A stretch of 63,831 nt of DNA, counting the filler, from an uncultured bacterium (GTDB taxonomy: Bacteria > B130-G9): assembly GCA_965372715.1 (NCBI GenBank). It is 3 parts of 3 records of this genome, joined end to end, with 100 filler letters (N's around TTAATTAATTAA, not from the genome) between each part and the next. Parts side by side here need not be neighbours in the genome. Positions count along the whole stretch, not along the records: positions 47,584 to 63,831 come from CBDVDH010000068.1; 2 more parts are not named here. One strand, 5' to 3'. Positions 1 to 63,831 of the stretch are shown here, piece by piece (position 1 is the stretch's first letter; every line of letters starts with the position of its first letter). The notes under the pieces were generated by a model that made no database searches, was not told where the DNA came from, and worked only from the letters and a program-made list of their open reading frames with translations. The position numbers and the translations under genes were made by a program.

Positions 1-43
1 AGGCTGACGCCTGCGGCTACCCATGGCCTTCCCTGACGGGAAA

Positions 44-1366
44 TTAGAGCAGGCCGAGGCGCCGCATCTTGCGCCAAAGCGTCGTCTTGTGGATGCCAAG
101 CTCACTCGCAGTTGCCAACCGGTTGCCGCCGTTGCGCTGAAGCGCCTCAGCTATAAGCTTGCTCTCAACGTCGCGCAGTGTGCCAGGATAGGACGGTGTG
201 CCCAACGGGGATTGAGGTTGAAGATAAGCTGGCAAATGCTGCGGCTGAATGATCTTGCCTCCGCAGAGGACGAAGCAGTGTTCGATTATGTTCTCTAGCT
301 CGCGGATGTTGCCTGGAAAGTCGAACTTCATCAGGATGGACAGGGCGTCCGGGGAGATGCCAGCAATCTTTTTGCCCTTCAGACGGTTGAAACGTGTGAT
401 GAAATAGTCAATGAGGAACGGGATGTCCTTCCGGCGATCCCTAAGCGGGGGGAGGCGCAGGTTGACGACGTTGACGCGGTAGTAAAGGTCCTGCCTGAAC
501 TTGCCGCTCTCGACGAGTGTCCGCAGGTCGCGGTTTGTGGCGGCGATTATGCGGACGTCGGCCTTAACAGTCTGCGATGAGCCGAGCGGTTCGTAGGTTC
601 TGTCTTGCAGGACCCGCAGCAATCGCACCTGCATGGCGGGGGAGACGTCGCCGATTTCATCCAGGAAGAGAGTGCCGCCATCGGCCATCGCGAATCGCCC
701 TTTGCGGTCAGAACTCGCGTCGGTGAAGGCGCCCTTCTTGTGCCCGAAAAGTTCCGATTCCAAGAGCGCGTCCGGCAGCGCGCCGCAGTTGACGACCACA
801 AGCGGCTTGTCGCGGCGAGGGCTGAGCTCGTGTATCGCCCTTGCGAATAGCTCCTTGCCTGTGCCGCTTTCACCCTCTATGAGAACCGTGCTGTCACTTT
901 CCGCAATCGCTGGAATGATGTCAAAGAGCTCGAGCATGCGCTTGTTTTGGCTGATGATGTCGGCGAACGTGTAGCGCTGCTCGACCTTCTTCTTTAGCTC
1001 CTCAACGAGGCTGAGGTCGCGGAACGTCTCGACGCCGCCAATCACTTCGCCGCGCTCGCCCCTGAGAAGGGCCGTTGACACGCTGATTGGAACGCTCTCG
1101 CCGCTGGAGTTGATTATGCAAATTGGCCTGCACACAACCGGTTGCCCGGTCTTCATGGTCTCTCTCAACGCGCACGCGGATTCGCATGCCGTGGTCTGAA
1201 GGACCTCCCAGCAGGGCCTACCGATTGCATCGTCCCGAGGGATGCCCGCTATGCGCTCCGCCGCCCTGTTGAAAAGCATAATTCGGAAATCGAGATCGAC
1301 GGTGAATACGCCATCGGTGATCGAGTCGAGGATAACCTCGACGTGCTCTTTCTGTCCTTCACTCAT
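44..1366 (-). CDS. PAS-domain sigma-54-dependent transcriptional activator (AAA+, Fis-type HTH), OrpR-like
   Basis: N-terminal PAS (DGVFTVD..FNRAAE), Walker [22 protein letters not shown] loop, [19 protein letters not shown]-terminal HTH ([14 protein letters not shown]). Confidence 0.93.
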
Positions 1367-1515
1367 CCGTTCTGCCCCTCAGGTGCAAATCGCAGCATCC
1401 CTGAATGTGTGTAGCCCTTTGAGGACCATCACCCGGATTCGCTCAATGGGCCTCACATCTCGTAATCACAATGCTACTGTTGGCAGATAACTGCAAGGGT
1501 TTGCCGGGCGATTCC

Positions 1516-1530
1516 GTTGCAGTATGCAAC
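1516..1530. promoter_or_regulatory. Palindrome GTTGCA-N3-TGCAAC, candidate activator or operator site
   Basis: Perfect 6-bp inverted arms in the intergenic region upstream of the sigma-54 activator. Confidence 0.4.
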
Positions 1531-1542
1531 CCCGGTCAAGAG

Positions 1543-2193
1543 CTAGAGCGTCTCCGGCGAGACAGTCAGCATTGGGAAGAGCTCCGCCAGACCCTCGGTG
1601 ATGAACTCTACCGCCACTGCGGCGAGCATGAGGCCCATTATTCTCGTGAAGATGTTGATGCCGGTTCTGCCGAGGCGGGTGGCTATCGGACCGCCGACCT
1701 TGAACAGGATGTAGATTGTTCCGCCCAACAGCAGTATTGCCCCGATCATGACCGGAATATGAACGAACCCCGATGACTGCTGAGCGTGCAGAATCACGGT
1801 GCTGATTGCCCCTGGTCCGGCCATGAGTGGGACGGCCAATGGGACGACGGCTATGTCCTCCCTCTCTGCGCTCTCGGTTGCCTCGTGAGGCGTGTATTTG
1901 GCTCGCGGCTGGCGGGCGCGCACCATTGCAATGGCTATAAGAAGGATCAGGATGCCGCCGGCTATCCTAAAGGCCGGCATCCCCACTCCAAAGAAGCCCA
2001 GAATGTGCTGGCCGAAGAACGCGGCAACGATAAGGATAACGCAGACAGCCGTGGCTGTCCTTCTCGGGATGCGCCGAACCTCAGCGTCCTCGCGTCCTTG
2101 TGTCAGTGACACAAAAATCGGCACGGCGCCGATCGGGTTGAGAATCGCAAACAACGCAGCAAAAAGCTTCACGAAATACAACGTTAGGCTCAT
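1543..2193 (-). CDS. MarC family integral membrane protein
   Basis: NPIGAVPIF, AFRIAGGILI, AVVPLAVPLMAGPGAI, FTRIMGLML motifs; about 6 TM segments. Confidence 0.92.
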   Translation of the reverse strand: MSLTLYFVKLFAALFAILNPIGAVPIFVSLTQGREDAEVRRIPRRTATAVCVILIVAAFFGQHILGFFGVGMPAFRIAGGILILLIAIAMVRARQPRAKYTPHEATESAEREDIAVVPLAVPLMAGPGAISTVILHAQQSSGFVHIPVMIGAILLLGGTIYILFKVGGPIATRLGRTGINIFTRIMGLMLAAVAVEFITEGLAELFPMLTVSPETL

Positions 2194-2433
2194 CTGATTC
2201 AGCCTCCTGAACTTCTTTGTTAGCCAAAGTCAAGCAACAGCTTACAGCTGCCAATTGACCGTCAACCCATAGGAAACATCCAACGTAGCTGAAGGTTCCG
2301 AGTCGATTATCCGCGGACTTTCGACATTCGACCTTCGGCTGTGGCCTCCCTCGTTCCTCATTGACATGCCGCAACGAGCAGACCACGATCCTTTTTTCGC
2401 AAGCTTTCCTGTTCTTTTTAACAACGCTGGGCT

Positions 2434-3327
2434 GTGGACATGGGCGCCTACCAGGGCGAGATATACGCTATCCTTTCCGGATTGTTCTGGGCGATCGCGG
2501 TCTGCTTCTTCAAGCGCGGCGGCCAGAATATGCCGGCAATCTCGCTTAACCTCTTCAAGAACATCATCGGCGTCGGTCTCTTCGCGATAACGCTGCCGGT
2601 CGTGGGCCAATCATTGTTAATTGACGTGCCAATTTCCGACTATCTTCTGCTTGTCGCCAGCGGAGTGGTCGGCATGACGCTCGGCGACACGGTCTTCTTC
2701 GCCGCGCTGAAAAGGATGGGTGCGTCGCTCTGGGCGATTGTCGGCGCCTTATACGCCCCAAGCGTCATCTTCATGGCCTACATAACACTCGGTGAAAGGC
2801 TGAGCGGCATGGATTTCGCTGGCATCGCGATGATAGTTTTCGCCATCGTTCTTGCCTCGACCAAAAAATCAGAACTCGCTGCCTTTGACAAGGAGCGATT
2901 GATGGGTGTGGGTCTGGGCGTCCTGAGTCTTTTCTTGATGGCCGCCGGCATCGTGATGATGAAGCCAGTCCTCGATAGGACTCCCGTTTGGTGGGCGATC
3001 CAGGTGAGGCTAATTGGTGCAACGATAAGCCTCGTCATACTGGTTGTGTTGAGTCCCAAGAGGCGCCGGCTGTTAGCAGGCTTGCTGCCAGACAGCAACT
3101 GGAAGTACATAGTGCCCGGCTCTCTCATCGGGCCCTATCTCGCCCTGGGCTTCTGGATTGCGGGCTTCAAATACACGCTGGCGGGCAAGGCGGCGATACT
3201 CAACCAGCTGAACACGGTCTTCATATTCGTTTTCGCCTGGCTATTCCTCAAGGAGCCACTCACCTGGCGAAAGGGCGTGGGGCTGGCCCTTGCGATGCTT
3301 GGAGCAGTATTGGTGGTTCTTCGCTAG
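2434..3327 (+). CDS. DMT/EamA family transporter
   Basis: About 10 TM segments in two repeats ending LGERLS and FLKEPLT. Confidence 0.88.
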   Translation: MDMGAYQGEIYAILSGLFWAIAVCFFKRGGQNMPAISLNLFKNIIGVGLFAITLPVVGQSLLIDVPISDYLLLVASGVVGMTLGDTVFFAALKRMGASLWAIVGALYAPSVIFMAYITLGERLSGMDFAGIAMIVFAIVLASTKKSELAAFDKERLMGVGLGVLSLFLMAAGIVMMKPVLDRTPVWWAIQVRLIGATISLVILVVLSPKRRRLLAGLLPDSNWKYIVPGSLIGPYLALGFWIAGFKYTLAGKAAILNQLNTVFIFVFAWLFLKEPLTWRKGVGLALAMLGAVLVVLR

Positions 3328-3559
3328 CGAGAAGTCCTGCTCGGAACCAGCCCGCCTCTTGGCTCGTTCAGACACACGGGCAACCCGTTCAAAATCACTC
3401 TACCCGTATTATTCGTAAACTGCGGATGCGATGAGATGTGGGGCGGGCTTTCCAGCCTGCCTTTTGTAGTGATTGCTGCATCCCTTATTCTGGTCTATAA
3501 GATGAAGAGACTGTATTGTGCTAGTTACCGCATTCGGGACTGCAAAAAAACGGCCAATT

Positions 3560-3573
3560 GTCCCATATGGGAC
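3560..3573. promoter_or_regulatory. Perfect 14-bp palindrome GTCCCATATGGGAC
   Basis: Seen directly in an AT-richer intergenic region. Confidence 0.35.
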
Positions 3574-3644
3574 GTTTTTGCTGGAGGAATGGAGCAACGA
3601 ATTGGCACGAAACGCAGAGCAGCCTCTGGCGCGGCTCTTCTGGC

Positions 3645-3817
3645 CTTCGTGCGCCTTCGTGGTCTTCGTGGACCAAACTCACATTAGATCAGGGATCCAC
3701 GAAGGACACTAAGAAACACGAAGGGCAAGGTCAACTTGGAACTTGAAACTCGGAACGTGGAACCTTGAACTTGGAACTATACTCCGGCTTTGGACTTTAG
3801 ACCTTGGACTTTGGACT
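3645..3817. repeat. Short tandem-repeat patch: CTTCGTG/CACGAAG units with about 9-nt period in inverted arrangement, then AACTTGG and GACTTTG heptamer runs
   Basis: aacttgg aacttga aactcgg aacgtgg aaccttg aacttgg starting at 3733; gacttta gaccttg gactttg ending near 3817. Confidence 0.75.
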
Positions 3818-3994
3818 ACAGGTCACAGTTGGTCTAGGTGATGCAGGACCAGGGTAAGCGCGACGATGGGGGCGGTCTCGGTGCGGAGGGTTGACATCCA
3901 TCTGGCTTGGCAGCGATACTTCAGCCCGGGTAATGCACCATAATCGGCATGCCATTCTGAGTACATCAATGGCGGAAAGCGAGGTCTTAAGGCG

Positions 3995-5488
3995 GTGAAG
4001 CGGACAGTCATTATCTCACCATTTTCTGACCTCTCGTCGATCGGGCCGAGGGTTCTTTCCGGCTGTTTGAGGCAGGCCGGTTTCCCGACGAGAAAGCTAT
4101 TCCTGTACGTCTCGCAGGAAAAGGGTGGTATTTCGCCGGGCCTGTTTCTGTATCCGGAGAGTGTTCTTGAGAAGGTGGGAGAGCTCTGTTCGGACTCGTT
4201 GTTCGTGGGCGTGTCGTTGATGACGCACTACTTCGACAGAGTGGTCCAGCTCAGCCAGTTTCTTAGGACGCAAGTCGGCGTTCCGGTGGTGCTTGGAGGT
4301 ATCCACGCGACTTTGATGCCCAAGGAATGCGCGGAGTTTGCCGATTACGTCTGCATCGGAGAGGGCGAGGGCGCCATCGTCGATGTCGCGCGGGCGTTCC
4401 TCGAGGGAAAGGAGCCGACGCAAGTCGCCAATATCGCATATATCAGGGACGGTGAATTCATTCAGAATCCGCTCAGAGCGTTGGTTCAAAACTTGGATGA
4501 CATCCCTTTCCCTGACTATTCACTGGACGATGACTACGTTCTGATGGATGGTGACCTTCATAGGATGGACAAGAAGGATGTTAAGCGGTTGATATCCAGC
4601 GCCGCGCCCGGCGAAAAGTCGGCGCAGGAGAGGCCATACTATATGACGATGATGACGCGAGGCTGTCGATACGCCTGCACGTATTGCTGCAACCACAGGC
4701 TGTTTCGGCTCTATGGCGGACGGGGCTTTATCAGGAGGCGGTCAGTCGAGAACCTCATCGAGGAACTGTCGTGGGTTCGCAAGAACCTACCATTCGTCGA
4801 GTTCGTAGTTCTCACGGACGATTCATTTTTCGACTGCGACGAATCTCAGATTCATGAGTTTTGTCAGGTCTATAAGGAGAGAATAGGGCTGCCGTTCTTC
4901 TCACTTGGGACACCTTTTGGGGTAAGCAATGAGAAGCTGAGGATGATGGTTGACGCCGGCATGATTTACGTCCAGGTCGGCATTCAAACCGGCAGTGAGC
5001 GAATCCGAAAGATGTATAAGAGGCCCTTCTCGAACGAGGAGATCATTTCAATTGCGGACATGCTGGCCAAGTATGTCCCGAGGATGCTGCCACCGCGGTA
5101 CGATATCATCATAGACAATCCCATGGAAGAGGATAGGGACGTGATCGACAGCATCCGCCTTCTGCTGAAGCTCAAGAAGCCTTACTTCATACAATACTTC
5201 CCTCTTTCTTTGTATCCGGGAACCGACCTTGCTGACAGGGCAGCGGAGTCCGGCATCATTACTAACTGGAAGGAACAGGTCTATCGGCAACAGGTCTTCC
5301 AAAAGAAACGGACCTACCTCAACTTCGTCCTCAACCTATTCAACTCGCCAGTGCCCAAGTTCATCCTGCGTCTCCTGATAACGAGGCCCGCGCTGTTCCT
5401 GCTGAACCGGCCGCATTTCGGGAGGCTGCTCAGATTGGTTTTACGGTCCACTAGCCTCGTCTGGGTCTGCCTGACTGCTGGGAGGTAG
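3995..5488 (+). CDS. B12-binding radical SAM protein
   Basis: N-terminal cobalamin domain (GVSLMT, GGIHAT, GEGE); TRGCRYACTYC CxxxCxxC motif; GIQTGS. Confidence 0.92.
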   Translation: MKRTVIISPFSDLSSIGPRVLSGCLRQAGFPTRKLFLYVSQEKGGISPGLFLYPESVLEKVGELCSDSLFVGVSLMTHYFDRVVQLSQFLRTQVGVPVVLGGIHATLMPKECAEFADYVCIGEGEGAIVDVARAFLEGKEPTQVANIAYIRDGEFIQNPLRALVQNLDDIPFPDYSLDDDYVLMDGDLHRMDKKDVKRLISSAAPGEKSAQERPYYMTMMTRGCRYACTYCCNHRLFRLYGGRGFIRRRSVENLIEELSWVRKNLPFVEFVVLTDDSFFDCDESQIHEFCQVYKERIGLPFFSLGTPFGVSNEKLRMMVDAGMIYVQVGIQTGSERIRKMYKRPFSNEEIISIADMLAKYVPRMLPPRYDIIIDNPMEEDRDVIDSIRLLLKLKKPYFIQYFPLSLYPGTDLADRAAESGIITNWKEQVYRQQVFQKKRTYLNFVLNLFNSPVPKFILRLLITRPALFLLNRPHFGRLLRLVLRSTSLVWVCLTAGR

Positions 5489-5567
5489 TGTATTGTGTCT
5501 CAATTGCCCTTGCACCTTCATTGTCTGAGGCCCCGGAGCAAACAGTAGGGCTTGACTGTCTGTCAGC

Positions 5568-7064
5568 TCAGCCTGTTCGAGCCGTGATTTTGTCCTTGGC
5601 AAGGCTCAACTTCTCATTGAGGATGTAGAGTGACTTGTAGATCGGCCCGAGCCAGGAACATGACAACAGTTTCACGACCCATTTTGCCGTTAGAAGCCGC
5701 ATCAAACTGGTTGGGGCGCCTCGATTAACGAGCGCGATCAGCAGAGTTGCATACCTCCCCTCGCGTTCCATGTAGAACTTGCCGTATATCTGCTTCGCCT
5801 CGTCCTTGATCAGTCCATCCTGAGATGCCCGTTCATGGAGCTCAGTGCCGGGGAACAAGGTCAGCGAAAACACCTGAATTGTGAACGGCTTCTTGAGATG
5901 CATGAGGAGCTTGACCGTGTCAATCCTGTCCGCCGTGGTCTCGTATGGATTGTCCACAATCACGTCGTAAATCGGATGCAACCGTCCAGCATGGCTGTTG
6001 ATTAGCGCCGCCGCCTCAAGAACATCTGCGTTTCTGATGCTGCGGTTGTATATGGTGTTGATGCGGTCACTTCCGGTCTGTATGCCCACCTGGAGGCCCG
6101 TCAAGCCTGCGTCAACTAGTAGCTTAAGCTTCTGAGGCGTTATGTTCTTAGGAGTACTGAGGCAGAAAAGAGGCAGGTCTATTCTCTTCTTGTATTGCTC
6201 AGCGAAATCCCGAATCTCTTCGCTGGTCCCCGCCAGAAATGAATCGTCAAAAAAGCCGATCTGATTGATGAACCCGTACAGCATCTTGGCCGCTTCAAGT
6301 TCCGCGATGATGTGGGCCACGCTCCGCCGTCTCACGTATCCCTTCCGTCCATAGAGCTTGATCAGCGCACTGTTCCCGCAATAGGCGCAGTTGAAGGGGC
6401 AGCCTCGTGTCGTGATGGTGCCGTAGTTGAGGTCGCCCTTCGCGTAGAGCGCCCCCTTGCCATGCAGCCGCCTCAACATCTTCAGGTCGGGGACCGCGAA
6501 TCTCGAGTGTTCTGGGTTATAAACGTAGTACTCCGAGTTGTCAAAGTCCGGGGGAGGGATGCTGTCGAGGTCCTGGATCAGCGGCCTGACTGGGTTTTGT
6601 CGCATTCCATCTTGCGTCTTAAGGCAGAGATTCTCAACGTCTTCATAGGGCTCACGATTCGCGATGCGCTGCGCGAGCTCCAGCATCGCGCCTTCTCCCT
6701 CTCCAAGAACGACGATATCCGCGTGCTGGAGGCACTCCTTCGGGCGTATCGTTGGGTGAATGCCTCCCCAGACAATAGGGATGTCGATCTTCTCCTTGAG
6801 ATGCGAGGTCAGCTGCGCCGCGCGGTCAAAGAGGTTCGTCATCAGCGAAATGCCGACGAGATCGACGTTGCTGCAAAGCTCCACTACTCCCTTAAGCACA
6901 TGATCGCTGTATAGCTCCATGAACTCCTCAACGACACGTCTTGCATAGAGATTCGGGAGGAATATCAGCCGAGTATCGATACCGTTCGCCCGCAAATGAG
7001 CCGAGATACTCCTGACCCCCGGAGAGAAAACATCCGAATATGGCGATATCAGTGCAACTTTCAA
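5568..7064 (-). CDS. B12-binding radical SAM protein (paralog of 3995..5488)
   Basis: GISLMT, WGGIHPT, GEGE, TRGCPFNCAYC, GIQTGS. Confidence 0.92.
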   Translation of the reverse strand: MKVALISPYSDVFSPGVRSISAHLRANGIDTRLIFLPNLYARRVVEEFMELYSDHVLKGVVELCSNVDLVGISLMTNLFDRAAQLTSHLKEKIDIPIVWGGIHPTIRPKECLQHADIVVLGEGEGAMLELAQRIANREPYEDVENLCLKTQDGMRQNPVRPLIQDLDSIPPPDFDNSEYYVYNPEHSRFAVPDLKMLRRLHGKGALYAKGDLNYGTITTRGCPFNCAYCGNSALIKLYGRKGYVRRRSVAHIIAELEAAKMLYGFINQIGFFDDSFLAGTSEEIRDFAEQYKKRIDLPLFCLSTPKNITPQKLKLLVDAGLTGLQVGIQTGSDRINTIYNRSIRNADVLEAAALINSHAGRLHPIYDVIVDNPYETTADRIDTVKLLMHLKKPFTIQVFSLTLFPGTELHERASQDGLIKDEAKQIYGKFYMEREGRYATLLIALVNRGAPTSLMRLLTAKWVVKLLSCSWLGPIYKSLYILNEKLSLAKDKITARTG

Positions 7065-7235
7065 AGCACAACCTCAGGGATTCTCATGGCTCAGACCATA
7101 ACACCTATCGCTGTCACTTCTCAAGCAGCGATAGCGGCATACTCAACGAACAGCCTATCCCATAAGTGGGCCAGACCTGCTTCGTAGTGACGGCGCTTGC
7201 CCTGCTCTTCTGATCCGAGGACAGGGCGGGGCAAG

Positions 7236-7401
7236 GAGGCTAGGTCATAATTCGAATCTGGGGTTGTGTAGTGGCGGGGCTTGTCTCCGCCCATCTATAT
7301 ATCGGGCAGACATTCGCCGCGCGGCGAACCCCTACATGTAGTATGTCGTAGTCCACCATCCCATCACGTCTCCGTCGAAAAACCTATTATGACCCAGCCT
7401 C
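7236..7401. mobile_element. MITE-like element with 15-bp terminal inverted repeats and 4-bp target duplication, inserted in a REP
   Basis: GAGGCTAGGTCATAA (7236-7250) and TTATGACCCAGCCTC (7387-7401); CAAG at both 7232-7235 and 7402-7405. Confidence 0.75.
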
Positions 7402-7669
7402 CAAGCACCGTCACTACATGGCCACATCGCGACGCACGGAACAGCATGATCGTCTCGGCGCCGAAAAATGTTTGCCCAGGCACAGGTTACCGGATCGGGG
7501 CCTGCGTGATTGTGATGGTGATAGGCGTGCGGTGCCCTGTCTTGCACTTGGCTCCCATGGACACGCTTGAAAGAGCTAGGCAATAACGCTACCTTCCTAG
7601 TGTTCGAAGCAGATGCTGAACGTTTTTCATGAGTTCACTCACAGAACAGCGGGGCCACAAAACCAGGAT

Positions 7670-9172
7670 ATGACGGAAAAGACGCAGTCGAACAGACTTC
7701 TGGTTTTCATGCTGGTCGGCATCGCGGTCGGCATCCTGCTGGGAGGGTTCTTGCCCGCTGCGGGCGAGGCGGTGGCGTTCGTCGGCGATCTTTTCATCAA
7801 GGCGCTTCTGATGTTAGTCGTGCCGCTGATCATGGCCTCAATGATCGTGGGCATCAACCGTATCGGGGACATCAAGCGCCTACCAGGCGTTGGCGGCAAG
7901 ACGCTCGCGTATTACATGCTGACGACGGCACTTTCGGTCATAACCGGGATTGTCTTGGTAATCATCATCAGTCCCGGCGGTGCGGACACCGAGAGGGAGC
8001 GGATAGAGCTTCGCGGCGGCCAGCTGATGGAGCGGCAGGGCTACATCATCTCAGACAGGTCGCTCACGCTGGTGGATTCCAGCTTCGTGCGCTCCTACGA
8101 CGACCGCTATATGGTCGTGTTGCTCGACCAAGGCGACATCCGGGGGATCGTCGCGAGGGTCCACGGCCCGAACAACTCCGTCGTAACGGTCAAGGGCTGG
8201 ACCAACCCCAACGATGAGCCCGCAACGCCGAGGCTGCTGGGCATCGGGCTCAGGGTCGATCTTGCCGTAACGGAGAGTGTCAAGGCCAAGAAGTCGTCCA
8301 TGGGCGAGGTGCTCCGCGACGTCGTAGGCAGCCTCGTCCCGCGCAACCTGTTCAAGGCGATGGCCAACAACGATGTCTTGCCTCTCATCGTCTTCTCGTT
8401 GGTCTTCGGAGCGGTCTTGATGACGCTGGGCGAACGTGGTCGTCCCGTCGTCAGGCTCTTTGAAGGTCTTAACGAGGCGATAATGAAGATCATTCTTCTG
8501 TTGATGCTGGCGGCCCCGGTTGGCGTCGGTGCGCTCATCGCCGGGCGCCTCGCCCGCGCCGGGGGTTTTGCGGGTTTCGGCCCCGAACTTCTCAGGTTGG
8601 GCAAGTATTCGCTCACTGTTATCGTCGGACTGTTGATTCACGCCTTCATAACGCTGCCGCTGATTCTGCGTTTCTTTGGGAAACGGCGCGTGGGGACTTA
8701 CGCCAAGAACATCGCGCCGGCCCTCACGACGGCCTTCTCGACAGCTTCCAGTGCCGCAACACTGCCGCTGACGATACAGTGCACGAACGAGCGGAACCGC
8801 GTGCCGCTGCACATCACCAACTTCGTCCTCCCGATTGGGGCCACCATCAACATGGACGGGACGGCACTGTACGAGGCGGTTGCGGCCATCTTCATCGCGC
8901 AGGTCTATGGCATCGAGCTCGGGCTCGGCCACCTGATCATCATCTTTCTGACCGCGACGCTGGCCGCTGTCGGGGCGGCCGCCATCCCGCAGGCGGGCCT
9001 GGTTACGATGATTGTCGTCCTGCGAGCGGTCAACCTGCCCATCGAGGGCATCTCGCTGATACTCGTCATCGACTGGTTTCTCGACCGCTGCCGCACGACG
9101 GTGAACGTCTGGGGCGACGTCGTCGGCGCCGCCGTCATCGAGCGATATGAAGCTGGTAGCGAAAAGCGGTGA
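7670..9172 (+). CDS. Dicarboxylate/amino acid:cation symporter (DAACS/GltP family)
   Basis: AFSTASSAATLP, GATINMDGTALY, AAIPQAG, DWFLDRCRTTVNVWGD; start taken at ATG 7670 after AGGA. Confidence 0.93.
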   Translation: MTEKTQSNRLLVFMLVGIAVGILLGGFLPAAGEAVAFVGDLFIKALLMLVVPLIMASMIVGINRIGDIKRLPGVGGKTLAYYMLTTALSVITGIVLVIIISPGGADTERERIELRGGQLMERQGYIISDRSLTLVDSSFVRSYDDRYMVVLLDQGDIRGIVARVHGPNNSVVTVKGWTNPNDEPATPRLLGIGLRVDLAVTESVKAKKSSMGEVLRDVVGSLVPRNLFKAMANNDVLPLIVFSLVFGAVLMTLGERGRPVVRLFEGLNEAIMKIILLLMLAAPVGVGALIAGRLARAGGFAGFGPELLRLGKYSLTVIVGLLIHAFITLPLILRFFGKRRVGTYAKNIAPALTTAFSTASSAATLPLTIQCTNERNRVPLHITNFVLPIGATINMDGTALYEAVAAIFIAQVYGIELGLGHLIIIFLTATLAAVGAAAIPQAGLVTMIVVLRAVNLPIEGISLILVIDWFLDRCRTTVNVWGDVVGAAVIERYEAGSEKR

Positions 9173-9471
9173 GCGTATTGTCTCACGGGATAAGTGATAT
9201 GCCTGGTGTTCCTATTTTTCTGGGTCGATACCCGCTTGCGGGCCTTCTTCTCGTGGCCCTCATCTACCTTTGGTTCAAGTGGCCCGGCTGGGGTGCAATG
9301 AATTTGGGCGAGAGCTTTTCTGAGCTCTTCAAGATGCTCTCACAGGCGCCTGAACCAGCCAATCCTTGAGCAGTCCACGAACGGGCACGAATAGTCGCCG
9401 GGACTGGCTTCTATCTCTCTTCGTGGCTCGCACCCGGAGAATCAGATTGGGCCAATCGCGCAGTGCCCCTA

Positions 9472-9622
9472 TGGAGTGCGGCGGCTTGACACCACCATCT
9501 CATAGATTCCCTTCTTGACCTTTCAGACAGTGATCTGGAGGCCTGGACGCCAATCGACGTAGGGTCGATGCCGCGTCAAGCCGCGGCCAGCCAAAGCGGC
9601 GTCAAGCCGCCGCACTCCGAAA
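9472..9622. repeat. About 150-bp dispersed element with TGGAGTGCGG...CCGCACTCC palindromic ends (REP doublet/MITE), copy 1
   Basis: Interior is the reverse complement of the interior of 60856-61036; a partial third copy starts at 47584. Confidence 0.8.
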
Positions 9623-9835
9623 TCACCCAATGGGTGCAACTCACACACCGACTCCTGTCGAGCTCATAACCTCTGGCCAGCGGGAAAACGTGTTCATCCC
9701 TCCATGTCCTTTGCCGTCAATCTGATTTTTCGGGCTGCAGTGAACTGCTTGACAACATATATGCTCCGCGCTACCTTGATCCATCGGTCTTGGGCGGCCC
9801 GGTGGGGCCATCAGACCTGGCAACCTAGGAGGCAA

Positions 9836-11992
9836 ATGGAGATCTTTTCAGATAGCGTTTTGCTGCGCAATCCAAGAGCGAGGCGCTGGTTCCTTGTCGG
9901 GTCGATTTTGCTGCCGTTGCTCATGAGCGCGTCTGGCCTTCGCGCATACTATATGGGTGAGGCCTGCATGTACCTAAAGCCGGCGAGCTGGTCGGATATA
10001 AAGCGCTACATGGTCAAGGAGGACTGGGGCGAGGAGTTCTACAGGCCGATGATCAGGGTAATCCCTGCGCTTTATCAAAAGCTGTTCGGCGCCAATCCAA
10101 TAATACCTCGGGCGATCCAGTTCTCGACCTACGCCGCAACTTGTCTTCTGGTGTTCCTGATCCTTGAGGCGCTGTCGCAGAGCTTCATTGTGGGGGCGGT
10201 CGGGGCGCTTATCTTCACCGTCATGCCGAGCCACGTGGAATCCATGTTCCAGTTGGTGCAGGGGATAACCCTCAATGGCACATTCTGCTCGCTGTTGGTG
10301 TTCTGGCTGCTGGGCCCCGGCTACAGGAAGAGGCCATGCTGGGCAAGAATCCCTATTGCCTGCCTGGCGTTCGTCTTTGGGCTTCTCTCCTATCCATACG
10401 TCCTATTGACTCCTGTCTTCTTGGTGCTTTATGAGGCGATTTGGTGGCCAAAAGAGGGCTTTGCTCGGGTCAAGAGGAGGGTCTTGAAATGCCATCTTCC
10501 GCTATGGATCATTACCCTGCTCTTTGTGGGATTGAGGTTCTATCAGCTCAGTCAGGTCAGCGACCAGGCAAGCTGGTATCTCGAGGCTGTCAACAGGCTG
10601 ACGGTGTGGCAGGCAATTGTGAAACTTGTCCCGATAGTTTACGTAACTGTATGTCCCCTTCAGCTCTCACCGGCCCTGAGCCTCGCCGCCGCCTTCTTGC
10701 TCTATTTTGGCTTCAAGCACCAGTGGCGGTTCACGCTATTCCTGCTCCTATTTATAGTTGTCGCCCCGGCGCTTAGCTATCCGCAGATTCACGTGACGTG
10801 TCCCCGGGTCTATCTCGCCTCTTTAGGGACTGCGGGTTTGCTGGCTTTTCTTCTCATCAGTTGCCTGGGGGGCTTGCTGGACAGGAAGAGTCGCTCGGCA
10901 GTAGTCTCGTTTCTCGACTGGGTGGTTGTGGGTTCAATAGGATACTGGGTGTTTGAGCTGCTAAGGCTTGGGTGGCTCGGTTTCTTTTCCGAGGTGGGTC
11001 GGACTCACAATCTAAGATTCTATGCTGCCGCACTTGCGGGCGTTGGTGTCCTCCTCAGGTGTATCATCTCCAAGAGCGCCCTCCCGAAGCTCTCAAAGGC
11101 GCCGCTTGTAACCCTATCTGTAGGGCTCATCTCATTGATCGTCGCCTTCTATGCCGCTGGGTTTTTGAAGGTACTGTCGATCTCAATTGCCGGGTGTGAT
11201 GAAGTATCCAGAATTCCCAGAGCGATTGTGGCGACTCAGCCGGATGTGCCGGACAACGCCCTGATTCTGTTAGTTCTTGACGAGGACCTCTCGGTCCCTG
11301 AGGAGCAGGCCCTGGCCGGCCATATCCGGGGGTTCATCAGGGCGGAGTTTGGCCGAAACGTCGTCCCGGTTGCCTTCAAAAGCTGGGTCAGGGGCTCCCA
11401 GCACAATTGGATACTCAACAACAACACACTTATGGCCTTTCGGATTGCTGAGGACAAGGCTGTTGAGGACCGCGAACTCGCAGCACGTATTCTATCGCGG
11501 CAAGAATCGTACCTTGCCATGACCGGCGATGTAGTACATGCTCGCACGGTGGCCAAACAGCTAACGCCCCAGCCAATACAACTTACCCCTGGAATTGACC
11601 CTATGAACATCGACAGAGCTGAATTCTACACCACCGAGCCGTCACGGTCCCTGATGGTGGAGCTCGAGTTCTCATTGGACGGAGCACCGGTCGCCCTGAG
11701 ACTGCCGGCCGTCGTGGAGGGCACAAGAGCGACCGTTCGCCTCGACCGCGAACCCAAGTGGCTCCTGGCTGATGGTCCGGTGCAGGTTCGGACGAGTGTC
11801 TTTGCAGGCGAGAATAGAATACCTGTTGAGGAGGTGCGTCTCGTTCAGACAAAGGGTCTTGTCGAGGAAGAGCCGCTTCGGGCGTTGCCAGAGCTTCCGT
11901 GGGTCCAGGCCTGCCCAACCGTCTCAGACTCAGCAAAGGTGCGGACGCACTTCCGAATGCACGACTTATCCAGCTGCATCGCCTTGCCGTGA
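9836..11992 (+). CDS. Large polytopic membrane protein, probable GT-C fold glycosyltransferase-like
   Basis: AGGAGG RBS before ATG 9836; FYRP and MPSHVES motifs, many TM segments, soluble C-terminal domain. Confidence 0.6.
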   Translation: MEIFSDSVLLRNPRARRWFLVGSILLPLLMSASGLRAYYMGEACMYLKPASWSDIKRYMVKEDWGEEFYRPMIRVIPALYQKLFGANPIIPRAIQFSTYAATCLLVFLILEALSQSFIVGAVGALIFTVMPSHVESMFQLVQGITLNGTFCSLLVFWLLGPGYRKRPCWARIPIACLAFVFGLLSYPYVLLTPVFLVLYEAIWWPKEGFARVKRRVLKCHLPLWIITLLFVGLRFYQLSQVSDQASWYLEAVNRLTVWQAIVKLVPIVYVTVCPLQLSPALSLAAAFLLYFGFKHQWRFTLFLLLFIVVAPALSYPQIHVTCPRVYLASLGTAGLLAFLLISCLGGLLDRKSRSAVVSFLDWVVVGSIGYWVFELLRLGWLGFFSEVGRTHNLRFYAAALAGVGVLLRCIISKSALPKLSKAPLVTLSVGLISLIVAFYAAGFLKVLSISIAGCDEVSRIPRAIVATQPDVPDNALILLVLDEDLSVPEEQALAGHIRGFIRAEFGRNVVPVAFKSWVRGSQHNWILNNNTLMAFRIAEDKAVEDRELAARILSRQESYLAMTGDVVHARTVAKQLTPQPIQLTPGIDPMNIDRAEFYTTEPSRSLMVELEFSLDGAPVALRLPAVVEGTRATVRLDREPKWLLADGPVQVRTSVFAGENRIPVEEVRLVQTKGLVEEEPLRALPELPWVQACPTVSDSAKVRTHFRMHDLSSCIALP

Positions 11993-12286
11993 GGCCCAAA
12001 AGCTGATTCGTGAGACTTGCTTGTCACGTCGATTCCCGTTTGATGGCGCTCGTGCCCACTGCTCCGGTTACTTGCGTTATCGTATCGTATAACTGGGCTA
12101 TGCGCTTCGCGTCAGTTCGTGGCTCAAGAGAACCGCGAATGCACACGAATGGCCGCGAGTGCGTAGCCTGTCCTTCAGTTTCCGTTCATGGCTCCAAACT
12201 GTCTTTTCAAACTAGCCGCCTCGGCGTTATAGTCCTGCTTATCATACTCTATTTAGCACGCTCTATTTAGCACGAAAGGGCAAAGC

Positions 12287-13168
12287 ATGGCGATAATCTT
12301 GGATGGAAAGAAGACCGCGGCGAAAATCGAAGAAAAACTCGCTGAGCAAGTCGAGGCACTTGAGAAGGAGAGAGGCGTCCGGCCGGGTCTTGCCGTCGTT
12401 CTGGTCGGTGAGCATCCCGCCTCGACCACTTACGTCAGAATGAAGAACAAAAGGGCCGCAAAGATTGGCCTGCATTTCGAGCTTCGCAAGTTCCCGACCA
12501 CGGTCACGAAGGAGGAGCTGCACGAGACCATTAACGAACTAAACCGCAGCGACAAGGTGCATGGAATACTCGTCCAGCTGCCGCTTCCGGCCCATCTCGA
12601 CCCTCACGAGGCGATCGACTGGATACTCCCAGAGAAGGACGCCGACGGCCTGAGCACGCTCAATCAGGGCCTCCTGTATCGCGGCAAGCCGTGCCTGATG
12701 CCCTGCACTCCGAAAGGGATGATCAGGTTGCTCGACGAATACGGCATCACGACTGAGGGCAAGAACGCGGTCGTGATCGGTCGTAGTGAGCTAGTCGGTC
12801 GTCCGCTGGCGGTGATGCTTTCTAGCAGGAGGCGGAACGCGACGGTAACGGTTGCACATACTCGGACTCGCGATCTAAGGCGAATAACTAAACAAGCGGA
12901 GATCGTCGCGGTCGCCGCCGGACGAGCCCAAATGCTCGACGCCACCTACTTCGCGGAAGGCGTCGTCGTGCTTGACGCGGGCATCAACCCGATTTCGTGC
13001 AAGGAATCGAAGACCGGGCGCCGACTGGTTGGCGACGTCGATTTCGAGTCCGTCTCCAAGATCGCCTCCTACATCACGCCAGTTCCCGGCGGCGTTGGCC
13101 CGATGACCGTCTGCATGCTCCTCGAGAACACGGTCGAGGCGGCGAGGCGGCTATGCGGTGTCGTATAG
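12287..13168 (+). CDS. folD: Methylenetetrahydrofolate dehydrogenase/cyclohydrolase
   Basis: YVRMK, GILVQLPLP, KDADG, PCTPKG, GRSELVGRP, TPVPGGVGPMT. Confidence 0.97.
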   Translation: MAIILDGKKTAAKIEEKLAEQVEALEKERGVRPGLAVVLVGEHPASTTYVRMKNKRAAKIGLHFELRKFPTTVTKEELHETINELNRSDKVHGILVQLPLPAHLDPHEAIDWILPEKDADGLSTLNQGLLYRGKPCLMPCTPKGMIRLLDEYGITTEGKNAVVIGRSELVGRPLAVMLSSRRRNATVTVAHTRTRDLRRITKQAEIVAVAAGRAQMLDATYFAEGVVVLDAGINPISCKESKTGRRLVGDVDFESVSKIASYITPVPGGVGPMTVCMLLENTVEAARRLCGVV

Positions 13169-13334
13169 ATTCTGCGCCGGCTTTGTTTCTGTCGATGCCG
13201 CACGTGCGTCTGACCATCGAATCGCTGCCGAGGCCTCATAGCGGCCTTTTGGGTAGTCTTCATGGCGAGGGCAAGGGCTTTGACGGAGCGTCCTCTTCCC
13301 TGGAAGCGACTTCACCTGCGATTCCAGAGCTGCC

Positions 13335-14099
13335 CTAGGGAATCCCGCGCAGCAGCCGGGCGGAGTTGAGCTGCACCTGAAGATGATAGGCTTTGTGCCG
13401 GTTCAGGAGGCGTAGGAGCTCGCGGGCGAGGGGCCGACTGACGCGTGTGGTCCTGAGCGACTCGATAGGCTTGCTCATTGCCATCTTGGCAAAAGCCACG
13501 GCGCCGGCGCCAACCTTGATGGCTGAATCTCCCTCGTAGTCCGGCTCACGCCTCGACCAGCAATCCGGGCATATAACGCCGCCCGCCCCGACCAGAAAAC
13601 GGGACATCGCAGTCTCTTGGGGCCTACTACACACAACGCAGCGTGAAAGGGAAGGCGCGTATCCCAGCGCACAGAGTATCTTGAACTCCGCTGCAAGGGC
13701 GACCGCCTTAGGTCCGCGACACTTACTTATGGCATTCAGTGTTGGCAACAGCAGGTCGTAGAGCTCCGGGCAGGGGCCACGGTCAGGAACGGTAAGAAGC
13801 AGGAGTTCAGAGATATACGAGGCGCAGACAAAGCGGAGGTAGTTCGACATGAGTTCGGGGAATATGGCCAGTCTCTCGCATTCCTCGATCTTCACGGCAC
13901 CGGTCTTGGTCATACGCCTTAGTTGAAACCGGCACTGTGTAAGAGCCAGCAGTGAGCCTCGAAGCTTGCCAGGTCGGTTGAGACGCCTAGCGACCAGGTT
14001 CAGCCGGCCAAGTGTTTGCGTTAGGACCGACACCTGGGCGTCAAAATCGCTTCCTACTGTGATTTTTAGGATGATTCCGTCTATCGAGAAAGTGCACAT
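13335..14099 (-). CDS. recO: DNA repair protein RecO
   Basis: N-terminal OB-like region (GIILK..LTQTLGRL), LGYAPSLSRCVVC and GGVICPDC zinc motifs. Confidence 0.85.
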   Translation of the reverse strand: MCTFSIDGIILKITVGSDFDAQVSVLTQTLGRLNLVARRLNRPGKLRGSLLALTQCRFQLRRMTKTGAVKIEECERLAIFPELMSNYLRFVCASYISELLLLTVPDRGPCPELYDLLLPTLNAISKCRGPKAVALAAEFKILCALGYAPSLSRCVVCSRPQETAMSRFLVGAGGVICPDCWSRREPDYEGDSAIKVGAGAVAFAKMAMSKPIESLRTTRVSRPLARELLRLLNRHKAYHLQVQLNSARLLRGIP

Positions 14100-14297
14100 C
14101 AGACTGTCGTTCGGCAGGAGCTTGCTATGTCAGTAGGCAGCGCTGTCCAGAAAATAGCAGAAAAGCCCGCGCCACACAAACCATCGGTTACTCCTTTGCG
14201 CTTCCCACGGAAAAGCAGGCTGGGAAGCCTTGTCGAGAGACTGGTCATCCTTCTGCGCACAAGGGTCCGTGTGGAACCCAAGGGAGGCGATGCTGTG

Positions 14298-14618
14298 CTA
14301 TCTGCCAGAGACGAGCTGGCTTTCTTCTTCTATGCTGATTATTCCTTTTTCCGCCAACAACCGGAGTATCCTGATCAGAACCCCTCTGATCTGCGAGGCG
14401 CGAACCATCTTGTCGAGGGAAGTTGGCTCTTCCGGAGAAGCCGGGCCCTCACACAACTGCCTGAACTCGTCGGTTATCGCCTCGAGCACGAAGATCATCT
14501 CTCCGTAGGTAACGTTGCCGCCGCGCGACTCAGCGAATTCGTCGATCGCGGCCATGACCGCACCTCTGAGTCGCATGAACTCCTCATCGCTGTCAAAGAC
14601 ATTCCTTGCTTCAACCAT
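14298..14618 (-). CDS. Hypothetical protein
   Basis: 106-aa ORF preceded by GGAG, co-oriented between the aminotransferase and recO. Confidence 0.6.
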   Translation of the reverse strand: MVEARNVFDSDEEFMRLRGAVMAAIDEFAESRGGNVTYGEMIFVLEAITDEFRQLCEGPASPEEPTSLDKMVRASQIRGVLIRILRLLAEKGIISIEEESQLVSGR

Positions 14619-14643
14619 CCCCGCTCTCCTTCATCCCGTTTAA

Positions 14644-15852
14644 CTATCGCCTGTAGTTGGTGATTATCTTATCAACCGCCGCGACCACACTCCGAACGTC
14701 CGCGTCGGTCAACGACGGGTAAAGCGGCAAGCTGACGAGCCTCTCGCTTGCGTGCTCGGCGTTCGGGAAGTCGCCGGTTTCGAACCCATACTTCTCTCGG
14801 TAATAGGGATGCAGATGCAGCGCCCTGAAGTGGACTGCCATGCCGATGTTCTCCGCCTGCATCGCGTTTAGGAACTGGTCCCGGTCGCAGCTTAGTCGCT
14901 CGAGCTTCAGGACAATTGGGTATAAGTGGTGGGCGTGTTGGACGTTGTCCTTTCTTGCGAGTGGCTTCAGTTCAGGCATGTGACTTAATGCAGCGTCGTA
15001 GATTGAGACTATCTCCCGACGACGTCTCGCAAACCCTTCAAGCCGATCCAGCTGGTGCAGAAGCATCGCGGCCTGAACGTCCATCATGTTATACTTAAAG
15101 CCCGGGGCAACGCACTCGTAATGGGCGAACCCGCCTTTGTCGTAGCGCTTCCAGGCATCCTTTGTGAGGCCGTGGAGTCTGAGAACGACGAACTCATCCT
15201 GAAGCTCTCGCGTCCGAAGACACGCCGCGCCGCCCTCGCCGCTGGTTATGCTCTTTGTCGCGTAAAAGCTGAACGCGCCGACGTCGCCGAATGTCCCGCA
15301 GTGCTTTCCGTCGATCTCGGCCTCGATAGCGTGGGCGCAGTCCTCAACCACACGCACTCCGTGTCTCGCAACGATAGCCATTATCGCTGGCATGTCGCAG
15401 GGATGCCCCGCGTAGTGAATGGGAATGACGACCTTAGTGCGCGGAGTAATCGCACTCTCGAGCAGCACGGGGTCCATCAGAAGCGTGTCGGGCTCGACGT
15501 CAACGAAGACCGTCTTGGCGCGCTGATGTTCGATGACGTTCGCAGTCGATGGGAACGTGATCGGGGTCGTGATCACCTCGTCGTCCTGGGCCACGCCCAG
15601 CGTGACGAGGCCGAGATGCAGACCCGCTGTGCAGGAGTTCAGACCAGCTACATGAGGCGCGCCGAGGTATTGTGCAAATCGTCTCTCGAAGAGCGCCGTT
15701 TTGGGCCCAGTCGTGAGCCAGCCAGACCTGAACGAATCTGCGATCTCATCCACTTCCTCCCTGCCAACGCTCGACTTGTGAAAGAAGAGAAAATCGTCTC
15801 TTACCGGCTTCCCGCCGTCAATCGCAAGTTTCGACACCGTCACCTCGCTCAA
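14644..15852 (-). CDS. DegT/DnrJ/EryC1/StrS sugar aminotransferase
   Basis: WLTTGP, NSCTAGLH, VVEDCAHA, FSFYATKSITSGEGG, SLPLYP. Confidence 0.95.
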   Translation of the reverse strand: MSEVTVSKLAIDGGKPVRDDFLFFHKSSVGREEVDEIADSFRSGWLTTGPKTALFERRFAQYLGAPHVAGLNSCTAGLHLGLVTLGVAQDDEVITTPITFPSTANVIEHQRAKTVFVDVEPDTLLMDPVLLESAITPRTKVVIPIHYAGHPCDMPAIMAIVARHGVRVVEDCAHAIEAEIDGKHCGTFGDVGAFSFYATKSITSGEGGAACLRTRELQDEFVVLRLHGLTKDAWKRYDKGGFAHYECVAPGFKYNMMDVQAAMLLHQLDRLEGFARRRREIVSIYDAALSHMPELKPLARKDNVQHAHHLYPIVLKLERLSCDRDQFLNAMQAENIGMAVHFRALHLHPYYREKYGFETGDFPNAEHASERLVSLPLYPSLTDADVRSVVAAVDKIITNYRR

Positions 15853-15941
15853 GCTTCATGTAGTATGGCTATTTTGTGTGCGTCTAGCGCCTCAAGAGCG
15901 CTAATCTGTGCAATCTGCGTAATCTGCGGATTAGCCCTATT

Positions 15942-17201
15942 TCAACAGCTCCTACGCATCGCAATGTCTCGCCTGAAATACTTGCCCTCGAAATGTATCC
16001 GGTCAACCGCGTCATAAACCCGCTCAAGCGCGTCTTTCTTGGTCGCGCCGACCGCTGTTACGCCGAGCACTCTGCCCCCGGCGGTTACGACCCTACTATC
16101 GACCATTCTTGTCCCAGCATGGAAGACGATAACGTTATCGAGCTTCTCGCAATCAGAAAGACCAGAGATCTCAAGGCCCTTCTCGTATTTGCCCGGATAG
16201 CCTTTGGAGGCAAGTGTTACACACACGCAGTGGTTATCTTCCACCTCGATCTTCATCCCAGAGAGCGAGCCATCCGCCGCAGCCAAGAGGACAGGCACGA
16301 GGTCGCCCTTGACCCTGGGCAGCGTGGCCTGGGTCTCGGGGTCCCCGAACCGGCAGTTGAACTCCAGAACATAAGGGTCGCCATCAACAATCATTAGCCC
16401 AGCGTAGAGCGCACCACGATAAACAATCCCTTGCTCCTTAAGCCCTTGAATGGCGGGAAGCATTATCTCGCGCATCACACGGTCACCAAGAGCCTCGTCC
16501 ACGACATCGGTGGGCGAAAACGCGCCCATTCCACCCGTATTCGGGCCCCTGTCGCCATCCAACAGCTGCTTGTGGTCCTCGGAGCACGGCAATGAAAGAA
16601 CCCTCTCGCCATCCGTTATCACAACAACCGAGGCCTCCCGCCCGGGCAGGAAATCCTCAACTACGATCCTCTTCCCAGCTTCGCCAAGCCGTCCCTCGAT
16701 AAGCGTATGTCGCAGCGCCTCATTAACGTCGTCCTCGGTTCGGCACACAAAGGCGCCCTTGCCGGCGGCCAGGCCATCGGCCTTGATTACGAGCGGCAAC
16801 TCTTTGTTTTTGATGTTCGACAGCGCTTTTTTGAAGTTCTCAAAGACCGAAAACCCCGCCGTGCGAATCCCGTGCTTGACCATGAGCCTCTTGGCAAAGA
16901 CCTTGCTCGTCTCGATCGCCGCCGCGTCCTTTGTGGGGCCGAACACCGTCAGCCCCTCGGACTGCAACGCGTCCGCGAGGCCGGCCGCAAGCGGCGCCTC
17001 AGGCCCAACGACCGTCAGATCGATGCGATGTTCCTTCGCAAGAGCGACGATGCCCGGTGTGTCCATTACGTTGCCGGGCAGATTCTCTGCAATAGCAGCG
17101 GTTCCGGGCACGCAGAAGAGAGCGTGTACAAGGGGACTCTGCTCGATCTTCCAGGCCAGGGCATGTTCACGCCCGCCGCCGCCCACGATCATTACACGCA
17201 T
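15942..17201 (-). CDS. purD: Phosphoribosylamine-glycine ligase
   Basis: GGGGREHAL, KADGLAAGKG, GPNTGGMG, EFNCRFGDPE, GGRVL. Confidence 0.98.
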   Translation of the reverse strand: MRVMIVGGGGREHALAWKIEQSPLVHALFCVPGTAAIAENLPGNVMDTPGIVALAKEHRIDLTVVGPEAPLAAGLADALQSEGLTVFGPTKDAAAIETSKVFAKRLMVKHGIRTAGFSVFENFKKALSNIKNKELPLVIKADGLAAGKGAFVCRTEDDVNEALRHTLIEGRLGEAGKRIVVEDFLPGREASVVVITDGERVLSLPCSEDHKQLLDGDRGPNTGGMGAFSPTDVVDEALGDRVMREIMLPAIQGLKEQGIVYRGALYAGLMIVDGDPYVLEFNCRFGDPETQATLPRVKGDLVPVLLAAADGSLSGMKIEVEDNHCVCVTLASKGYPGKYEKGLEISGLSDCEKLDNVIVFHAGTRMVDSRVVTAGGRVLGVTAVGATKKDALERVYDAVDRIHFEGKYFRRDIAMRRSC

Positions 17202-17212
17202 AGACGACTCCG

Positions 17213-17310
17213 GAAGGCTGAATTATGAATGATGAAGGATGAATCACACATTAGAGCTTTATAATCCTTCATCCTTCCGCCTTCATCCTTCATCCTTCAT
17301 CCTTCCGCCT
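17213..17310. repeat. Heptamer-built composite repeat (GATGAAG/CTTCATC), copy 1
   Basis: Matches the reverse complement of 22410-22502, including the unique spacer cattagagc. Confidence 0.8.
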
Positions 17311-17319
17311 CTAAAGGTG

Positions 17320-18873
17320 TTAGTGCAAGAAGTGGCGCATCCCGGTGAAGACCATCGGTATCTTCAGCCTGTTGCACGCGTCGATGACCTCCTGGTCGCG
17401 CTTGGAGCCGCCCGGCTGGATTATGGCTGCAATCCCGGCCTTGTGCGCCTCCTCAATGGAATCGGCAAACGGAAAGAAGGCGTCGGACGCGAGCACCGCT
17501 CCCACGCTCTTCTCACCGGCTTTCTCTATTGCAATCCTGGCCGCATCGACCCTGTTCGTTTGGCCAGCGCCGATTCCCACCGTAACGCCGTCTTTTGCCA
17601 CAACTATCGCGTTCGACTTCACGTGCTTGCAGACGGTCCAAGCGAAGTGCAGATCATCCTCGAGCCGCTTGTCGGGCGAAATCTCGGTGACGGTTCTCAG
17701 ATTGGCTCTGTCAAACACCTCGGCGTCGAAGGTCTGAATCAGGAAGCCGCCCGGCACCGTCGTGTGAACGAGCTTGCACCCGCCTCGTATGAATCCTGCT
17801 GGATACATAAGGAATCGCCTGTTTTTCTTTCTTGAAAGCATCTCGAGCACGCCTTCCTCGTATGAGGGGGCTATTAGGCCCTCGACGAACATGGTCCTGT
17901 GCACGAGCTGCGCCGTCCCCATGTCCACCGGTCTATTGAAGGCAATGATACAGCCGTATGCTGAGACGGGGTCCGCATCAAGGGCCCGCATGTAGGCCTG
18001 GTCGAGGCGCTCGGCAACCGCGACGCCGCAGGGACTCCGATGCTTGACTATTGCGACCGCTGGCCTGTCAAACTCGGCTGCAAGATTCAGCGCCGCAGAT
18101 AAGTCAACGATGTTGTTGTAAGAAAGCTCCTTGCCAGACAGTTTCGTTGCGCCCAGCACCGCCGCGTCGTCGTCTTCTACTGCATAGAGCGCCGCCTTCT
18201 GATGCGGGTTCTCGCCATACCTCAGTTCCTTCAACCTCGTGAGCGAAAGACATACCGACTCAGGAAAGGCCTCATCCTCAGAGGACGTCAGCAGAGACAG
18301 ATACGACGCGATCGCGGCGTCAAATTGCGACGTCATCTTGAATAACTCTATGGCCATCTCGGCCCGCGTGGATAACGTAATCGAGCCCGAATGCTCTTCC
18401 AACTCGGCGGCTACGCGCTTGTAGAACTTCGGCCCGGGCACGACCAGGACATCTTTGAAGTTCTTTGCGGCGGACCGCGCCATAGTCGGCCCGCCAATGT
18501 CGATGAGCTCGGTTGCATTCTGAAGATCGAGGCATTCCTCCTTCGCCCGGCCAAAGGGATAGAAGTCAACCACGACAATGTCGATTGGGTCCGCGCCGCA
18601 TTCCGCAAGCTGCGAAACGTGTTCATCGATTTCGCGCCTGGCCAATATCCCGGCGTGAATCTTCGGGTGAAGCGTCTTGACGCGGCCGTCCAAGAGCTCC
18701 GCGTATCCGGTTATGTCCTCGACAAGTGTTACCTTGAGTCCGGCTCCTCTAAGTTTGGCCGCTGTGCCGCCGGTCGAGATCAACTTGACGCCAAGATTCG
18801 CCAAGCGACGGCAGAAATCCACGACTCCTTCTTTGTTGAACACGCTGACAAGCGCGACATTAACCTTTCTCAT
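17320..18873 (-). CDS. purH: AICAR transformylase/IMP cyclohydrolase
   Basis: STGGTA, GRVKTLHP, IDIGGP, LRYGENPHQ, SDAFFPF, IIQPGGS, GMRHF. Confidence 0.98.
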   Translation of the reverse strand: MRKVNVALVSVFNKEGVVDFCRRLANLGVKLISTGGTAAKLRGAGLKVTLVEDITGYAELLDGRVKTLHPKIHAGILARREIDEHVSQLAECGADPIDIVVVDFYPFGRAKEECLDLQNATELIDIGGPTMARSAAKNFKDVLVVPGPKFYKRVAAELEEHSGSITLSTRAEMAIELFKMTSQFDAAIASYLSLLTSSEDEAFPESVCLSLTRLKELRYGENPHQKAALYAVEDDDAAVLGATKLSGKELSYNNIVDLSAALNLAAEFDRPAVAIVKHRSPCGVAVAERLDQAYMRALDADPVSAYGCIIAFNRPVDMGTAQLVHRTMFVEGLIAPSYEEGVLEMLSRKKNRRFLMYPAGFIRGGCKLVHTTVPGGFLIQTFDAEVFDRANLRTVTEISPDKRLEDDLHFAWTVCKHVKSNAIVVAKDGVTVGIGAGQTNRVDAARIAIEKAGEKSVGAVLASDAFFPFADSIEEAHKAGIAAIIQPGGSKRDQEVIDACNRLKIPMVFTGMRHFLH

Positions 18874-18907
18874 TTCAATTGCCTCATTATCTTACTCTTT
18901 TGAATGT

Positions 18908-19309
18908 TTAACGTGCCCAAGATAACGTAACAACCGCGACCGCGTAATCGCCATCATGGCTGAGCGAGACTGACGCGTTGCCCAGAGCTAGTTGCCTTGA
19001 GGCGCCGTTCGCCACCCGAAGCCTCGGAACACCAGAGGGTTCGACGGCTACCTCAAACGAACTGAGCGGCAAATCGCCCATTCCCGCCGCTGAAAACGCC
19101 TTATAGGCCGCCTCCTTCGCCGCGAACCTCGCGGCCAGATGAGGATACGGATCACACTTCTTCATAGAGTAAGCGAGCTCACCCTTCGAGAAGTAGCGGC
19201 CCAAGAACCGCTCGCCCCGACGCTCGGTTATCTCCCTCACGCGCGAGACCCGCACAATATCAACGCCCACAAAGGCCTGCAATTCCGCTTCACCTGAGCC
19301 GATATGCAA
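18908..19309 (-). CDS. acpS: Holo-ACP synthase
   Basis: GVDIV, RFAAKEA, SLSHD; exact start uncertain. Confidence 0.92.
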   Translation of the reverse strand: MHIGSGEAELQAFVGVDIVRVSRVREITERRGERFLGRYFSKGELAYSMKKCDPYPHLAARFAAKEAAYKAFSAAGMGDLPLSSFEVAVEPSGVPRLRVANGASRQLALGNASVSLSHDGDYAVAVVTLSWAR

Positions 19310-19742
19310 ACTGATAATCTGACTCAGCCCCTGCTTGAAACATCTCTAACCCGGTCATAAGTGGCCTTTTTCTGGGGCGACAGATGTTATTGTGGCTCTA
19401 AATGGCTAATAAAGACCCGTCACATCACAGAATCCCCGATGACAGAGTATATCACAAGGGACAGGTTGGTTTCCAACGACAAGAAACGTCCTGAGATAGC
19501 TTTTGACGATGGCCGCACCATGTGCGGCGCTGCGCTGCTTTCGGGGCGGAACTCGCCCGCGTGCGGTTTGACACACACCCGGCTGAAGCCTCTCAAGGTC
19601 GAGAGCCGGATCAAGGAGAGCGTTGGGGCGGATTCGCTCCCTGCTGAGCGAGAGCTGCGCACTCAAGGCGTGCTGGATGCCAATGGCTGCAGACTCATAC
19701 AATCAGTCGGAAGGCTCGAACGAGCAGCTTATGAATTGTGGA

Positions 19743-19810
19743 GGCTAACGCTGGCGTTAACCGGCCGAGGGGCAGCGACCCGAAGGTCCGTGTTGACCGC
19801 GTTGTTAGCC
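19743..19810 (-). mobile_element. Integron attC site
   Basis: Minus strand GGCTAAC-AACGC-GGTCAACACGGACC...GGCCGGTTAACGCCAGC-GTTAGCC; complementary R''/R' boxes, imperfect palindrome, 3 nt after the GIY-YIG stop. Confidence 0.85.
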
Positions 19811-19813
19811 GTT

Positions 19814-20704
19814 TTAGTTATCATTCAATCCAAACGGCTGTCGCGTGTGAAGCCGTTCTTTCCTTGAGCTTTCGAGCCTAATGAGATCACCTGCACTCAT
19901 GTCAGGCGACACTCTTTGCAGAATACTGAATCGGAGATTGCGGGGATCACGCTTCCTTAAGAGCTTATTTCCACCGTGCCCACGCGCAGCATAGTTCAAC
20001 CAGCGACCGTATAGATTGGCCTCGCCGTATGCGGAGCCCACATAACCCTTCCCATCGGAAGTGTCGAATATGTAGTATGTGCCACGCCACTCAGAAAGTG
20101 CCGACTTCCAACGTGAAGGGAGGACTCCGAGTTCTTCCCACCGTAAAGTGATTGCATCCTATTCGGGCATCGCAGCGTCGAGCAAGCTCTCTTCGAGAAC
20201 GGAAAGAACTGGAAAAACGTTCCGATTTGCGTACCGCCACCACGACCGCTCTCTTCCTGGCCAACCTACAACCAGCTTCCCTTTCCAAGAAGCAAATAAC
20301 TCAGTGAGGACTAGGTCGAACCAGAGGATGGAATGTCTTACGTCTTCTCCCGTGAAGCCGCGCATACCAAACGTCTTCATCTTCATGTAAGCAGGCACTT
20401 GCCAATACTGTTTCAGAGTAAGCGGTTTTGTTTTCCCGATTGAATACAAGCCGATGAATACGGCTTTGCCTGGCTCATGACCGATGAATGACGCGACATA
20501 GCCTGAGCCGGACATATTTGCCATGACGTTTTCGAGCCTCTCACCCTGCGTCTGTTGGTAAGCGTTGAATACATCGGGCTTCTCTGCAGCCAACCGTGGG
20601 AGAACCTTGTTTAACTCAGGCTCGGGTGGTCTGTGGCGTAGGACGAGAACGTGCTTAGGGTCAATTTTTTTGATTTCGAACAAGTCGTTGAGATTCATTT
20701 CCAT
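19814..20704 (-). pseudogene. GIY-YIG nuclease family cassette gene interrupted by one in-frame TAG
   Basis: Frame continues through TAG (20159-20161): MPE*DAITLRWEELGVLPSRWKSALSEWRGTYYIFDTSDGKGYVGSAYG...FGLNDN; GTY...YVG resembles GIY-YIG. Confidence 0.82.
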
Positions 20705-20822
20705 TCTACCGCATACTCCCGTTGTTTAGAGGGCTAACGTCACGTTTCTCGTGTGCCCGGAAAGCGTCCGCTCCGGCTTGCGCCTCACCTGGGTCAACTG
20801 TGTTTTTCGGTCTCATGTTAAA

Positions 20823-20882
20823 GCCCAACGCTTGAGTTAACCGGCCGCGCGTAGCGCGATTCGCTTGAACGAGTTGTTAATC
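20823..20882 (-). mobile_element. Integron attC site
   Basis: Minus strand GATTAAC-AACTC-GTTCAAGCG...GGCCGGTTAACTCAAGC-GTTGGGC; R'' overlaps the DUF1643 stop; 3' half resembles the other attC. Confidence 0.78.
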
Positions 20883-21344
20883 GCGAATTCGCACAGGTCT
20901 TAGTGTCCCTTTTAAGTACAACGGATGAGCAGGCTCACCCGTTTTATTTAGCTTCAAATAGCATAGGCTGCGGATAAGTTTGACAATGTCTCGAGATCGT
21001 CCAAGATATCCACCATAATTACCCCAAGCCGCCACAACAACCGCTGCACTTTTAGACAGCTTGAGTATCCATTTGTCATTCTCCGTTCCTACTGGATCAT
21101 CTGCTTCAGAAAGCTTCTTCGGATCCGTTGATCGCAATGCGAATAGATTAGCCATCCACAAACCACCATAACCCCAAGACCTAGCATAAGAGATACAGCG
21201 TCTAACTGTAGGATCATCCTGCAATTCATCAGCAGTAGATGGGTTAAGGCCAATAAACATCGCATGTGGCTCTTCTTCACTCCATATGCGCCATAGTGCA
21301 TATCTATATTTTCTGCACTTTGAAAATAACGCACCTGATCCCAA
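20877..21344 (-). CDS. DUF1643 domain protein (cassette gene)
   Basis: YRYALWRIW, FIGLNPSTA..DDPT, NLFALRSTDP, VAAWG, HPLY; AT-rich; TTG start at 21344 after GGAG. Confidence 0.88.
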   Translation of the reverse strand: MGSGALFSKCRKYRYALWRIWSEEEPHAMFIGLNPSTADELQDDPTVRRCISYARSWGYGGLWMANLFALRSTDPKKLSEADDPVGTENDKWILKLSKSAAVVVAAWGNYGGYLGRSRDIVKLIRSLCYLKLNKTGEPAHPLYLKGTLRPVRIRD

Positions 21345-21424
21345 GGTTTTCTCCCGATTTTCATGGTATTTGACAATAACTATACAGACTGCATAAATCA
21401 GGCTAAACGACTCGGAGAGACTGC

Positions 21425-21805
21425 TCACGCATCGTGCGCTTCTACGCTAGACGCCGTCTCGTTCGGGGCGTTATCTTCCTCCTTGGCATCGCGATTCGCG
21501 TCGTCTCGCGCATAGAAAGTCACACCCACGCGACGGATGTGGTCACGAAGATCAGGATCATTGATGTTATCGAGAATGGACAGGTCGATCGTGTAAGGCA
21601 GGAGCAGGTCATCGAGTTCATCCATGATTCTGTAGAGCACTTTCCTTGTCAATCCCGCGCCGCAGAGGGTCAGGTCAATATCCGAGCCGTTCTTGTAGTT
21701 TCCCATAGCGCGTGAACCGTACAGAACCGCCTTTCCCACCTGCGGGTAGCCGGCAAGAACAGATTGGATTTTCTGGATTGTGCCGTCCTTCAGGCCGTAT
21801 TTCAC
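21425..21805 (-). CDS. Minimal nucleotidyltransferase (MNT antitoxin)
   Basis: LYGSRAMG...GSDIDL, LLPYTIDL. Confidence 0.9.
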   Translation of the reverse strand: MKYGLKDGTIQKIQSVLAGYPQVGKAVLYGSRAMGNYKNGSDIDLTLCGAGLTRKVLYRIMDELDDLLLPYTIDLSILDNINDPDLRDHIRRVGVTFYARDDANRDAKEEDNAPNETASSVEAHDA

Positions 21806-22227
21806 TTCTGTTCTTCCTGCTTAAGTCCCGCTAATGTGGCTTTGAGCGCTTCGAATTCGGCGAAATAACTTCCGAGAATCGCGGAAACGATCTCGGACGC
21901 TAAGGCTTCATCATAAGTATGAGAGGTCAGATTGCGACTCTTGATCATATCCATCCACGCCTCGCCGTTCTCTATCAAGCCTATTTTGAATGCTTCGCGC
22001 GTGACGTCTTTAGAGCCATACAGTTTGCGGACGCCGCGGGCATCGAGAAAATCTTTCAACGTGCTCCAAGCCAGTTCGTGCGTGTACTCGAAGGCCTGGA
22101 TCAATCCCTGTTCTTCGAGTTTCGAGATAGGACGCTGTTGAGTCAGTTCGACGGCCTCTCTCAGCTGTGAAAAGGCTTTCATAAAGTGTTCGAATCGCCG
22201 GATCCAGCGGACGTCTTGTGCAATCAT
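21802..22227 (-). CDS. HEPN toxin (HI0074-type nucleotidyltransferase substrate-binding protein)
   Basis: GLIQAFEYTHELAW and SRNLTSHTYD (RNxxxHxY); 4-nt overlap with the MNT. Confidence 0.9.
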   Translation of the reverse strand: MIAQDVRWIRRFEHFMKAFSQLREAVELTQQRPISKLEEQGLIQAFEYTHELAWSTLKDFLDARGVRKLYGSKDVTREAFKIGLIENGEAWMDMIKSRNLTSHTYDEALASEIVSAILGSYFAEFEALKATLAGLKQEEQK

Positions 22228-22409
22228 AAGGTATCTCCGTAAAATGCCCTGTTCAATGCACCATCTCTTTCGCTGACCTTGAATCGCGCCTGGTCAGTCC
22301 GGCATGAAAGGTCATCGATATCTCCTACGTCCCGTGAAATCTTCGACTTCGCTGAGCGGCGTAACATTGCATATTACACCTTTGAGCCTGCTCGGCAAGC
22401 GCCAGCGGA

Positions 22410-22502
22410 GGAAGGATGAAGGCGGAAGGATGAAGGCGGAAGGAAAGGATGAAAAGCGCTCTAATGTATGACTCATCCTTCATAATTCATAATTCAGCCT
22501 TC
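22410..22502. repeat. Heptamer-built composite repeat, copy 2 (inverted)
   Basis: gaaggatgaaggcggaaggatgaagg...ctctaatg...cataattcagccttc. Confidence 0.8.
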
Positions 22503-22510
22503 CAGAAATG

Positions 22511-23740
22511 CTACGGCTGGCGCCACGAGTGTTCGAGGAAGGCGATGCCGTGGGATGTGCCCTCCCCCTGGACGCGGAATGCGTAGTGCGGGGGGTGGAA
22601 ATCGAACGCGTCGTAGGGCGTTGCGCCGCCGGGCTTGAAGATGGCCACGGAGACCTTGTAGTAACCCTCGAGGATTGTCAGCGCGGCGTATCTCATCTCG
22701 AACGAGCCGGGACCCGGACTTATCGGCTTCGTCGTGTGCTCGTCCCAAAGCGTGTTCGTGCCGTAGATGTAGAGGTTGTCCTCTCGCCATATCGCGACGC
22801 CAAAGACTGGCGCCTCGCACGAAACGTCGGCGTGATAATCGACCCGGACAGTCATCGGCTCGCCTACTTTGAACAGGTTATTCGGCGTTCCTTGACCGTC
22901 GAGAAGCGTTACGCCCGTTATTTGTATCTTCAGGTCGCCGCGTCGGCCCTCGATCTCCTCCTTGACCTCAAAGCCCTCCTTCCCATTGAGCTTTGCGACG
23001 AAACCCTCGGCCACGTGAGTATCGTATTCCCGCAGCACGTCGCGCACGGGGCCCATGCTTCTGATCTCGCCTTTCTGCATCCAGATGCATGTGTCGCACA
23101 GCCGCTCGATGGCCGCCAAGTTGTGCGAGACAAAGAGTATCGTCTTGCCCTCTTTGTTGAACTCCAGAATCTTGTTCAGCGACTTCTGCTGAAACGCCTC
23201 GTCTCCGACGGCCAGCGCCTCGTCAATGATCAGGATGTCGGGCCGAACGTGAACCGCAATCGCGAACCCCAGCCGCACATACATGCCCGACGAATACGCC
23301 TTGACGGGCATGTCGATGAACTCCTCCAGCTCCGCGAACTCGACGATCCTTTTGAAACAGTCCTGAATCTCACGGCGCTTGAGGCCGAGAATGGAGCCGT
23401 TCAGGAATACGTTCTCCCTGCCGGTGAGTTCGGGATGGAAGCCAGCTCCCAGCTCCAGAAGCGCCGAGACGCGGCCCCGGACGATGACTCGGCCCTCGTC
23501 CGGCTCCAGGATACCTGTCGCGAGCTTCAGAAGCGTGCTTTTTCCGGCGCCGTTCTCGCCGATGATGCCCATCACGGAGCCTTTTGGGACGTCCAGGCTG
23601 AGCCTCTTGAGCGCCCAGAAATCCTCCTTGGCCCCCTCCATGCCCCGGCCCAGGCTCAGCAGCACCGACTTCAAGCTGGCAGCATGGCCGCGACGAAGCG
23701 TGTATTTCTCCGAAACGTCCTGAAACTCTATCGCGTTCAA
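22511..23740 (-). CDS. Polysaccharide export ABC ATPase (Wzt/TagH-like) with C-terminal carbohydrate-binding domain
   Basis: GENGAGKST, LELGAGFHPELTGREN, YSSGM, IIDEALAVGD, VSHN; probable TTG start at 23740. Confidence 0.93.
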   Translation of the reverse strand: MNAIEFQDVSEKYTLRRGHAASLKSVLLSLGRGMEGAKEDFWALKRLSLDVPKGSVMGIIGENGAGKSTLLKLATGILEPDEGRVIVRGRVSALLELGAGFHPELTGRENVFLNGSILGLKRREIQDCFKRIVEFAELEEFIDMPVKAYSSGMYVRLGFAIAVHVRPDILIIDEALAVGDEAFQQKSLNKILEFNKEGKTILFVSHNLAAIERLCDTCIWMQKGEIRSMGPVRDVLREYDTHVAEGFVAKLNGKEGFEVKEEIEGRRGDLKIQITGVTLLDGQGTPNNLFKVGEPMTVRVDYHADVSCEAPVFGVAIWREDNLYIYGTNTLWDEHTTKPISPGPGSFEMRYAALTILEGYYKVSVAIFKPGGATPYDAFDFHPPHYAFRVQGEGTSHGIAFLEHSWRQP

Positions 23741-23878
23741 ATCACGGCCTGCATGGCAATCGATTGTTCTCGTAAAGCAACGAACACCAGGTGGTGTGTA
23801 GGGGCGCTTCTGAGGATGGGAGGCAATTGCCGCGGTGATGTGTAGGGGTGCTGCTTGCCGCACCCGTCTGCCTGTCCA

Positions 23879-23978
23879 NNNNNNNNNNNNNNNNNNNNNN
23901 NNNNNNNNNNNNNNNNNNNNNNTTAATTAATTAANNNNNNNNNNNNNNNNNNNNNNNNNNNNNNNNNNNNNNNNNNNN
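23879..23978. other. Artificial contig linker (N-run, six-frame stop TTAATTAATTAA, N-run)
   Basis: Same 100-nt structure occurs at 47484-47583. Confidence 0.97.
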
Positions 23979-23980
23979 AT

Positions 23981-24580
23981 ACTGAACTGAGCGGACATGT
24001 TGTGATAGGGCAGATCGACGGGCAGATCACTCGCCGCGATGACGTCGAGGCGCTCCTTAGGGCCCGGCGGGCCTCTTACCTGATGCCGCGACCGGACATC
24101 CTGTCCTTCGCATTCAACGGTCCGCGCGACGAGTTGGGAGCGAGGTTTGCGGCCTGCGACGTCAATCAGCGAACCGTCGGGTGTCTGGAGACGGAGGACA
24201 CCCCGTTGGACACGGTTGCGTATGACCTCATCTCCGTCATGTTCACCCAGCCGACCCGCTTGCCGTCACAGTTCGCCTGGCTGGAATGGTATCGACACGG
24301 CAACCAAAGCCCTGTGGGCCGGGCGGTGAAAAAGATTGAGGCCGGCCAGGCGTCGTTTAAGTTGCGACAACGACTCGACTGGCTTAGTGCGAAAGAGGTA
24401 GTCTTGATCACGACAGGTCTCGTGGATGAAGACGCCCTTCCCTATCTCGCCGGGATGCGTATTCGTCGGGAGCCGCTGGTGCGAAAGCGAGGATCAGCAA
24501 CACCAGGTCTGCCTCCCCCGAGACCCGCAATCGACCTACGAAGCCTGAAGCGCTCCGGGGCTGTTCCGAACGACAACTAG
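23981..24580 (+). CDS. Hypothetical protein, 5'-truncated by the contig edge
   Basis: Frame is open from the contig start to TAG at 24580. Confidence 0.5.
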   Translation, partial: TELSGHVVIGQIDGQITRRDDVEALLRARRASYLMPRPDILSFAFNGPRDELGARFAACDVNQRTVGCLETEDTPLDTVAYDLISVMFTQPTRLPSQFAWLEWYRHGNQSPVGRAVKKIEAGQASFKLRQRLDWLSAKEVVLITTGLVDEDALPYLAGMRIRREPLVRKRGSATPGLPPPRPAIDLRSLKRSGAVPNDN

Positions 24581-24806
24581 TGCGATGTAACGCACTGTGC
24601 GTGACGGTATTCTCGCCCCTCATTGACCCATTGACCCCAGTTCTCGGGTGGGCGGCACCGGGCACATCGGAACCGGGGCATCCCGCCATGTGTTTATCCG
24701 GTAAACGACAGGCCTTGTAGAGAGTATTTGAGAACGATGCGGGCGCTGTGTTGACGATCGTCAGCGCACACGTTCAGAGCGCCTCAATGCCCACGGAGGA
24801 ACGGTT

Positions 24807-26993
24807 ATGAGAAGAGCATCATTCCTGTTGATTTCCCTCGCGATTCTCCTGTTTGCGGCCGGGCCTGGGTTCTGCCAGGGACTTATCTTCGTCCCGGAGC
24901 CGGAGACTGGTGTCCCGCAACCGCTTTCGACGAAGACGTTGAAGGTGACGTTCGACGCGACAGAGAGCTTGGCCACGACCAGGGTCGAGCAAACGTTCTT
25001 CAACCCGACGAACAGGACGCTCGAGGGTCGTCTGGTTTTCCCCTTGCCAAGGGGCGCCGCCGTGTCCGAGTTTGCGATGTGGGCCGGCAACAAGAAGCTC
25101 AGGGCCAAGGTCCTGTCCAAACGAGACGCCAAGCGGATATACGACGACATTGTCAGAAAGATGCGGGACCCCGCCCTGCTGCAATACATTGGCAGGGGCA
25201 TGTTCGAGGCGCGCGTGTATCCCATAGAGCCGAAATCCACGAAGAAAATCGAGCTGGAGTATTCGTGCGTGCTCGAGACAGAAGGCGACGCAGTTGATTA
25301 CGTGTTTCCGCTCGATTCGTTTTCTGTAACGCACCTGCCGGTGATGAGTTTCGTCCTTGTGGGCAAGATCAAATCGCGCGCTCCGCTCAAAAACATCTAT
25401 TGCCCCTCGCATTCCATCGCACTTACAAGGCTGAGCGACACTGAGGCGAGCGTGAGCTTTGAGTGCAACGACCTGAAGGCGGACAAGGATTTCAGGCTGT
25501 ATTACACTCTTTCTCGGGACGACGTCGGCATCAATCTCCTGTCGCATAAGGACGGTGGCGACGGCTATTTTCTGCTCCTTGCGGCGCCGAAGTACGCCTC
25601 GGAGAGGAGAAGGCGCCCGCCCAAGGAAGTCGTTTTCGTCCTCGATACCTCAGGCAGTATGCAGGGCGCAAAGATCGAGCAGGCCCGCCAGGCGGCCAAG
25701 CACATCGTGTCAAATCTGGGCGACAAGGACTACTTCAATCTGATTGTGTTCAACGATCAGATTCGCAAGTTCAAGAGCACTCAGGTCAAGGCGACCAAGC
25801 CCGACGTGAAACGGGCAATCGAGTTCCTCGACGGGCTCGAGGCGGTCGGCGGGACCAACATCGATGGCGCGCTTCAGGAGGCCGTTTCGATGCTGAAGCG
25901 CACCGACGTTGCCAGGATGGTCATATTCCTTACGGACGGGCAGCCGACGGTCGGCGTGACGGACACGCAGCAGATTCTTGATAACATCAAGGCCAAGAAC
26001 ACCGGCTCGGTCCGGATATACGGGTTCGGCGTGGGCTTTGACGTCGGCGCCGATCTTCTGGACGGCATCGCCAGAGATAGTCGAGGCTCGGTATCATACG
26101 TCCTGAAGGACGAGCAGCTGGAGCGCGTAATCTCATCCTTTTACAACAAGGTGGCGCATCCCGTGCTATCTGATGTCTCGCTCAGTATATCCGGCGTCGA
26201 GGCATTCGACATGTATCCATCCACGCTGCCCGACTTCTTCAAGGGAACGCAGCTTGTGCTGTTTGGGAGGTATTCCGGCGGCGGCTCCGCAAGCGTGTCC
26301 ATTTCGGGCAAGGTCGGCGCAAGGACGAAGAACTTGAGGCAAGATGTGAGTTTCGCCCGGGAGCCCGGAGAGTATGAGTTCATCCCCCGGCTCTGGGCGC
26401 TGAGACGAGTAGGCTTTCTGCTTGACCAGATCAGGCGGAAGGGCGAGAACCCGGAGCTCGTTGACGAGTGCGTTCGGCTTGGGACCAAATACGCCATCGT
26501 TACGCCCTACACGTCGCACCTCGTGACCGAGGATGACGATGGGATAAGGCCACTCCCCGTGTGGTGGAATGAGGAAAGGAGCGCCATCCGTCCAGTGAGG
26601 CGCTTGCGCGTGGACGCAACGACCCTTGACAAGAAGGCTTATGTTCAGGCAGTAAGCGCGGCCCCCGGAGTTACTCTGGAGGCTGAGGACAAGATCGCTA
26701 GCTCAATGGTCATCCAGGAGCTTTCGGAGGCGACCGCCGAGAAATCGCAGTTCACCGGTACCCGCAAGGTGATCGCCGACAAGACGTTCGTCTTCAAGGA
26801 TGACTGCTGGGTTGACACCGCAATAGACAAGTCGCGCCTCGCCCGGCCGGACACAGTGATCAAGTTCTTCAGCGAGGTCTATTTCAAGATGGTCGATGAC
26901 GACGAGAAGCTGGCGAGATACCTCTCCGTTGGGAATTGCGTGGCGGTTCTCCACAAGGGCAAGATCATCAAGGTGACCGGGGCAGTCCCGTAA
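24807..26993 (+). CDS. Secreted VIT plus VWA domain protein
   Basis: Signal peptide, VIT (QTFFNP..EG..VFPLP), MIDAS residues DTSGSM/GGT/LTDG, IVTPYTS. Confidence 0.9.
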   Translation: MRRASFLLISLAILLFAAGPGFCQGLIFVPEPETGVPQPLSTKTLKVTFDATESLATTRVEQTFFNPTNRTLEGRLVFPLPRGAAVSEFAMWAGNKKLRAKVLSKRDAKRIYDDIVRKMRDPALLQYIGRGMFEARVYPIEPKSTKKIELEYSCVLETEGDAVDYVFPLDSFSVTHLPVMSFVLVGKIKSRAPLKNIYCPSHSIALTRLSDTEASVSFECNDLKADKDFRLYYTLSRDDVGINLLSHKDGGDGYFLLLAAPKYASERRRRPPKEVVFVLDTSGSMQGAKIEQARQAAKHIVSNLGDKDYFNLIVFNDQIRKFKSTQVKATKPDVKRAIEFLDGLEAVGGTNIDGALQEAVSMLKRTDVARMVIFLTDGQPTVGVTDTQQILDNIKAKNTGSVRIYGFGVGFDVGADLLDGIARDSRGSVSYVLKDEQLERVISSFYNKVAHPVLSDVSLSISGVEAFDMYPSTLPDFFKGTQLVLFGRYSGGGSASVSISGKVGARTKNLRQDVSFAREPGEYEFIPRLWALRRVGFLLDQIRRKGENPELVDECVRLGTKYAIVTPYTSHLVTEDDDGIRPLPVWWNEERSAIRPVRRLRVDATTLDKKAYVQAVSAAPGVTLEAEDKIASSMVIQELSEATAEKSQFTGTRKVIADKTFVFKDDCWVDTAIDKSRLARPDTVIKFFSEVYFKMVDDDEKLARYLSVGNCVAVLHKGKIIKVTGAVP

Positions 26994-27032
26994 CAACCGG
27001 ACCACGAGTTCGGTGGTCCCTGCTCAGGAGCG

Positions 27033-27226
27033 TAGGGGCGGTGTCTCAGACCCGCCCTTCTCTAATGTGACCGAACGTATGAAGGGCGGGGCAAGGAGGC
27101 TGGGGCATAAGTGGCCGCCTGCTCGGTGTAGGGGCAATCCCCCCGCGGTTGCCCTTGATGATCAATGAGAGAGGGCAGGCGCGGTGGCCTGCCCCTACAC
27201 AACCGCAACGAATTATGACCGAGCCC
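27033..27226. repeat. GTAGGGGC-type REP cluster containing a second MITE-like insert (27096-27226)
   Basis: Two GTAGGGGC palindromes; GAGGCTGGGGCATAA at 27096 follows the same AGGGCGGGGCAAG target as at 7223; TTATGACCGAGCCC at 27213. Confidence 0.65.
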
Positions 27227-27257
27227 TGGAAAGCCTGTTCCACACCACGGGCAAACG

Positions 27258-27286
27258 TTGACTGATACCGACCGCAATAGTATCTT
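27258..27286 (+). promoter_or_regulatory. Sigma-70-type promoter for the folE run
   Basis: TTGACT-N17-TATCTT. Confidence 0.55.
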
Positions 27287-27366
27287 TTTTGTCCGATAGC
27301 ATTACACCAACAATGGCTACTAGGCAATTCATAGCGGGTTCTTTATGCTAGGAGGTAGTATGTATT

Positions 27367-27924
27367 ATGGACCTGGACAAGATTGAACGAGGCGTTCGGC
27401 TTGTTTTAGAGGGCATAGGCGAGGACACCGATCGGGAGGGTCTGGTTGGGACACCGAGGCGAGTGGCCCGCATGTGTGAAGAGATATTTGCTGGGATCAA
27501 AGAGGACCCGAGGGGTCTCCTTAAGAGGGTGTATAAGACGAAGCACGACGAGATGGTAATGATGAAAGACATTCCGCTCTATTCGGTCTGCGAGCATCAC
27601 TTGCTGCCGTTCTTGGGGAAGGCCCACGTGGCATATATCCCCCGCGATGGTGTAATAGTTGGGCTTTCAAAGCTCGTGCGAGTTCTGCATACGCTAAGCC
27701 GCCGCCCGCAAGTCCAGGAGCGCCTCACCAGCCAGTTCGCGGACATGATCATGGAGGGTCTGAACCCGCTCGGTGTGCTTGTCGTGATTGAGGCGGAGCA
27801 CCTTTGCATGTCGATGCGCGGCGTTTCTGAGGCTGGGGCCATCGCCACGACTTCGGCCGTTCGCGGGGCGTTCCGGAGCAGAGAGAAGACGCGGCTTGAG
27901 GCCATGGAACTGCTGAGAAGATAG
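27367..27924 (+). CDS. folE: GTP cyclohydrolase I
   Basis: [35 protein letters not shown]. Confidence 0.97.
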
Positions 27925-27929
27925 GGCAA

Positions 27930-28379
27930 ATGGGCAACCAGCAGCTTAATGTCCTGTTCGTATGCAGCGGCAACATCTGTCGCAGCCCGCTTGCGGCAGC
28001 GTTGCTTGAGAAGAAGCTTCGGGCGCTCGGGATTGACGACGTTTTTGTCGAATCGGCGGGCACAATGGACCTTGAGGGCCGCGGGGCCTCCCGCTGGTCC
28101 CTTGAGGTAGGCGCCGAGAACGCGCTAGACCTCTCGCACCACGTGTCGCGTCAGGTCAACAGAAGTATGCTCGAGGACGCGGATATCGTCGTGGCGATGA
28201 CGAAGGCTCACGCGGAATACATTGCCGCGATTCTTTCAGGCGTCGAGGAAAAGACAATCGTTCTGGACGTGCCCGACCCCTACGGGCTTCAGAAGGAGAC
28301 TTATGAGGCGGCGTTTGCCGTGATAGAGGCGGCGGCGCCCTTGATAATTGATGAGGTCAGGAAGAAACTCGGTGGATAA
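27930..28379 (+). CDS. Low-molecular-weight protein tyrosine/arginine phosphatase
   Basis: FVCSGNICRSP, SAGT, DPYG. Confidence 0.93.
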   Translation: MGNQQLNVLFVCSGNICRSPLAAALLEKKLRALGIDDVFVESAGTMDLEGRGASRWSLEVGAENALDLSHHVSRQVNRSMLEDADIVVAMTKAHAEYIAAILSGVEEKTIVLDVPDPYGLQKETYEAAFAVIEAAAPLIIDEVRKKLGG

Positions 28380-28388
28380 AGAGTTGCC

Positions 28389-28847
28389 ATGAGAGCGAGA
28401 TTGGCGATAGCGAGCGATCACGGTGGGTTCGAGCTGAAACGCCTGCTAACTGAGCACTTGAGGGCACTGGACTACGAGGTCCTGGATCTTGGCACAGACG
28501 GCCTTGAGTCGGTCGATTACCCCGACTTTGCAGAGAAACTCTGCAGAGCGATTCTCGACGGCAAGGCCGAACGGGGCATACTGGTCTGCGGCACCGGCAT
28601 CGGCATGTCGATAACAGCCAACAAGTTCAACGGCATTTATGCCGCGCTGTGCACTAATGAGTTCATGGCCAGGATGTCCCGCGAGCACAACGATTCAAAC
28701 GTTTTGTGCCTCGGCGCCCGGGTCCTGGGCGATGAGGTTGCGAAGGGCATTGTGGAAGTCTGGCTGAATACTTCATTCGCAGGCGGCAGACACACCCGCA
28801 GAACAGACAGGATCAGGGCGCTGGAAGGGGAGAACGTCGCGGAATGA
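28389..28847 (+). CDS. rpiB: Ribose-5-phosphate isomerase B
   Basis: SDHGG, DYPD, CGTGIGM, REHNDSN, GGRH. Confidence 0.97.
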   Translation: MRARLAIASDHGGFELKRLLTEHLRALDYEVLDLGTDGLESVDYPDFAEKLCRAILDGKAERGILVCGTGIGMSITANKFNGIYAALCTNEFMARMSREHNDSNVLCLGARVLGDEVAKGIVEVWLNTSFAGGRHTRRTDRIRALEGENVAE

Positions 28848-28917
28848 TGTGTTGTTGCATGGCTATCTGTCGCCGCGAACGGTTTGCTCGCAATCGACGA
28901 GTGATTGAGGCCGGATA

Positions 28918-30393
28918 ATGTCCCGCAAGAACGTCTTTTACTACGGTGATAACCTGGAGGTCCTGAGGCTGCATATCAGGGATGAGTCGGTCGATCTCAT
29001 CTACCTCGACCCACCGTTCAAGAGCAACCAGAACTACAATGTCCTGTTCGAGGAGAGAAACGGGACTCGCTCAAAGGCCCAGATCAAAGCATTTGAGGAC
29101 ACATGGTTCTGGGGCGAGGAGGCGGCAGAGTCCTTCCAGGATATCGTGGAGGCTGGGGGAAAGGTCTCTGAGGCGATGCAGGCCTTCCGAAAGCTCCTCG
29201 GCCATAACGACATGATGGCCTACCTGGCCATGATGGCCCCGCGACTAGTGGAGCTTCGCCGCGTCTTGAAGCCGACCGGCAGCATCTACTTGCACTGCGA
29301 CCCAACGGCAAGCCACTATTTGAAGTTGCTCATTGATGCGGTCTTCTCCGGCTGCTTCCTAAACGAGATAATATGGCACTACAGGAAGTGGCCAACGGGC
29401 AAGTATTCCTTCCAGCGGAATCACGACGTCATCCTTTTTTGTTCCAAGACAGATAACCGCGCGCGGACTTTCAATCAGCTCTTCATGGATCGCCCCCCTT
29501 CCACGGTGAAGGGGTTCGGCACGTCACGAATCGTCTCGGGCCACGACAGGGACGGGCGCCGATTGCCCTCCAAAACAGAGGAGCAAGACTCTGAAGGAGT
29601 GCGACTTGACGACGTTTGGGATATCGGAAGGGTCCCACCTATCAAGCAGTTGTTCCCAACTCAGAAGCCGGAGGCTCTTCTGGAGCGGATTATCAGGGCG
29701 AGCAGCAACGAGAGCGATGTCGTTCTCGACCCATTCTGTGGCTGCGGGACGACCATTTCGGTGGCGCTGAGGCTTAATCGGCGCTGGCTCGGGATCGATA
29801 TAACGCACTTGGCAGTGACGCTTATTAAGCATCGCCTTCAAAGCGCTTTTGGGGAGAAGGTGAAGAATAGGTACGAGATTATCGGCGAGCCCGTGTCTAT
29901 TTCTGGGGCAATGGAGCTTGCCAAGCAGGACCCGTATCAGTTCCAGTGGTGGGCGTTGGGACTGGTGGGGGCGAGGCCCGTTGAGCAGAAGAGGGGAGCG
30001 GATGAGGGCATAGACGGGCGCCTCTATTTCCACGACGAGGGCAAGGGCGGCGAGACCAAGCAGATAATCTTCTCGGTTAAGGCGGGCCAAATACGTGTGT
30101 CGCACATTCGGGACCTGAGGGGCGTAGTGGAGCGCGAGAGGGCCGAGATGGGCGTCCTGATAACCATGCTGCCGCCCACAAAGCCCATGCAAAGGGAGGC
30201 CGCAAGAGCGGAGTTTTATCATTCTCCGGGCTGGAACAAGCGCTATCCCCGCATCCAGGTCCTCACAGTTGAGGAGCTCATTGGCGGCAAGGGCGTCAAC
30301 TACCCCCCATCAAAGCACGTGAATGTAACGTTCAAGAAGGCCCCGAAGGCCAAGTTAGACAATAACTGCAATTCCAGCGATCTATTCAACTGA
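28918..30393 (+). CDS. Beta-class N4/N6 DNA methyltransferase with C-terminal Mrr-like endonuclease-fold domain
   Basis: YLDPPF precedes PTQKP and [10 protein letters not shown]-terminal GADEGIDG...IIFSVKAG. Confidence 0.88.
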
Positions 30394-30413
30394 CTGAGCG
30401 CAAGGAGAAACCG

Positions 30414-31661
30414 ATGCTTTCGATGGATATCGTCAAGGGTGTCGATTTTGACATCTATGAAGCTATAACCAATGAGGAGCGTCGCCAGCTGGAGAAGCTG
30501 GAGCTTATCGCGTCCGAGAACTTCGTGTCCGAGGCGGTGCGTCAGGCGCAGGCGTGTGTTATGACGCACAAATACGCCGAGGGCATCCCTGGTAAGAGGT
30601 ATTACGGGGGTTGCGAGTTTGTCGATGTCGCGGAACGACTCGCGAGGTCACGAGCAATGAAGCTCTTTGGCGCCGACTATGCGAACGTCCAGCCGCACTC
30701 CGGCGCGCAGGCAAACATGGCGGTCTATATGGCCGTGATGGAGCCTGGGGACACGATGCTCGGGCTCTCGCTGACTTGTGGCGGCCACCTGACGCACGGG
30801 AGCCCGGTCAACTTCTCTGGAAAGCTCTACAACGTTGTCCCTTACGGCGTCGATCGCAACACGGAGCAGATCGATTTCGCCGAGGTCGAGAGGCTCGCGC
30901 TGGAGCACAAGCCGAAGCTCATCGAGGTCGGCGGCAGCGCCTATCCCAGGACGCTGGATTTCGCCAAGTTCAGACAGATAGCGGACAAGGTTGGGGCCGT
31001 CGTGATGGCCGATATCGCCCATATCGCGGGCCTGGTTGTAGCAGGGGTGCACCCAAGTCCCGTTCCGCACTGCCAGTTCGTAACGACGACTACTCACAAA
31101 ACGCTTCGCGGGCCGCGTGGCGGCATTATTCTGTGCACGAAAGCGGACAGGAAGCTGACGAACAAGAGCGTATTCCCTGGGATACAGGGCGGGCCGTTGA
31201 TGCACGTCATAGCGGCAAAAGCGGTCGCGCTCAAGGAGGCGGCGACTGACAGCTACAGGGACTACATCAAGCAGGTAGTCAAGAATGCAAAGGCCCTGGC
31301 ACAGGCTCTGATCGACAGGGGCTACCGGCTCGTGTCCGGCGGGACAGACACACACCTGATGCTGATCAATGTCGGCGAGAAGAACATGACCGGCAAGGAG
31401 GCCGAGGAGTGGCTGGACCTCGCGAACATAACGTGCAACAAGAACACGGTCCCATTCGAGACGCAGAGCCCGTTTGTAACAAGCGGCATCAGGCTCGGCA
31501 CGCCAGCGCTCACGACGCGCGGGATGAAAGAGGCAGAGATGGAGAAGGTCGGCGAGTTCATCGCGGATGTGCTAGACAGCCGGGGCGACGAGGCGGTCGT
31601 TGCGCGAGTCGGCAAACGGGTCAAGGAGCTGACGTCGGGCTTCCCGCTTTACGCATACTGA
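30414..31661 (+). CDS. glyA: Serine hydroxymethyltransferase
   Basis: [40 protein letters not shown]. Confidence 0.98.
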
Positions 31662-31728
31662 TCTCACCGTCGGTGAACTGAAGGCTGTTCGCAGGACCAG
31701 CCTATCGAAGAAGTCGATGCAGGATGTT

Positions 31729-31802
31729 GTAGGGGCGGCTCACGAGCCGCCCTTGACATGTACCCGGACATCAGACGAGGGCGGCTCGTGAGCCGCCCCT
31801 AC
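31729..31802. repeat. GTAG-type REP doublet
   Basis: GTAGGGGCGGCTCACGAGCCGCCC ... GGGCGGCTCGTGAGCCGCCCCTAC between convergent genes. Confidence 0.85.
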
Positions 31803-31859
31803 ACGATGGGAATGCCCTTACACACGCAGTCGAATTGTCGAGGCCAATGCAGCGCCGTA

Positions 31860-32909
31860 TCAGACCACATATATCGGATTGGAGAATATCCAGGGCCTGT
31901 TTTTGAGGCGCGCCTCGACCCGGAAGACGCCACAGCGGTTTATTCTCTTGCACAGGGATTCGCCGTGCGCGGTAGATACGAGCTTCCCATCGTGTATGAC
32001 GCGGACCTCTGCCTCAATTGGCAAGACCGCGAAAAGCTCCGTTTCGTGCCCCAGCGGGCATTGATCGCCCATCTGATACGTTGAGCCTTCTGACTTGACG
32101 TAGAACTTGAAGCCTGTAGAGTCGGCGACCTTATCGTTGGCGAAGAAGCAGCTGCCATGCCGAAGCGCCTCAATGACAGTCTGCTCGTCCATCATACTGG
32201 CCCGAGCGAATGGCGCCGGCGTCAAGATATGCGTCCGGACTGTTCCCAACAGGTATTTGTATGAGCAGGCTGGAAACATCCCCAGGACGCGCGGCTTGGC
32301 GTGCGCATCGAGCGTCCCTATGCCCACAACCTTGCGGGTCATGTTCAACTCGTCCCACATCTTCAGGGTCCGGGCATTCGGGCCGGTGACGAACCAATTC
32401 GGTGCGATGACGTGGGCGAAGATGTTGAAGGCGTTGACGCACTTGACCCAGTCATACATGTATTGCCAGACCTCTAGCCCATCGAAGCCGTTGACGCCAA
32501 GGTCGTTCCAGGGATAGACGGTTACGTCTAACTTGAGCAGCTTGTCGAGCCAGGCCCAGCCCGGCGACGGCCGATGGTAACAGAACGGATGAGCGATGAA
32601 GCCCACTCCGCCCTGCGCCGCGACCGCGTCAATGTTTTTCTGCGCGCTTCTCTCGTCCGGCGGGACCTCTTTCTCGATTCCTATCGCCGTGTAATGGTTA
32701 TATCGAGGCGAAATCTCCTCGCCGATGATCACTAGGATGCCGTCGCGCCAGCCCGAACTGCCCTCGTTGCGAATCCCCATGTTGTTGTGATCGGCAATCA
32801 CAATGAAGTCGGCCCCGGCGCGCCTCGCGGCCTTGATTATCCTTCGCAGCGAGCCAGAGCCGTCGGAATGACGCGAGTGAATATGTATTGCGCCGGTATA
32901 TTCAAACAT
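31860..32909 (-). CDS. PHP-family (CehA/McbA-like) metallohydrolase
   Basis: HIHSRHSDG, ADHN, GEE, AHP, DAH. Confidence 0.85.
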   Translation of the reverse strand: MFEYTGAIHIHSRHSDGSGSLRRIIKAARRAGADFIVIADHNNMGIRNEGSSGWRDGILVIIGEEISPRYNHYTAIGIEKEVPPDERSAQKNIDAVAAQGGVGFIAHPFCYHRPSPGWAWLDKLLKLDVTVYPWNDLGVNGFDGLEVWQYMYDWVKCVNAFNIFAHVIAPNWFVTGPNARTLKMWDELNMTRKVVGIGTLDAHAKPRVLGMFPACSYKYLLGTVRTHILTPAPFARASMMDEQTVIEALRHGSCFFANDKVADSTGFKFYVKSEGSTYQMGDQCPLGHETELFAVLPIEAEVRVIHDGKLVSTAHGESLCKRINRCGVFRVEARLKNRPWIFSNPIYVV

Positions 32910-33057
32910 CCGTCAGTTAAGCGGTGCTCGAGGCGTTGTCATTTCTGGTCCAACTGCTTATCCGCGCGACACGTGCATTGAATCCTAGATAACTCAGGAG
33001 TCTTAGAGAAACGGAGGCGCCCGATACGTCATTCCCGTGATGCGTGTTGGATAATCC

Positions 33058-33201
33058 ATGACCACTCCTCCCGAAAACTCGCCCCCTGCGCTGGCAATTG
33101 CCGCTGACCGCGGCCGACATCGTTGGCGGGGAGCCCCAATTTGCGCGTCGGCGGTGTCGGATTCTGGGTCTTTCTGGGGCAAGAGGAGGGCGTGTGGTCG
33201 T
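33058..33201 (+). ncRNA. Candidate structured RNA (long irregular hairpin)
   Basis: Nested pairings, including the 15-bp helix 33114-33128/33146-33160 with four G-U pairs on the plus strand. Confidence 0.3.
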
Positions 33202-33326
33202 CATTTGCGCAATTTACCAGAAATCATCATAGGTGGCACAGAATCTGCCTATATAACGTGTGCGGCCGGCGCGAAAAATAACAATGCTGAGCGGCATGGG
33301 CGCTTGGTCGCAGATATGTAAGGGAA

Positions 33327-33360
33327 GGAGCGTCGCACAAGTGGTTGTGCGAGGCGCTCC
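33327..33360 (-). terminator. Hairpin downstream of the P5C dehydrogenase gene
   Basis: GGAGCG-TCGCACAA-gtgg-TTGTGCGA-gg-CGCTCC, 16 nt past the stop; U-tract is weak. Confidence 0.5.
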
Positions 33361-33376
33361 CTCCTATTCTATGTCG

Positions 33377-34930
33377 TTATTTGATCTTCTCGGAGGTGCA
33401 CTTGGCCTGTGTGAACAGCATGAAATAGTCCTGCCCACCAGCCTTTGAGTCGGTCCCTGACATATTGAAGCCGCCGAACGGGTGGCCGCCAACCAGGGCG
33501 CCAGTGCATTTGCGGTTGAGGTAGAGATTGCCGACGTGGAACTCGCGCCGCGCACGCTCAAGGTTCCCTCTCGACGACGAATAGACCGCGCCGGTCAGGC
33601 CATAGATCGTGTTGTTGGCTATCTTGAGCGCCTCGGTGTAATCCTTCGCCGTTAGAACCGCGAGCACGGGACCGAATATCTCCTCCTGCGAGATGGTGTC
33701 GTCCGGCTTCACGCCGTCAAACACAGTCGGCTTGATGAAGTAGCCGGGACCGGGCGCCTTCTCGCCACCGCAGAGCAGCTTTGCGCCATCCTTCTTTGCT
33801 GCCTCGATGTAGTGGAAGACCGTGTCGTAGGCGGCCTTGTTGATGACCGGGCCCATATAGTTGGTTGGGTCAACGGGGTCCCCAATCTTGATGGCCTCGA
33901 CCTTTGGGATCAACTTCTTGACGAACTCATCGTGAATCGATTCCAGCAGAATGACCCTGGAGCAGGCGGAACATTTCTGGCCTTGGTAGCCAAATGCCGC
34001 GGCCAGGACGCCATCTGTCGCCTCATCAAGGTCGTAGTTATCGTCAACGATAATTGTATCCTTGCCACCCATCTCGAGTATCACTCGCTTGATCCATATC
34101 TGCCCCTTCGCCAGCTTGGCGGCCTCGGCATTAATCTGAAGGCCCACCTCCATCGAACCCGTGAACGCGATGAAGCGGCACCTCGGGTGCTTGACCAGCT
34201 CGAAACCGAACGTCGCGCCGCTGCCGGGCACGAAATTAACGACGCCCGGCGGAAGGCCGATCTCCTGAAGCAGCTCAAAGAACTTCGCCGCAACGAGAGG
34301 AGCGTCGCTCGATGGCTTCATGACGACCGTGTTGCCGAATATCCACGCTGCTGACGTCATCCCGGCCATGATCGCGTTCGGGAAGTTCCAGGGCGGAATC
34401 ACGACGCCAACACCGAGAGGGATGTAGCGAACCTCGTTGTCCTCGCCCAGCACCTCTGTTACTGGGTTCGTCTTGGAATAGCGAATCGCCTCCCGACCGT
34501 AAAACTCCAAGAAATCTATCGCCTCGGCCGTATCAGCGTCCGCCTCGAGCCAGTTCTTCCCTTCCTCAAGCACCATCGCCGCGTTGAACTCGAACCGGCG
34601 ATTGCGCATCAGCTCCGCCGCCTTGAAGGCGTAATCCGCCCGCTTGTCCGCCGAAACGTATTTCCAGGACGAGAAGGCCGCCTCGGCCGCCTGTATGGCC
34701 TTGTCTGCAAGATCAGGGCCGGCCTTTTGGAAGATGGCCAAGACCTCGTCCTTCTTGGCTGGATTATAGCTCTTGAGCTTCGCATCGAGCCGAATCCGCT
34801 CCCGCCCGATCACGCTGTCGAACTCCTTGCCGGCCTCCGACTGCAACTTCGCAATCGCGTCCTGCATCTTCTTCTTGTTCTCCGGCAGGGAGAAATCCAA
34901 GTAAGGTTCATTCTTGAACTCGTGTATCAT
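33377..34930 (-). CDS. pruA: L-glutamate gamma-semialdehyde (P5C) dehydrogenase
   Basis: FKNEP, EAIDFLEFY, PPWNFP, FTGS, EMGGK, GQKCSACSR, GNLYLNRKCTGA, SGTDSKAGG. Confidence 0.93.
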   Translation of the reverse strand: MIHEFKNEPYLDFSLPENKKKMQDAIAKLQSEAGKEFDSVIGRERIRLDAKLKSYNPAKKDEVLAIFQKAGPDLADKAIQAAEAAFSSWKYVSADKRADYAFKAAELMRNRRFEFNAAMVLEEGKNWLEADADTAEAIDFLEFYGREAIRYSKTNPVTEVLGEDNEVRYIPLGVGVVIPPWNFPNAIMAGMTSAAWIFGNTVVMKPSSDAPLVAAKFFELLQEIGLPPGVVNFVPGSGATFGFELVKHPRCRFIAFTGSMEVGLQINAEAAKLAKGQIWIKRVILEMGGKDTIIVDDNYDLDEATDGVLAAAFGYQGQKCSACSRVILLESIHDEFVKKLIPKVEAIKIGDPVDPTNYMGPVINKAAYDTVFHYIEAAKKDGAKLLCGGEKAPGPGYFIKPTVFDGVKPDDTISQEEIFGPVLAVLTAKDYTEALKIANNTIYGLTGAVYSSSRGNLERARREFHVGNLYLNRKCTGALVGGHPFGGFNMSGTDSKAGGQDYFMLFTQAKCTSEKIK

Positions 34931-35029
34931 CTCACTCCTCCGAATTATAGGTTACTCATTAGAATCTGCCCACACGGTTATACCTTCTTGAGCCTCAAGT
35001 CCGCAAGAGCATTGTCATGGGGAACTTGG

Positions 35030-35236
35030 TCATACGGCAACCACAAGAACATCGAAGCGCTCCTCTGGGACGGGGAGATTGTCCTCCTCAAGAACAGCAA
35101 TATAGCCCTCAATCGCCTCTTTGATGTTATGGATGGCCTCCTCCCTCGTCTTGCCCTGACTGACACAGCCCGGCAAGCTCGGGCATTCCACAACGAAATA
35201 CCCGTCCTCTCCAGAATAGATTACTACCTGTCGCAT
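35030..35236 (-). CDS. HicB-family antitoxin
   Basis: VVECPSLPGCVSQGKTREEAIHNIKEAI. Confidence 0.88.
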   Translation of the reverse strand: MRQVVIYSGEDGYFVVECPSLPGCVSQGKTREEAIHNIKEAIEGYIAVLEEDNLPVPEERFDVLVVAV

Positions 35237-35307
35237 GTCATCACCTAACATCCTCGAAAGAGCCCTCGACACACATGCTGACACGACTGAAGACGACCAA
35301 CCTCGGC

Positions 35308-35712
35308 CTAGCCGCTATTCGCCTGTCCGGATTGTCTCAAGTACACTTCTACTGTTTCAATAAACTCCTTGGAGTCTCGAATCAAGGCTTGCGCCTTCTG
35401 CTTACTTATTAGGCCTGGGGCGCCGTAGTCCCCGATCTCTCTGAGGTCGGAAGCATCCAATATGTGTTGATGAAGCCTCTTCGGAACTAATCCGGGTTTC
35501 ACGAACTCCCTCCCGAACGCACCTATGACAGCAGAATGCTTTGAAAACGCCAGGTCCTTGGTAAGCAGGATGGCCTCAGTCGCATAGAACATGCTGTAGT
35601 AAGACCTGCTTGCCGAGAAGTCGAAGATGCCGTCATCGAACAGCAGCTGCGCGGCCCTGAGGCTTGTCCGAGCCTTTTCCATCAGATCCGGAAGCTCCTT
35701 CGGCTCTCTCAT
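35308..35712 (-). CDS. HEPN domain protein
   Basis: SRSYYSMFYA, KHSAVIGAFG, LREIGDY; overlaps the MNT stop. Confidence 0.88.
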   Translation of the reverse strand: MREPKELPDLMEKARTSLRAAQLLFDDGIFDFSASRSYYSMFYATEAILLTKDLAFSKHSAVIGAFGREFVKPGLVPKRLHQHILDASDLREIGDYGAPGLISKQKAQALIRDSKEFIETVEVYLRQSGQANSG

Positions 35713-36083
35713 ATCGCGATACCCTCGCGCCTCGCACAAATGAACAAGGGGACCTTTAGCGCGCTGAACTGAGCCGCATCCACGGGCACCGTTGAGATGA
35801 CGACGTCATATTCGAGATCAATCTCGTGAATCTCCTTAGAATACTCATCAAGCTCCGAAACCGGGTCTTGCACACCGTCCAATAGGATAAGAAGATCAAT
35901 GTCCGACCCATCTGTCGCCTCGCCACGAGCCCACGACCCATAAAGGACTATTCCTCGCAACCTATCCCCATAGATGGCCTCAAGCTTCGCCTTCACCTCT
36001 CGCAGAATGGGCCTTATGGCCTCCGGGATCGCGCTCGCCACGACGTTCTCCTGATTCATCAATCTTGCTGCATCCTTGCTCAT
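35709..36083 (-). CDS. Minimal nucleotidyltransferase
   Basis: LYGSWARG...SDIDL. Confidence 0.9.
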   Translation of the reverse strand: MSKDAARLMNQENVVASAIPEAIRPILREVKAKLEAIYGDRLRGIVLYGSWARGEATDGSDIDLLILLDGVQDPVSELDEYSKEIHEIDLEYDVVISTVPVDAAQFSALKVPLFICARREGIAI

Positions 36084-36090
36084 ACTGACT

Positions 36091-36120
36091 ATAATAGGCC
36101 AACTTTGACATCTGTCAAAG
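36091..36120. promoter_or_regulatory. Divergent promoter region with palindrome CTTTGACA-TC-TGTCAAAG
   Basis: Back-to-back TTGACA; on the minus strand TTGACA-N16-TATTAT just upstream of the MNT ATG. Confidence 0.5.
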
Positions 36121-36148
36121 ACAGCATCAGGTCAAATGATGGAGAGCA

Positions 36149-38539
36149 ATGCCAACTCGCGCAGCTGGAGACAGAACTAAGCATAGCCGGCTCGAGGTGT
36201 TCCTCTGGTTCAGCTTGGGGTTCTGCGCGCTGGTCTCGCAGGTGGTATTTCAGCGGGAGTGCATCAACGTGTTCTCAGGCAACGAGCTCTCGATAGGTCT
36301 CGTGCTGTTCGTGTGGCTGCTGTTCGGCGGCATCGGCAGCTTCACGATGGGCAAGGCGACGAACCGGCTCGGCGAGCGCGGCACGTTGAGGCTGAGGTTC
36401 TGGTTTCTCGTCGGGTTGAGCGTGTTTCTGCCGGGCACGCTGATTGCCATAAGGTTCGCCAGGCCAATCCTGGGCATAGGGCCTGGGGAGATGGCCGGCC
36501 TTGCGCCGATCCTCGCCGCCACGTTCGTATGCCTCGCCCCGGTGTCGTTCGCTCAGGGCGGGCTCTTCGCTGTCTATTGCAGCATGCGCACGTCCCCGGA
36601 AGCTCCTGAAGCGTCGCGAAGCTCTGGCTCATCAATGGGCGCGGCGACCGATAGCAGGTCGAAAAGGGCAAGCGCCGTCTATTCCGTCGAGGCAGCGGGC
36701 GCCGTCTGCGGGGGAATAGTGCTTCACTTCCTTTTGACAGGGCGCGTTTTGCCGTTTGCCACGCTGCTTTTGCTGTCCGGCATCATATTGGTGGGCGCGT
36801 GCTGGCAAAAGAGACGGGCCGAGCGCTGGCTTCACGGGGCCATCTGCGTTCCGTTGCTCGTCGGCGTTGCTGTCTCGCTGATTCTCTCATCCAGCATCGA
36901 GCTCTTTTTAACTGGACTAGCGTTCGGTGAGACCAAGGTTACCCATGTCCGGGAGACCAAATATGGGCGCCTCGTGCTGACGACGCGGTTTGAGCAGAAG
37001 TCGCTCTTCGAGAATGGTCTGCTTCTCTACTCATACCCGGACCGGCTCGCGGCGGAGGAGGCGGTTCACATCCCCATGTTGGTCCACGAGCGCCCGAGGT
37101 CCGTCCTGCTTCTGGGCGGGGGCTGCGGCGGACCGTTGCGGGAGTTGCTGAAGCACGGGCCCGAGAGAATCGATTACGTCGAGCTAGATGAGGCGCTCAT
37201 CAAGGTCTCTGAGAACTTCCTGCCACCAGACGAAGCCGAGGCGCTGCGTCACCCGTCCGTCGAGATACACTACTCCGACGCCAGAAGGTTCGTGGCGCAG
37301 TCCCGCTCGCGCTATGACGTGGTGATTCTGAATCTGCCGAGGCCGACCAACGCTCAGCTGAATCGTTTCTTTACGCAGGAGTTCTTTTCGCTCGTCAAGA
37401 AACGACTCGCGCCTGAAGGTGTCCTCGCTGTGCAGGTTCCCTCGTCGGAGAGCTATCTTTCCGATGAGCTCAAGACGTTCTTATGCAGCATTCACAATAC
37501 GCTCAAGCTGGTCTTTCCCACGGTAGCTCTGACGCCGGGCGAGACCGCTCACCTTCTGGCCGCCGACAGGCCATCGCTTGTTCAGCCGACGCAGCCGCTT
37601 CGGCGAAGTCTGCCGCTCAGCGCTGATGTACTGCTTGCCAGACTCGCGGACAGAGGGATAGAGACGACCTTTGTAACCGACTGGAGCATTCCCGCGAGGT
37701 TCGAGTTCTTTAGAATGCGGATGATTGACGAGGCGCTCAAGGGATGTGCCGATTCGGGCGCCCGCATCAACCGCGATTTCTCGCCGGTCTGCTACCACTA
37801 CGCTCTTGTTCTATGGGGCAAGGAGTTAGGCAGCTCGGTAGTCGCCGTCTATGAGTGGCTTGGGAACCGCACGAGGCCCCAGGTCTATTCGGTTGTTGTG
37901 GCCTTGTGCCTGGCCGTTCTAGCGACCCAGTTCGCCTCGAGAAAGCCACGAAAGGTCGCGACATTCGTGTCACTCGCCTCAATCGGTTTCCTTGAGGTCG
38001 GCGTCGAGATGATAATGATGATCGCCTACCAGATATTCTTCGGGAACATCTACTCGATGCTCGCGCTCCTCGTCTGTGCGTATATGGGCGGGCTGGCGGT
38101 CGGGGCGTTTGTGTCCCGAAATAAGCTGCTGGTCAGGCCGGCTCGAAGGCCGTTTTCGGGCCTGTTGCTTCTTCAGGGCGCAGCTGCCCTCTTCCCACTT
38201 CTGGCGATAGCGCTTCTTATGAGCATTCAGCAATTGGGCGGAGGCGCCCTTGTTCAGGTGCTCTTTGTCGCGGCAATTCTTGTCTCAGGCGCCGTCGGAG
38301 GCGCGCTCTATGTCTATGGCAATGCGGCCTATACCGAGCTGGCCGGTCGAGACCCCACTAAGCAGACGGCCGGAACCACCTACTTCGCAGACCTTGTCGG
38401 CTCGTCAATCGGAGCGATCGTCGTAACCTCCTTCCTGCTGCCGATTCTGGGCGTGATCGAATCGCTCGTCATCGCCTCACTCGTCGGTCTGATAGGACTT
38501 CTCGCGCTCGGCATCGCTCATAGTAGGGGCGGCTCGTAG
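36149..38539 (+). CDS. Membrane-fused spermidine synthase-like (aminopropyl/methyltransferase fold) protein
   Basis: N- and C-terminal TM bundles (FSGNELSIG, YFADLVGS); central LLGGGCGG, VELD, DAR. Confidence 0.85.
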   Translation: MPTRAAGDRTKHSRLEVFLWFSLGFCALVSQVVFQRECINVFSGNELSIGLVLFVWLLFGGIGSFTMGKATNRLGERGTLRLRFWFLVGLSVFLPGTLIAIRFARPILGIGPGEMAGLAPILAATFVCLAPVSFAQGGLFAVYCSMRTSPEAPEASRSSGSSMGAATDSRSKRASAVYSVEAAGAVCGGIVLHFLLTGRVLPFATLLLLSGIILVGACWQKRRAERWLHGAICVPLLVGVAVSLILSSSIELFLTGLAFGETKVTHVRETKYGRLVLTTRFEQKSLFENGLLLYSYPDRLAAEEAVHIPMLVHERPRSVLLLGGGCGGPLRELLKHGPERIDYVELDEALIKVSENFLPPDEAEALRHPSVEIHYSDARRFVAQSRSRYDVVILNLPRPTNAQLNRFFTQEFFSLVKKRLAPEGVLAVQVPSSESYLSDELKTFLCSIHNTLKLVFPTVALTPGETAHLLAADRPSLVQPTQPLRRSLPLSADVLLARLADRGIETTFVTDWSIPARFEFFRMRMIDEALKGCADSGARINRDFSPVCYHYALVLWGKELGSSVVAVYEWLGNRTRPQVYSVVVALCLAVLATQFASRKPRKVATFVSLASIGFLEVGVEMIMMIAYQIFFGNIYSMLALLVCAYMGGLAVGAFVSRNKLLVRPARRPFSGLLLLQGAAALFPLLAIALLMSIQQLGGGALVQVLFVAAILVSGAVGGALYVYGNAAYTELAGRDPTKQTAGTTYFADLVGSSIGAIVVTSFLLPILGVIESLVIASLVGLIGLLALGIAHSRGGS

Positions 38540-38686
38540 GGGCGGTGTCTCTGACCCGCCCGCCTACATCAATCCCTGCGGATACGAGGCGTGTTATGCG
38601 ACCATCAATTCGAACGGGCGGGTCAAAGACCACGCCCCTACATGCTTGCAACGACTTATGTCCCAGCCTCTGTGAGCCGCCCCTAC
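38523..38686. repeat. Nested GTAG-type REPs with a lone MITE end (TTATGTCCCAGCCTC, 38656-38670)
   Basis: Several GTAGGGGCG/CGCCCCTAC arms. Confidence 0.7.
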
Positions 38687-38701
38687 TGACCTCGTTACCC
38701 T

Positions 38702-39154
38702 TCAAAGCGCGGGCTGCAGCCAGTTGAGGACGTGCTTCTCGAAGGCGAGTATGCTTGCCAAGTCGTGCCTGATCGCTTTGAAAACAGTGAGGACGTCGAG
38801 TTCGGGGTCGAGGTTGACCAGCTGATTGCGTATCGAGGCGAGGTTTTGCAGTTTCTCTGCGAGCTCTTTAGGGATCACGTTTTTCGAGGCGAGTATGTCG
38901 AAGATAGCGCGGTAGCTTTCCGGCTTCTCAAAGCCGTGGGTAGTGATGATATGGATGCCGAGGTTTATGCAGCCGCCGACCGACCTCTGAAGTAGAAAAC
39001 AACCGGCGCTGAAGGCCAACTCGTCCTGCACGAACGTGTCCAAGCCAGCCTCAGATATCCTCAACAGAAGTGCGTTGTTCTTGTCGATCTGCCTTATGTA
39101 GTATTCGATCCTGTCCGCAGCCTCGGCCCGGTTCCCATTAAACATCCGTTCCAT
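38702..39154 (-). CDS. HepT/DUF86-like HEPN protein with degenerate active site
   Basis: LQRSVGGCINLGIHII..KPESYRAIFDIL..IPKELA; RNQLVNLD in place of RNxxxHxY. Confidence 0.75.
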   Translation of the reverse strand: MERMFNGNRAEAADRIEYYIRQIDKNNALLLRISEAGLDTFVQDELAFSAGCFLLQRSVGGCINLGIHIITTHGFEKPESYRAIFDILASKNVIPKELAEKLQNLASIRNQLVNLDPELDVLTVFKAIRHDLASILAFEKHVLNWLQPAL

Positions 39155-39545
39155 CTTGCCTCACCAACTCTTCAATCGCCTGAACGTCCAGATAGTCCAT
39201 TATCGCCACTTCTTCGAAGGCTGCTCTCTCCGTCAATGAAGAACAGTATATCCCCCTTGAACGCTGAACTACGTTGTACCGAGTAAATGGGGAGGCATCG
39301 TTAAGCACAATGACGTCAAGCTCCTGCGTGCCCACGATCGACGAGAGGTCGAGAACCACCTTAGACCTGAGCTCAGGGTAGCCATCTTGAGGAAGCTCCT
39401 GACCTGCAAGTATCGCAAGCGTGGGGCGGGCGCCTGAAACGCTGCGTCCAGTCATGGCATCCTTTGGCATGAAATATCCTGCCACAACCTTCGGGACGTT
39501 TCTGAGAACGCCGGTCATGGCCCTCAATCCGCCTTCGCTCATCAT
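39138..39545 (-). CDS. MntA-like nucleotidyltransferase-fold protein with degenerate active site
   Basis: LDVIVLNDASPFTRYNVV..GIY..R..FE...MDYLD matches MntA; GS and DxD are absent. Confidence 0.7.
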   Translation of the reverse strand: MMSEGGLRAMTGVLRNVPKVVAGYFMPKDAMTGRSVSGARPTLAILAGQELPQDGYPELRSKVVLDLSSIVGTQELDVIVLNDASPFTRYNVVQRSRGIYCSSLTERAAFEEVAIMDYLDVQAIEELVRQDGTDV

Positions 39546-39569
39546 CCCTTTCCATCACCTCTCATGGGT

Positions 39570-40865
39570 TCAGTCATACTCCAGCATGTCGTCCTCTTTC
39601 GGTCGAACCACCTCGATGCGGTATTCGTCCTCGATGTCCTGCTCCTCGGAAGCAGCCGTCGGCAGCTCCGCCGGCGCAACCGGTTCAGGCCCCTCATCCG
39701 GCGGAGCCTCAAGTAGTGTATCGCTGACCATACGGCGAGCAAAACCGCGCGGGATACCGGACACGCTCCCTGCTGCCAACGTGTCCAGCTTGAGCCAGAG
39801 CTTGAGCAGTCGGTCATTGAAGAAGTATCTCGCGCCTCGCTTTGTGAGCAAAAGGGAACGCAACAGCCATTTCAGATAGTCATAAGTGGCTGGGACGCTT
39901 CGTTCAATCTTGGTCGCAGCTTCCGAGGCAGTCATACCCTCTCCGAACGAGAGGACCCTTGCAATGTGCCTCAGGACGGTGTCGCCGCGGACGTTCGAGA
40001 TGGCGTCCGTCATCCGTGACCGAATAGTCCGCGAAAGCTCCGAGAGCGGATCAACGAGCGCATCGGCCACGAGCGATACAAGTTCTCCCTTTCCGACGGC
40101 CACTCCCCCGGTAAAGACCGAATCGCAGAATGAGAGCAGATATGAGAGCCGACCGTCGCACAGCGATCGCAGAGTTTCACACTCTTCCTCGGAAAGTTGC
40201 GCATCCAAAGCAACAGCTGCCACTGCCGAGACCTCCTGAGCCGAGAGCCTCGGCATCAAAATAGGTCTGACCGCCGTCCGGCGCAGGCACTTGCCGGTGA
40301 TCTCGAACACGGCGTCGGTGCTTTGCCCGTATTCGAGCGCCACAATCCGAAGCTCGGGGAACTTCGCAAGCGCCTTGGCCATAATCGCGAACGCATCGTC
40401 AACTCCCTTGTAGCTCTTCAGCGCTTTAAGAGAGGTCAGGTCTTTCATGGCGACGACCGGTCGCAAGCTCCTGCTCGAGGCCTCTGCAATGAATCCGTCC
40501 AGCAAGTTGACCAGTTCGGCATGCAGCCGCACGCCTGACCGCTTTTTTGTTGCATCCAGTCCTTTTGGCGGGACCAGCCATCGCGGCGGCCTATCTGCGT
40601 CTAGTTCCTCATCGGCAAAGACGCCTTCGAGGGCGCATCCGATCGCGCTAACCAGAAGGGACGGTGAAAGCGCCATCTTGGCGAAATCCACGAACGCACA
40701 CGCCACGGGCATCTTGGCCGCCCTGCGACGCAGACCATCCCAAAGAACCTGAACCGCCCCGAAGTCGTCCGAGATGAAGAGAACATCGCTCTCACCAGCA
40801 CTGATAGCATCTAGAACCGAGCGGAAGGAGAAAACATCATCCATCAGAATGTCATAATCCCGCAT
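39570..40865 (-). CDS. Degenerate P-loop ATPase-like protein with C-terminal winged HTH and acidic tail
   Basis: Layout resembles archaeal-type ATPases but has no Walker A/B consensus; TASEAA..ATYDYLKWL..YFFNDRLLKLW; start at ATG 40865 inferred. Confidence 0.55.
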   Translation of the reverse strand: MRDYDILMDDVFSFRSVLDAISAGESDVLFISDDFGAVQVLWDGLRRRAAKMPVACAFVDFAKMALSPSLLVSAIGCALEGVFADEELDADRPPRWLVPPKGLDATKKRSGVRLHAELVNLLDGFIAEASSRSLRPVVAMKDLTSLKALKSYKGVDDAFAIMAKALAKFPELRIVALEYGQSTDAVFEITGKCLRRTAVRPILMPRLSAQEVSAVAAVALDAQLSEEECETLRSLCDGRLSYLLSFCDSVFTGGVAVGKGELVSLVADALVDPLSELSRTIRSRMTDAISNVRGDTVLRHIARVLSFGEGMTASEAATKIERSVPATYDYLKWLLRSLLLTKRGARYFFNDRLLKLWLKLDTLAAGSVSGIPRGFARRMVSDTLLEAPPDEGPEPVAPAELPTAASEEQDIEDEYRIEVVRPKEDDMLEYD

Positions 40866-40941
40866 ATCAATCCCCATGCCCAGATGATACGAGCCGTAGC
40901 GTGCATATACAAGCGCTCGCCGGCGAGGCGGCCAATTACCT

Positions 40942-42258
40942 TCAACAGGAGCCAAAGGCGAGCAATTGTGCGTAGCGCGTTCGATTCCTTCGTGCCTGGG
41001 CAGTATTCGGTTCAGAGACATATTCCTCGATGCGCGTGAGATTGACAGCTCTGAGAATCACCTGGCCGCGGGCGCTGCCGTCCATCGGGTTTCGGACCCA
41101 AATCCTCTGCTCCTGGCGGTCGTGCAGAGCGGGATATAGCATTGTGGCCGTCCCATCTCGACCCCGAGTCAGGGCATAGACCGCCAGCTGATACAGCATG
41201 TTTGCCGTCGGCGGATTTGCCCAGAGGTCACGGTATTTGGCGTCCAGAACGGACACTGCCCTGCCGTTTTTCGAGACGGCGTAATCTGGACGAGGCGTAG
41301 GGTCTTCGCGCCCCAGAGGGTTGTAGGAAGCGTAGTATCCCATAACGTTCCTCAGGCGGAACTGTTCCATGACAACGCAATTTGGAAGATCCTCTCGCAA
41401 GAAACGGCCAAGAAGCGCTTGAAAGAAAAGATTCATGTCGAAAAGGAAACCGGGCAGCTCGATCCTCTCATCGGTAGATTCCCAATAAATGCCCTTGGCG
41501 TCCAGAAGCATCCCGATGATCGTGATCGCTGGCTCGTAAGCGACTGTCAACCTGCTCGACCTACGCCGCAGCCGCCTCATGACGTCGTGGTCGAGGCGAT
41601 CAATGGTTGAGACATTGTCTCGTATCTGAATGATTAGCCCTCCCAGGCGACGCGTCAGCCAGGGATCATGCGTGATGGAGGCGCCGAGGCAAAGGCCCTT
41701 GAGCAGCACCTGGTTAATCAGACAATCTCGCAGCCTCGGATGATACGTGCAGGGAAGTGTTGCGGAGGTTGTTAGGCCACTCTGACGCACGAACTGCTGA
41801 AAGTCGATCCTGCCGCGAGGGCTTGCGAGGGCAGCGCTCCTTCGGATGTATCTGCGGTGTAACCCTCTGGCTACCAGTTCGCTCGCTTCCTGGGCCAGCT
41901 GGTGCAGAAGAATCTCCTGAAACGAACAATCCGCGATTTGAAACTCCGTCTGTGAAAAGAGCTTCAGGTCCCGCAGGCCATACGCGTACCGCAGTAGCCT
42001 CAGAAGCGGCATCCCCTCGATCTTGGGCCGAATCGTTATTGAGAGGTTCCCAAGTCGCAGCCTGCCAACGTGCGAGAACGATTGGAGCGAGAGCCCCTGA
42101 TTGTGAATATCAACAATGCGCAGAACGTTGGACTTCGAGAGGACTTCTGCCAGTTTGAGTTCAGCGCTGTCTTCGTCGAGATGTTGGCCATACAGAACGC
42201 TCCCTGGCTCGGGCGAAAGCGTCTCCCATTCCTTGAGCTCCACGGGGATTCGCATCAA
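40942..42258 (-). CDS. mcrC: McrC-family restriction endonuclease subunit
   Basis: VGRL..IRPKI, RGRIDF, LFDMNLFFQ, RPD..VLDAKY, YQLAVY. Confidence 0.9.
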   Translation of the reverse strand: MMRIPVELKEWETLSPEPGSVLYGQHLDEDSAELKLAEVLSKSNVLRIVDIHNQGLSLQSFSHVGRLRLGNLSITIRPKIEGMPLLRLLRYAYGLRDLKLFSQTEFQIADCSFQEILLHQLAQEASELVARGLHRRYIRRSAALASPRGRIDFQQFVRQSGLTTSATLPCTYHPRLRDCLINQVLLKGLCLGASITHDPWLTRRLGGLIIQIRDNVSTIDRLDHDVMRRLRRRSSRLTVAYEPAITIIGMLLDAKGIYWESTDERIELPGFLFDMNLFFQALLGRFLREDLPNCVVMEQFRLRNVMGYYASYNPLGREDPTPRPDYAVSKNGRAVSVLDAKYRDLWANPPTANMLYQLAVYALTRGRDGTATMLYPALHDRQEQRIWVRNPMDGSARGQVILRAVNLTRIEEYVSEPNTAQARRNRTRYAQLLAFGSC

Positions 42259-44537
42259 TCGCCCGGCCCCTCGGGTTCGCCATCTGCGTCGTCTTCATCG
42301 TGGTCCTCTTCAACTTCGCCCTCCTGCAAAGCAATAGCTTTTGCAGACGTAGCTAAATCTTGCGTTACCGCAAAGATCGCCTGAATCAGCTCCTCTCTAT
42401 TGTTGGGCTCGAAGATGTCGTCGCTAATCTCCTCCTTCGTAGCATCCACGAAGGCCCGGCCAAGAATCGCCTCAAGCTTCGTGTAGTCCTCGTAGCAATA
42501 CTCCTGAAGAAGCGGCAGAATATCGCCCCTGAGCACCCTCGAGAACGTAGCGAAGTCGGGCAGTGGGCGCCCATTCTGCATGAGATAGGCGTGCCCCACC
42601 TGCAGGTTGCGGGCATCCCGCCCGACGTGCTCCCGGATACGGTCATTCAACGCATCAAGCCACAGCTCAAGCGATATCCCCTCAATAAGCGGCCCTTTCA
42701 AAAGCGAACTGTCTGGCATGAGCTCCATGAAACCGAACCTGCGCCTCAACGCCGTGTCCAGAAGCGCGATTGAGCGATCGGCGGTATTCATCGTGCCAAT
42801 GACATATACGTTTCCAGGCACACTGAAACGCTCGCCTGAAAGCGGCAAAATAAGTTCCTGGCCTCTCTTGTCCTTTTCTAGAATCGTCAGCAGCTCGCCG
42901 AAGATCCGGGGTATATCTCCCCTGTTGATCTCGTCGATAATGAGATAGAACTTGCGATCCAAGGCTGCCTCTGCGTGCTTGCAGAGCTTCTTGAATATCC
43001 CGTCGCGCAGCTCAAACACGAGCTTACCATCAATCTCACGCGGCCGGAACCCCTCGATGAAATCCTCATATCCGTAGGCTGGGTGGAAGCAGCACGCACG
43101 CACGCAGCTGTGCTCCCGGTCGATTCCCGACCGTTCCTCGTCTGGCAGCTGATCATGAGGTTTCCCGTATGACGACCGTGCCGCCAATTCCCGGGCCGCT
43201 CGATTGGCCCAATAGGTCTTCCCCGTGCCAGGCGGCCCGTAGAGGATCACCTGTCCCTTGCGCTTCAAGATCGATTCAATCCTTCGTCTGGTTGGGTCCT
43301 CATCATCATGTCCATCTGGTCTAAGAACGCGTTTTTCTATCTCGACAAGGTTCTCTGGATACTTTCGCATCTCATGCACCGTAGTTAGAAGCCCATCCAG
43401 AGTCGGCGTTTCCCAGAGATCAAGGGAAAGCCACTCAACCGGTCTGCAATGCGGGAAGTCCAAAGTCGGCTTGTACCTGTAAGGGCCGATCACTCTCCCG
43501 ATGCCCAGCACCTTTTGGCCTTCGGAGGCTACGACGAGGTCACCTTCCGAAATAACATTGATGAAATCATTCAGCTGTCTTGCTTGGTTAGTACGGGTAC
43601 CTTTTTGAGTAGGCTCGTTCTCATTCAGGTAAAGCTTAGCCTTGTCCATACACTGAATCAGCTGCGCTTTGGCTTTGCTGTTCCCTACCAGATCCTCGAG
43701 GTTCCCCAGTTTGGCCCATTCACCTCCAGTGGACGTGAAGTGGCCTTCTTTCATTTCATCCCAGTAGCTCTTCTTTCCGGATTTATCGGTTGTCCCAATC
43801 CGCCAATAGCGGTGTGGTTTGCCGTTTCTCGTGTTGAGCACACTCGTGAGATGGTTGATCGGCATTTGTAATTCCGCGGCCAGGGACACATATCTCCCCG
43901 CGCAAAGGAAGCGGCCTTCGCCCTCAGGTGGAATCTGAAGCAGCTTGATCAGGTGGAAACGCTGGTAATGGACAGTGTGGAACTCCTCAAGCTCGTTGGG
44001 ATAAAGAAGGCTGAAGTACTTGTGGGCCCAAGATTTGTTCGTCACGGTGGAGGCCCGTTCGTTTAGGTCGTGCTGAAGCTGCTTGTAGTCATCGTCGGAA
44101 CCGTTCGGAGGCAGGGCATCAAGCGCTTTACATCCGTTAACAAGCTCCTCACGCTGGCTCCTGGCAATCTCGACAGCCTCGTCCAAGGAGATTGTGCGTT
44201 TCTTGCCCACCCATCCTGTGATCCATTCCCCAGTTTTCTGGCTTCGGAAGACACCAAACACGAACTTGGGAGCTGGCGCAATCATTCCGAACCGGGCGGG
44301 GAATTCGTCGTCGTCCTTGAATTCGAGCCAATGGACCAGACTGTCGTGTTTGGGTTCCCCGTGCATCATGTTTAATAGGGCTTCACCGTCAAGCTGAAGG
44401 AGCCTCTCAGGCCCGAAGCGCTCGCGGAACAGGTCGTAGCACTGCTTTAGCTTATCGCTCGAGAGAAGCTTGCCTTCATCTCTGAGCTTCTGGTAAGTAA
44501 CTTTGAGTTCATCTCGAATCTTCTCGTTCAGTTCCAT
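42255..44537 (-). CDS. mcrB: McrB-family AAA+ GTPase
   Basis: GPPGTGKT, FHPAYGYEDFIEG, IIDEINRG, MNTADRS, ALRRRF. Confidence 0.93.
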   Translation of the reverse strand: MELNEKIRDELKVTYQKLRDEGKLLSSDKLKQCYDLFRERFGPERLLQLDGEALLNMMHGEPKHDSLVHWLEFKDDDEFPARFGMIAPAPKFVFGVFRSQKTGEWITGWVGKKRTISLDEAVEIARSQREELVNGCKALDALPPNGSDDDYKQLQHDLNERASTVTNKSWAHKYFSLLYPNELEEFHTVHYQRFHLIKLLQIPPEGEGRFLCAGRYVSLAAELQMPINHLTSVLNTRNGKPHRYWRIGTTDKSGKKSYWDEMKEGHFTSTGGEWAKLGNLEDLVGNSKAKAQLIQCMDKAKLYLNENEPTQKGTRTNQARQLNDFINVISEGDLVVASEGQKVLGIGRVIGPYRYKPTLDFPHCRPVEWLSLDLWETPTLDGLLTTVHEMRKYPENLVEIEKRVLRPDGHDDEDPTRRRIESILKRKGQVILYGPPGTGKTYWANRAARELAARSSYGKPHDQLPDEERSGIDREHSCVRACCFHPAYGYEDFIEGFRPREIDGKLVFELRDGIFKKLCKHAEAALDRKFYLIIDEINRGDIPRIFGELLTILEKDKRGQELILPLSGERFSVPGNVYVIGTMNTADRSIALLDTALRRRFGFMELMPDSSLLKGPLIEGISLELWLDALNDRIREHVGRDARNLQVGHAYLMQNGRPLPDFATFSRVLRGDILPLLQEYCYEDYTKLEAILGRAFVDATKEEISDDIFEPNNREELIQAIFAVTQDLATSAKAIALQEGEVEEDHDEDDADGEPEGPGD

Positions 44538-44576
44538 CTTAGTGCACTCCTTATCAGATATATTATTGCGTCGTGA

Positions 44577-45695
44577 TTATGGCTTTTGATCGAGAACCTC
44601 GCGGTAAACGGCCAGCGTTTGCTCGGCGGTGCGTTTCCAGGAGAACTCGCTCGCTCTTTTTGGGCCTTTTTCCCTTAAGTCTTCATATCTGTCCAGATTG
44701 TGAAACATCGAGCCCAAGATGTCCGCCATATTGTACGGATCGTATGGATCGAAGTAGGCGGCGGCGTTACCGGCAATCTCCTTAAGGACAGGGAGCCGGG
44801 ACATGCAGACTGGCACGCCACAGGCCATCGCCTCCAGTGGCGGCAGCCCAAAGCCCTCGTATAGCGTCGGGAACACGAAGATGTACGCGCCGGAATAGAG
44901 GACGGGCAGCTTCTCGTGTGGCACGGCGCCGAGAAAGCGCACGCATCGCGTCATATAATGCCGCTTCACGTATTTCTGCAGCACAGCGCCTTGCTTCTTG
45001 TGCTCGCCGACGATGACGAGAGTGAGGTCAGTATCAAGCCGCATCCTCACGATATCAAAGGCCTCAAGCAGGCGTGCGACGTTTTTGTGCTTACGCAGGC
45101 TCCCTACGTATAGAATGTATGGCACGTCAATACCGTAATCCCTCTTGAGTCCATCCAGAAGAGAAAATGGAATCTGCGGTCTGAATATCTCCGACACGCC
45201 GTTATAGACGACGCTTATCTCCTCCTCAGGGACGCTCAGATGCTCGACTATCTCGGCCTTGCTCGCGTTTGAAGCGGTTATGATCCTGTCGGCGACGCGC
45301 GCGGCGAGGCGCAGCATTTTTTCGGCGTAGATTCGACGGGTTCTGGACGGCAGCAGTTCTGGCATGAGAAGGTGGTTGATGTCATGAATCGAGACCACAT
45401 ACTTGCAGTGCTTGAGCGGACTTGTCGCATAATGCAGCCAGTGCAGGATGTCCAGCCCCAGCTTCCGCGATTTGTGAGGCAACTTGATGGCCTCTTCTAT
45501 TGAATAGCGTTTGGATTTCTCTCGGACTGTCGTGAAATTGGGCGGAAGAGTCGGAATCAGCGCGGGATCGCCGAGCAGAAAATACTCGTTTTCTGTGTCT
45601 AGAAGCGCGAGGCTCTTGATCAGGTTCGAGGTTATCGTCCCAATGCCGTAGTCGAGTATCTTCCTGCAATCGATGCCGATTCGCGCCGGTTTCAT
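44577..45695 (-). CDS. GT4 family glycosyltransferase
   Basis: SIHD, HKN, YEGFGLPPLEAMACG, FSW. Confidence 0.93.
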   Translation of the reverse strand: MKPARIGIDCRKILDYGIGTITSNLIKSLALLDTENEYFLLGDPALIPTLPPNFTTVREKSKRYSIEEAIKLPHKSRKLGLDILHWLHYATSPLKHCKYVVSIHDINHLLMPELLPSRTRRIYAEKMLRLAARVADRIITASNASKAEIVEHLSVPEEEISVVYNGVSEIFRPQIPFSLLDGLKRDYGIDVPYILYVGSLRKHKNVARLLEAFDIVRMRLDTDLTLVIVGEHKKQGAVLQKYVKRHYMTRCVRFLGAVPHEKLPVLYSGAYIFVFPTLYEGFGLPPLEAMACGVPVCMSRLPVLKEIAGNAAAYFDPYDPYNMADILGSMFHNLDRYEDLREKGPKRASEFSWKRTAEQTLAVYREVLDQKP

Positions 45696-45742
45696 TGAGT
45701 AGCAGCGGGCTTGATGGCTGGGACTTTGGCCAACGCAGCTGT

Positions 45743-45813
45743 GTAGGGGCGGCTCACGAGCCCTCCTCTGATTCGATCTAACGTATGAAGGGCGGCTCGT
45801 GAGCCGCCCCTAC
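45743..45813. repeat. GTAG-type REP doublet
   Basis: GTAGGGGCGGCTCACGAGCCC ... GGGCGGCTCGTGAGCCGCCCCTAC. Confidence 0.85.
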
Positions 45814-45921
45814 AGACCTTATCCCATTCCAATAGGCACATTCCGTATATAGCGAGGCGGTTCTGCCCCTACAGCCAGAATCCGGCGATCACATCGCTGA
45901 CACATGGGTCGCCGACGTCTT

Positions 45922-47244
45922 TCAAGGGTCTTGGGCGCCGGCGAGCTCATCGAGATCGAACATGTCGCTGTTCTCGTCGGTCGTCTGAGACGCGGCGCTC
46001 TGGATGTTCTCGAGCGTGCTAACGATAGATGCGATCCGGTCTGCGTTCTCGACGATTGACTTGGCTTTCTTCCTCACGGACTCGCCGTCGGCCGCAACCA
46101 TTGTCTCGAGCATCTGAGCCGATAGCAGAATGCTGCAGAGCGGGTTGTTGATCTCGTGATTGACCGTCGCCACCATCCGCTCAATCGTCTTGAGCCGCTC
46201 CGCCTCGATCAGCTTCTCGTGGACAGCCTTGAGTTCCTCCTGCGCCTCGACCGCCCGCATGTAAAGCTTCGCGTTCATGATGGCTATGCCAGCGTATTCG
46301 CTGAAGCGCTCGAGCACCGCAGTGTGCTCCTCAGTGATAGGCCGGCGCGATCTGTGGTTATCGACCGTAATCGTCCCGACGACGACGTCCTTGACCACGA
46401 GCGGGATTTTGGCCATCGGCCCCGGATACAGCCTTGCGGCCTTCTCCGCTGTTTCTCCCTTGCCGAAGCTCCCCTCCGAGAAGTACTTTTTCTTGTGGTG
46501 CACAACCTGCCGGGCCCACGGCGCGATCCTTTTGTCCGAAAGAGGCCAGACCTTCTCCGCAAGCTGCGCCTCATAACTGTCCTCGGGAATGCCCATCGCC
46601 ATCACCGCCTCCTCCAGCTTCTGGTCCCAGTCGATCAGGGACAGAACCACCCGGTCAAACTCCGTCGCGTTGGCGATACTGACGAGTATCTCCTTCAGAA
46701 CCTTGTCGAGCTCGAGCGAGCTCGCTATCGACTTGGCGATGCGCTCGAACGTGTTGAACTGCTCCTTGCGCAGGGTGTAATCTTCATTTTCTTGACTGAG
46801 CGTCTCGTTTTTCTTCTCAAGCTCCTCGATGCGGCTGACCACCTGCTCGTAGAACCGCTTGTTCTCAACGGCGTCCTTGAGCATCTTGGTCGTTCGCTTA
46901 GGCTCAAGCGGCTTCTTGAGGAAGAAGGATGCGGCGTTGTTCCAGGCCCTGAGAACCTTACCCAGCGTGGGCTTCGATGAGGCGACTATCGTCGGGACGT
47001 GACCCTCGGGCGTCGTACTCTCGGCAAAAACGTCCAGCTTGATGCTCTCGCCGAACTCCAGATCGAGCAGTATGACGTCGCAGCCCTGCCGCTTGAGGCA
47101 AGCCCTTATCTCGTCCGCGGTAGCGAAGGAAACGAGCTCGAAGCCCGAATCCAACAGCACCGGACCTATCTGCTCGACAGACTCGGGAGCATCTATGACC
47201 AGAACCTTAGCAGGGGCGTCTGAACTGTCTATCGATCCCGTCAA
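45922..47244 (-). CDS. REC-GAF-HisKA signalling protein without HATPase domain
   Basis: VLVID..DVILLD..FLKKP; GAF (IPLVVKDVVVGTITVDN); NHEINNPL; TTG start at 47244 after GGAGG inferred. Confidence 0.8.
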   Translation of the reverse strand: MTGSIDSSDAPAKVLVIDAPESVEQIGPVLLDSGFELVSFATADEIRACLKRQGCDVILLDLEFGESIKLDVFAESTTPEGHVPTIVASSKPTLGKVLRAWNNAASFFLKKPLEPKRTTKMLKDAVENKRFYEQVVSRIEELEKKNETLSQENEDYTLRKEQFNTFERIAKSIASSLELDKVLKEILVSIANATEFDRVVLSLIDWDQKLEEAVMAMGIPEDSYEAQLAEKVWPLSDKRIAPWARQVVHHKKKYFSEGSFGKGETAEKAARLYPGPMAKIPLVVKDVVVGTITVDNHRSRRPITEEHTAVLERFSEYAGIAIMNAKLYMRAVEAQEELKAVHEKLIEAERLKTIERMVATVNHEINNPLCSILLSAQMLETMVAADGESVRKKAKSIVENADRIASIVSTLENIQSAASQTTDENSDMFDLDELAGAQDP

Positions 47245-47483
47245 TTGCCTCCACCCATCCAGAAAGTGCGCAGCCTCGACTAATAGGTTACTCACGTCAG
47301 AGATGTGGTCAACCTTTTTGTAAGGGGGAGTTCTCGTAATCGTACCCGGACCTGCTCGACTGAAGGCGTTCTTCCTGCATCCCTGAAAGGGATTAAGGTG
47401 AGTAGCCGTAGGTGCTAACCTACGGATCAGTCGCGGACAGACTAGCACCTCAGTTCGCCGCGCGGCGACCTGGACATCGCCCT

Positions 47484-47583
47484 NNNNNNNNNNNNNNNNN
47501 NNNNNNNNNNNNNNNNNNNNNNNNNNNTTAATTAATTAANNNNNNNNNNNNNNNNNNNNNNNNNNNNNNNNNNNNNNNNNNNN
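47484..47583. other. Artificial contig linker
   Basis: N-run/TTAATTAATTAA/N-run. Confidence 0.97.
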
Positions 47584-47685
47584 CAATCTATGAGAGGGCG
47601 GTGTCAAGCCACCACCAATGAAAGCGGCGTCAAGCCGCTGCACTCCAAAAGGCCAGAGCCGCCGGCGTCAATCTGATTTTTCGGG
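47584..47685. repeat. Partial copy of the dispersed element at the contig edge
   Basis: Near-identical to 60970-61071. Confidence 0.85.
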
Positions 47686-48077
47686 TCTTGGGGAGTTTGA
47701 CCCTGGATTGTAGGTCGAGTTTTGCGGTCAGCTCGACCGCGTTTCGACCCGGCGCTCAACTGGCTCTAATTGTATGCTTCAGAGGCTGTGTCATAGACAG
47801 GTTACCGTTGTGTTACACGTGTGGAGGGCTCCGCGCCAAAACCTATGGATTAGGGCAGGCTTCGCCTTGCCATCAGGCCAAGTCCGGGACGTAAGCCGAA
47901 CTCCCACACCTAGCGGTCGCAGCACCTGAAATAGACTTTCCGGCCTGCGAGAATCATTTATGAGATGTCCTCATTAGCCAGGTCCTAGGGCGGGGCCGGC
48001 TACTCGCGCAAGGTCATCGATTCGCTGGCGGCGGCAAAAAAGAGGAGTAGAAGGGCCTGATTACTCGAGCGGGCAGC

Positions 48078-50150
48078 CTAGCGATGCTCGTGGAACTGGA
48101 TGCCGTACACTAGGTCGAGCGTGGGAGACGGGGCCGGCGGGTCGAGCTGAATGGCGGAGACCCTCACCTGGCCATCCCCTGCTAGCTTAACCGCAATCCT
48201 CTCTATCAGCCGACGCTCAAACACCCAATCGGTTCTGGAGCCTAGGTCTATGCTTACTAGGTGCGTTTGTTCCTTGTGCTCAGGCCATTTGTACTTTGAC
48301 CAGGACGCCGATAGCTTCGCGGACGGATGTTTCATCTCCCTATACACTGGGATGACGGCCGCTGGATTGCTAATGACCTCCCGCTTCGGAAGGACAACCC
48401 ACTCGAGCTGGCAGGTCGTCTCACCCGAAGGCTGCTCGATGTTACCGATTATCGTTACCGAGGCCACGTCCAGTGTGGAGAAGCTGAGGACAGGGCTTAG
48501 GAGCTTGATCGGCCCTCTGGAAAGGTCAAATGAGACCGTAGCATCGGTGCCGTGCCTCGCCGCCCTGACACTTTCTGCAAGGCCCGAATCACCGGATACA
48601 GCGGTCCACTCCGAGAGGGAACGCCCTCCCTGACCCCACACAAGGCTGATCGGCCTGTACTTCTGCCTGCCCAGCTGCGCCTCGAGCTGTCTGCACCTCG
48701 CTGCTAGCTCCTGACTAAGAGCCGCTTCACGGCCGTCCAGCAGAAAGACGAACTCCGGCCCCCGATGGTCCTCGAAGATGTAGTTGATGAGCCTTTCGCA
48801 ACGGAATCTGTCCTTGATTGTGCAGTCGTAGCCATTCAGCAGCGACAGGTTGAATAGGGGGTCTATGTTGGCGAAGTAAAGGACTGTGCCAGGCTCGGGG
48901 ATTCCGGTGACCTCCCTTATCGACTGCAAAGTCCTGCGGACGGGTATGTAGTTCTCGCTCCAGGTACACGTGTTGAGGTAGGCAAAAGGAATCTGAAGCG
49001 CAAAGACGCCAATCGCGGCCACCGGCCCGAGCGAGGTAAGCCACCGCCAACGTTCCGGCAGGCCGAACTTCTCATTAACGCGCCTCCAGCCAATGACGAA
49101 ACACCACGCGACTGCCATGCAATAACCCGCGCTGGGGATGTAACAAAAACGCTCCGCTGGAGGAATCTGGAGGGCCGGAACAATGGCCAGCAGCATAAAC
49201 AGAAGTGAGAAAACATACCGTCTCTTGGCAAAGGGCAGGAATATCAGCAACACTATCCACATCTCATTGGGGAAAAGTGTCAGCCGCAGGTATTCGACAA
49301 GGTTTTGCAGCGTCTCAACGGGATCGCTAAGAAACTCGCTCGCATAGCCCACATTCTGATCGTAGCGCATGAGCCGGAAGACTAGATAACCGGCGAATAT
49401 GGCAAGGAACGGCAGCGAGCGCTTGATGGCAGCGGCAACGGATGCAACCACCTTTGGCCTCTTGACGTGCAGGCACATGTCGTAGGCGAGCATGACCAGA
49501 GGGAGCATAATGCCGACCTCCTTTGCGCCGAGGCAAAGGACCTCAAACACGCATGTGAGAAGACATAGGATGCGTACTGAGCGACGGCCTTTTTCCAAAG
49601 CGGATTCAATATATCGGTCGAACATGATCATCGTGGCGAGAAAGAAGGTCATGCACGAGGCGTCATACATCGACGCCAAGAGGCACACGACCTCGCTGTG
49701 GATGGGGTGAGTCGCGAATAAAAGCCCAGAAATCACCGCCGCCATGTCGTTTCTCAGCACGCGCCTCGCCAGCGTGAAAACCAGCCAGATGTTGGTTACG
49801 TGCAGGAAGAAGAGGATGAATGTGTAGCCGATGTAATTGTTCCCAAAGAGAGCATAACCAAGCCGCCAGACGAGCATTGCCGTGGGTCGGCAGAAGTTCC
49901 ATAGGCCGTTCCAGACCTGATCGACAAGTGCAGCGAATGAGAATGGGAAAAAGTGGACGAATGCGACCGGGACGGGGAAATCATCGAGGCACATACCGTG
50001 AATGGCGAGTGTGAGGAGAATGGCAAGCGGCAGGAAGACATACCACCGCAGAAGCAGCCTCGCGGCTTTCGATTCCCAGATTGTCAGCCCATTTTCCATG
50101 CGAGAGAGGCTATCAATTGCGCCCTCCCCCTGCAAGCGGACGAGGTCCAT
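48078..50150 (-). CDS. GT-C fold (GT39/TMTC-like) membrane glycosyltransferase
   Basis: CRP, LHVTN, LFATHPIHSEVV, GAKE, ERFCYIPS; many TM segments. Confidence 0.72.
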   Translation of the reverse strand: MDLVRLQGEGAIDSLSRMENGLTIWESKAARLLLRWYVFLPLAILLTLAIHGMCLDDFPVPVAFVHFFPFSFAALVDQVWNGLWNFCRPTAMLVWRLGYALFGNNYIGYTFILFFLHVTNIWLVFTLARRVLRNDMAAVISGLLFATHPIHSEVVCLLASMYDASCMTFFLATMIMFDRYIESALEKGRRSVRILCLLTCVFEVLCLGAKEVGIMLPLVMLAYDMCLHVKRPKVVASVAAAIKRSLPFLAIFAGYLVFRLMRYDQNVGYASEFLSDPVETLQNLVEYLRLTLFPNEMWIVLLIFLPFAKRRYVFSLLFMLLAIVPALQIPPAERFCYIPSAGYCMAVAWCFVIGWRRVNEKFGLPERWRWLTSLGPVAAIGVFALQIPFAYLNTCTWSENYIPVRRTLQSIREVTGIPEPGTVLYFANIDPLFNLSLLNGYDCTIKDRFRCERLINYIFEDHRGPEFVFLLDGREAALSQELAARCRQLEAQLGRQKYRPISLVWGQGGRSLSEWTAVSGDSGLAESVRAARHGTDATVSFDLSRGPIKLLSPVLSFSTLDVASVTIIGNIEQPSGETTCQLEWVVLPKREVISNPAAVIPVYREMKHPSAKLSASWSKYKWPEHKEQTHLVSIDLGSRTDWVFERRLIERIAVKLAGDGQVRVSAIQLDPPAPSPTLDLVYGIQFHEHR

Positions 50151-50216
50151 CGAACTCGGCCCGTGTTGAATCCAAACTACCCGATCGCGGGTCTTGGCGA
50201 CGATGGCTCATCGCGT

Positions 50217-51263
50217 TTAGAGTTCGAACTCGTAGCCCAGGCCGAAGATATACGTAACGTCGTATCTCTCGGCGCCCCCGACGGGGTGGCTGTCATAGGA
50301 GTAGTTCACACCCGCGTGGGCAAAGAAGTCGCGCACGAGGGTGAGGCGCAGCCCTGTGTCACTAGTGATATAGACCGAGCTGTCGTCAAAGCTGTAATAG
50401 CCTTCGTAGGAATGGAAGAACCTGATCCCGGCGGGAATCAGTTTGACGCTGAGATCGGTGCCCCAGCGGCCGGCCATGTAGTTATCGTCCTCTCCCCTCT
50501 CGAAATCATCGTTAACGTACGATGGTCCCGCTTCCAGGGCGAACGCGACGCGCTCTATGTCAATCACCTGATAGCCGAGGCCCGCGCCGAGCGTGCTTCG
50601 CAGGCGCAGGTCCGCGAAGTCGTCGGCCTCAAAGAGTGAATGCCCGTAGGCGTATAGTCGGTTCGTTGCGAAGAAGTCGTATTTGAAGCTGCCCGCTGCG
50701 TTGCGCGCGGTCATCATCCGGTCCGTCTCGCCGTAGTTGAACTTGGCTTTGAGCGTGAACCTCTGGCGCTTTGACCTTGCCACGAAACGCGCCGACGCGT
50801 TGGCGGCCATTGTCTCAGTGTTCCCGTCGGTCTGGCTGTATCCCCCGGCCAGGCTCCCCGTGTAGGTAACAGCAGGCGCCGGCGGCGAGGGATTGATCGC
50901 CACGAACTCCAACACTGGTATCGGAAGCGACTCGCCAACCACGTCCCCCACGACCTTAATCGTCCCGGCTGTTGAGCAAACGGCTCGTCCAAAGAGGACC
51001 TGGTTGTCCTTCAGGACAAACTTGTGCGGCATATCCGTGGATATGCAGCTTACGTTCGCCCAGTCAACTTCGACCTCTCCGGCATAGGCGACCACAACGA
51101 GCAGAACACCTTTTTCCATTCTAACGACTTCGCCGGTGAGGCGGTCGCCATTCACGAGGCGCGCCTCGTCGGCAAGCGCGGCTGAAATGCAGATCAGCAG
51201 TAGCGCCAAGCACAGCAGCCAGAATCCATACGCTCTTTGTGTCATTGTCAATCTGTCCTCCAT
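50217..51263 (-). CDS. DUF481 outer-membrane beta-barrel protein
   Basis: Signal peptide, NGDRLTG, GNTE, GAGLGY, C-terminal GLGYEFEL; start uncertain. Confidence 0.82.
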   Translation of the reverse strand: MEDRLTMTQRAYGFWLLCLALLLICISAALADEARLVNGDRLTGEVVRMEKGVLLVVVAYAGEVEVDWANVSCISTDMPHKFVLKDNQVLFGRAVCSTAGTIKVVGDVVGESLPIPVLEFVAINPSPPAPAVTYTGSLAGGYSQTDGNTETMAANASARFVARSKRQRFTLKAKFNYGETDRMMTARNAAGSFKYDFFATNRLYAYGHSLFEADDFADLRLRSTLGAGLGYQVIDIERVAFALEAGPSYVNDDFERGEDDNYMAGRWGTDLSVKLIPAGIRFFHSYEGYYSFDDSSVYITSDTGLRLTLVRDFFAHAGVNYSYDSHPVGGAERYDVTYIFGLGYEFEL

Positions 51264-51375
51264 AACTTCTCTTGTCTGAATCCTTTTACTTGAACGGAAG
51301 ATTACGCTCAAACAAAGCCCAGATCAAAGCAGGAGTGCCCCCGCATAATCTGATTATTGGGATCGGCTTTGGTGA

Positions 51376-51404
51376 TTGACAGAACTGCCAGACAGCCGTA
51401 GGAT
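51376..51404 (+). promoter_or_regulatory. Sigma-70-type promoter
   Basis: TTGACA-N17-TAGGAT. Confidence 0.6.
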
Positions 51405-51463
51405 TTGGCTATTTGAGAGGTCTTTTTGCGGGGAGTCGTTGGGGCGCAACGGGATGGCTGATT

Positions 51464-52429
51464 ATGACAGTTGATTGCGAGGTTTACGTCACGGCCGTCG
51501 TGCCGATGCTCAATGAAGAGGAGTCGGTAGGCGAGCTTTACAGGGAGCTGAAGTCGGCCCTCGACTCAACTAAGAGGCCCTACGAGATCATCTTGGTGGA
51601 TGATGGCAGCACCGATTCGACGCCTCATCTGGCCCTCGAGATATGCAAGGCCGACCAGGGCGTAATGCTCATCCAGCTTTCGCGCAACTTCGGGCATCAC
51701 GCGGCCTCGACGTGTGGGATGGACCACGCCCGCGGCGAGGTCGTCGTGCTCCTGGACGCCGACCTTCAGAACGATCCGGCGGATATTCCGAAGCTCTTGG
51801 AGAAGATCGAGGCGGGCTACGACGTTGCTCGATGCTGGCGTCAGGGCCGTAAGGACCCCCTATGGCGGACTTTTCCGTCCAAGTTCGTCAACTGGCTCAC
51901 CTGTTGGGCCACCGGCGTAAAGCTCCACGACTACGGCTGCTCGATGCTCGCCATGAGGCGCTGCGTGGTCGAGAGGATGTCCCGTTTCAGCGAGCGCAGC
52001 CGACACGTCAGCGGGCTGATAAGCTGGTCTGGGGGGAAGGTCTGCGAACTCAAGGTCCAGCATCGCGAGCGCAAGTTCGGCGCGTCCAAGTATGGATTCA
52101 TCTCGTTGCTGCGGCTGACGGTCAATCTGATAACCGGTTTCTCAACACTTCCCTTGCAGATGGTCGGCGTCTTGGGCATCGGGACAGCCTTGCTGGGATT
52201 CGTCGGCGCCATTTACTTGGTTGTGAAGCGGTACGTCTTTGGCGTTGATCTCGAAGGCGTTGTCATTGCGACCGCAGTAATCTTCGTCTTCATAGGAATG
52301 AACTTCCTCGCTCTCGGCATCATCGGCGAGTATATTGGGCGGATATTCACCGAGGTTCAGGCGAGGCCATATTACATCGTGAGCAGCGTATTTAGAAAAG
52401 CGAAGTCAGGGGAGAAGAAAGACCAATGA
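51464..52429 (+). CDS. GT2 polyprenol-phosphate glycosyltransferase (ArnC/GtrB-like)
   Basis: VDDGSTD, SRNFGH, DADLQNDP, GIIGEYIGRIF. Confidence 0.93.
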   Translation: MTVDCEVYVTAVVPMLNEEESVGELYRELKSALDSTKRPYEIILVDDGSTDSTPHLALEICKADQGVMLIQLSRNFGHHAASTCGMDHARGEVVVLLDADLQNDPADIPKLLEKIEAGYDVARCWRQGRKDPLWRTFPSKFVNWLTCWATGVKLHDYGCSMLAMRRCVVERMSRFSERSRHVSGLISWSGGKVCELKVQHRERKFGASKYGFISLLRLTVNLITGFSTLPLQMVGVLGIGTALLGFVGAIYLVVKRYVFGVDLEGVVIATAVIFVFIGMNFLALGIIGEYIGRIFTEVQARPYYIVSSVFRKAKSGEKKDQ

Positions 52430-53115
52430 GGGGATGGATCACTTGCGGGATCGTTTTATTCGCGGCATGTTCGATCTTTCTGGAGGATTCTCATGCACAA
52501 ACCGTGGCCACAGTTTCGCAGACGGTTCCCCGGATTGTGATGGTCGTTCCTGCCAACGCCTTCCGCGACGAGGAGTTCGAGGTCCCGTTCAAGTATTTTG
52601 GCAGCCACGCCACCGTCATTGTCGCCTCGACCAAGCTCGGCGTGATAACAGGAATGATGGGCCACAAAGCCGAGGCCGAGATGCTTGTCAAGGATATCAA
52701 TGTTGACAAGCTTGATGCGCTAGTCTTCATCGGCGGCGCTGGCGCCCGCCAGTACTGGAGGGACGCGACGGCTCACAAGCTTGCCAGAGAGACTGTCGCA
52801 AAAAAGAAGGTCCTGGCGGCGATCTGCATATCACCCGTTACGCTGGCCTATGCGGGCGTTCTAAAAGGCAAGCGTGCGACGGTCTTCGTCTCTGAGCGCG
52901 GTCGCCTGATCGAGAAGGGCGCCAAGTACACGGGCGAGGAACTCACGATCGACGGGCTGATTGTAACCGCGAGCGGGCCGAAGGCTGCTCAGCGGTTTGC
53001 CGAGGAGGTAATGAGGCTAGTCGTCGAGCAAGCAAGCAAGCGACTAAGAGAGCAAACACCGCGAGAGCTACCAAAAGCCGAATCCTCCGCCAGACCACAC
53101 GGTCGGACACACTAG
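52426..53115 (+). CDS. DJ-1/PfpI family protein with N-terminal signal
   Basis: FRDEE, FIGGAG, AAICISP, TASGP. Confidence 0.88.
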   Translation: MRGWITCGIVLFAACSIFLEDSHAQTVATVSQTVPRIVMVVPANAFRDEEFEVPFKYFGSHATVIVASTKLGVITGMMGHKAEAEMLVKDINVDKLDALVFIGGAGARQYWRDATAHKLARETVAKKKVLAAICISPVTLAYAGVLKGKRATVFVSERGRLIEKGAKYTGEELTIDGLIVTASGPKAAQRFAEEVMRLVVEQASKRLREQTPRELPKAESSARPHGRTH

Positions 53116-53145
53116 ACGCTGCGTCAAGAGGGTCAAGAGAGCCAA

Positions 53146-54366
53146 ATGAGATCGGTACTCGTGATGGTACTGGCTGGCGGCAGGGGCCAGAGGCTGCACC
53201 CCCTTACGAAGGACAGAACAAAGCCCGCTGTGCCCTTTGGTGGTATCTACAGGCTGATCGATTTCACGTTGAGCAACTGCGTCAACTCCGGAATGCGACG
53301 CGTCTATGTCCTAACGCAATACAAATCCGACTCGCTCAACCGCCATTTGAGCCTCGCATGGCGCATCTACAACCGCGAGCTCGACGAGTTCATTGACCCG
53401 ATCCCCGCCCAGCAGCGAATCGGCGCTAGCTGGTATCTTGGCACAGCCGACGCAATATACCAGAACATCGAGCTGATAAAGCGGTCCGGCGCGAAATACC
53501 TCTTCGCTCTATCAGGCGACCACATCTACAAGATGGACTACCGCCTCGTGCTGGATTTCCACAAGGAATACAAGGCGGACGCATCGATCGCTGCCCTCGA
53601 GAAGCCCAGGGAGGTCGCGCGGGCGTTTGGCGTGGCCGCCATTGACACGGAAAGTCGGCTCGTTGACTTCCAGGAGAAGCCCGAGTGTCCGAGGACGATA
53701 CCGGGGCGCGACGACGTGAGCCTCGTCTCGATGGGGGTTTACCTCTTCAACGTTGATTTCCTGCTCGACGCGCTTGAGAAGGACAGAAAGATGGACACCG
53801 AACACGATTTCGGCAAGAACGTCATTCCGACGATGATGAACACGGGCAAGGTCTGCGTCTATGATTTCCGCAACGAACTCACGCTTGAGCCTCGCTACTG
53901 GGAGGACATCGGGACGCTAGATGCTTGCTGGAAAGCCAGCATGGAGCTTTTGGAGTTGAACCCCAAGTTCAACCTTTACAACCCCAAATGGCCAGTCCGC
54001 TGCTATCACGGTCAGTATCCCCCAGCCCGAACCGTCTTTGGGGACGACGACCAGATGGGCTTCACGGGCAACGTGCTCGATTCAATGATATGCGGGGGCT
54101 GCGTCGTCGTCGGCGCAACGGTCAAACACTCTATACTCTCGCCAGGTGTTAGGGTCAGGTGCTACGCCGAGGTCGAAGATTCCGTCGTCATGGACTCAGT
54201 CATCATCGGCAAGAACGCCAAGATCAGAAAGGCGATCATCGACAAAGACGTCGTCATTGAGAACGGCGCCATTATCGGGCATGACGAGGCGCGCGACAGA
54301 CAGCGCTTTGACGTCACCACGGGTGGAGTCGTCGTTGTCCCGAAAGACGCCGTAGTCAAAGCCTGA
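53146..54366 (+). CDS. glgC: Glucose-1-phosphate adenylyltransferase
   Basis: LAGGRG, KPAVPFGG, GTADA, GDHIYKMDY, EKP, SMG, DFG. Confidence 0.97.
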   Translation: MRSVLVMVLAGGRGQRLHPLTKDRTKPAVPFGGIYRLIDFTLSNCVNSGMRRVYVLTQYKSDSLNRHLSLAWRIYNRELDEFIDPIPAQQRIGASWYLGTADAIYQNIELIKRSGAKYLFALSGDHIYKMDYRLVLDFHKEYKADASIAALEKPREVARAFGVAAIDTESRLVDFQEKPECPRTIPGRDDVSLVSMGVYLFNVDFLLDALEKDRKMDTEHDFGKNVIPTMMNTGKVCVYDFRNELTLEPRYWEDIGTLDACWKASMELLELNPKFNLYNPKWPVRCYHGQYPPARTVFGDDDQMGFTGNVLDSMICGGCVVVGATVKHSILSPGVRVRCYAEVEDSVVMDSVIIGKNAKIRKAIIDKDVVIENGAIIGHDEARDRQRFDVTTGGVVVVPKDAVVKA

Positions 54367-54377
54367 TCGGTTGGCAG

Positions 54378-54456
54378 TGTAGGGTAGGCTTTCTAGCCTG
54401 CCATCATTCGTCCCTAGTTGGCGGTTAGCAGTGTAGGGCGGGCTTTCCAGCCTGCC
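54378..54456. repeat. Two tandem GTAG-type REP palindromes
   Basis: GTAGGGTAGGCTTTCTAGCCTGCC and GTAGGGCGGGCTTTCCAGCCTGCC. Confidence 0.75.
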
Positions 54457-54839
54457 AACAACACAAGAGATTAGGCAATACGATCCAGACATCTCATTTG
54501 CCGGCGTGATCGACGTGACGAACCTCGACCGCAAGCGAGACAAGAAGCCCCACATAGTCTAGATCGCGCAGTATTGCTCGTCCACGCTGAAGTTTTCAGG
54601 ACCAAACAAGAGCACGTGGCGGCCCGGATAATCGATGTTTTTCCGAAGAATAATCGAGACTTTTCCGATGATTGGGTGCTCGACGCGAAGGTGGCAGAGG
54701 AGAAGAAGCCTGGCGAATAGCCTTGAGAAGAGCTGGTCGCCATCTCATGTTTGTTGTTCACCAGTTGCCTGTGTTACATTTGGCTCATGCAGGCGGCGTT
54801 GCTCGCGAGTTCTAAACTGAGACTTCTGGGAGGGCATCA

Positions 54840-55063
54840 ATGACGGTCCGGACGTTCACCGCGGTCTTGCACAAGGAAGACGACATCTAGTGGCTGAATG
54901 CCCAGAGGTGGGCACTGTTAGCCAGGGATATACGATTGACGAGGCGATTGAAAACCTGCAGGAGGCAACGGAGCTTTATCTCGAGGAGTTCCCCGCGCGG
55001 GGAATCGACCTTGAGGTATGCGGCTCGAGTCCGTACCGGGGAGGTCAAAGAGGAAGCTCATAG
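54840..55063 (+). pseudogene. HicB-family gene with a 1-nt deletion
   Basis: MTVRTFTAVLHKEDDI* then shifted frame VAECPEVGTVSQGYTIDEAIENLQEATELYLEE. Confidence 0.8.
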
Positions 55064-55178
55064 GTCGTGGACATGTGTGATTAACAGATGAACCGGGCGA
55101 AGCGGTCCCGAGAGTTGATGCATTCCTCGCGGGGCCGTCCTGCCCCGGAAGCAGTGGAGCCAGAGAAGGAGGCCGGAT

Positions 55179-55637
55179 GTGATCAGGGATTTCGAGGCAG
55201 TAAAGAAGCAGCTAAAGGAGCTCGCTAGCATTGTAAACTCATTTTCATCTGAAGCCGTTCAGCTCCGGGTTATTGAATTGGTTTTTGGGATGCAAGATGA
55301 AGAAGAAGTGGGACCCTCACCAGCTGACGAGAAACCCGCTAGGAAGAAACGCACTCCGAAGAAGAAGGCTGGCGTGAAAAAGGAGGGCAGCCCACAAAAG
55401 GCCAGGAAGAAGGCCACTACTGCTAAAGGACCTGCAGTGATTTTGAGTGAGCTAGCCGGGACGGATTTCTTTGAATCTCCGCGAGCCATCAGTGAGATTG
55501 TTGAATACTGCGAAACTAATTATGCGCGCCGCCTCAAGAGCAATCAGTTCTCCCCCAAACTCGGGAGAATGGTGCGTGATGGTGAGTTGACTAGAGAGAA
55601 GAACGCCAATGGCCAATATGAGTATAAGAAAGCATGA
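55179..55637 (+). CDS. Hypothetical protein: N-terminal helices, Lys-rich linker, C-terminal wHTH-like domain
   Basis: GGAGG RBS; FFESPRAISEI..LGRMVRDGELTR..GQYEY. Confidence 0.75.
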   Translation: MIRDFEAVKKQLKELASIVNSFSSEAVQLRVIELVFGMQDEEEVGPSPADEKPARKKRTPKKKAGVKKEGSPQKARKKATTAKGPAVILSELAGTDFFESPRAISEIVEYCETNYARRLKSNQFSPKLGRMVRDGELTREKNANGQYEYKKA

Positions 55638-56424
55638 CAAATTGTTGGAGAGCGCGCTTGCAGCGATTGGCAAGAAGTTCCGCACGCGAATCATCACATC
55701 TTACCTAGACCTCAAGAGGAATTACGTGGAAAGCCGCTACGAATCTGCGGGCCTTTCCGCGGGGAAGTTCTGCGAGATCGTTTTTCGACATTTGCAGAAT
55801 ACCATCACGGGCACATATGTGCCGTTCAACCAGAAAATCAAGAATTTCGCGGATGCATGTCGAAAGCTGATCGCAGCCCCGAGTGGGGCCGGAACCGAGT
55901 CAGAGCGCGTGATCCTGCCCCGCGCTTTGGTCTTTCTATACACGATGAGGAACAAGAGAGGCATTGGCCATGTCGGCGGCGATGTCGACGCAAATGAAAT
56001 CGACGCTGTCGTGATTGCCCGAACAGCGGATTGGGTATTATGCGAGCTCATACGGATCAATCACCGGATGTCACTCGAGGAGGCTCAAGACCTTGTTGAC
56101 TGCATATCCATTCGTCAAATACCAGCCATCTGGGAGGTTGGAGGAAAGAAGCGGGTCCTATTGGATGGGCTTGCGGCAAAGGACCAGGTCCTTCTTCTGC
56201 TCTATTCCTGTCCCGATTTCGCCGTGTTAGTTGAGGATCTGTGTGATTGGATTGAATACTCCAATCTATCTGTTTTCAGAAGCAATGTCCTGGGGAATCT
56301 GCACACGAATCGACTCCTTGAGCACGACAGAGATGCAGACTACGTCGTTCTGTCACCAAAGGGCGCGAGATGGGTGGAGGAGAACCTACTCAATGGGGGG
56401 GACACGCTGGGTAGCCGTGCGTAG
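55609..56424 (+). CDS. HEPN/Abi_C-like protein with C-terminal wHTH-like domain
   Basis: AGKFCE and RNKRGIGH (R-x6-H); C-terminal LGNLH..LSPKG; overlaps the upstream gene. Confidence 0.7.
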   Translation: MANMSIRKHDKLLESALAAIGKKFRTRIITSYLDLKRNYVESRYESAGLSAGKFCEIVFRHLQNTITGTYVPFNQKIKNFADACRKLIAAPSGAGTESERVILPRALVFLYTMRNKRGIGHVGGDVDANEIDAVVIARTADWVLCELIRINHRMSLEEAQDLVDCISIRQIPAIWEVGGKKRVLLDGLAAKDQVLLLLYSCPDFAVLVEDLCDWIEYSNLSVFRSNVLGNLHTNRLLEHDRDADYVVLSPKGARWVEENLLNGGDTLGSRA

Positions 56425-56459
56425 AACGCAAGGGGCAATGTCAGACCGCCGAACGCCCA

Positions 56460-57353
56460 TCACGGCTTCTTATGTAGCTTGACGATGAGGTCGGCGAGGA
56501 GGCCCAGGACACCGATGATGACGCCGGTCAGGAGGAGTACTATCTCGGACTCCTTGAAGTCATGCAGGACGAACGAGTCGTAAAGACCTTTGATGACGCC
56601 GAGCATGAGGAAGAAGACGGACAGCGGCACAAACACCTTGAGCGGCTTGAAATACATGACGGTCTTGAGGATGAACATCACGTAGCTGTAGGAATCGGCT
56701 ATCGGGTGGAACGTCGATCTGCCCGTGCGCTTCCTATAGTCAATCGGAATGAACGCGACATCCCGCTTCTCGCTCAAAAAGGCCACCGTCATCGTTCCGA
56801 CCCAGGAATGTCCTTCAGGGGTGATGTTGAGGTATCGCATGACGAGGTCGCGCCTCATGGCCCTGAAGCCAGAGTTGAGGTCCTCGATGTGCTCGGACGT
56901 GATGTATTCCGCAAGCCGGCGGATTATCGTCTTGACGGGCTTGCGAAGCCATCGAACCGTCCCTGCCTCCTTTATCCTCGCGCCGACGACCATGTCGTAT
57001 CCCTCGTCAATCTTTGCGAGCAGTCTGGGGATATCCTCGTTCGGATAGGTATTGTCTGCGTCGGTCATGACGATGATCTCACCCCTGGCAGCCTTGACGC
57101 CCCTGGTTCGCGCTACACCGACACCCTTGTTCTCGGGTAGCCGTAGGACGCTGACGCCCATCGCCTCCGCCAGTTCGCCCGTCCCGTCCGTTGAGCCGTC
57201 ATCGACGACGATTACCTCGTAGCTGTAGCCCGACGATTCCATGGCGGTGATTATCGCCTCAATGTCAGCCTCGATAGCCGCCGCCTCGTTGAACGCGGGC
57301 ACGATTATGCTGACGTAAACATCTGTATCGACCACTCGTCGCGATCCCTTCAT
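56460..57353 (-). CDS. GT2 family glycosyltransferase
   Basis: VDDGSTD, TDADNTY, DLNSGFR, two C-terminal TM segments. Confidence 0.92.
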   Translation of the reverse strand: MKGSRRVVDTDVYVSIIVPAFNEAAAIEADIEAIITAMESSGYSYEVIVVDDGSTDGTGELAEAMGVSVLRLPENKGVGVARTRGVKAARGEIIVMTDADNTYPNEDIPRLLAKIDEGYDMVVGARIKEAGTVRWLRKPVKTIIRRLAEYITSEHIEDLNSGFRAMRRDLVMRYLNITPEGHSWVGTMTVAFLSEKRDVAFIPIDYRKRTGRSTFHPIADSYSYVMFILKTVMYFKPLKVFVPLSVFFLMLGVIKGLYDSFVLHDFKESEIVLLLTGVIIGVLGLLADLIVKLHKKP

Positions 57354-57393
57354 TCATATTGAGCCGCATTGCCTACACGCAATTGACCGAGCC

Positions 57394-57422
57394 AATCTAA
57401 GCCCCGGGCGTTGCGTTGTCAA
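57394..57422 (-). promoter_or_regulatory. Sigma-70-type promoter for the GT2 gene
   Basis: Minus strand TTGACA-N17-TAGATT. Confidence 0.55.
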
Positions 57423-57478
57423 TGTCGGGCGTAGGGGCGGAAGTTACCCGGCTGGACCATACTGGCATCTGGTGCGGT

Positions 57479-57537
57479 GTAGGGGCGGTGCTTGCCCCGC
57501 CCTAAAGGCAGAAGGGTGCGGCAAGCAGCACCCCTAC
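57479..57537. repeat. GTAG-type REP doublet
   Basis: GTAGGGGCGGTGCTTGCCCCGCCC ... GGGTGCGGCAAGCAGCACCCCTAC. Confidence 0.8.
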
Positions 57538-57582
57538 AGCATTAGGGATGGCCGGACATTCGCCGCGTCAGGCCGCGGCGAG

Positions 57583-57615
57583 TGAAAGCGGTGCCTGGTC
57601 ACCGCACTCCAAAGC
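57583..57615. repeat. Left 33-bp inverted repeat bounding the terminase cassette
   Basis: TGAAAGCGGTGCCTGGTCACCGCACTCCAAAGC; reverse complement matches 60856-60888 at 32 of 33 positions. Confidence 0.85.
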
Positions 57616-57835
57616 TGTCAATACAAGCGGCAGCAAGTCGAGGTGTCATGGTGAAACCGCGTACATGAGTTGTTGGGCAGAGCGTTGACGTATCAACGCC
57701 TTGACCGCAGTGCGGGACCCGGCCCGAAAAAAACGAGAATCTCGGCCAACAAAACGGGGATTTTCCGACGTTTTCACGGACATTGGTGAATAAGTTTGTG
57801 GTGCGAATGATGAACAAGCGACGAGCGAGGTTTGA

Positions 57836-58324
57836 ATGAGTTGCAGCGAGCGGGACGAGGCGAACGGCAGCGGCAAGAACGGCCTTATGGCCAAGTGGCA
57901 GACACTTCTGAGAGTAGTTGAGCGGCGGTTCAAGGCGGCGATAGCAAAGGAGGAGAAGAACGGGCGGCTCAGGCCCGAGACCGAGAAGACGGTCGCGACA
58001 TACATAAAGACACTCCAGGCGTTTGCAAAGGAGGTCAAGCAGATTGAGGAGAATGGCGAGGGGGACGGCGCAGCGGCGAGGGAGGTTGCTGAGCACCTGT
58101 GGACACTTTCGCTCTCCAAGCGAGACAAGAGCGCAATCGCGTCGGTCCTGAAGGAGCTGAATCTACCAGTGGGCAAACGACCCGGCATAAGAGGTGGCAG
58201 ATCACGTGAGCAAAACCAAAACGATCAGAAGATACAGCAAGGAAGAGCGGATCAAAGAAGGCTTTCGTTCGATGAACCCGACGACGAGAGTGAGGATGGC
58301 CATGGCGCTTTGGGGTCTTCTTGA
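57836..58324 (+). CDS. Hypothetical charged helical protein, putative terminase small subunit
   Basis: GAGG RBS; lies directly upstream of and overlaps TerL; assignment is positional only. Confidence 0.5.
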   Translation: MSCSERDEANGSGKNGLMAKWQTLLRVVERRFKAAIAKEEKNGRLRPETEKTVATYIKTLQAFAKEVKQIEENGEGDGAAAREVAEHLWTLSLSKRDKSAIASVLKELNLPVGKRPGIRGGRSREQNQNDQKIQQGRADQRRLSFDEPDDESEDGHGALGSS

Positions 58325-60137
58325 GGGCTCAAGCACCGAGTTCCTGGAGATTCAGCGGAGCATCTTCTGGGACCCCGTCTATCAAAGGCCCCCGTGTGAC
58401 ATGGAGGAGTTCCTACTTTCAAAGGACTATCTGGGTCTCACCGACGCGGCAGACCGGCCTTATGTCCACCAGCGGCTGATGCAGCTGCTTGTCCTGACCG
58501 ACGACGACGCGATCAGGGAGATATACCTCTGCCTGGGCAAGGATTCTGGCAAATCGTTCTTCGCGGCGTGCATGGCTTGCCGAATGGTCTATGTTTTGTC
58601 GTGCCTCAGGCCGTCGCCGCAGCACGCCTTGCCGAACATCGCCCCGGGCTCTGGAATCCAGATCATAAACCTCGCAACCGACAACCAGCAAGCAATGCGC
58701 TCCGTTTTCAAAGAGCTCGAGATCAAGATCAGCGGCAAGGCCGGCAGAGGCCCCTCAAGATGGTTCAGTCGATTTGGCTTCGAGAAGCGTGTCGATAGAT
58801 TCGTTTTTCCGAACAGTATAGAGGTCATCTGCGGTCATTCCCGGGCCGAAGCCTGGCTCGGCGCCAACACGATACTCGGGACCATTGACGAGGCGTCGTA
58901 TTTCATTGAGGCGAGAAACAGGCGCCTCGATGAGAGCGGCTACCCGACCAGCCTTGCCGAGAAGAACTACAACGCGTTCTACGGCAGTTGCAGGACGCGG
59001 TTCCCCAACCACTACAAGATCATCCTGATCTCGTCGCCCAAACACCAGGCCGATTTCCTATTCCGCAAGATCAATCAGACGAGGCGATCTGGTAGCCCGG
59101 TTGACGTCGATTCAGTTCAGCTCCGAGCGTCCTATCCGGAGCGCAAATCGGCTGATACAACACGCGTGAGACAGGCTGGGCTTGACAAATACGACAGCGG
59201 ATTCGTCGCGTTTATCGATGGCTCGCGCCTCGCGGTTCAGGCGCCGTCGTGGGAGCTGAAGGACGACGAGACGATTCTCGACTACGAGGACGATTTCAAG
59301 AACAACCCGATAATGGCAGCGAGGGACTTCGGGGCGCAGCCGCATCTTACGGAGTCACCGTACTTCGAGTTCGACCGGCTGGAGCACTGCATCGACTGCA
59401 ATCGCAAGGCGCCGCTGGCGTTCTTGAGCGCGCCTGGGGAGCCTGAGATGGACGTTCCCGAGTCGGTCTTGATGCAGAAGAGGCGCCTTTCGTGCGAGTT
59501 GTCAGGCCATCCCGACCGGGACTACTTCGCCCACATCGATTTCGCGACGGGCGGTAAGTTCGGCAGGGGCGACGCCTGCGGGTTCGCTCTCGGCCACGCG
59601 CAGGAGGCGATTGGTCAGGGCGGACAGCCGTTCTATCGGGTTTTCTTCGACCTTGTTACGAGGTTCCAATATGCCGACGGCAGGCCGGTTGATGCCGAGG
59701 ACCTGTGCGACTTCGTGCAGTTCCTCAAAGCAGGAAAAGGCGAGTTCAGGCCTGCGAGGCGCCTCACATCCTGGGAGACGCACGATGGCTCGGGGTTTTC
59801 TCGGCTGTCAGTGAGCATCGACGGCTTTAACCGCGAGCTCCTCTCGCAGCTGCTCACGAAGCGCGGCGTGAGCGTTGATTACTTTTCTCCGGACAAGAGC
59901 AGGGATTGCTGGCAGATTGCCGAGTATGCCCTTTACAAGGGCTGGGTATCGCTGTATCCGCATCCAATTCTTGAGGCGGAGATCAAGATGCTTCAAGTAA
60001 CCGACAGCGGCATCCCGGACCACCCACCGCACGGCTTCAAAGACATGCTCGACGCGGTCGTAGCGGTCATCTACCGGGCGCTCACAACAGCTCGGGCGAA
60101 ATCGGCAGGACGCGGGTATCAGGGCGTCAAAGGATAG
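58194..60137 (+). CDS. Phage-type terminase large subunit
   Basis: Walker A LGKDSGKS, Walker B TIDEAS, coupling motif ISSP, nuclease HIDFA..GDA..SIDG..DHP..KDMLDA; true start may be ATG 58296 or 58302. Confidence 0.85.
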   Translation: MADHVSKTKTIRRYSKEERIKEGFRSMNPTTRVRMAMALWGLLEGSSTEFLEIQRSIFWDPVYQRPPCDMEEFLLSKDYLGLTDAADRPYVHQRLMQLLVLTDDDAIREIYLCLGKDSGKSFFAACMACRMVYVLSCLRPSPQHALPNIAPGSGIQIINLATDNQQAMRSVFKELEIKISGKAGRGPSRWFSRFGFEKRVDRFVFPNSIEVICGHSRAEAWLGANTILGTIDEASYFIEARNRRLDESGYPTSLAEKNYNAFYGSCRTRFPNHYKIILISSPKHQADFLFRKINQTRRSGSPVDVDSVQLRASYPERKSADTTRVRQAGLDKYDSGFVAFIDGSRLAVQAPSWELKDDETILDYEDDFKNNPIMAARDFGAQPHLTESPYFEFDRLEHCIDCNRKAPLAFLSAPGEPEMDVPESVLMQKRRLSCELSGHPDRDYFAHIDFATGGKFGRGDACGFALGHAQEAIGQGGQPFYRVFFDLVTRFQYADGRPVDAEDLCDFVQFLKAGKGEFRPARRLTSWETHDGSGFSRLSVSIDGFNRELLSQLLTKRGVSVDYFSPDKSRDCWQIAEYALYKGWVSLYPHPILEAEIKMLQVTDSGIPDHPPHGFKDMLDAVVAVIYRALTTARAKSAGRGYQGVKG

Positions 60138-60262
60138 GGGTAAGTGGGGGACAAAAGGAAAAAAGGATAAAGGGAAAAAAGGACAACGCGCCAGTTTCCC
60201 GTAGGGGCGGTTCACGAACCGCCCTCTGAGGACACAAGGCAAACGGACACGGGGAGAGCACG

Positions 60263-60436
60263 ATGAACAGGAACACGAGGAAGAAACAACGCCTTTTGAG
60301 GCTCTGTCGCAAATACGGCTACCACGAGACAGCGTCGATTCTGAAGACGCGAATCGAGAGAGCAAGGCGTGCTCAGATGGGGGATGACACGCCGATTCTT
60401 CATAACCTTACCCAGCAGGAGGATGCGCCGAGATGA
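60263..60436 (+). CDS. 57-aa basic hypothetical protein (below the ORF-track cutoff)
   Basis: GGGGAG RBS; MNRNTRKKQRLLRLCRKYG...EDAPR; ATGA overlap with the next gene. Confidence 0.6.
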   Translation: MNRNTRKKQRLLRLCRKYGYHETASILKTRIERARRAQMGDDTPILHNLTQQEDAPR

Positions 60437-60846
60437 CGATATGCACCGAGTGTGAGAAGCGGGACACGTGCACCGAGCTCTGCGACAGGGTCCGTAAAAT
60501 GACGTACGGCGGTGGCAAGAAACGAAAACGCAGAACATATCCCGTCGATTTCCAGACGTTTGAGGCCAAATCGACCGCGGAGCTCAACCGGTTTCAGATC
60601 GAGTCTCTTCACGCGATAAGTTACCGGCCGATCGAGAAGATCGAGCTTCGCGTCCTGCTGGAGCAGATTCTGGCATTACTCTCCGTTGGCCAGCGCTTCG
60701 TGTTCGTAAGGAAGATGGAAGGCTACACCAACCGCGAGATCGCGGACCTGACGGGCTTGAGCGAGAAGGCTATCGAGCAGCGCCACACCCGCGCCCGCAA
60801 GCGCCTCAAGCGTGTCCTCAGCAGAATGAACGGGGATTTGAGGTAG
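60433..60846 (+). CDS. Sigma-70 region 4-type HTH regulator with N-terminal Cys4 motif
   Basis: C-x2-C-x5-C-x3-C; LSVGQRFVF..EGYTNREIADLTGLS..RARKRL; no region 2. Confidence 0.8.
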   Translation: MTICTECEKRDTCTELCDRVRKMTYGGGKKRKRRTYPVDFQTFEAKSTAELNRFQIESLHAISYRPIEKIELRVLLEQILALLSVGQRFVFVRKMEGYTNREIADLTGLSEKAIEQRHTRARKRLKRVLSRMNGDLR

Positions 60847-60855
60847 GTTTTGGCC

Positions 60856-61071
60856 GCTTTGGAGTGCGGTGACCTGGCACCGCTTTCATTTGCCGGGGCC
60901 TCACGGGGCATCGACCCTATGTCGATTGGCGTCCAGGCCTCAGGACCACCGTCTGAAAGGTCAAGAAGGCAATCTATGAGATGGTGGTGTCAAGCCACCA
61001 CCAATGAAAGCGGCGTCATGCCGCCGCAATCCAAAAGGCCAGAGCCGCCGGCGTCAATCTGATTTTTCGGG
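60856..61071. repeat. Full copy of the dispersed element; its first 33 bp form the right boundary repeat of the terminase cassette
   Basis: Matches 9472-9622 (inverted) and 47584-47685 (direct). Confidence 0.85.
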
Positions 61072-61117
61072 TTCGCGCACTCTTGCCGCGTGAGGCGCCG
61101 TTTGGTATTCTTGCGGT

Positions 61118-62755
61118 ATGGAGCCGTTCGACTCGACTGAAAGTGAGAATAGCGCGGCGAGGAACAGGTGGGTTCTGCTGGCCATCATTGGCGTCGCGGC
61201 CGGGATATTCCTGGCGGGAATCCGGAAGGACCTGCCATATTCGCACGAGAGCGACGAGAACCTCTACGTGGAGCGCGCTGTGCGAATGGCCGCGTCGGGG
61301 GAACTCAATCCGCGCTGGTTCGGCAACCCCGGCTCGACAGTGCTCTACCCGCTTATTGGCCTATTTCACGCATGGCATGCGATAGAATACGGCGGCAGCT
61401 TCCTTTGCGCAGACAACAACATCATCTCAGCATTCACGTCTGATCAATCCCAATTCTACCTGCTGGGCAGGCTGCTCACGGTATGTTACGCGCTTCTTTC
61501 TGTGCTGATGACGTATCTGGTGGGGCGAAGGCTCTTCGGGGAGCGGGTTGCTTTAGTCGGGGCGTGGTTCTCGATCCTGTCCCCTCTCGTCGTGTATTAC
61601 GCCCAGGTTGTCCGAACTGACCTGGCAGGCTCGTTCTTTGGGATGCTGAGCCTATGGCTCATGCTGCGGCTCTATGACCAGCCATCAACCCAAAACCAGC
61701 TGCTCGCTGGGCTTTCGATTGGGTTCTCCGTTGCGACGAGGTATTTCCTGGTCACCCTGGTTCCCATCCTGATAGCGATCGACGTGCTGGTCGTGCGTCA
61801 GAGCCGTCGGAATCAGGACAGACCACCAGCCTCCCGGCGCACAATCGCCGTCGGACTCCTTGCCGTTTTGCTGGGGTTCGCCATTACCACACCTTTTTTT
61901 GTCCTGGACCTATCGACAGCGCTGACAGACCTTACACGCGAGGCTCGGCCGAGGCATTTCGGCGCTGACGGCCTCTCTCCGGCGGGCAATCTGACCTGGT
62001 ACGTGACGAAAGCGATACCAGCGAGCATCTCGTTGCCGCTTGCCATACTCGCCGCAATTGGCGTGTTGCTTGTCCTGCTTCGGCGCCGCCCCGAGCAGCT
62101 GCTGGTCCTGGGCTTCGTGGTGGTCTTCGTGCTCTCGACCAGCCTGTCCCGCCTGCACTGGAATCGCTGGATGATCCAGATATTCCCGATTCTGTGCCTC
62201 CTGGCCGCGGAAACGATCTGTGGGGCGTCTTCACGGTTATCCAGTCTCTTTCGACTCGGGCCTACGTATCAACGCGTTCTGTTGTGTCTTCTGATCGCGC
62301 TCACCTCAGTCCTGCCTCTTCACGACCTGCTGCTATACGAGGTCAGTGAGACAGCCACCAGCACGAGAATACTGGCCCGAGAGTGGATCATAAAGAACCT
62401 GCCGCCGGGAACTAAAGTAGCGTATGAACCGTTCTCTGTGCCGCTTAGCGGCACCGACCTGTTAGTCTTTGGCCCGAGGGTGCTGGCCGCACGGCGCAGT
62501 TTGCTGGACTACTATCGCACTGGATACCGCTATCTGGTGGTCAGTAGCGGCGTCTATGACAGGTTCTTTGCCGAATCCAAGCGCTATCCAAGGGAAGTCG
62601 CGTTTTACAGGACGCTCTTCGCCGAGGGACATCTCGTCAGAGAACTCAATCCTTCACTCCTCAGAGGCGGACCAACGATACGCATCTACAGGCTGGGAGG
62701 GCCGCTGCCCACCGAGCAACTGAATCAGCAGAGCGATAAGGAAGTACAGAAATGA
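61118..62755 (+). CDS. GT39/ArnT-like membrane glycosyltransferase
   Basis: HESDE, LNPRWF, GRLL, RTD; many TM segments; AREWI..NLP. Confidence 0.82.
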   Translation: MEPFDSTESENSAARNRWVLLAIIGVAAGIFLAGIRKDLPYSHESDENLYVERAVRMAASGELNPRWFGNPGSTVLYPLIGLFHAWHAIEYGGSFLCADNNIISAFTSDQSQFYLLGRLLTVCYALLSVLMTYLVGRRLFGERVALVGAWFSILSPLVVYYAQVVRTDLAGSFFGMLSLWLMLRLYDQPSTQNQLLAGLSIGFSVATRYFLVTLVPILIAIDVLVVRQSRRNQDRPPASRRTIAVGLLAVLLGFAITTPFFVLDLSTALTDLTREARPRHFGADGLSPAGNLTWYVTKAIPASISLPLAILAAIGVLLVLLRRRPEQLLVLGFVVVFVLSTSLSRLHWNRWMIQIFPILCLLAAETICGASSRLSSLFRLGPTYQRVLLCLLIALTSVLPLHDLLLYEVSETATSTRILAREWIIKNLPPGTKVAYEPFSVPLSGTDLLVFGPRVLAARRSLLDYYRTGYRYLVVSSGVYDRFFAESKRYPREVAFYRTLFAEGHLVRELNPSLLRGGPTIRIYRLGGPLPTEQLNQQSDKEVQK

Positions 62756-63722
62756 CGCAGACAATCATCGACCGGCTCTTGAAGAGCGACGAGCCGTCAA
62801 TCCGGTACAAGGTCCGAGTCAACGTTCTCGGCGAGGACCCCAATTCCACGAAGATTGCGCAGCTTCGCAGCGAGATCATGAACTCGGCTCGCGTCAAAAA
62901 GCTGCGTCGGAGTGGCAGTCCGACGGGACTATCCCACATCACCCCTACGGCAAATAGTTCGGCGCCCACTGGATACTCGCGACGCTTGCCGACATCGGCT
63001 ACCCACGCGGTGACGAATCGCTCTTGCCCATGCGGGACCAGGTCTATGACTGGCTTTTCAGGATTGACAGCAGGGCGGGCATCAGAAGAATCAACGGCCG
63101 CGTCCGCCGGTGCGCCTCGCAGGAGAGCAACTGCGTCTATTCAACGCTAACGCTTGGGATAGCGGACGAGCGAACGGACGAGCTGGTCCGGCGCCTCATC
63201 GAGTGGCAGTGGCCAGACGGCGGCTGGAATTGCGACAAGAAGCCTGAGGCGGTCAACTCGTCGTATCACGAGAGCATCATCCCGCTGCGCTCACTTGCGC
63301 TTTACGCGAAACTCAGGGGAAGCGACGAGGCGAGGGCGGCTACCGAACGCGCCTCAGAGCTCTTCCTGAAGCGAAAGCTCTTCAGACGGCAGAGCGACGG
63401 CAGCGTCATCAAGCCCAGCTTTGTCGAGCTCTTCTATCCTCCCTATTGGCATTATGGCGTCCTGATCGGCCTGAAGGTAATGGCCGAGGCGGGATTCATT
63501 CACGACGAGCGGTGCTGGGACGCGCTTGACCTTCTGGAGTCCAAGCGTCTGCCAGACGACGGCTTCCCAGCAGAGAGGAGATACTACAAGCCCACCGCTC
63601 AGAAAAGGGTCGCTGGCCAGGACCTCGTGAATTGGGGCGGCGTCTCAAAGCGAAAAGCCAACGAATGGGTTACCGCCGACGCCCTCTATGTTTTAGGGGT
63701 GGCCGGCCGGCTGGAGATCTGA
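62752..63722 (+). pseudogene. Prenyltransferase/squalene-cyclase-repeat-like protein, frameshifted with an internal stop
   Basis: Frameshift near 62903, then PYGK*FGAHW (TAG 62955-62957) in frame with QWPDGGWNC and YPPYWHY. Confidence 0.72.
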
Positions 63723-63831
63723 TAGTCGCAGATGGCTTTCAAAGGGTAATCAGGTTTGTAGGGGCGGGGGGTGGGGCCACCCCCGCCAGTTGTCGAAACA
63801 AAAAAAAAGTTTGGCGCCGGCCCCACACCAC

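Follow-up and report, generated by a model that had tools for sequence, protein, structure and literature searches.

A terminase and putative sigma-region-4 regulator locus conserved across Coatesbacteria and unlinked from a portal–capsid cluster: a possible part of a GTA-like particle system

Organization of the terminase locus

The window analysed here, a 63.8-kb stretch of DNA, carries a cassette of four genes in the same (+) orientation, encoding o162, the large terminase TerL, o57 and a Cys4/sigma-4 protein (Table 1). ORF calling and the matches of the flanking genes recovered the arrangement described in the initial annotation, four co-oriented ORFs between two host glycosyltransferases. 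Its statement that the window holds no other phage genes also stood as far as the scans reached: the neighbours at 51.4–62.7 kb had only cellular or HicB-like matches in Pfam and PHROG profile scans, and none of the 10 head-cluster proteins described below had a tblastn match in the window, 57.8 kb of which lie upstream of the cassette. GC content is host-like, with no compositional anomaly.

Table 1. Features of the terminase locus, with positions along the window
Feature	Position	Strand	Remarks
GT2 glycosyltransferase	56460-57353	-	Left flank; PF00535, E 4.7e-35
REP-like double-hairpin repeat, left copy	57562-57624	.	Dispersed family
Conserved non-coding leader/promoter region	57715-57835	+	Alignment of 8 orthologous upstream regions
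o162, 162-aa helical/charged protein	57836-58324	+	ORF; 3' end overlaps TerL start
TerL, large terminase	58272-60137	+	N-terminal ATPase and C-terminal RNase-H-like nuclease; profile, motif, Foldseek and tblastn evidence
o57, 57-aa basic protein	60263-60436	+	Conserved motif LRLCxKYGY; stop overlaps sigma-4 gene start
Cys4/sigma-4 protein, 137 aa	60433-60846	+	Start overlaps o57 stop; PF08281, E 8.4e-12
REP-like double-hairpin repeat, right copy	60847-60909	.	Directly 3' of sigma-4 stop
PMT_2-type glycosyltransferase	61118-62755	+	Right flank; PF13231, E 1.3e-12

The two REP-like copies form a 63-nt inverted pair (86% complementary), and the right one contains a terminator-like hairpin (60866-60883). 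Further copies lie at 9570, 47598 and 60984 of the window. We rejected the pair as the ends of the cassette because the repeat family is dispersed and the left copy is missing in one of the related genomes (G001, see below).

The large terminase

With the ATG start at 58272, which is also used by database homologs, TerL has 621 aa; an alternative GTG start at 58194 would give a protein of 647 aa (58194-60137). TerL had no match in the local Pfam-A (Terminase families included) and NCBIfam libraries; PF27249, with which it is tagged in the databases, is absent from the local Pfam-A library. It matched PHROG 2, 'terminase large subunit' (E 2.7e-12), and a tblastn search of 50,697 phage records gave matches in 327, of which 224 extend over 80% or more of the query; every one of the 15 matches listed is annotated as terminase (best E 4e-34, identity there ∼ 25%). 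In Foldseek searches with a low-confidence structure model (pLDDT 57.5), the best ten PDB matches were large terminases without exception, full-length TerLs being found with E values of 4.8e-9 to 1e-6 and a probability of 1.0, and the nuclease domain aligning with those of G20c and P74-26 at TM 0.61–0.65.

Among 40 relatives, with identity down to 23%, the N-terminal ASCE ATPase always keeps G93 and K94 of Walker A (GKDSGKS; consensus GxxxxGK[ST]) and D206 and E207 of Walker B (hhhhDE), and the nuclease always keeps its acidic residues D423, D517, D591 and D594 (residues counted in the 621-aa form), which confirms the intact Walker A, Walker B and nuclease motifs claimed originally. The triplet S254-S255-P256, which we take to be the coupling motif, is invariant in 11 close homologs. 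Judged from these matches and residues, the cassette TerL is a bona fide, motif-complete large terminase.

Companion genes and upstream region

The o162 protein, helical as read from its sequence, has a conserved core (approximately residues 17–110) and an acidic tail. Orthologs are found in 8/8 loci at 47–96% identity, and in sequence searches its relatives were restricted to the Coatesbacteria clade. Searches of Pfam, PHROG, NCBIfam and PADLOC assigned it to no family and gave no TerS profile match; in the Atlas it has viral neighbours only, and among the named ones a T5 small-terminase family is closest (0.85, a weak lead). By position, o162 is a candidate small terminase (TerS). Orthologs of o57 are likewise present in 8/8 loci, with no family match in Pfam, PHROG or NCBIfam.

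The fourth protein has a Cys4 N-terminus resembling a zinc ribbon, as well as a basic patch and the helix-turn-helix (HTH) of sigma-70 region 4, the −35-binding element. Besides PF08281, region 4 matched PF04545 (E 7.5e-6); the protein also matched PF07638 (E 4.1e-7) and scored 45 bits against TIGR02937 (cut-off 42.9), over profile positions 96–164 of 165 only. No Pfam or NCBIfam family matched region 2, responsible for core binding and −10 recognition, and the match to the NCBIfam entry NF005385, 'positive control sigma-like factor', was weak (E 0.0022, far below the cut-off). A complete sigma factor was rejected on account of the absent region 2 and the N-terminal Cys4 motif. Residues C4, C7, C13 and C17 are kept in 7/7 orthologs and, with the PF08281 match, uphold the Cys4/sigma-4 assignment made at the outset. 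The gene is single-copy in 5/5 genomes, and the homologs found (66–100% identity) are confined to the Coatesbacteria clade. We regard the protein as a candidate dedicated transcription factor.

The leader region carries two AAAACG-type boxes spaced 21 nt and a TTT[C/G]ACGGA block. The 12-mer AAAACGAGAATC at 57730-57741 is invariant and occurs once per TerL locus; the rest of the window and the head-cluster loci have no copy. The region had no match in Rfam, covariation gave no support for an RNA fold, and no sigma-70 consensus promoter was found on the + strand.

Distribution, descent and selection

The phylum Coatesbacteria is sampled by six genomes (G001 to G006), all fragmented MAGs. The TerL query matched 7/60 genomes, comprising 6/6 of the family and 1/54 of the others (a distant match, 29% identity), with one strong match per genome. 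The order o162–TerL–o57–sigma-4 is retained in 5/5 genome contigs long enough to show the whole cassette (that of G005 stops after o57), as well as on the metagenome contigs L031, L032/L034 and L035. The GT2 gene upstream and/or the PMT gene downstream recur with it, the same host flanks being present in at least eight independent assemblies, which argues against a misassembly. TerL has no internal stop in 6/6 genomes, consistent with the lack of decay reported for the window.

The identity of TerL to the window (97% in G001, 79% in G002, 77% in G004, 80% in G006 and 70% in G003) runs close to that of the host protein PurH (94%, 78%, 77%, 78% and 75%, respectively). The supported splits {window, G001} and {G002, G006, G005} are common to the TerL and housekeeping trees, which have no supported conflict. 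Median NG86 dN/dS values, which are rough, as dS is near saturation (median pS 0.48–0.74), were ∼ 0.11 for TerL, 0.087 for the sigma-4 gene, 0.22 for o57 and 0.24 for o162, with PurH at 0.12 and GlyA at 0.049 among the host genes; those of the head genes discussed below were 0.106 (portal), 0.047 (MCP), 0.070 (h286) and 0.045 (h110). By these estimates, all four cassette genes are under purifying selection and their divergence is housekeeping-like. Taken with its distribution, the cassette is no stray remnant and is vertically inherited in Coatesbacteria. The proposal of a domesticated packaging motor is thereby supported by the presence of the cassette in all six sister genomes, its synteny, unrelaxed selection on its four genes and trees that agree with those of the host.

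An unlinked head cluster

In head modules, TerL genes usually, though not obligatorily, adjoin a portal gene. No portal adjoins TerL here; it is encoded at a second locus, found on another contig in all six genomes, together with the major capsid protein (MCP) and eight further genes. The portal (PF05133) was detected in 5/5 genomes searched and the MCP in 6/6, in neither case ever on the contig of TerL; in G002, where TerL occupies 46.3–48.2 kb of a 74.5-kb contig, that contig has no portal or MCP match. Thus, the search for unlinked portal and capsid genes was positive, and the description of the cassette as solitary is right for the window as scanned and wrong genome-wide. For the source genome of the window, we infer the head cluster from G001, the genome with the 97% identical TerL.

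The locus encodes an SPP1-type portal, a 165-aa acidic scaffold-like protein, a 140-aa protein (h140), an HK97-type MCP, five small neck- or tail-like proteins and a DpdA/TGT-like enzyme. Synteny of the 10 genes is kept in G003, G004 and G002, and that of five genes up to the contig end in G006. PHROG profiles matched the portal (E 2.4e-20) and the major head protein (E 1.5e-22), and the only match in a PDB profile search was a major capsid protein (E 0.0026). The five proteins after the MCP had no family match in profile searches. Among the head-cluster proteins, h286 resembles tail-tube families in the Atlas (weak, 0.86–0.88; its structure model, with a pLDDT of 35, is unusable). Pfam searches for tail-sheath (PF04984) and tape-measure (PF10145) proteins gave 0/5 each and are insensitive here, since TerL and the MCP themselves have no Pfam-A match; no lysis gene was recognised. 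Relative to G006, the G002 portal gene has two 1-nt deletions that shift its reading frame; the gene is a pseudogene unless the assembly is in error here.

Genes adjoining the head cluster vary among the four genera, in contrast to those of the cassette, and include variable defence or TA-like genes (e.g. GmrSD, HicB-like, AAA_27/APH). No integrase or replication genes were found among the nearest scanned flanks of either locus, which hold genes of cellular, defence or TA type. The regions upstream of o162 and of the portal gene shared no k-mers (k 7–10, required in at least 4/5 genomes on each side); with no common cis element between them, co-regulation of the two loci is unsupported.

Common origin of the two loci

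The nearest TerL relatives outside the clade (52–57% identity) lie on three phage-like metagenome contigs, and on 3/3 informative ones the gene after TerL is a homolog of h140. One of these contigs, L037, continues with homologs of the MCP (54%), h286, h110 and h169, and another, L036, has PHROG matches among the ORFs upstream. Because TerL adjoins head-gene homologs on these contigs, the cassette and the head locus can be traced to one ancestral module; by this arrangement, the two loci share ancestry. No close TerL relative was found in 2.9 million IMG/VR contigs (best 24%).

Interpretation and alternatives

We consider the cassette to be, with a probability of roughly 0.55, the locus for the packaging genes and their regulator within a domesticated system that is spread over several loci and makes particles resembling gene transfer agents (GTAs). 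Across the clade, packaging and head genes descend vertically under purifying selection, as in a GTA, and modules for replication, integration or lysogeny are missing from the nearest flanks scanned. In 6/6 genomes the two loci are on separate contigs, a dispersal that the GTA definition allows. Of the options first put forward, the dispersed packaging module of an unrecognised GTA is favoured by the conserved, unlinked portal–MCP cluster and its common ancestry with TerL, whereas a motor that diverts helper-phage capsids is left without its premise, as the genomes have capsid genes of their own. The gene content suggests that Coatesbacteria may build their own phage-derived, DNA-carrying particle; we infer particle formation, carriage of host DNA between cells, sigma-4 control of both loci and the role of o162 as TerS.

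Such a system would be spread over two or more unlinked chromosomal loci, inherited vertically and kept under selection. At the terminase locus, a TerS-like o162 would be translationally coupled to TerL, and the 57-aa basic protein to the zinc-ribbon/sigma-region-4 factor. The latter might turn on this locus, and perhaps the head locus, from non-consensus promoters, the conserved operator-like boxes upstream of o162 taking part in the switch. The products of the head locus would assemble into procapsids; o162 and TerL would dock on the portal, the nuclease domain would cut the DNA and the motor would pump it in.

A bolder proposal, which we hold only tentatively and think unlikely, is an independently evolved, phylum-wide split GTA whose DNA cargo is chemically modified by the DpdA-like transglycosylase. 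Here, the terminase motor and its own zinc-ribbon/sigma-4 switch would form one locus and the head operon, ending in the transglycosylase gene, the other, and the exported DNA would receive a 7-deazaguanine base that protects it from restriction in the recipient.

The genes identified so far (TerS-like, TerL, portal, scaffold-like, MCP and a few small neck-sized proteins) could alternatively form a tail-less capsid-and-packaging system for which infecting phages supply the tails, or the induction. It would be comparable to capsid-forming phage satellites but fixed in the chromosome, with the cell producing DNA-filled heads and borrowing what else is needed. Profile searches found no sheath, tape-measure or lysis genes, and a precedent is described in capsid-forming PICIs, which make their own capsids (10.1101/2025.02.11.637232). 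We nevertheless judge this distinctly unlikely: the scanned flanks lack integrase and replication genes, there are two loci and not one island, the presence in 6/6 genomes with host-like divergence differs from the patchy spread of mobile satellites, and the missing tail genes rest on insensitive searches, with h286 a weak tail-tube lead.

It is similarly improbable that both loci are what is left of a single ancient prophage, retained for a host function other than transfer and forming no functional particle. TerL could then serve in DNA processing with its regulator, or the genes could block the packaging of incoming related phages, a cross-interference that is conceivable because the closest outside relatives, with the same head genes, look like phages of this lineage. 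The position of the head cluster amid variable defence and TA-like genes would fit, as would the possibly broken G002 portal next to an intact TerL. Against this, o162, TerL and the sigma-4 protein matched no family among the PADLOC defence models, and housekeeping-strength purifying selection on fourteen genes at two loci, scaffold-like protein and capsid included, would be difficult to account for if selection did not act on an assembled structure.

Finally, the cassette might belong to a temperate phage that is still active or to another mobile element, or an assembly or binning artefact might have lost the remainder of a prophage. This could be suspected from the MAG origin of all genomes, the repeats bracketing the cassette and a report that links putative viruses in cold-seep sediments to Coatesbacteria (PMC8319345). 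It is highly improbable given the recurrent host flanks, a Logan contig that spans the sigma-4 gene to the PMT side, the host-like composition and divergence, the dispersed nature of the repeat and the lack of close relatives in IMG/VR.

Comparison with known systems

GTAs are particles that pack random pieces of host DNA, too little to hold the GTA genes themselves, and deliver them to recipients, with a tail for delivery and lysis functions for release. To our knowledge, experimentally known GTAs come from a handful of lineages only (Alphaproteobacteria, Brachyspira, Desulfovibrio and Methanococcus). If the GTA-like interpretation is true, Coatesbacteria would add another independently domesticated head-and-packaging system, fixed across an uncultured candidate phylum, and more evidence for the repeated taming of phage capsids by cells. 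It would also be a natural case of a terminase and regulator physically uncoupled from the capsid genes; virus-prediction pipelines may score such loci in sediment metagenomes as 'prophages' or 'virus–host links'.

The terminase of RcGTA, the multi-locus GTA of Rhodobacter capsulatus, sits in the main head–tail cluster beside the portal, unlike that of Coatesbacteria, which shares with its regulator a locus apart from portal and capsid. Both systems have phage-derived head and packaging genes, clade-wide vertical descent and several chromosomal loci, with no sequence relationship between their genes in any search made. The RcGTA tail, its lysis functions and the transfer of DNA have been proven; in Coatesbacteria these functions are at most putative. 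The RcGTA 'genome' is described as at least 24 genes at five loci (PMC5026251), with TerS directly upstream of TerL (PMC6854486) and a dedicated activator, GafA, with sigma-factor-like DNA-binding similarity (PMC9638019). In place of GafA, Coatesbacteria have the 137-aa zinc-ribbon and sigma-4 protein.

PBSX, a defective prophage, is one contiguous region, in contrast to the two loci of Coatesbacteria; it packages host DNA and is not known to transfer it. As a domesticated phage-like particle switched on by a co-encoded small sigma-family factor, Xpf, it offers a parallel in which the sigma-4 protein would be the candidate counterpart. Xpf is described as a group IV 'positive control factor' with sigma2 and sigma4 regions, linked to PBSX of Bacillus subtilis (PMC10141391); the Coatesbacteria protein differs in having no region 2.

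Capsid-forming PICIs (cf-PICIs) occur patchily, each as one mobile island that carries attachment sites, an integrase and replication genes. The Coatesbacteria genes share with them a core of TerS-like, TerL, portal, capsid and connector genes and the lack of recognisable tail genes, and differ in their two loci, vertical inheritance in 6/6 genomes, host-like divergence and the absence of an integrase from the scanned flanks, for which reasons we do not class them as a phage satellite (PICI or cf-PICI).

The cassette TerL has the same two-domain fold as the solved terminases (HK97, PhiV-1, Sf6 gp2, D6E, T4 gp17 and the G20c/P74-26 nuclease domain) at 9–16% identity to these structures and ∼ 25% to deposited phages among the matches listed. 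It would provide a compact, motif-complete TerL from a family without solved structures.

Identification of the terminase

Four independent lines of evidence, namely PHROG profiles, deposited phages, invariant residues and model-based PDB matches, identify the long protein of the cassette as a large terminase subunit (TerL), in agreement with the initial annotation. It matches PHROG 2, 'terminase large subunit', with an E-value of 2.7e-12. A tblastn search against 50,697 deposited phage records gave 327 matches, 224 of them covering at least 80% of the query, and the matches listed are all annotated as terminase (best E-value 4e-34, ∼25% identity). Alignment of 40 relatives, with identities down to 23%, showed G93 K94, D206 E207, D423, D517, D591 and D594 to be invariant; these are the Walker A, Walker B and nuclease acidic residues, so that the motifs are indeed intact. 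The ten best PDB matches of the AlphaFold model, which is itself of low confidence (pLDDT 57.5), are all large terminases, including those of HK97, PhiV-1, Sf6, D6E and T4 gp17 (E-values down to 4.8e-9), and the G20c/P74-26 nuclease domain matches the model with a TM of 0.61–0.65. The protein sequence itself had no match in the local Pfam-A or NCBIfam libraries or in a PDB profile search, and Pfam-A assigned a terminase family to none of the 40 relatives (0/40; two single matches at chance level). In a large protein database the family is tagged PF27249, an entry that is not in the local Pfam-A.

Intein/LAGLIDADG domains (PF14528, PF14890) are present in one distant relative, P0011, of 1061 aa, and a genome of another phylum encodes a TerL at 23–29% identity (contig G046:C284, locus L015). 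Weak second PHROG 2 matches (E-values 7e-5 to 2e-4) at G003:C8:10742–11101, G002:C59:22685–23035 and G006:C49:8079–8423 lie in conserved ORFs of 763–780 aa and are limited to the P-loop portion of that profile; these ORFs probably encode another ATPase.

Organization of the cassette

All four co-oriented ORFs claimed for the cassette are found in the ORF list of the window (see the table). Database homologs of TerL start at the equivalent of ATG 58272, which gives a protein of 621 aa, and from either start TerL overlaps the 3' end of o162; the start of the sigma-4 gene likewise overlaps the stop of o57. Because of these overlaps, the cassette reads as two putative translationally coupled pairs, o162/TerL and o57/sigma-4. 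Its GC content (58.0%, against 56.8% for the window) is unremarkable. The cassette is flanked on one side by a minus-strand gene for a GT2 glycosyltransferase (PF00535, E = 4.7e-35) and on the other by one for a PMT_2-type glycosyltransferase (PF13231, E = 1.3e-12).

Genes of the cassette and of the G001 head cluster, with two housekeeping genes for comparison. dN/dS is the median of pairwise Nei–Gojobori estimates, pairs with saturated dS being dropped; synonymous sites are near saturation, so that the values are rough and their direction clear.
Feature	Locus	Position in window	Strand	Family match	dN/dS	Usable pairs
o162 ORF	cassette	57836–58324	+		0.24	25/28
TerL ORF, long frame, 647 aa	cassette	58194–60137	+		0.11	21/28
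o57 ORF	cassette	60263–60436	+		0.22	17/28
sigma-4 ORF, 137 aa	cassette	60433–60846	+		0.087	16/21
Portal, 499 aa (first gene)	head cluster			phrog_64, E 2.4e-20; PF05133, E 2.7e-16	0.106	
165-aa acidic protein (second gene)	head cluster					
140-aa protein (h140)	head cluster			phrog_4368, function unknown		
Major head protein (MCP), 353 aa	head cluster			phrog_3990, E 1.5e-22	0.047	
127-aa protein	head cluster			no family		
239-aa protein (h239)	head cluster			no family	0.31 (maximum)	
169-aa protein (h169)	head cluster			no family		
286-aa protein (h286)	head cluster			no family	0.070	
110-aa protein (h110)	head cluster			no family	0.045	
230-aa TGT/DpdA-like protein (last gene)	head cluster			phrog_887, E 5.9e-43	∼0.13	
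PurH	housekeeping				0.12	10/15
GlyA	housekeeping				0.049	10/10

The sigma-4 protein contains sigma-70 region 4 (PF08281, E = 8.4e-12), a basic patch and four cysteines (C4, C7, C13 and C17) conserved in 7/7 orthologs; it lacks region 2, as the part of the ECF-sigma models that aligns with it begins near profile position 96 of 165. Its gene is single-copy in 5/5 genomes, and its homologs are confined to the Coatesbacteria clade (11 clusters, 66–100% identity). The same clade confines the relatives of o162 (13 clusters, 47–96% identity), a protein with a conserved, probably helical core and a tail of acidic residues that matched no family in four libraries, PADLOC included, and nothing in a PDB profile search. 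In Atlas, a protein-similarity resource, its neighbours are without exception hypothetical proteins of viruses, and the closest one with a name is a T5 small-terminase family (0.85, a weak lead). Position and coupling make o162 a candidate small terminase (TerS); prediction of a TerL–o162 complex scored 0.01, a verdict of 'no answer' in either direction. The fourth product, o57, is a conserved basic peptide. PADLOC matched no defence model to the three cassette proteins searched.

Two variable stretches lie close to the cassette. Between glgC and GT2 the window has a small islet (54400–56440) with three ORFs, one HicB-like and of 57 aa (54890–55063), one lysine-rich and of 152 aa, and one of 271 aa; the same interval in G001, the genome closest to the window, is only ∼0.7 kb. 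Between the sigma-4 gene and PMT there is a 1.7-kb presence/absence polymorphism (L009 11525–13031 in G001, also on L010 and L031; window site 60847–61117). Its 438-aa and 69-aa ORFs occur in G001, in G006 (52% identity), on L031 (57%) and on one Logan contig of run X2, and are missing both in the window and in G002; neither matched Pfam, nor did the 438-aa ORF match PADLOC. The Logan contigs, fragmentary and from four runs, confirm this polymorphism only; a joint that skips 57521–60153 was seen on a single contig with a 28-nt side between repeated hairpins and was taken as a repeat artefact. Matches to sequencing runs comprised 19 DNA rows, none of them with a share above 0.33, and there was no RNA run among the matches listed.

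Vertical descent and selection

G001 stands in here for the genome of the window. A search with TerL gave matches in 7 of 60 genomes: all six of one family and one of the 54 others, the last distantly (29%). These six genomes, from four genera, are the phylum Coatesbacteria as sampled, and NCBI names the TerL homologs Candidatus Coatesbacteria. TerL is thus present in every sister genome (6/6), at 97, 80, 79, 78, 77 and 70% identity and with no internal stops, which bears out the absence of decay noted initially. The order o162–TerL–o57–sigma-4 is kept in 5/5 genome contigs that reach that far (the G005 contig stops after o57) and on metagenome contigs L031, L032/L034 and L035. GT2 upstream and/or PMT downstream recur across genome and metagenome contigs, and misassembly of the locus is therefore excluded.

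The identity range of TerL is that of PurH (94, 78, 77, 78 and 75% in G001, G002, G004, G006 and G003) and GlyA (98, 90, 89, 87 and 85% in G001, G005, G002, G003 and G004), a 104-aa PurH fragment of G005 and a partial GlyA of G004 being left out of the comparison. Two groupings, {window, G001} and {G002, G006, G005}, are shared with support by the maximum-likelihood trees of TerL, sigma-4, portal, MCP, PurH and GlyA, among which there is no supported conflict; at these splits TerL and sigma-4 agree with the two housekeeping genes. Nor is selection relaxed, the dN/dS of TerL being close to that of PurH; the head cluster is under purifying selection of the same strength as the cassette. A value of 0.72 for GT2 was discarded, since a paralog was the best match in some loci. 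Taken together, the case for domestication of the cassette is solid.

A head cluster elsewhere in the genome

The initial annotation saw no other phage genes and called for a search for unlinked ones. The first statement holds for the 57.8 kb of the window upstream of o162, where no head-cluster homologs were found, and fails genome-wide. HK97-type portal (PF04860) and capsid (PF05065) profiles matched 0/5 whole genomes each, and the SPP1-type portal (PF05133) was found in 5/5, always above the curated cut-off and never on the TerL contig. In G001 the portal opens a cluster of ten co-oriented genes. This order is shared with G003, G004 and G002, and G006 shows the first five genes before its contig ends. 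MCP is present in 6/6 genomes at 86–89% identity, and its PDB profile search gave a single match, to a major capsid protein (E = 0.0026). The prediction that the terminase is one module of a dispersed set has thus been borne out.

The flanks of the head cluster vary among the four genera and are, by Pfam, cellular or of defence/TA type (aminotransferase V, GT87, UPF0014, GmrSD, an Ig-repeat giant, AAA_27/APH), with no integrase among those scanned. Relative to G006, the G002 portal (L024 2560–4070) has two single-base deletions, one removing the ATG and the other shifting the frame; these reflect either decay to a pseudogene or an error in the MAG. The DpdA-like gene, resembling queuine tRNA-ribosyltransferases (L021 8406–9098, with orthologs on L022, L023 and L024), has a GmrSD-type restriction enzyme as its neighbour in G002.

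Common origin of the two loci

In G002, TerL lies at 46.3–48.2 kb of a 74.5-kb contig with no portal or MCP match. The sequence data indicate that cassette and head cluster are truly apart in Coatesbacteria, yet of one origin. In the protein library the TerL of Coatesbacteria is separated from the rest by a gap (one representative at 52%, the next at 35%; 1507 relatives at E ≤0.001). A metagenome scan yielded 11 loci, four of which (L036, L037, L038 and L041) have a TerL at 52–58% identity. Three of these contigs reach beyond the TerL stop, and in all three (3/3) TerL is followed by a homolog of the 140-aa head protein (48–51%); on L037, homologs of MCP (54%), h286 (45%), h110 (69%) and h169 (54%) come next. 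The genes for o162, o57 and the sigma-4 protein are absent from all four. Upstream on L036, two of the seven ORFs scanned match PHROGs of unknown function; we infer that all four are phage-like contigs. Because TerL adjoins head-gene homologs on these outside contigs, the TerL and head genes of Coatesbacteria descend from one module, which relatives have kept in one piece. In Coatesbacteria this module is split, and the terminase has gained its clade-specific companions.

Relatives in IMG/VR are only distant for both TerL (24%) and MCP (28%). Among deposited phages h286 and h169 had no match and the portal one weak match. A third locus, sought through a 644-aa protein of L037, was rejected: this protein matched host genes of ComEC type and small nucleases, with homology at the domain level only. 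A 184-aa protein of L037 matched in 0/5 genomes. At L074 534–5371 (G001:C12), a ComEC-like gene of 982 aa precedes two ORFs, one AAA-ATPase-like (373 aa) and one of 223 aa, that form a variable pair, present in G001 and G004 and absent in G002; the ComEC and ATPase readings were made by eye from the sequence.

Regulation and non-coding elements

The ∼120 nt upstream of o162 are strongly conserved in all eight orthologous regions, with an invariant block, AAAACGAGAATC, a second AAAACG box 21 nt downstream of it and then TTT[C/G]ACGGA. An RNA element was rejected for this leader, which has no Rfam match and no covariation. Its + strand has no promoter of sigma-70 consensus type, and the leader may be read as a promoter or operator of non-canonical type. 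Its 12-mer is confined to TerL loci and the conserved motif upstream of the portal to portal loci. No k-mer of 7–10 nt was common to both upstream regions in at least 4/5 genomes per side, and a promoter or operator shared by the two loci was rejected for want of a common element. GTAGGGG, apparently common to both, belongs to a hairpin that recurs throughout the genome and is found 22 times in the window. Since the motifs are locus-specific and no k-mer is common to both sides, co-regulation of cassette and head cluster by the sigma-4 protein is put forward only as a hypothesis.

Intergenic hairpins of the form GTAGGGGCGG...CCGCCC are scattered in the window, with GTAGGGG sites at, for example, 57431, 57479 and 60201. 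An 8-nt word occurs three times directly past the TerL stop (60149–60180). A REP-like dispersed element of ∼50 nt with two hairpins is found at 9570–9622, 47598–47650, 57562–57624, 60847–60909 and 60984–61036, and the cassette is exactly enclosed between the members of one inverted pair of it, 63 nt long and 86% complementary. We rejected this pair as the ends of a mobile element, as it belongs to a dispersed repeat family and the left copy is absent in G001. The N runs at 23879–23979 and 47483–47583, flanked by TTAATTAATTA, are masked or scaffolding stretches.

Comparison with known systems

Sheath (PF04984) and tape measure (PF10145) profiles each matched 0/5 genomes, and no lysis gene was identified. 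The h286 protein weakly resembles tail-tube families in Atlas; its structure model is unusable (pLDDT 35) and its PDB profile search gave no match. Among the papers listed for Coatesbacteria, titles and abstract openings made no mention of gene transfer agents (GTAs) or terminases, and nothing on Coatesbacteria was found among the GTA papers listed. Putative viruses have been linked to Coatesbacteria in cold-seep sediments (PMC8319345), and loci of the cassette or head-cluster type may already have been counted there as 'viral'.

The Coatesbacteria system, a candidate GTA, shares those hallmarks of GTAs that can be tested in silico. [quoted passage not shown] The RcGTA regulator GafA has sigma-factor-like DNA-binding similarity (PMC9638019), and Xpf of PBSX is a small 'positive control factor' with sigma2 and sigma4 (PMC10141391); the sigma-4 protein matches the corresponding NCBIfam model only weakly (E = 0.0022). 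The genes of the Coatesbacteria system have no sequence relationship to those of known GTAs; the system belongs to a candidate phylum and has a terminase that lies away from the portal with a putative private regulator.
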